Below, piece by piece: positions 1 through 11,755 of a stretch of 11,755 nucleotides of DNA; the stretch's first letter is position 1; each line of letters opens with the position of its first letter. The notes under the pieces were generated by a model that was not told where the DNA came from, did not search any database, and worked only from the letters and a program-made list of their open reading frames with translations. Position numbers and translations under genes: made by a program. This stretch comes from Ascoidea asiatica JCM 7603 (taxonomy: Eukaryota; Fungi; Ascomycota), in contig BCKQ01000004.1 in assembly GCA_001600695.1 (NCBI GenBank), positions 1,136,068-1,147,822 of the forward strand. Direction: 5' to 3'.

Positions 1-885
1 ATAATTATCAGTTTACTTGTTTTCATCTTTTTCTTAATTTTAGACACTTTGATATATAAAGATGAAAGTAAAATTAATTTAGTTATACCAAAAATAATGT
101 GGAAAATTAAGAATTTTATACCAGTAATGATTTTATCATTTTTTGGTTATGCTACAAGTTATTCAAGTATGATGATTGTTGTTCAAATGCTTGAATATGT
201 AATTTTAGATTCTCCAAGAAAAGTTGGAATTGAAATGTTAGCACAACCAATAACAATGATTATAACTTCAACAATAGCAACAATATTTTATGGTAAAATA
301 GCTCCAAAATACGCTTGTATATTTGGTTGTAGTCTTGCATTAATTGGATCAATTTTAATTCATTATATAAATTATAAAACTAAAGATGTTTATTGGAAAT
401 ATGCTTTACCAGCTTTAATTTTAACATGTGGTGGAGCAAATATTTTTTTTATAAATTTTTTAAATTTAGTTACTTTTGCATGTCCAAAACAATTTCAAGG
501 ACTTTTATCTGGTTTATATGTTGGTTTTGGACAATGTGGTACATCAATTGCATTATCTGCAGTAACTTCTATAGTTGGTACAATTGATTATTCTATTTAT
601 ACAAAAGATGAAATTAATGAAAAATATGCAAGATCTGCATTCTTACCAATTGCATGTGCTGCTTTAACAATTTTACTTATTACTTTTACAATTCAAGAAT
701 TAAAACCTGAGGATATGAGAATATTTGATGATGATAATGATGAAAATATTTCTTCTGAAAATAATGGTATAATAGATGAAATTATTAATCAAGAAAAAGA
801 TGAAGAAATCAATCAGGTAATGAATCAAGACACTACTGATGAGATTAATAAGGAAAAAAAGTGTAATGAAATTGAATTACACTAA
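1..885 (+). CDS. MFS drug:H+ antiporter (DHA2, Atr1-like), paralog A; 5' part lies outside the window
   Basis: The frame is open from base 1 (IIISLLVFIFFLILDTLIYKDESK...) to TAA at 883-885. It aligns without gaps to the C-terminal half of the 1414-2976 protein at an offset of 2190 nt, up to the tail. The TTG 'start' at 49 in the ORF track is internal. Confidence 0.9.
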   Translation: MIISLLVFIFFLILDTLIYKDESKINLVIPKIMWKIKNFIPVMILSFFGYATSYSSMMIVVQMLEYVILDSPRKVGIEMLAQPITMIITSTIATIFYGKIAPKYACIFGCSLALIGSILIHYINYKTKDVYWKYALPALILTCGGANIFFINFLNLVTFACPKQFQGLLSGLYVGFGQCGTSIALSAVTSIVGTIDYSIYTKDEINEKYARSAFLPIACAALTILLITFTIQELKPEDMRIFDDDNDENISSENNGIIDEIINQEKDEEINQVMNQDTTDEINKEKKCNEIELH

Positions 886-999
886 TATCTTTCCTCTGTA
901 GATTTCTATAGATTTATATAGACCTCGTTCACATTTTTCTTTTATTCTTTCAATATGCATTCAAATATACATTCAAATATCCTTCTAGTGACTAATTAC

Positions 1000-1078
1000 C
1001 AGAGTAAAATTACTCTGTAAAATTACTCTGTAAAATTAAAGTAAAGATTTTGGAAGAATTCCGATCGGATGTATCCGA
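1000..1078. promoter_or_regulatory. Palindrome and tandem-repeat cluster with Zn2Cys6-type CGG triplet sites upstream of MFS paralog B
   Basis: Inverted repeat CAGAGTAA-AA-TTACTCTG (1000-1017); 13-mer GTAAAATTACTCT in about 2.7 copies (1004-1038); palindrome TCCGATCGGA (1060-1069) overlapping CGG-N6-CCG (1066-1077). The motifs are seen directly; function is inferred. Confidence 0.45.
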
Positions 1079-1413
1079 TACGAACCTGAAATTACATGCT
1101 TTTCTCGTCATTCTTCCGGTGATCATTTTCTTCAAAGTGCTTTACAAACGATTAAAGTAATATTGAATATAACAAAGATAAGTGAAATGATTATTAATAA
1201 GAGAAAGTTTGAAAATTTTGAATAATTGCATGAATATTTAATTTTCATTTATTATTGACATATATGTATATAAATATGTCAAGAATTACGTATAATAATC
1301 TGGATAATAAATAATATATATAATAATAATGATTTAAGTTTATAAATTAAAAGCTATTTAAGAAGAAAAACATTTAGAGTTTAATTATAATATAACATTT
1401 ATAAATAATTAAA

Positions 1414-2976
1414 ATGTTTGAAGAAGTTAAAGAAAAGTATTTTAAATCATTACTTTTTTTTACACTTACTTTATCAGTATTGAGTGCAAATATGAATGTG
1501 ACTGCATTTATAATTTCATTTGAAGATGTTGAAAAGATATTTAATGTTGATTCTTCAGTTGCAGGATGGCCAATGTCAGCATATACAATTGGATATTCAT
1601 CATTTATTATAGTATTTGGTAGACTTGGAGATATTTTAGGATATTTTAATGTTTTTACAATTGGTTTATTTTTTTTTGCAATATTATCATTAATTGGTTC
1701 AATAATTGAAAATTTTACTGGATTAATAATTATTAGAACATTACAAGGAATTTGTGCAGCTTCAACATCACCATCATGTTTTGCATTAATTGCCAATTTT
1801 TTCACTGGAAAAGAATTAAATATAGCAATTGGTGCATTAAGTGGGATTATAACAATGTCTACAGGATTTGGATTTTTATTTGGTGGAATATTATCATCAA
1901 CAAATTATGGATATAGAGGATTTATGTGGATGTCATTTGGTTTCAGTTCTTTAGGAGTTTTAATATCTATATTTTTATTTTCAACAATTAGAAATAAATT
2001 AAAAGAAAATGAGGATAAAAAAATCAAAGGAGAAGAGAAAGATAATAATAATAATAATGATCCAAATGAAAAAAATTGGAAAAAAGTAGATTATTTAGGA
2101 TTTTTATTATTAATTATTTTTGGAGTTTTATTAGTAACTGGTTTTACAGAAGCTGGTAAATCTTGGAAATCTCCAAAATCATATGTCTTAATAATTATCA
2201 GTTTACTTGTTTTCATCTTTTTCTTAATTTTAGACACTTTGATATATAAAGATGAAAGTAAAATTAATTTAGTTATACCAAAAATAATGTGGAAAATTAA
2301 GAATTTTATACCAGTAATGATTTTATCATTTTTTTTATATGCAGCATTATATTCAGGTATGATGACAGTTGTACAAATTTTTGAATTTGTATTTTTAGAA
2401 TCTCCAAGAAAAGTTGGAATTGAAATGATTGCACAACCAATAACAATGATAATAACATCAATAATTGCAACAATATTTTATGGTAAAATTGCACCAAAAT
2501 ATGTTTGTTTAATTGGATGTTTAATTGGATTAATTGGTAGTTGTTTAATTCATGAGATTAAATATGAAATTTCAAAAGTTTATTGGAAATTTGGTTTAAC
2601 TGGATTAATTTTATTATGTGGAGGTTCAAATATTTTTTTTATAAATTATTTAAATTTAGTTACAGTTTCATGTCCAAAGGAATTTCAAGGAATTTTATCT
2701 GGATTATATTTAGGATTTGGACAATGTGGTAGTTCAGTTGCATTATCTGCAATAACTTCAATAGTTGGTACAATTGATTATAAATTATATACTAAAAAAG
2801 AAATTAATGATAAATATAATAAAGCTACATTTTTACCAATTTCATGTTTTGTTTTTTCAATATTATTAATTACATTTTTTATAAAAAATTTAAAAAAAGA
2901 AGATTTGAAAATTATTGATAAAGATAATACTGGTAGTTTAGAAGAAGGAGAAGAAGAAGAAGAAGAAACAAATTAA
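1414..2976 (+). CDS. MFS drug:H+ antiporter (DHA2 family, Atr1/Amf1-like), paralog B, 520 aa
   Basis: ATG in an A-rich context (AAAATG). Many hydrophobic segments. WPMSAYTIGYSSFIIVFGRLGDILGY contains MFS motif A in the form seen in Atr1-like proteins, followed by motif B (RTLQGI). Substrate cannot be inferred. Confidence 0.88.
   Translation: MFEEVKEKYFKSLLFFTLTLSVLSANMNVTAFIISFEDVEKIFNVDSSVAGWPMSAYTIGYSSFIIVFGRLGDILGYFNVFTIGLFFFAILSLIGSIIENFTGLIIIRTLQGICAASTSPSCFALIANFFTGKELNIAIGALSGIITMSTGFGFLFGGILSSTNYGYRGFMWMSFGFSSLGVLISIFLFSTIRNKLKENEDKKIKGEEKDNNNNNDPNEKNWKKVDYLGFLLLIIFGVLLVTGFTEAGKSWKSPKSYVLIIISLLVFIFFLILDTLIYKDESKINLVIPKIMWKIKNFIPVMILSFFLYAALYSGMMTVVQIFEFVFLESPRKVGIEMIAQPITMIITSIIATIFYGKIAPKYVCLIGCLIGLIGSCLIHEIKYEISKVYWKFGLTGLILLCGGSNIFFINYLNLVTVSCPKEFQGILSGLYLGFGQCGSSVALSAITSIVGTIDYKLYTKKEINDKYNKATFLPISCFVFSILLITFFIKNLKKEDLKIIDKDNTGSLEEGEEEEEETN
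2191..2334 (+). repeat. Exact 144-nt copy of window positions 1-144 (tract shared by the MFS paralogs)
   Basis: Base-by-base comparison gives 0 mismatches over 144 nt, then 17 mismatches in the next 66 nt (145-210 vs 2335-2400). Confidence 0.95.
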
Positions 2977-3181
2977 ATAGAACTTATATAAGATTATATA
3001 ATGACTTATATGTATATTAAAATTATTTTACTACATTATTATAAAGTAATTTTTTGAATTTTGGGTAAAAGTTATAAATAATTAAAAAACCTCAAAATTT
3101 TTATAGCGTCAAAGATTATCTGAAAAATGTTTTAAACTTTTGGGGTTTTGTAATTTTGCTCTTAACTAAAGAAATGTTATT

Positions 3182-3253
3182 TCCGATATAGTGTAACGGT
3201 GATCATACCTCGCTTTCACCGAGGAGACCCGGGTTCGACTCCCGGTATCGGAA
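3182..3253 (+). tRNA. tRNA-Glu (anticodon TTC), intronless
   Basis: Acceptor stem TCCGATA/TATCGGA; anticodon stem CCTCG/CGAGG with loop CT-TTC-AC (anticodon 3215-3217); T arm CCGGG-TTCGACT-CCCGG. Closely resembles yeast tRNA-Glu(UUC). Confidence 0.98.
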
Positions 3254-3255
3254 TG

Positions 3256-3270
3256 TTTTTTTTTTTTTTT
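3256..3270 (+). terminator. Pol III oligo-T terminator of tRNA-Glu
   Basis: T15 run starting 3 nt after the discriminator base. Confidence 0.85.
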
Positions 3271-3520
3271 CTTTTTATGTTTGATTTACTTTTTTATTTA
3301 TTGTTTTTTAAGAACTGTTTAGGAAAGAAAAAAAAAACGAATATATATGAATGAAATATATAAAGCACGAATTAAATATTCAAATAGCTTCAGTAGAGAA
3401 AATGTTGTGTTTTAATTCCATCAGTAATACTATCGATGCAATCAATGTAGCTTTGCAAATTCACTTCTTTTCTTGTTGTTGTTCTCAATAAAGTACAAAC
3501 GCAGCCAGTGAGTAAGAAAC

Positions 3521-3534
3521 AAAAAAAAAAAAAA
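3521..3534 (-). terminator. Pol III oligo-T terminator of the tRNA-Lys-like gene
   Basis: A14 on the + strand (T14 on -), just downstream of the tRNA 3' end at 3541. Confidence 0.75.
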
Positions 3535-3540
3535 GAACAA

Positions 3541-3634
3541 CAGCTCATTAGGGGCTGGAACCCTAGACATTTCGGTTACTTGAAATTAAAAAATCCCTAA
3601 AAGCCAAACGCTCTACCAACTGAGCTAATGGGGA
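3541..3634 (-). tRNA. tRNA-Lys (anticodon TTT) with a 21-nt intron (3577-3597); probably a pseudogene
   Basis: Minus strand reads TCCCCAT TA GCTC AGTTGGTA GAGC G TTTGG CT-TTT-A [GGGATTTTTTAATTTCAAGTA] A CCGAA ATGTC TAGGG TTCCAGC CCCTA ATGAGCT G. The D, anticodon and T stems are intact and match yeast tRNA-Lys(UUU). However, the acceptor stem has 3 mismatches out of 7, the T loop reads TTCC instead of TTCG, and the intron contains T6. Confidence 0.88.
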
Positions 3635-3824
3635 TGAGTTATGTTTTTTTTAAATTTTTGTAATTTGTCAATATGTTTTTGAAAAATTTTATAGGGCTCT
3701 TTTTTTTTTGGTTTTTATTGGTGATACAAGGAACTTGTTGAGTTTTAATTGGTAGCAAGGAAATGGACCCATAAGAAGAGAAAGTACACCATTTGGTGAT
3801 AATTGTTTACAAGTTAGAAATGGA

Positions 3825-4067
3825 TGCCAAGAAAACGATTAATTTCAATGTGTTTCAGAGACTTTTTGAGGCAGTTCCAAAAAGGGTTTTTTCGCTTTTC
3901 AGTCTTTCACTAGCCTCAACGGTGCTTTTCTTTCTTTTTCTCTTTGTGTCCCTCGGCGGATTTATTTCCTTCTACGGCTCACAAATAAAAACGCACGGAG
4001 GCTTGGCATTAGCACGTGGCGCATAAAAATGGATAAATGTGGCTTGGCAAATAATTGCATTCACGTG
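3825..4067. promoter_or_regulatory. Antiporter promoter module: three Rim101/PacC-type TGCCAAG sites and two CACGTG E-boxes
   Basis: TGCCAAG at 3825-3831 (+); CTTGGCA at 4002-4008 and 4043-4049 (TGCCAAG on -); CACGTG at 4013-4018 and 4062-4067. Confidence 0.6.
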
Positions 4068-4160
4068 CTATTAAGTCGCCAAATTTGTGTTTCTTTCAAT
4101 TTGCAGCTTTACGAAATCCTCGAATGAATTTTTCTTCTCGGTTTTCTTCTCGTCATCGGT

Positions 4161-4217
4161 CAATTTTGACTAATTTTGACTAATTTTGGTTATTTTTGGT
4201 TGAATTTGGTTGAATTT
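4161..4217. repeat. Degenerate 10-bp tandem repeat (about 5.7 units)
   Basis: CAATTTTGAC TAATTTTGAC TAATTTTGGT TATTTTTGGT TGAATTTGGT TGAATTT. Confidence 0.8.
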
Positions 4218-4428
4218 ATATGAAAACTCCCTTTTTTTTGATTATTTTGATTATTTTAATCACATGTATTCAGGGACTATTTTAAATGATATTCAATTTA
4301 ATGATATAAAAGCCAATTTCTCACTGGTTTATTTTAATTATTCCTATTTCATTTCTAATTTATTACTTTTTATCAATCTTATATACTAAAGAAATAATAT
4401 AAGTATAAGTTTGAGACTTACCAAAGTA

Positions 4429-5970
4429 ATGGTTTGGTCTGAACTTGATAATAATAATTGTAATGTTTCATTTTTAATTATTGGTTTCATTATCACAATA
4501 TATTGTTTATTTTCATATATTATTAAAGATAAATTATATCTTGGAGAATCTTTATATTCAACAATTATTGGTATAATTATTGGTCCATATGTTTTAAATT
4601 GGTTTGATCCAAATAATTGGTCAAATAATACTGATTATTTAATTTTAGAATTATCTAAATTAATTTTAATTTTACAATTATTTTCATCTGGAATTGAATT
4701 ACCACCATATTATTTAAAAAAACATTTTAAAGGTTTATCATTTATTTTAGTTATTTCAATGTCTTTAGGTTGGATAATTTCTTCAACTTTTGTTTTTTTA
4801 ATTTTTAAAAATAAAATTTCATATATTGAATCTTTAATAATTGGTGGATGTTTTACAGCAACTGATCCAATTTTATCTGCTGCAATTGTAAGTAATGGTC
4901 CTTTTAGTAATTCAATTCCAAATTATGTTAAAGATTTATTAAATTCAGAAGCTGGTTTAAATGATGGTTTAGCATTTCCTTTTGTAATGTTAAGTTTTAA
5001 TTTATTATTTTATAAAAATAAAAATCAATTTGAAATTGCAAAAAATTGGTTAGGTATAAATATTGCTTATGAATGTTTATTTGGTATAATTATAGGTATA
5101 ATTATTGGTTATATATTTAAAATATTATTAAAATTTTCAATAAAATTTAAAACTATTGATCATGAATCAATTTTTATAATTTATTTATCAATTGCTTTAT
5201 TTTCAACTGGAATTTGTTCAAATTTAGGTTTAAATGATTTATTATGTTCATATATTGCAGGTCATATATTTAATTATGATGGAAGTTTTAAAAAAAATGT
5301 AATTAAGAAAAATAATTTTATTGAAATTATGGATTCAATAATGAATTTATTATATTTTTTATTTTTTGGATCTTTAATACCTTTTAATGATTATAATTCA
5401 ATAATTTTAAATTTAAAACCATGGAAATTTATAGTTTTAGCAATTATTGTATTAACAATAAAAAGAATTCCACCATTTTTAATTTTAAAACCAATAATTT
5501 CAAAAAAATATATGAGAAATTGGAAAGATTCTTTCATTATTGGACATTTTGGTCCAATTGGTGTTGGAGCAATTTATGCTTCAACTGTTGCAAGAATGAA
5601 AATTGAAAATCATATATTAAATGAATCTAATCATTTAAATATTGAAGTTCCATTAAGTTCAACATCTGATTTAAATTCTTCAATTGATCATTATTATTTA
5701 TTAAGATATATTTTCCCAATTGTTTCTTTCATGGTTCTTATTTCTGTTATTATTCATGGATTTTCAGCTCCAATTATTCAATTATCAAGATATTATAGAA
5801 ATAAACCAATAATTTCTCATGAAGAAGCTATTGATGATAATGATAATGATAATGATAATAATGAAAATCATGAGAATACAGAAACTAGTACTCCTCCTAT
5901 CACTAATCATACAATTCATGAAGAAATTTCCTCAGAAAATAAAAAGGAGAATACTCTTGCAATGGTATGA
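4429..5970 (+). CDS. NHA1: Plasma-membrane alkali-cation/H+ antiporter, Nha1/Sod2 family (CPA1), 513 aa
   Basis: First ATG is at 4429 (MVWSELD); the TTG at 4411 is an unlikely start. Family motifs include KDKLYLGES, GIIIGPYVLNWFDP, TATDPIL, EAGLNDGLAFPF, YECLFG, IDHES, GHFGPIGVGAIY and SVIIHGFS. The symbol indicates family membership; this may be a paralog rather than the strict ortholog. Confidence 0.93.
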   Translation: MVWSELDNNNCNVSFLIIGFIITIYCLFSYIIKDKLYLGESLYSTIIGIIIGPYVLNWFDPNNWSNNTDYLILELSKLILILQLFSSGIELPPYYLKKHFKGLSFILVISMSLGWIISSTFVFLIFKNKISYIESLIIGGCFTATDPILSAAIVSNGPFSNSIPNYVKDLLNSEAGLNDGLAFPFVMLSFNLLFYKNKNQFEIAKNWLGINIAYECLFGIIIGIIIGYIFKILLKFSIKFKTIDHESIFIIYLSIALFSTGICSNLGLNDLLCSYIAGHIFNYDGSFKKNVIKKNNFIEIMDSIMNLLYFLFFGSLIPFNDYNSIILNLKPWKFIVLAIIVLTIKRIPPFLILKPIISKKYMRNWKDSFIIGHFGPIGVGAIYASTVARMKIENHILNESNHLNIEVPLSSTSDLNSSIDHYYLLRYIFPIVSFMVLISVIIHGFSAPIIQLSRYYRNKPIISHEEAIDDNDNDNDNNENHENTETSTPPITNHTIHEEISSENKKENTLAMV

Positions 5971-6232
5971 TATCTTTATTCTTCTTTTTCTCTCTTTTTT
6001 CTTTATCTTTTTCCGTTTTAATATTCTAAGCATTACATTGTCATTTCTATTTCAATCATTTATTTATTATTTCATTCATTTCTTTATTCATACATAATAT
6101 ATTAGATGTACAATAAACTCTTCTGTTTACAAAATATCAAACGTAGCAAAATGAGAAAATTTAGAACTCCCATAAAACTGGACTCGAAATAAACATTCGT
6201 TTCTGGATATCACAGTGGAATCTCTTTTTTTC

Positions 6233-6500
6233 CGCTGTAATGGCATTTTGGTGGAAACGGCAACATTTTCAGTTTTCTGAGCTTGGAACAGTTTTCAGCT
6301 GAGCATGTCCGGTTCGAACTCTGCGGGAGGAGAGTTTTCAGTCTCGAGTAATCAGGCTGGGGCTTTATTACTGCAAAACAGTGGCAGGACCACTGGAGGG
6401 AAGCAATTCAGCACAGTGCGCCACACGCAGATGTGGCTTACCGGGTAGCATCTCGCTGGTTAAATTCTAGTTTAAAGAACTAGTTGACTGTAACCATCTT
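6233..6500 (+). ncRNA. SCR1: Fungal signal recognition particle RNA (7SL/SCR1 homolog), about 268 nt
   Basis: The 5' end CGCTGTAATGGC matches the minimal fungal Alu domain as in S. pombe and S. cerevisiae SRP RNAs. Helix 8 is CACTG-GAGG-GAA-GCAA-TTC-AGCA-CAGTG (6391-6418), with a GNRA loop and a symmetric SRP54-type internal loop. A helix 6 candidate is GAACTCTGC-GGGA-GGAGAGTTT. Helix 5 pairs CCGGT (6309-6313) with ACCGG (6440-6444). There is an A-box-like TGGCATTTTGG and a B-box-like GGTTCGAACTC (6311-6321). The gene ends AACCATC plus T9. Confidence 0.92.
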
Positions 6501-6507
6501 TTTTTTT
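6499..6507 (+). terminator. Pol III oligo-T terminator of the SRP RNA gene
   Basis: T9 immediately after AACCATC. Confidence 0.8.
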
Positions 6508-6901
6508 CATATATTGGGAATATAATATTATATTACTTTTACTATTATTGAATTGGCTAAATTGATAAAGTGGTTCTTTTTATTTCATAGTTTCACATCT
6601 TTTGATATTGAGAGACATTGATTTGTTTTGTTAGTTAGAATAAAGAGGGGGAAGGAAACATTAACTCAATTCATTCGTATTTTGTATTTTATATTTTATA
6701 TGGGTTTTATCGGAATTAAAGACATTCTATATTAAAATATAAAATATAAAATATATAATATAAAATATAAAATATATTGTTTTATATTGTTTTCTAAATA
6801 TTTATATTATATTATATATTTATATGAATACAGTAACTAACTAACTAACAAACTAAGACTAATATTAAGACTAAGACTAAGATTAATATCTAATACTAAA
6901 A

Positions 6902-7053
6902 CTAATTGGAATTATAATTTAATATTATTGGTTTAAAACAACTTTTAATTCTCCAATTAATTTCTTTAAATTTATTAATTTCATCAATTTGATTATCAAT
7001 TTTAAAATTTTTAAAAATTTCAATTAATTCTTTACAATTTGTTCCATACATTA

Positions 7054-7090
<37 letters not shown>

Positions 7091-8242
7091 ATTATTACCA
7101 ACACTACCAAGAGATTTTAAAATAATAAAATCATTTAAACAAAATAATCTTAATAATCTGCCTTCTTCTTCAATTGAATTATTTTTTAAAATTATATTAT
7201 TTAAATTATTAATTTTTAATATTGATTCACCTTTTAATTTTTTATTTTCAATTTCTGATGATAATTTATAATCAATTTCTTCTTCTTCTTCATTAATATT
7301 ATAACTTATTGTTTTTTTACATTTATCTGAATTTAAATTTGAGCCAAAATTATTATTTAATTCAATAAAATCTTCTTCAGATACTGAATTTGTAAAAGAT
7401 GAATTTGAATGATTATCTAAAGAAAATAAATCAAATTCAATTGATGAATTTTGATTATTTGAAGAAATATTTGAAGAAATATTTGAAGAAATATTTGAAG
7501 AAATATTTGAAGAAGTATTTGAAGAAATATTTGAAGAAAAAACTTGAAGATTTAATGAAGATGCAAAAGATTGACCAATTGAACCACCTGGATGTTTATT
7601 ACCAAATAATAATTTTCTTGAATCTAAATCTTTAACATTTTCTTGAAATAAACATATTGAAAATGCATCAGATAATGCCATTAATAAAGTTGTACTTATA
7701 GTTGGAGCATTTAAACCATAAATTTTTTCTTCTTTATATTTTTCAGGTAATTCAACATATAATAAATTTAAAACTCTTTTATTTTTTTCTAAAATTGAAT
7801 TTCTTTTACATGTTAATAAAATTATATTTAAATTTAAATTTTTATCAATATTATTAATTAATTGAATTAATTCATTTGAATTACCAGAAGCACTAATAAT
7901 TATTAAAGTATCATTATTTTTAATCATTCCAAGATCACCATGTAAAGCTTCAGTTGGATGTAAAGAAATAGAATTAAAACTAAAAGAAGTTAAAGTTGCA
8001 ACAAATTTTAAAGCAATTTTATAACTTTTTCCAACACCAGAAATTATAATTTTACCATTATTATTATTATTAATTGAATTATTTGTTAAAATTAATGAAT
8101 TTTTAAATTGATTTAATGACCATGGTGAAAATTTATATTGATTTCTTAAATGAATCATAGAATTTGCTTGTGCTGATAAAATTTCATTTAATATAGGTAA
8201 TCCAATATTCTCATTTTCTAAAAATTTATCACCTTCCTTCAT
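6902..8242 (-). CDS. SIS-domain sugar-phosphate isomerase-like protein (KpsF/GutQ/KdsD-like), 446 aa, with a low-complexity C-terminal half
   Basis: First ATG is at 8242 (MKEGDK). Motifs GKIIISGVGKS, HPTEALHGDLGMI, SASGNSNEL, APTISTT and HPGGSIG are typical of the arabinose-5-phosphate isomerase SIS domain. No CBS pair is recognisable by eye; the tail is Asn/Ser/Glu-rich. Confidence 0.85.
7461..7538. repeat. Coding 12-bp tandem repeat (GAAGAAATATTT, 6.5 copies) encoding (SSNI)n in the SIS protein
   Basis: Six full units plus a half unit; one unit is a variant (GAAGAAGTATTT, giving SSNT). Confidence 0.95.
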
Positions 8243-8255
8243 TTTTATCAATGAT

Positions 8256-8281
8256 TATATATATATATATATATATATATA
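8256..8281. repeat. (TA)13 microsatellite just upstream of the SIS gene start codon
   Basis: Uninterrupted TA run beginning 14 nt from the ATG at 8242. Confidence 0.9.
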
Positions 8282-8640
8282 CAATAGAATAGAATATAAA
8301 ATAATAATAGAATACAAAAGTTTTAAAATAAATAATGATATTATTATAAATTGCTATCGAGTTTTGATTATAGAAAAATCAAACATTTATAAATATAACT
8401 GAATATAAATGTAGTAAGTAAGTAAACTACATTAATCATAAAGTCTCAGTTGAATAAAACTTCGAAAGTCGATAAAATAAAATCAAATAAAATATTATAA
8501 AATGATTCATAAAAGGTTAAACTAAACATTTTACAGTATGAATCATAGTATCAAACTAGTGAATTCAAAGAAGACGATAGTTGCCTGCGATTCGCAATTC
8601 ACACCAAATATTCAATACTGATAAATTTCACCGTACTAAA

Positions 8641-8655
8641 AGCATTACTAATGCT
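8641..8655. promoter_or_regulatory. Yap1-type element TTACTAA within a perfect palindrome
   Basis: AGCATTA-C-TAATGCT; TTACTAA at 8645-8651, about 400 nt upstream of the SIS gene. Confidence 0.4.
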
Positions 8656-8685
8656 CAACGGTATTCAAGTTAAATTGGTAATAGC

Positions 8686-8718
8686 TGCTAAGAGAGTGCT
8701 AAGAGAGTGCTAAGAGAG
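8686..8718. repeat. 11-bp tandem repeat TGCTAAGAGAG, 3 copies
   Basis: Three exact copies. Confidence 0.9.
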
Positions 8719-8912
8719 TATTGAGAGATAGGCTTGCTTTTGCGCGTTGTTTTTTCCTGTTTCTCTCCACGCAGTTCTTCCACCATTTTTCCAGCGCTGT
8801 TCGAGCTGTTTTCATGTGAAACTGCAGCTCCGGCTCCGGCGCCTCGCTTTTATAATGTAGTCCGTTGCACGGATTGGCTTCAATGCCGGTATGGACGGCG
8901 TGTCAGAGTGCG

Positions 8913-9075
8913 TGCCAAACCACGTGTCGGGAGCTGATTTGGCATATGAAATATCTTTCAGCCAGCTCCATCCGATATTGGGCCGTTATTGGCTTCTTCA
9001 GTCTCCGTAATCGGGCATAAGTACCTATCCGTGATTATCCACATTTATCCGGACCATGCCCCACTCTCGGATAAA
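8913..9075. promoter_or_regulatory. GC-rich island in the divergent SIS/ARD promoter with E-box, CGGATAA and CCCCAC motifs
   Basis: TGCCAAA (8913-8919) and TTTGGCA (8938-8944) flank CACGTG (8921-8926). TATCC recurs at a 10-bp period (9026, 9036, 9046). TTTATCCG (9044-9051) and CGGATAAA (9068-9075) form an inverted pair. CCCCAC lies at 9059-9064. Confidence 0.45.
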
Positions 9076-9797
9076 CTTAAAGACCCAGAATTCTGGGACT
9101 GCTTTATCATGCAGAAACCCACTCGTCCATTCGAAGTTAAAATTCCTTTGTAATTTTCATTTTTTATTCTAAAATTTATTCAACAATAATTGATACTGTA
9201 ATATTCAATATTTAATATTCGTATTATTTCATTTTTTAGTTCTAATAAGCTTAATTTTAATTTTAATTTTAATTTAAATTTTAAAATATTTGACTCGTTT
9301 AGAATCATGAATTTTATAATCAATTAGGAAAATTACAATATAAAAGAATTCGATTTACATAAATTGGGATGAATTAAATAATTATCAATAATTATCAATA
9401 CTAAAATTTCGAAATGTTCCATTGTTTCATTAAAAATGAGTTACTTTTTTCATTAAATAATACTATTTTTATCTAATAATACATTTTTTTTTTGTATATA
9501 AGAATATTCTGAATTCTAAAAAGTTTTTCCCCATATTTTTATATGCTTAAATGATTTTCTGTTCATCTGAATTCTCATATACTTCAAACAAATATAATTT
9601 TACTCTTATAATAATTTATTCTTAACTACTTATCTCCCTTTTTTTTCTTACTTTTTGAAGAAGAGAAAAGTGTAACCATATAAAATGTTTGGTATAATAT
9701 ATTGGATATATTCCATGTTATTATAATGTATATTTTATAAGTTTCTTTTTGATCAATAAAAGTAATTTGGATATAAAATTTTAAAAATATACTCAAA

Positions 9798-10683
9798 ATG
9801 ACTAATGATATTGAAACTATTACTGATATAGTTCCAAATTTTAGATTAGATAAAAAATTAGCTGTTATTACTGGAGGTGCTGGTGGTTTAGCTTCACCAA
9901 TTAATAAAGCTTTATTAGCTCAAGGTGCTTCAATTGCAATTGTTGATCTTAATAAAGATTCTATTAAAAATGCTGAAAATGAATATTAATTGGGCTAAAT
10001 TTAATAATATTCCAATTAAAACTTCTGATGGAATTTCTAAAATTTCTTCTTGGGAATGTAATGTTATTGATTATAATCAAATTACTAAAACTATAAATTC
10101 AATTAATTTATTTCATAAAAATATTGCAAGTTTATTATTACATACTGTTGGTTATTGTAATCATTTTCCTGCAGAAGATTATCCACCAGAAAAATTACAA
10201 AATTTAATTAATGTTAATTTAACAGGTTCTTTATTTTTCAATCAAGCAATGGCAAAACCTTTAATTAATTCAAAAAAATCAGGTTCTTTTATACTTATCG
10301 GTTCAATGTCTGGTGTTATTGTTAATGTTCCTCAAAATCAACTTGCTTATAATTCTTCAAAAGCAGGTGTAATTCATGCTGTTAAATCTTTTGCAACTGA
10401 ATGGGCAAAATATAATATTAGAATAAATTGTATTTCTCCAGGTTATATTGCAACTCCATTAACTGAAGTTTTTATTAATTCAAATCCACAAATGAAATCT
10501 GAATGGGAATCAAGAGTTCCAATGAATTCTTTTGGATTTGCCATTCTAATCATTGGAACTGTTTTATATTTCTTTTCTGATTCTGCTTCTTCCATATTTA
10601 CTCTTTATTTATCTATTCATTTTATTTTTATTTATGTTTATACAAATTGCAATAAACTCTTTACAATCTTTATAACTCTTTAA
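9798..10683 (+). pseudogene. Disrupted D-arabinitol 2-dehydrogenase (short-chain dehydrogenase/reductase, Candida/Pichia ARD1-like)
   Basis: The N-terminus IVPNFRLDKKLAVITGGAGGLA carries the TGxxxGxA Rossmann motif. The second frame has GSMSG, catalytic YNSSK and EWAKYNIRINCISPGYIATPLT. Lesions: a +1 frame break near 9984 (GAA TAT TAA vs ATT AAT TGG), an inverted segment at 10526-10549, and loss of homology after SDSASS (about 10593) with no terminal TG..L.VDGG motif. Confidence 0.85.
10515..10560. repeat. Perfect 11-bp inverted repeat enclosing an inverted 24-nt coding segment
   Basis: AGTTCCAATGA (10515-10525) and TCATTGGAACT (10550-10560). The reverse complement of the spacer is TTAGAATGGCAAATCCAAAAGAAT. 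Confidence 0.95.
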
Positions 10684-10840
10684 AGAATTAAAAACTTTCA
10701 TATTTTGTTTCCATATTTTGTTTTGAGACTCTCTTTATAAACCATCACTCGCCACACCATTTCACTCAAATTTCCAATAAAAACTGGGGTTGTTTCCCAA
10801 TATGGAAATTACTGATAAAATCACCCCGGTTTTTTAAACA

Positions 10841-10906
10841 TTGTGGCTATATTTACCCGTTTAGGTCTTTATTTACCCTTTTTTGTGGCTGTTTGACCCG
10901 CCGCGG
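10841..10906. promoter_or_regulatory. Degenerate 20-bp triple repeat carrying Reb1-like TTACCCG motifs
   Basis: TTGTGGCTATATTTACCCGT / TTAGGTCTTTATTTACCCTT / TTTTGTGGCTGTTTGACCCG, with exact TTACCCG at 10853-10859 and CCGCGG at 10901-10906. Probably a promoter for a gene beyond the window. Confidence 0.4.
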
Positions 10907-11755
10907 GGACTCGAAGTCAGCACGGCTGTGCTGCAGCGTGGCGTTTTTGTCTGGTTCTCGGATTATCTCTTCACCTGTTTTCACGCAGACTCCGAATATA
11001 ATTTGAAATAGCTTTATTTTAAAGAATTTGGAGAAAATGGTTTATTCAATACTCATATTGAATTGGAAATTGAAATCTGAGATAAAATTTGAATTGAAAT
11101 ATGTTATTTGAATTCAAATATTAAAAAACTATATTAAAGAATAAACTGAAAAGATTCGAGTCTTGAAAAGTTGCGTGGTGAAAAATGAAAAGCTTTTATT
11201 GGTGAATTAAACAGAAACAAAAAGTGGGCTATTGTAAAAAGCAACTCCCCAACTTTTAAAAATAGATGACTTCTTATTTTCTTAGACTTATTAATAACAA
11301 GTAATTTCAATTTCAGTTAACTTTGTTATCCATAGATGATCAAAATTTTAAGATTTCAAAATTAATCATCTAAATTTCACAAATTTAATTATTGTACTTA
11401 AATCTTTTTAAAACTTATCTTTATCTTTTGTTCGAGTTAAATAAACGTTAACTTAAAATATTATCATTGCTTGGTGTAGTATAAAATTAGCGAATTTCAA
11501 ATTTTCTTTTTCCTCTTATATTTTTCTTCCTCTTCTTTTTTTTTTATTTATCTTATTTTTCTTCATTTTTATTTAATTCAAAATAAATAATATATATTAT
11601 ATTCTTTTTCCAAGTAATTATATATCTTTTTATCTTTAAGATTTTTTTTTCTTAATTTCTTAATCAAATCTTTATCTTTCGCTGTATATTTTCGTCAAAT
11701 TATATTTTATCTATATTTTAATCAATAATTCCATTAAAACAAATAATTACTTTCT

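Follow-up and report, generated by a model that had tools for sequence, protein, structure and literature searches.

We found that 24 nt of a dehydrogenase pseudogene of the SDR family are inverted in the 11,755-nt stretch of Ascoidea asiatica JCM 7603 DNA that was analysed (the window). The inverted segment is the spacer between the arms of a perfect inverted repeat, and its inversion is confirmed by homology: after reverse-complementing, the spacer encodes a conserved loop of the family in the frame of the surrounding gene. We put at about 0.8 the probability that a single template switch during replication, at a quasi-palindrome with imperfect arms, turned the segment around where it lay; the templated mechanism and its strand polarity are inferred. 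In the strain or strains sequenced, the inversion is fixed, and it is without function. The coordinates of the features discussed below are collected in Table 1.

Table 1. The dehydrogenase pseudogene and the inverted repeat within it (positions are those of the window).
Feature	Positions	Strand	Remarks
N-terminal piece of the SDR pseudogene	9798-9986	+	63 codons; TGGAGGLA cofactor-binding motif; stop caused by a frameshift
2-nt deletion site, E-L-I-N/S-W region	9984-9985	+	from DNA alignment with paralogues L002 and L003; shifts the frame
Main body of the pseudogene, second frame	9988-10602	+	catalytic Ser and Y-x-x-x-K kept; 72% identity with the tandem paralogue
Left arm of the inverted repeat	10515-10525	+	codons for V-P-M; looks ancestral
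Inverted spacer, 24 nt	10526-10549	+	reverse complement encodes I-R-M-A-N-P-K-E, the conserved loop of the family
Right arm of the inverted repeat	10550-10560	+	codons for F-I-G-T; seems to have been rewritten to complement the left arm
T-rich tail to the stop	10603-10683	+	unlike the C-terminus of the paralogues (TGENIVVDGGYQLW/CW)

The inverted repeat and its spacer

The two arms are complementary at 11 of 11 positions, and the strand that carries them can form a stem of 11 bp (-10.6 kcal/mol, z -2.6). As written, the frame across the repeat reads RVPM-NSFGFAIL-IIGT, and reverse-complementing the spacer turns it into RVPM-IRMANPKE-FIGT (translations: RVPMNSFGFAILIIGTVLY as written, RVPMIRMANPKEFIGTVLY flipped). 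No stop codon is present in either orientation of the spacer. The alignment to homologues is gapless at the spacer, and thus its length was unchanged by the inversion. The original prediction had described this repeat with exact arm and spacer coordinates and translations, including the perfect arms and the two stop-free orientations, and the Candida-type family motif that it had cited, IPMKRMAEPKEFVGSILY, occurs verbatim in six retrieved orthologues. On the minus strand, a 50-codon ORF (10443-10595) contains the sense-coded VPM-IRMANPKE-FIGT segment placed there by the inversion; there is no sign of its expression.

Homology of the reverse-complemented spacer

The inversion is proven by the homology of the reverse-complemented spacer, and not by the repeat itself. 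A profile of 47 orthologues was used, from which the genome's own copies were left out. The gene body scored 282.5 bits against this profile as written and 306.5 bits after flipping, a gain of 24.0 bits. Among the 592 possible 24-nt flips across positions 9988-10602, the sole one to gain 24 bits starts at position 10526; the runner-up flips (+7.1 and +5.2 bits) are both partial ones of overlapping segments, compared with a median of -17 bits over all flips.

The family consensus at the motif is KIPMKRMADPKEFVGTVLY. Within the stretch encoded by the spacer, flipping restores the R, M, P, E, and F residues, which are conserved in 44/44, 43/44, 43/44, 44/44, and 43/44 orthologues, respectively, while none of the eight spacer-encoded positions matches as written. 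At the level of DNA, the flipped spacer is identical to seven homologous genes at 18-21 of its 24 positions, a level similar to that of the flanks, compared with 5-8 of 24 as written. The inverted segment was also recovered as a minus-strand tblastn match (E 1.2e-6).

Chance expectation of such repeats

Repeats were counted when their perfect arms had at least 11 nt and at least 4 G/C and were separated by a spacer of 10-40 nt, with first-order Markov simulations as the null. The number expected by chance is 0.02 per window. For 200 kb sampled from the same contig, the expectation was 0.8 such repeats and one was observed, the repeat at 10515-10560. Extrapolated to a 20-Mb genome, tens of such repeats would arise by chance, and the repeat alone proves nothing. 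Five other perfect repeats containing G/C were present in the 200-kb sample; in a cursory check of the reading frames, flipping apparently improved none of them, and one, located within a kinase-like ORF, is plainly correct in its present orientation.

In the same sample and under the same null, perfect short inverted repeats made of A/T only numbered 159 vs 95 simulated (~1.7-fold), while those with at least three G/C numbered 6 vs 6.5 simulated, with no enrichment.

The host gene and its paralogues

Judged from its sequence, the locus at 9798-10683 is a pseudogene of a D-arabinitol-2-dehydrogenase-like SDR, the decayed member of a tandem pair. Members of the SDR family are expected to have an intact ORF of about 275-285 codons, and the window copy is without one. 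It is considered a pseudogene because its frame is broken at ~9985 and its C-terminus is lost, besides the inversion. The N-terminal piece matches the Pfam family adh_short (E 5.2e-5) and is aligned by tblastn with residues 1-65 of L002, the tandem paralogue, at 65% identity. The main body matches adh_short_C2 (E 1.1e-31); here, tblastn aligns positions 9985-10602 with L002 residues 67-272, and the SDR motifs are found as GSMSG and YNSSK. An intron at ~9985 was considered in place of the frameshift and rejected, since the paralogues align straight through this point with two bases missing. Homology ends at ~10602, where the last 13-14 residues of the paralogues are swapped for the T-rich tail. 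The missing C-terminus was not found elsewhere in the window by tblastn or short-word blastn on both strands, and a search of both strands of the window revealed neither a second inversion nor a reverse-complement source for the tail. No homology was found between the flanks of the pseudogene and those of the paralogues, and the latter offered no source for the tail either.

Among named proteins, the best matches are budding-yeast D-arabinitol 2-dehydrogenases, headed by that of Ascoidea rubescens with 59% identity; no protein of another organism above 59% identity was found. Two intact paralogues are present in the same genome. The coding sequence of L002 begins ~74 nt past the right end of the window and includes the stretch that reads RVPMRRIADPKEFVGTVLY, and L003, located on another contig, reads RIPMHRMAKPKEFVGTILY. 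A maximum-likelihood tree had the topology (A. rubescens,(L003,(L002,window copy))), in which the tandem pair was supported at 100/96. The dN/dS values were 0.41-0.53 for the window copy against the paralogues and 0.34 for the intact paralogue pair, and the branch of the window copy was no longer than that of its sister. These values and the branch length could fit a copy that was long constrained and decayed recently.

Origin of the inversion

The repeat region was compared with seven homologues: paralogues L002 and L003, the genes of A. rubescens, Saccharomycopsis crataegensis, and Wickerhamomyces mucosus, and two Logan contigs. The spacer is in the forward orientation in all seven, and their arms are complementary at only 4-7 of 11 positions. 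Every base of the left arm of the window copy is common to at least one homologue, none being unique among the eight sequences. Two bases of the right arm differ. Position 10552 is A in the window and G in 7/7 homologues (Val>Ile), and position 10557 is A in the window and T in both paralogues (GGT>GGA). Both A residues create pairing with the left arm; two derived bases out of 11 are a small sample. At position 10525, the window has an A that differs from both paralogues and is the same as in A. rubescens, and the codon to which it belongs varies more than any other position of the motif. The V-P-M codons are nearly the reverse complement of the V/I-G-T codons, and this is what makes the region a quasi-palindrome. 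From the paralogues (~72% protein identity) and the orthologues, and not from an unflipped allele of the locus itself, we infer that the arms would have been imperfect before the event.

In the proposed mechanism, the nascent plus-sense strand would finish the left arm and then anneal to the near-complementary right arm on the other template, with 9 of 11 pairs plus one G-T in our reconstruction. The spacer, and after it the left arm, would be copied backwards, and synthesis would then return to the original template. In the product, the left arm would be followed by the reverse-complemented spacer and then by a sequence fully complementary to the left arm, without any change of length or frame. 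One such switch would be sufficient both to invert the spacer and to rewrite the right arm, which would account for Val>Ile at 10552 and for GGT>GGA at 10557; it requires that position 10525 had already been A. The lesion replaced nine consecutive residues (10525-10551), which belong to the conserved loop and the start of a helix.

The original prediction had favoured a replication template switch or a hairpin inversion, fixed in a gene undergoing decay. This reading is supported by the two further lesions of the gene, the forward spacers and imperfect arms of the homologues, the confinement of derived bases to one arm, and the contigs described below. One point against a template switch is the length of the spacer, since 24 nt is far more than the 2-5 bp of the S. 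cerevisiae survey considered in the Discussion, and short spacers are reportedly favoured.

The same end product would be obtained if the arms had first been perfected by point substitutions and the segment had then been inverted by a non-templated process, such as hairpin or cruciform processing or break-and-rejoin recombination. The stem of 11 bp can fold with the stability given above, and the arms were perfect beforehand in 9 of 10 S. cerevisiae cases (PMC8604942). Against this, two to three prior substitutions, each creating a pair, would be needed, including the Val>Ile change that is absent from 7/7 homologues, while a template switch accounts for the same bases in one event. Homologous recombination in yeast normally needs far more than 11 bp. 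Perfection of the arms followed by inversion is therefore the less parsimonious course, and we regard it as unlikely.

Orientation in read-derived contigs

Contigs built by k-mers from the reads of three public runs (X1-X3) were compared with the window. The runs come from two studies (2016 and 2023) and carry one organism code. Over positions 10437-11100, the contigs of all three runs match the window with zero differences and in the as-written orientation. Upstream, over 9600-10395 (X1 and X2) and 9600-10315 (X3), they match without differences or gaps. Contig depth across the inversion equals that of the flanks (36-50x). In each run, the depth over 10518-10568 is made up by this contig together with the final seven bases of the contig of the L003 paralogue, and a loose end at 10524 is the end of that L003 contig. 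No other contig, in either orientation, was found over 10518-10568 in the three runs, contigs being known to drop rare variants. All three lesions are thus real in the sequenced material; the runs may be of the assembly's own strain.

The original prediction had also raised, as a speculative idea, a reversible switch within the gene. If programmed or frequent, such a switch would toggle the protein in the population. The perfect arms and the two stop-free orientations are in its favour, as are the 2-3-bp spacers of S. cerevisiae that, between perfect repeats, have flipped back and forth recurrently within short evolutionary times (PMC8604942). Several results speak against it. The frameshift and the missing C-terminus affect the gene whichever way the spacer points; no working enzyme can come from either form, and flipping back could not restore one. 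The arms, whose conservation the original prediction had proposed as a check, are not kept in paralogues or orthologues, as the 4-7/11 complementarity indicates. The three runs yielded no flipped contig, and the written form accounts for the depth, within the limits of contigs that lose rare variants. The genes of the window (MFS transporters, a Na/H exchanger, a SIS protein, and the SDR) do not include a recombinase, and no recombinase domain was found by Pfam among its large ORFs. Three of four features of a programmed switch (arm conservation, a recombinase, and a functional product) are thus missing, and we consider the switch extremely improbable. A rare mutational flip-back through a second template switch is possible. 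It is very doubtful that, through its perfect arms, the site still undergoes repeated template switches often enough for its flipping to be measured; if true, the locus would be a natural reporter of how frequently such switches occur in a non-model yeast when the spacer is as long as 24 nt.

In sequencing libraries, inverted repeats are known to give rise to fold-back artefacts, and the written sequence could in principle be an assembly or sequencing artefact in a genome whose true orientation is forward; this can be dismissed as hardly credible, since independent contigs from three runs reproduce the written sequence exactly and at the depth of the flanks (at the level of contigs, the check for an artefact proposed in the original prediction thus came out in favour of real DNA), and since the 11-nt arms, shorter than the 31-nt words of the assembler, cannot confuse the assembly graph.

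Other features of the window

The window is very AT-rich (~23% G+C) and contains a fungal SRP RNA gene. Two GC-rich islands stand out from this background. The island at 10720-10990, between the pseudogene and its tandem paralogue L002, occurs once in the genome and is matched by no Rfam family, even at E 1. It was considered as the end of a repeat or transposon that truncated the gene, and rejected on account of its single copy and the lack of an Rfam family; it could be the promoter of L002 or an undescribed RNA gene. The island at 8560-9120 (43% G+C vs the 23% background) lies between a divergent SIS-domain gene and the dehydrogenase pseudogene, has no Rfam match, and contains an 11-nt unit in three tandem copies at ~8688-8720.

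On the minus strand, a 94-nt match to the Rfam tRNA model (33.8 bits) was found at 3541-3634. It is not reported by ARAGORN and adjoins a tRNA-Glu gene (3181-3254); it may be an intron-containing tRNA gene.

Discussion

Template switching and what it does to coding DNA in yeast have been described before, and the present case is a larger example. In a survey of S. cerevisiae strains, Abraham and Hazkani-Covo (2021; PMC8604942) reported spacer inversions by template switching in coding genes, with spacers of 2-5 bp. In REG2, the inversion was accompanied by homogenisation of the arms and changed five residues, and some of the spacers had flipped back and forth repeatedly (PMC8604942). The A. 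asiatica locus resembles these cases in that a short perfect repeat (arms >9 bp) lies inside a yeast coding sequence, and in that the spacer has given way to its exact reverse complement at the same length, so that adjacent amino acids are replaced as a block. As in REG2, one arm is rewritten to match its partner. The locus differs from the S. cerevisiae cases in scale, the spacer being 24 bp and the number of residues affected nine, compared with at most five. It differs also in its host, a pseudogene in which the change is unfiltered by selection, and in the source of the ancestral state, which is provided here by paralogues and orthologues and there by sister strains.

Short-range template-switch mutations are treated by the four-point model of Loytynoja and Goldman (2017; PMC5453318). 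In that model, a cluster of apparent substitutions results from one reverse-complement copy of a neighbouring stretch, and a perfect hairpin-forming repeat is left as a by-product, as at this locus. The studies of the four-point model and of quasi-palindrome mutagenesis in bacteria and yeast considered here deal mainly with non-coding human or ape DNA and with reporter assays, whereas the present event is in frame within a gene. A likeness to the invertible switches of bacteria, which depend on site-specific invertases, is limited to a segment bounded by inverted repeats and having two possible orientations. Unlike those switches, the locus has no recombinase, its arms are unconserved, one orientation is seen, and the gene, which is that of a fungus, is dead.

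No long-standing question is opened by the micro-inversion. It is an unusually clean natural example, with nine adjacent codons rewritten in frame and with intact paralogues in the same genome as a built-in control. Aligners and annotators take such events for bursts of substitutions or for a 'divergent loop', which may mislead tests for positive selection and estimates of pseudogene age. For coding DNA of yeasts, spacer inversions had been known at 2-5 bp, a range that is now extended to 24 bp, and the case fits the view that long events survive only under relaxed selection.
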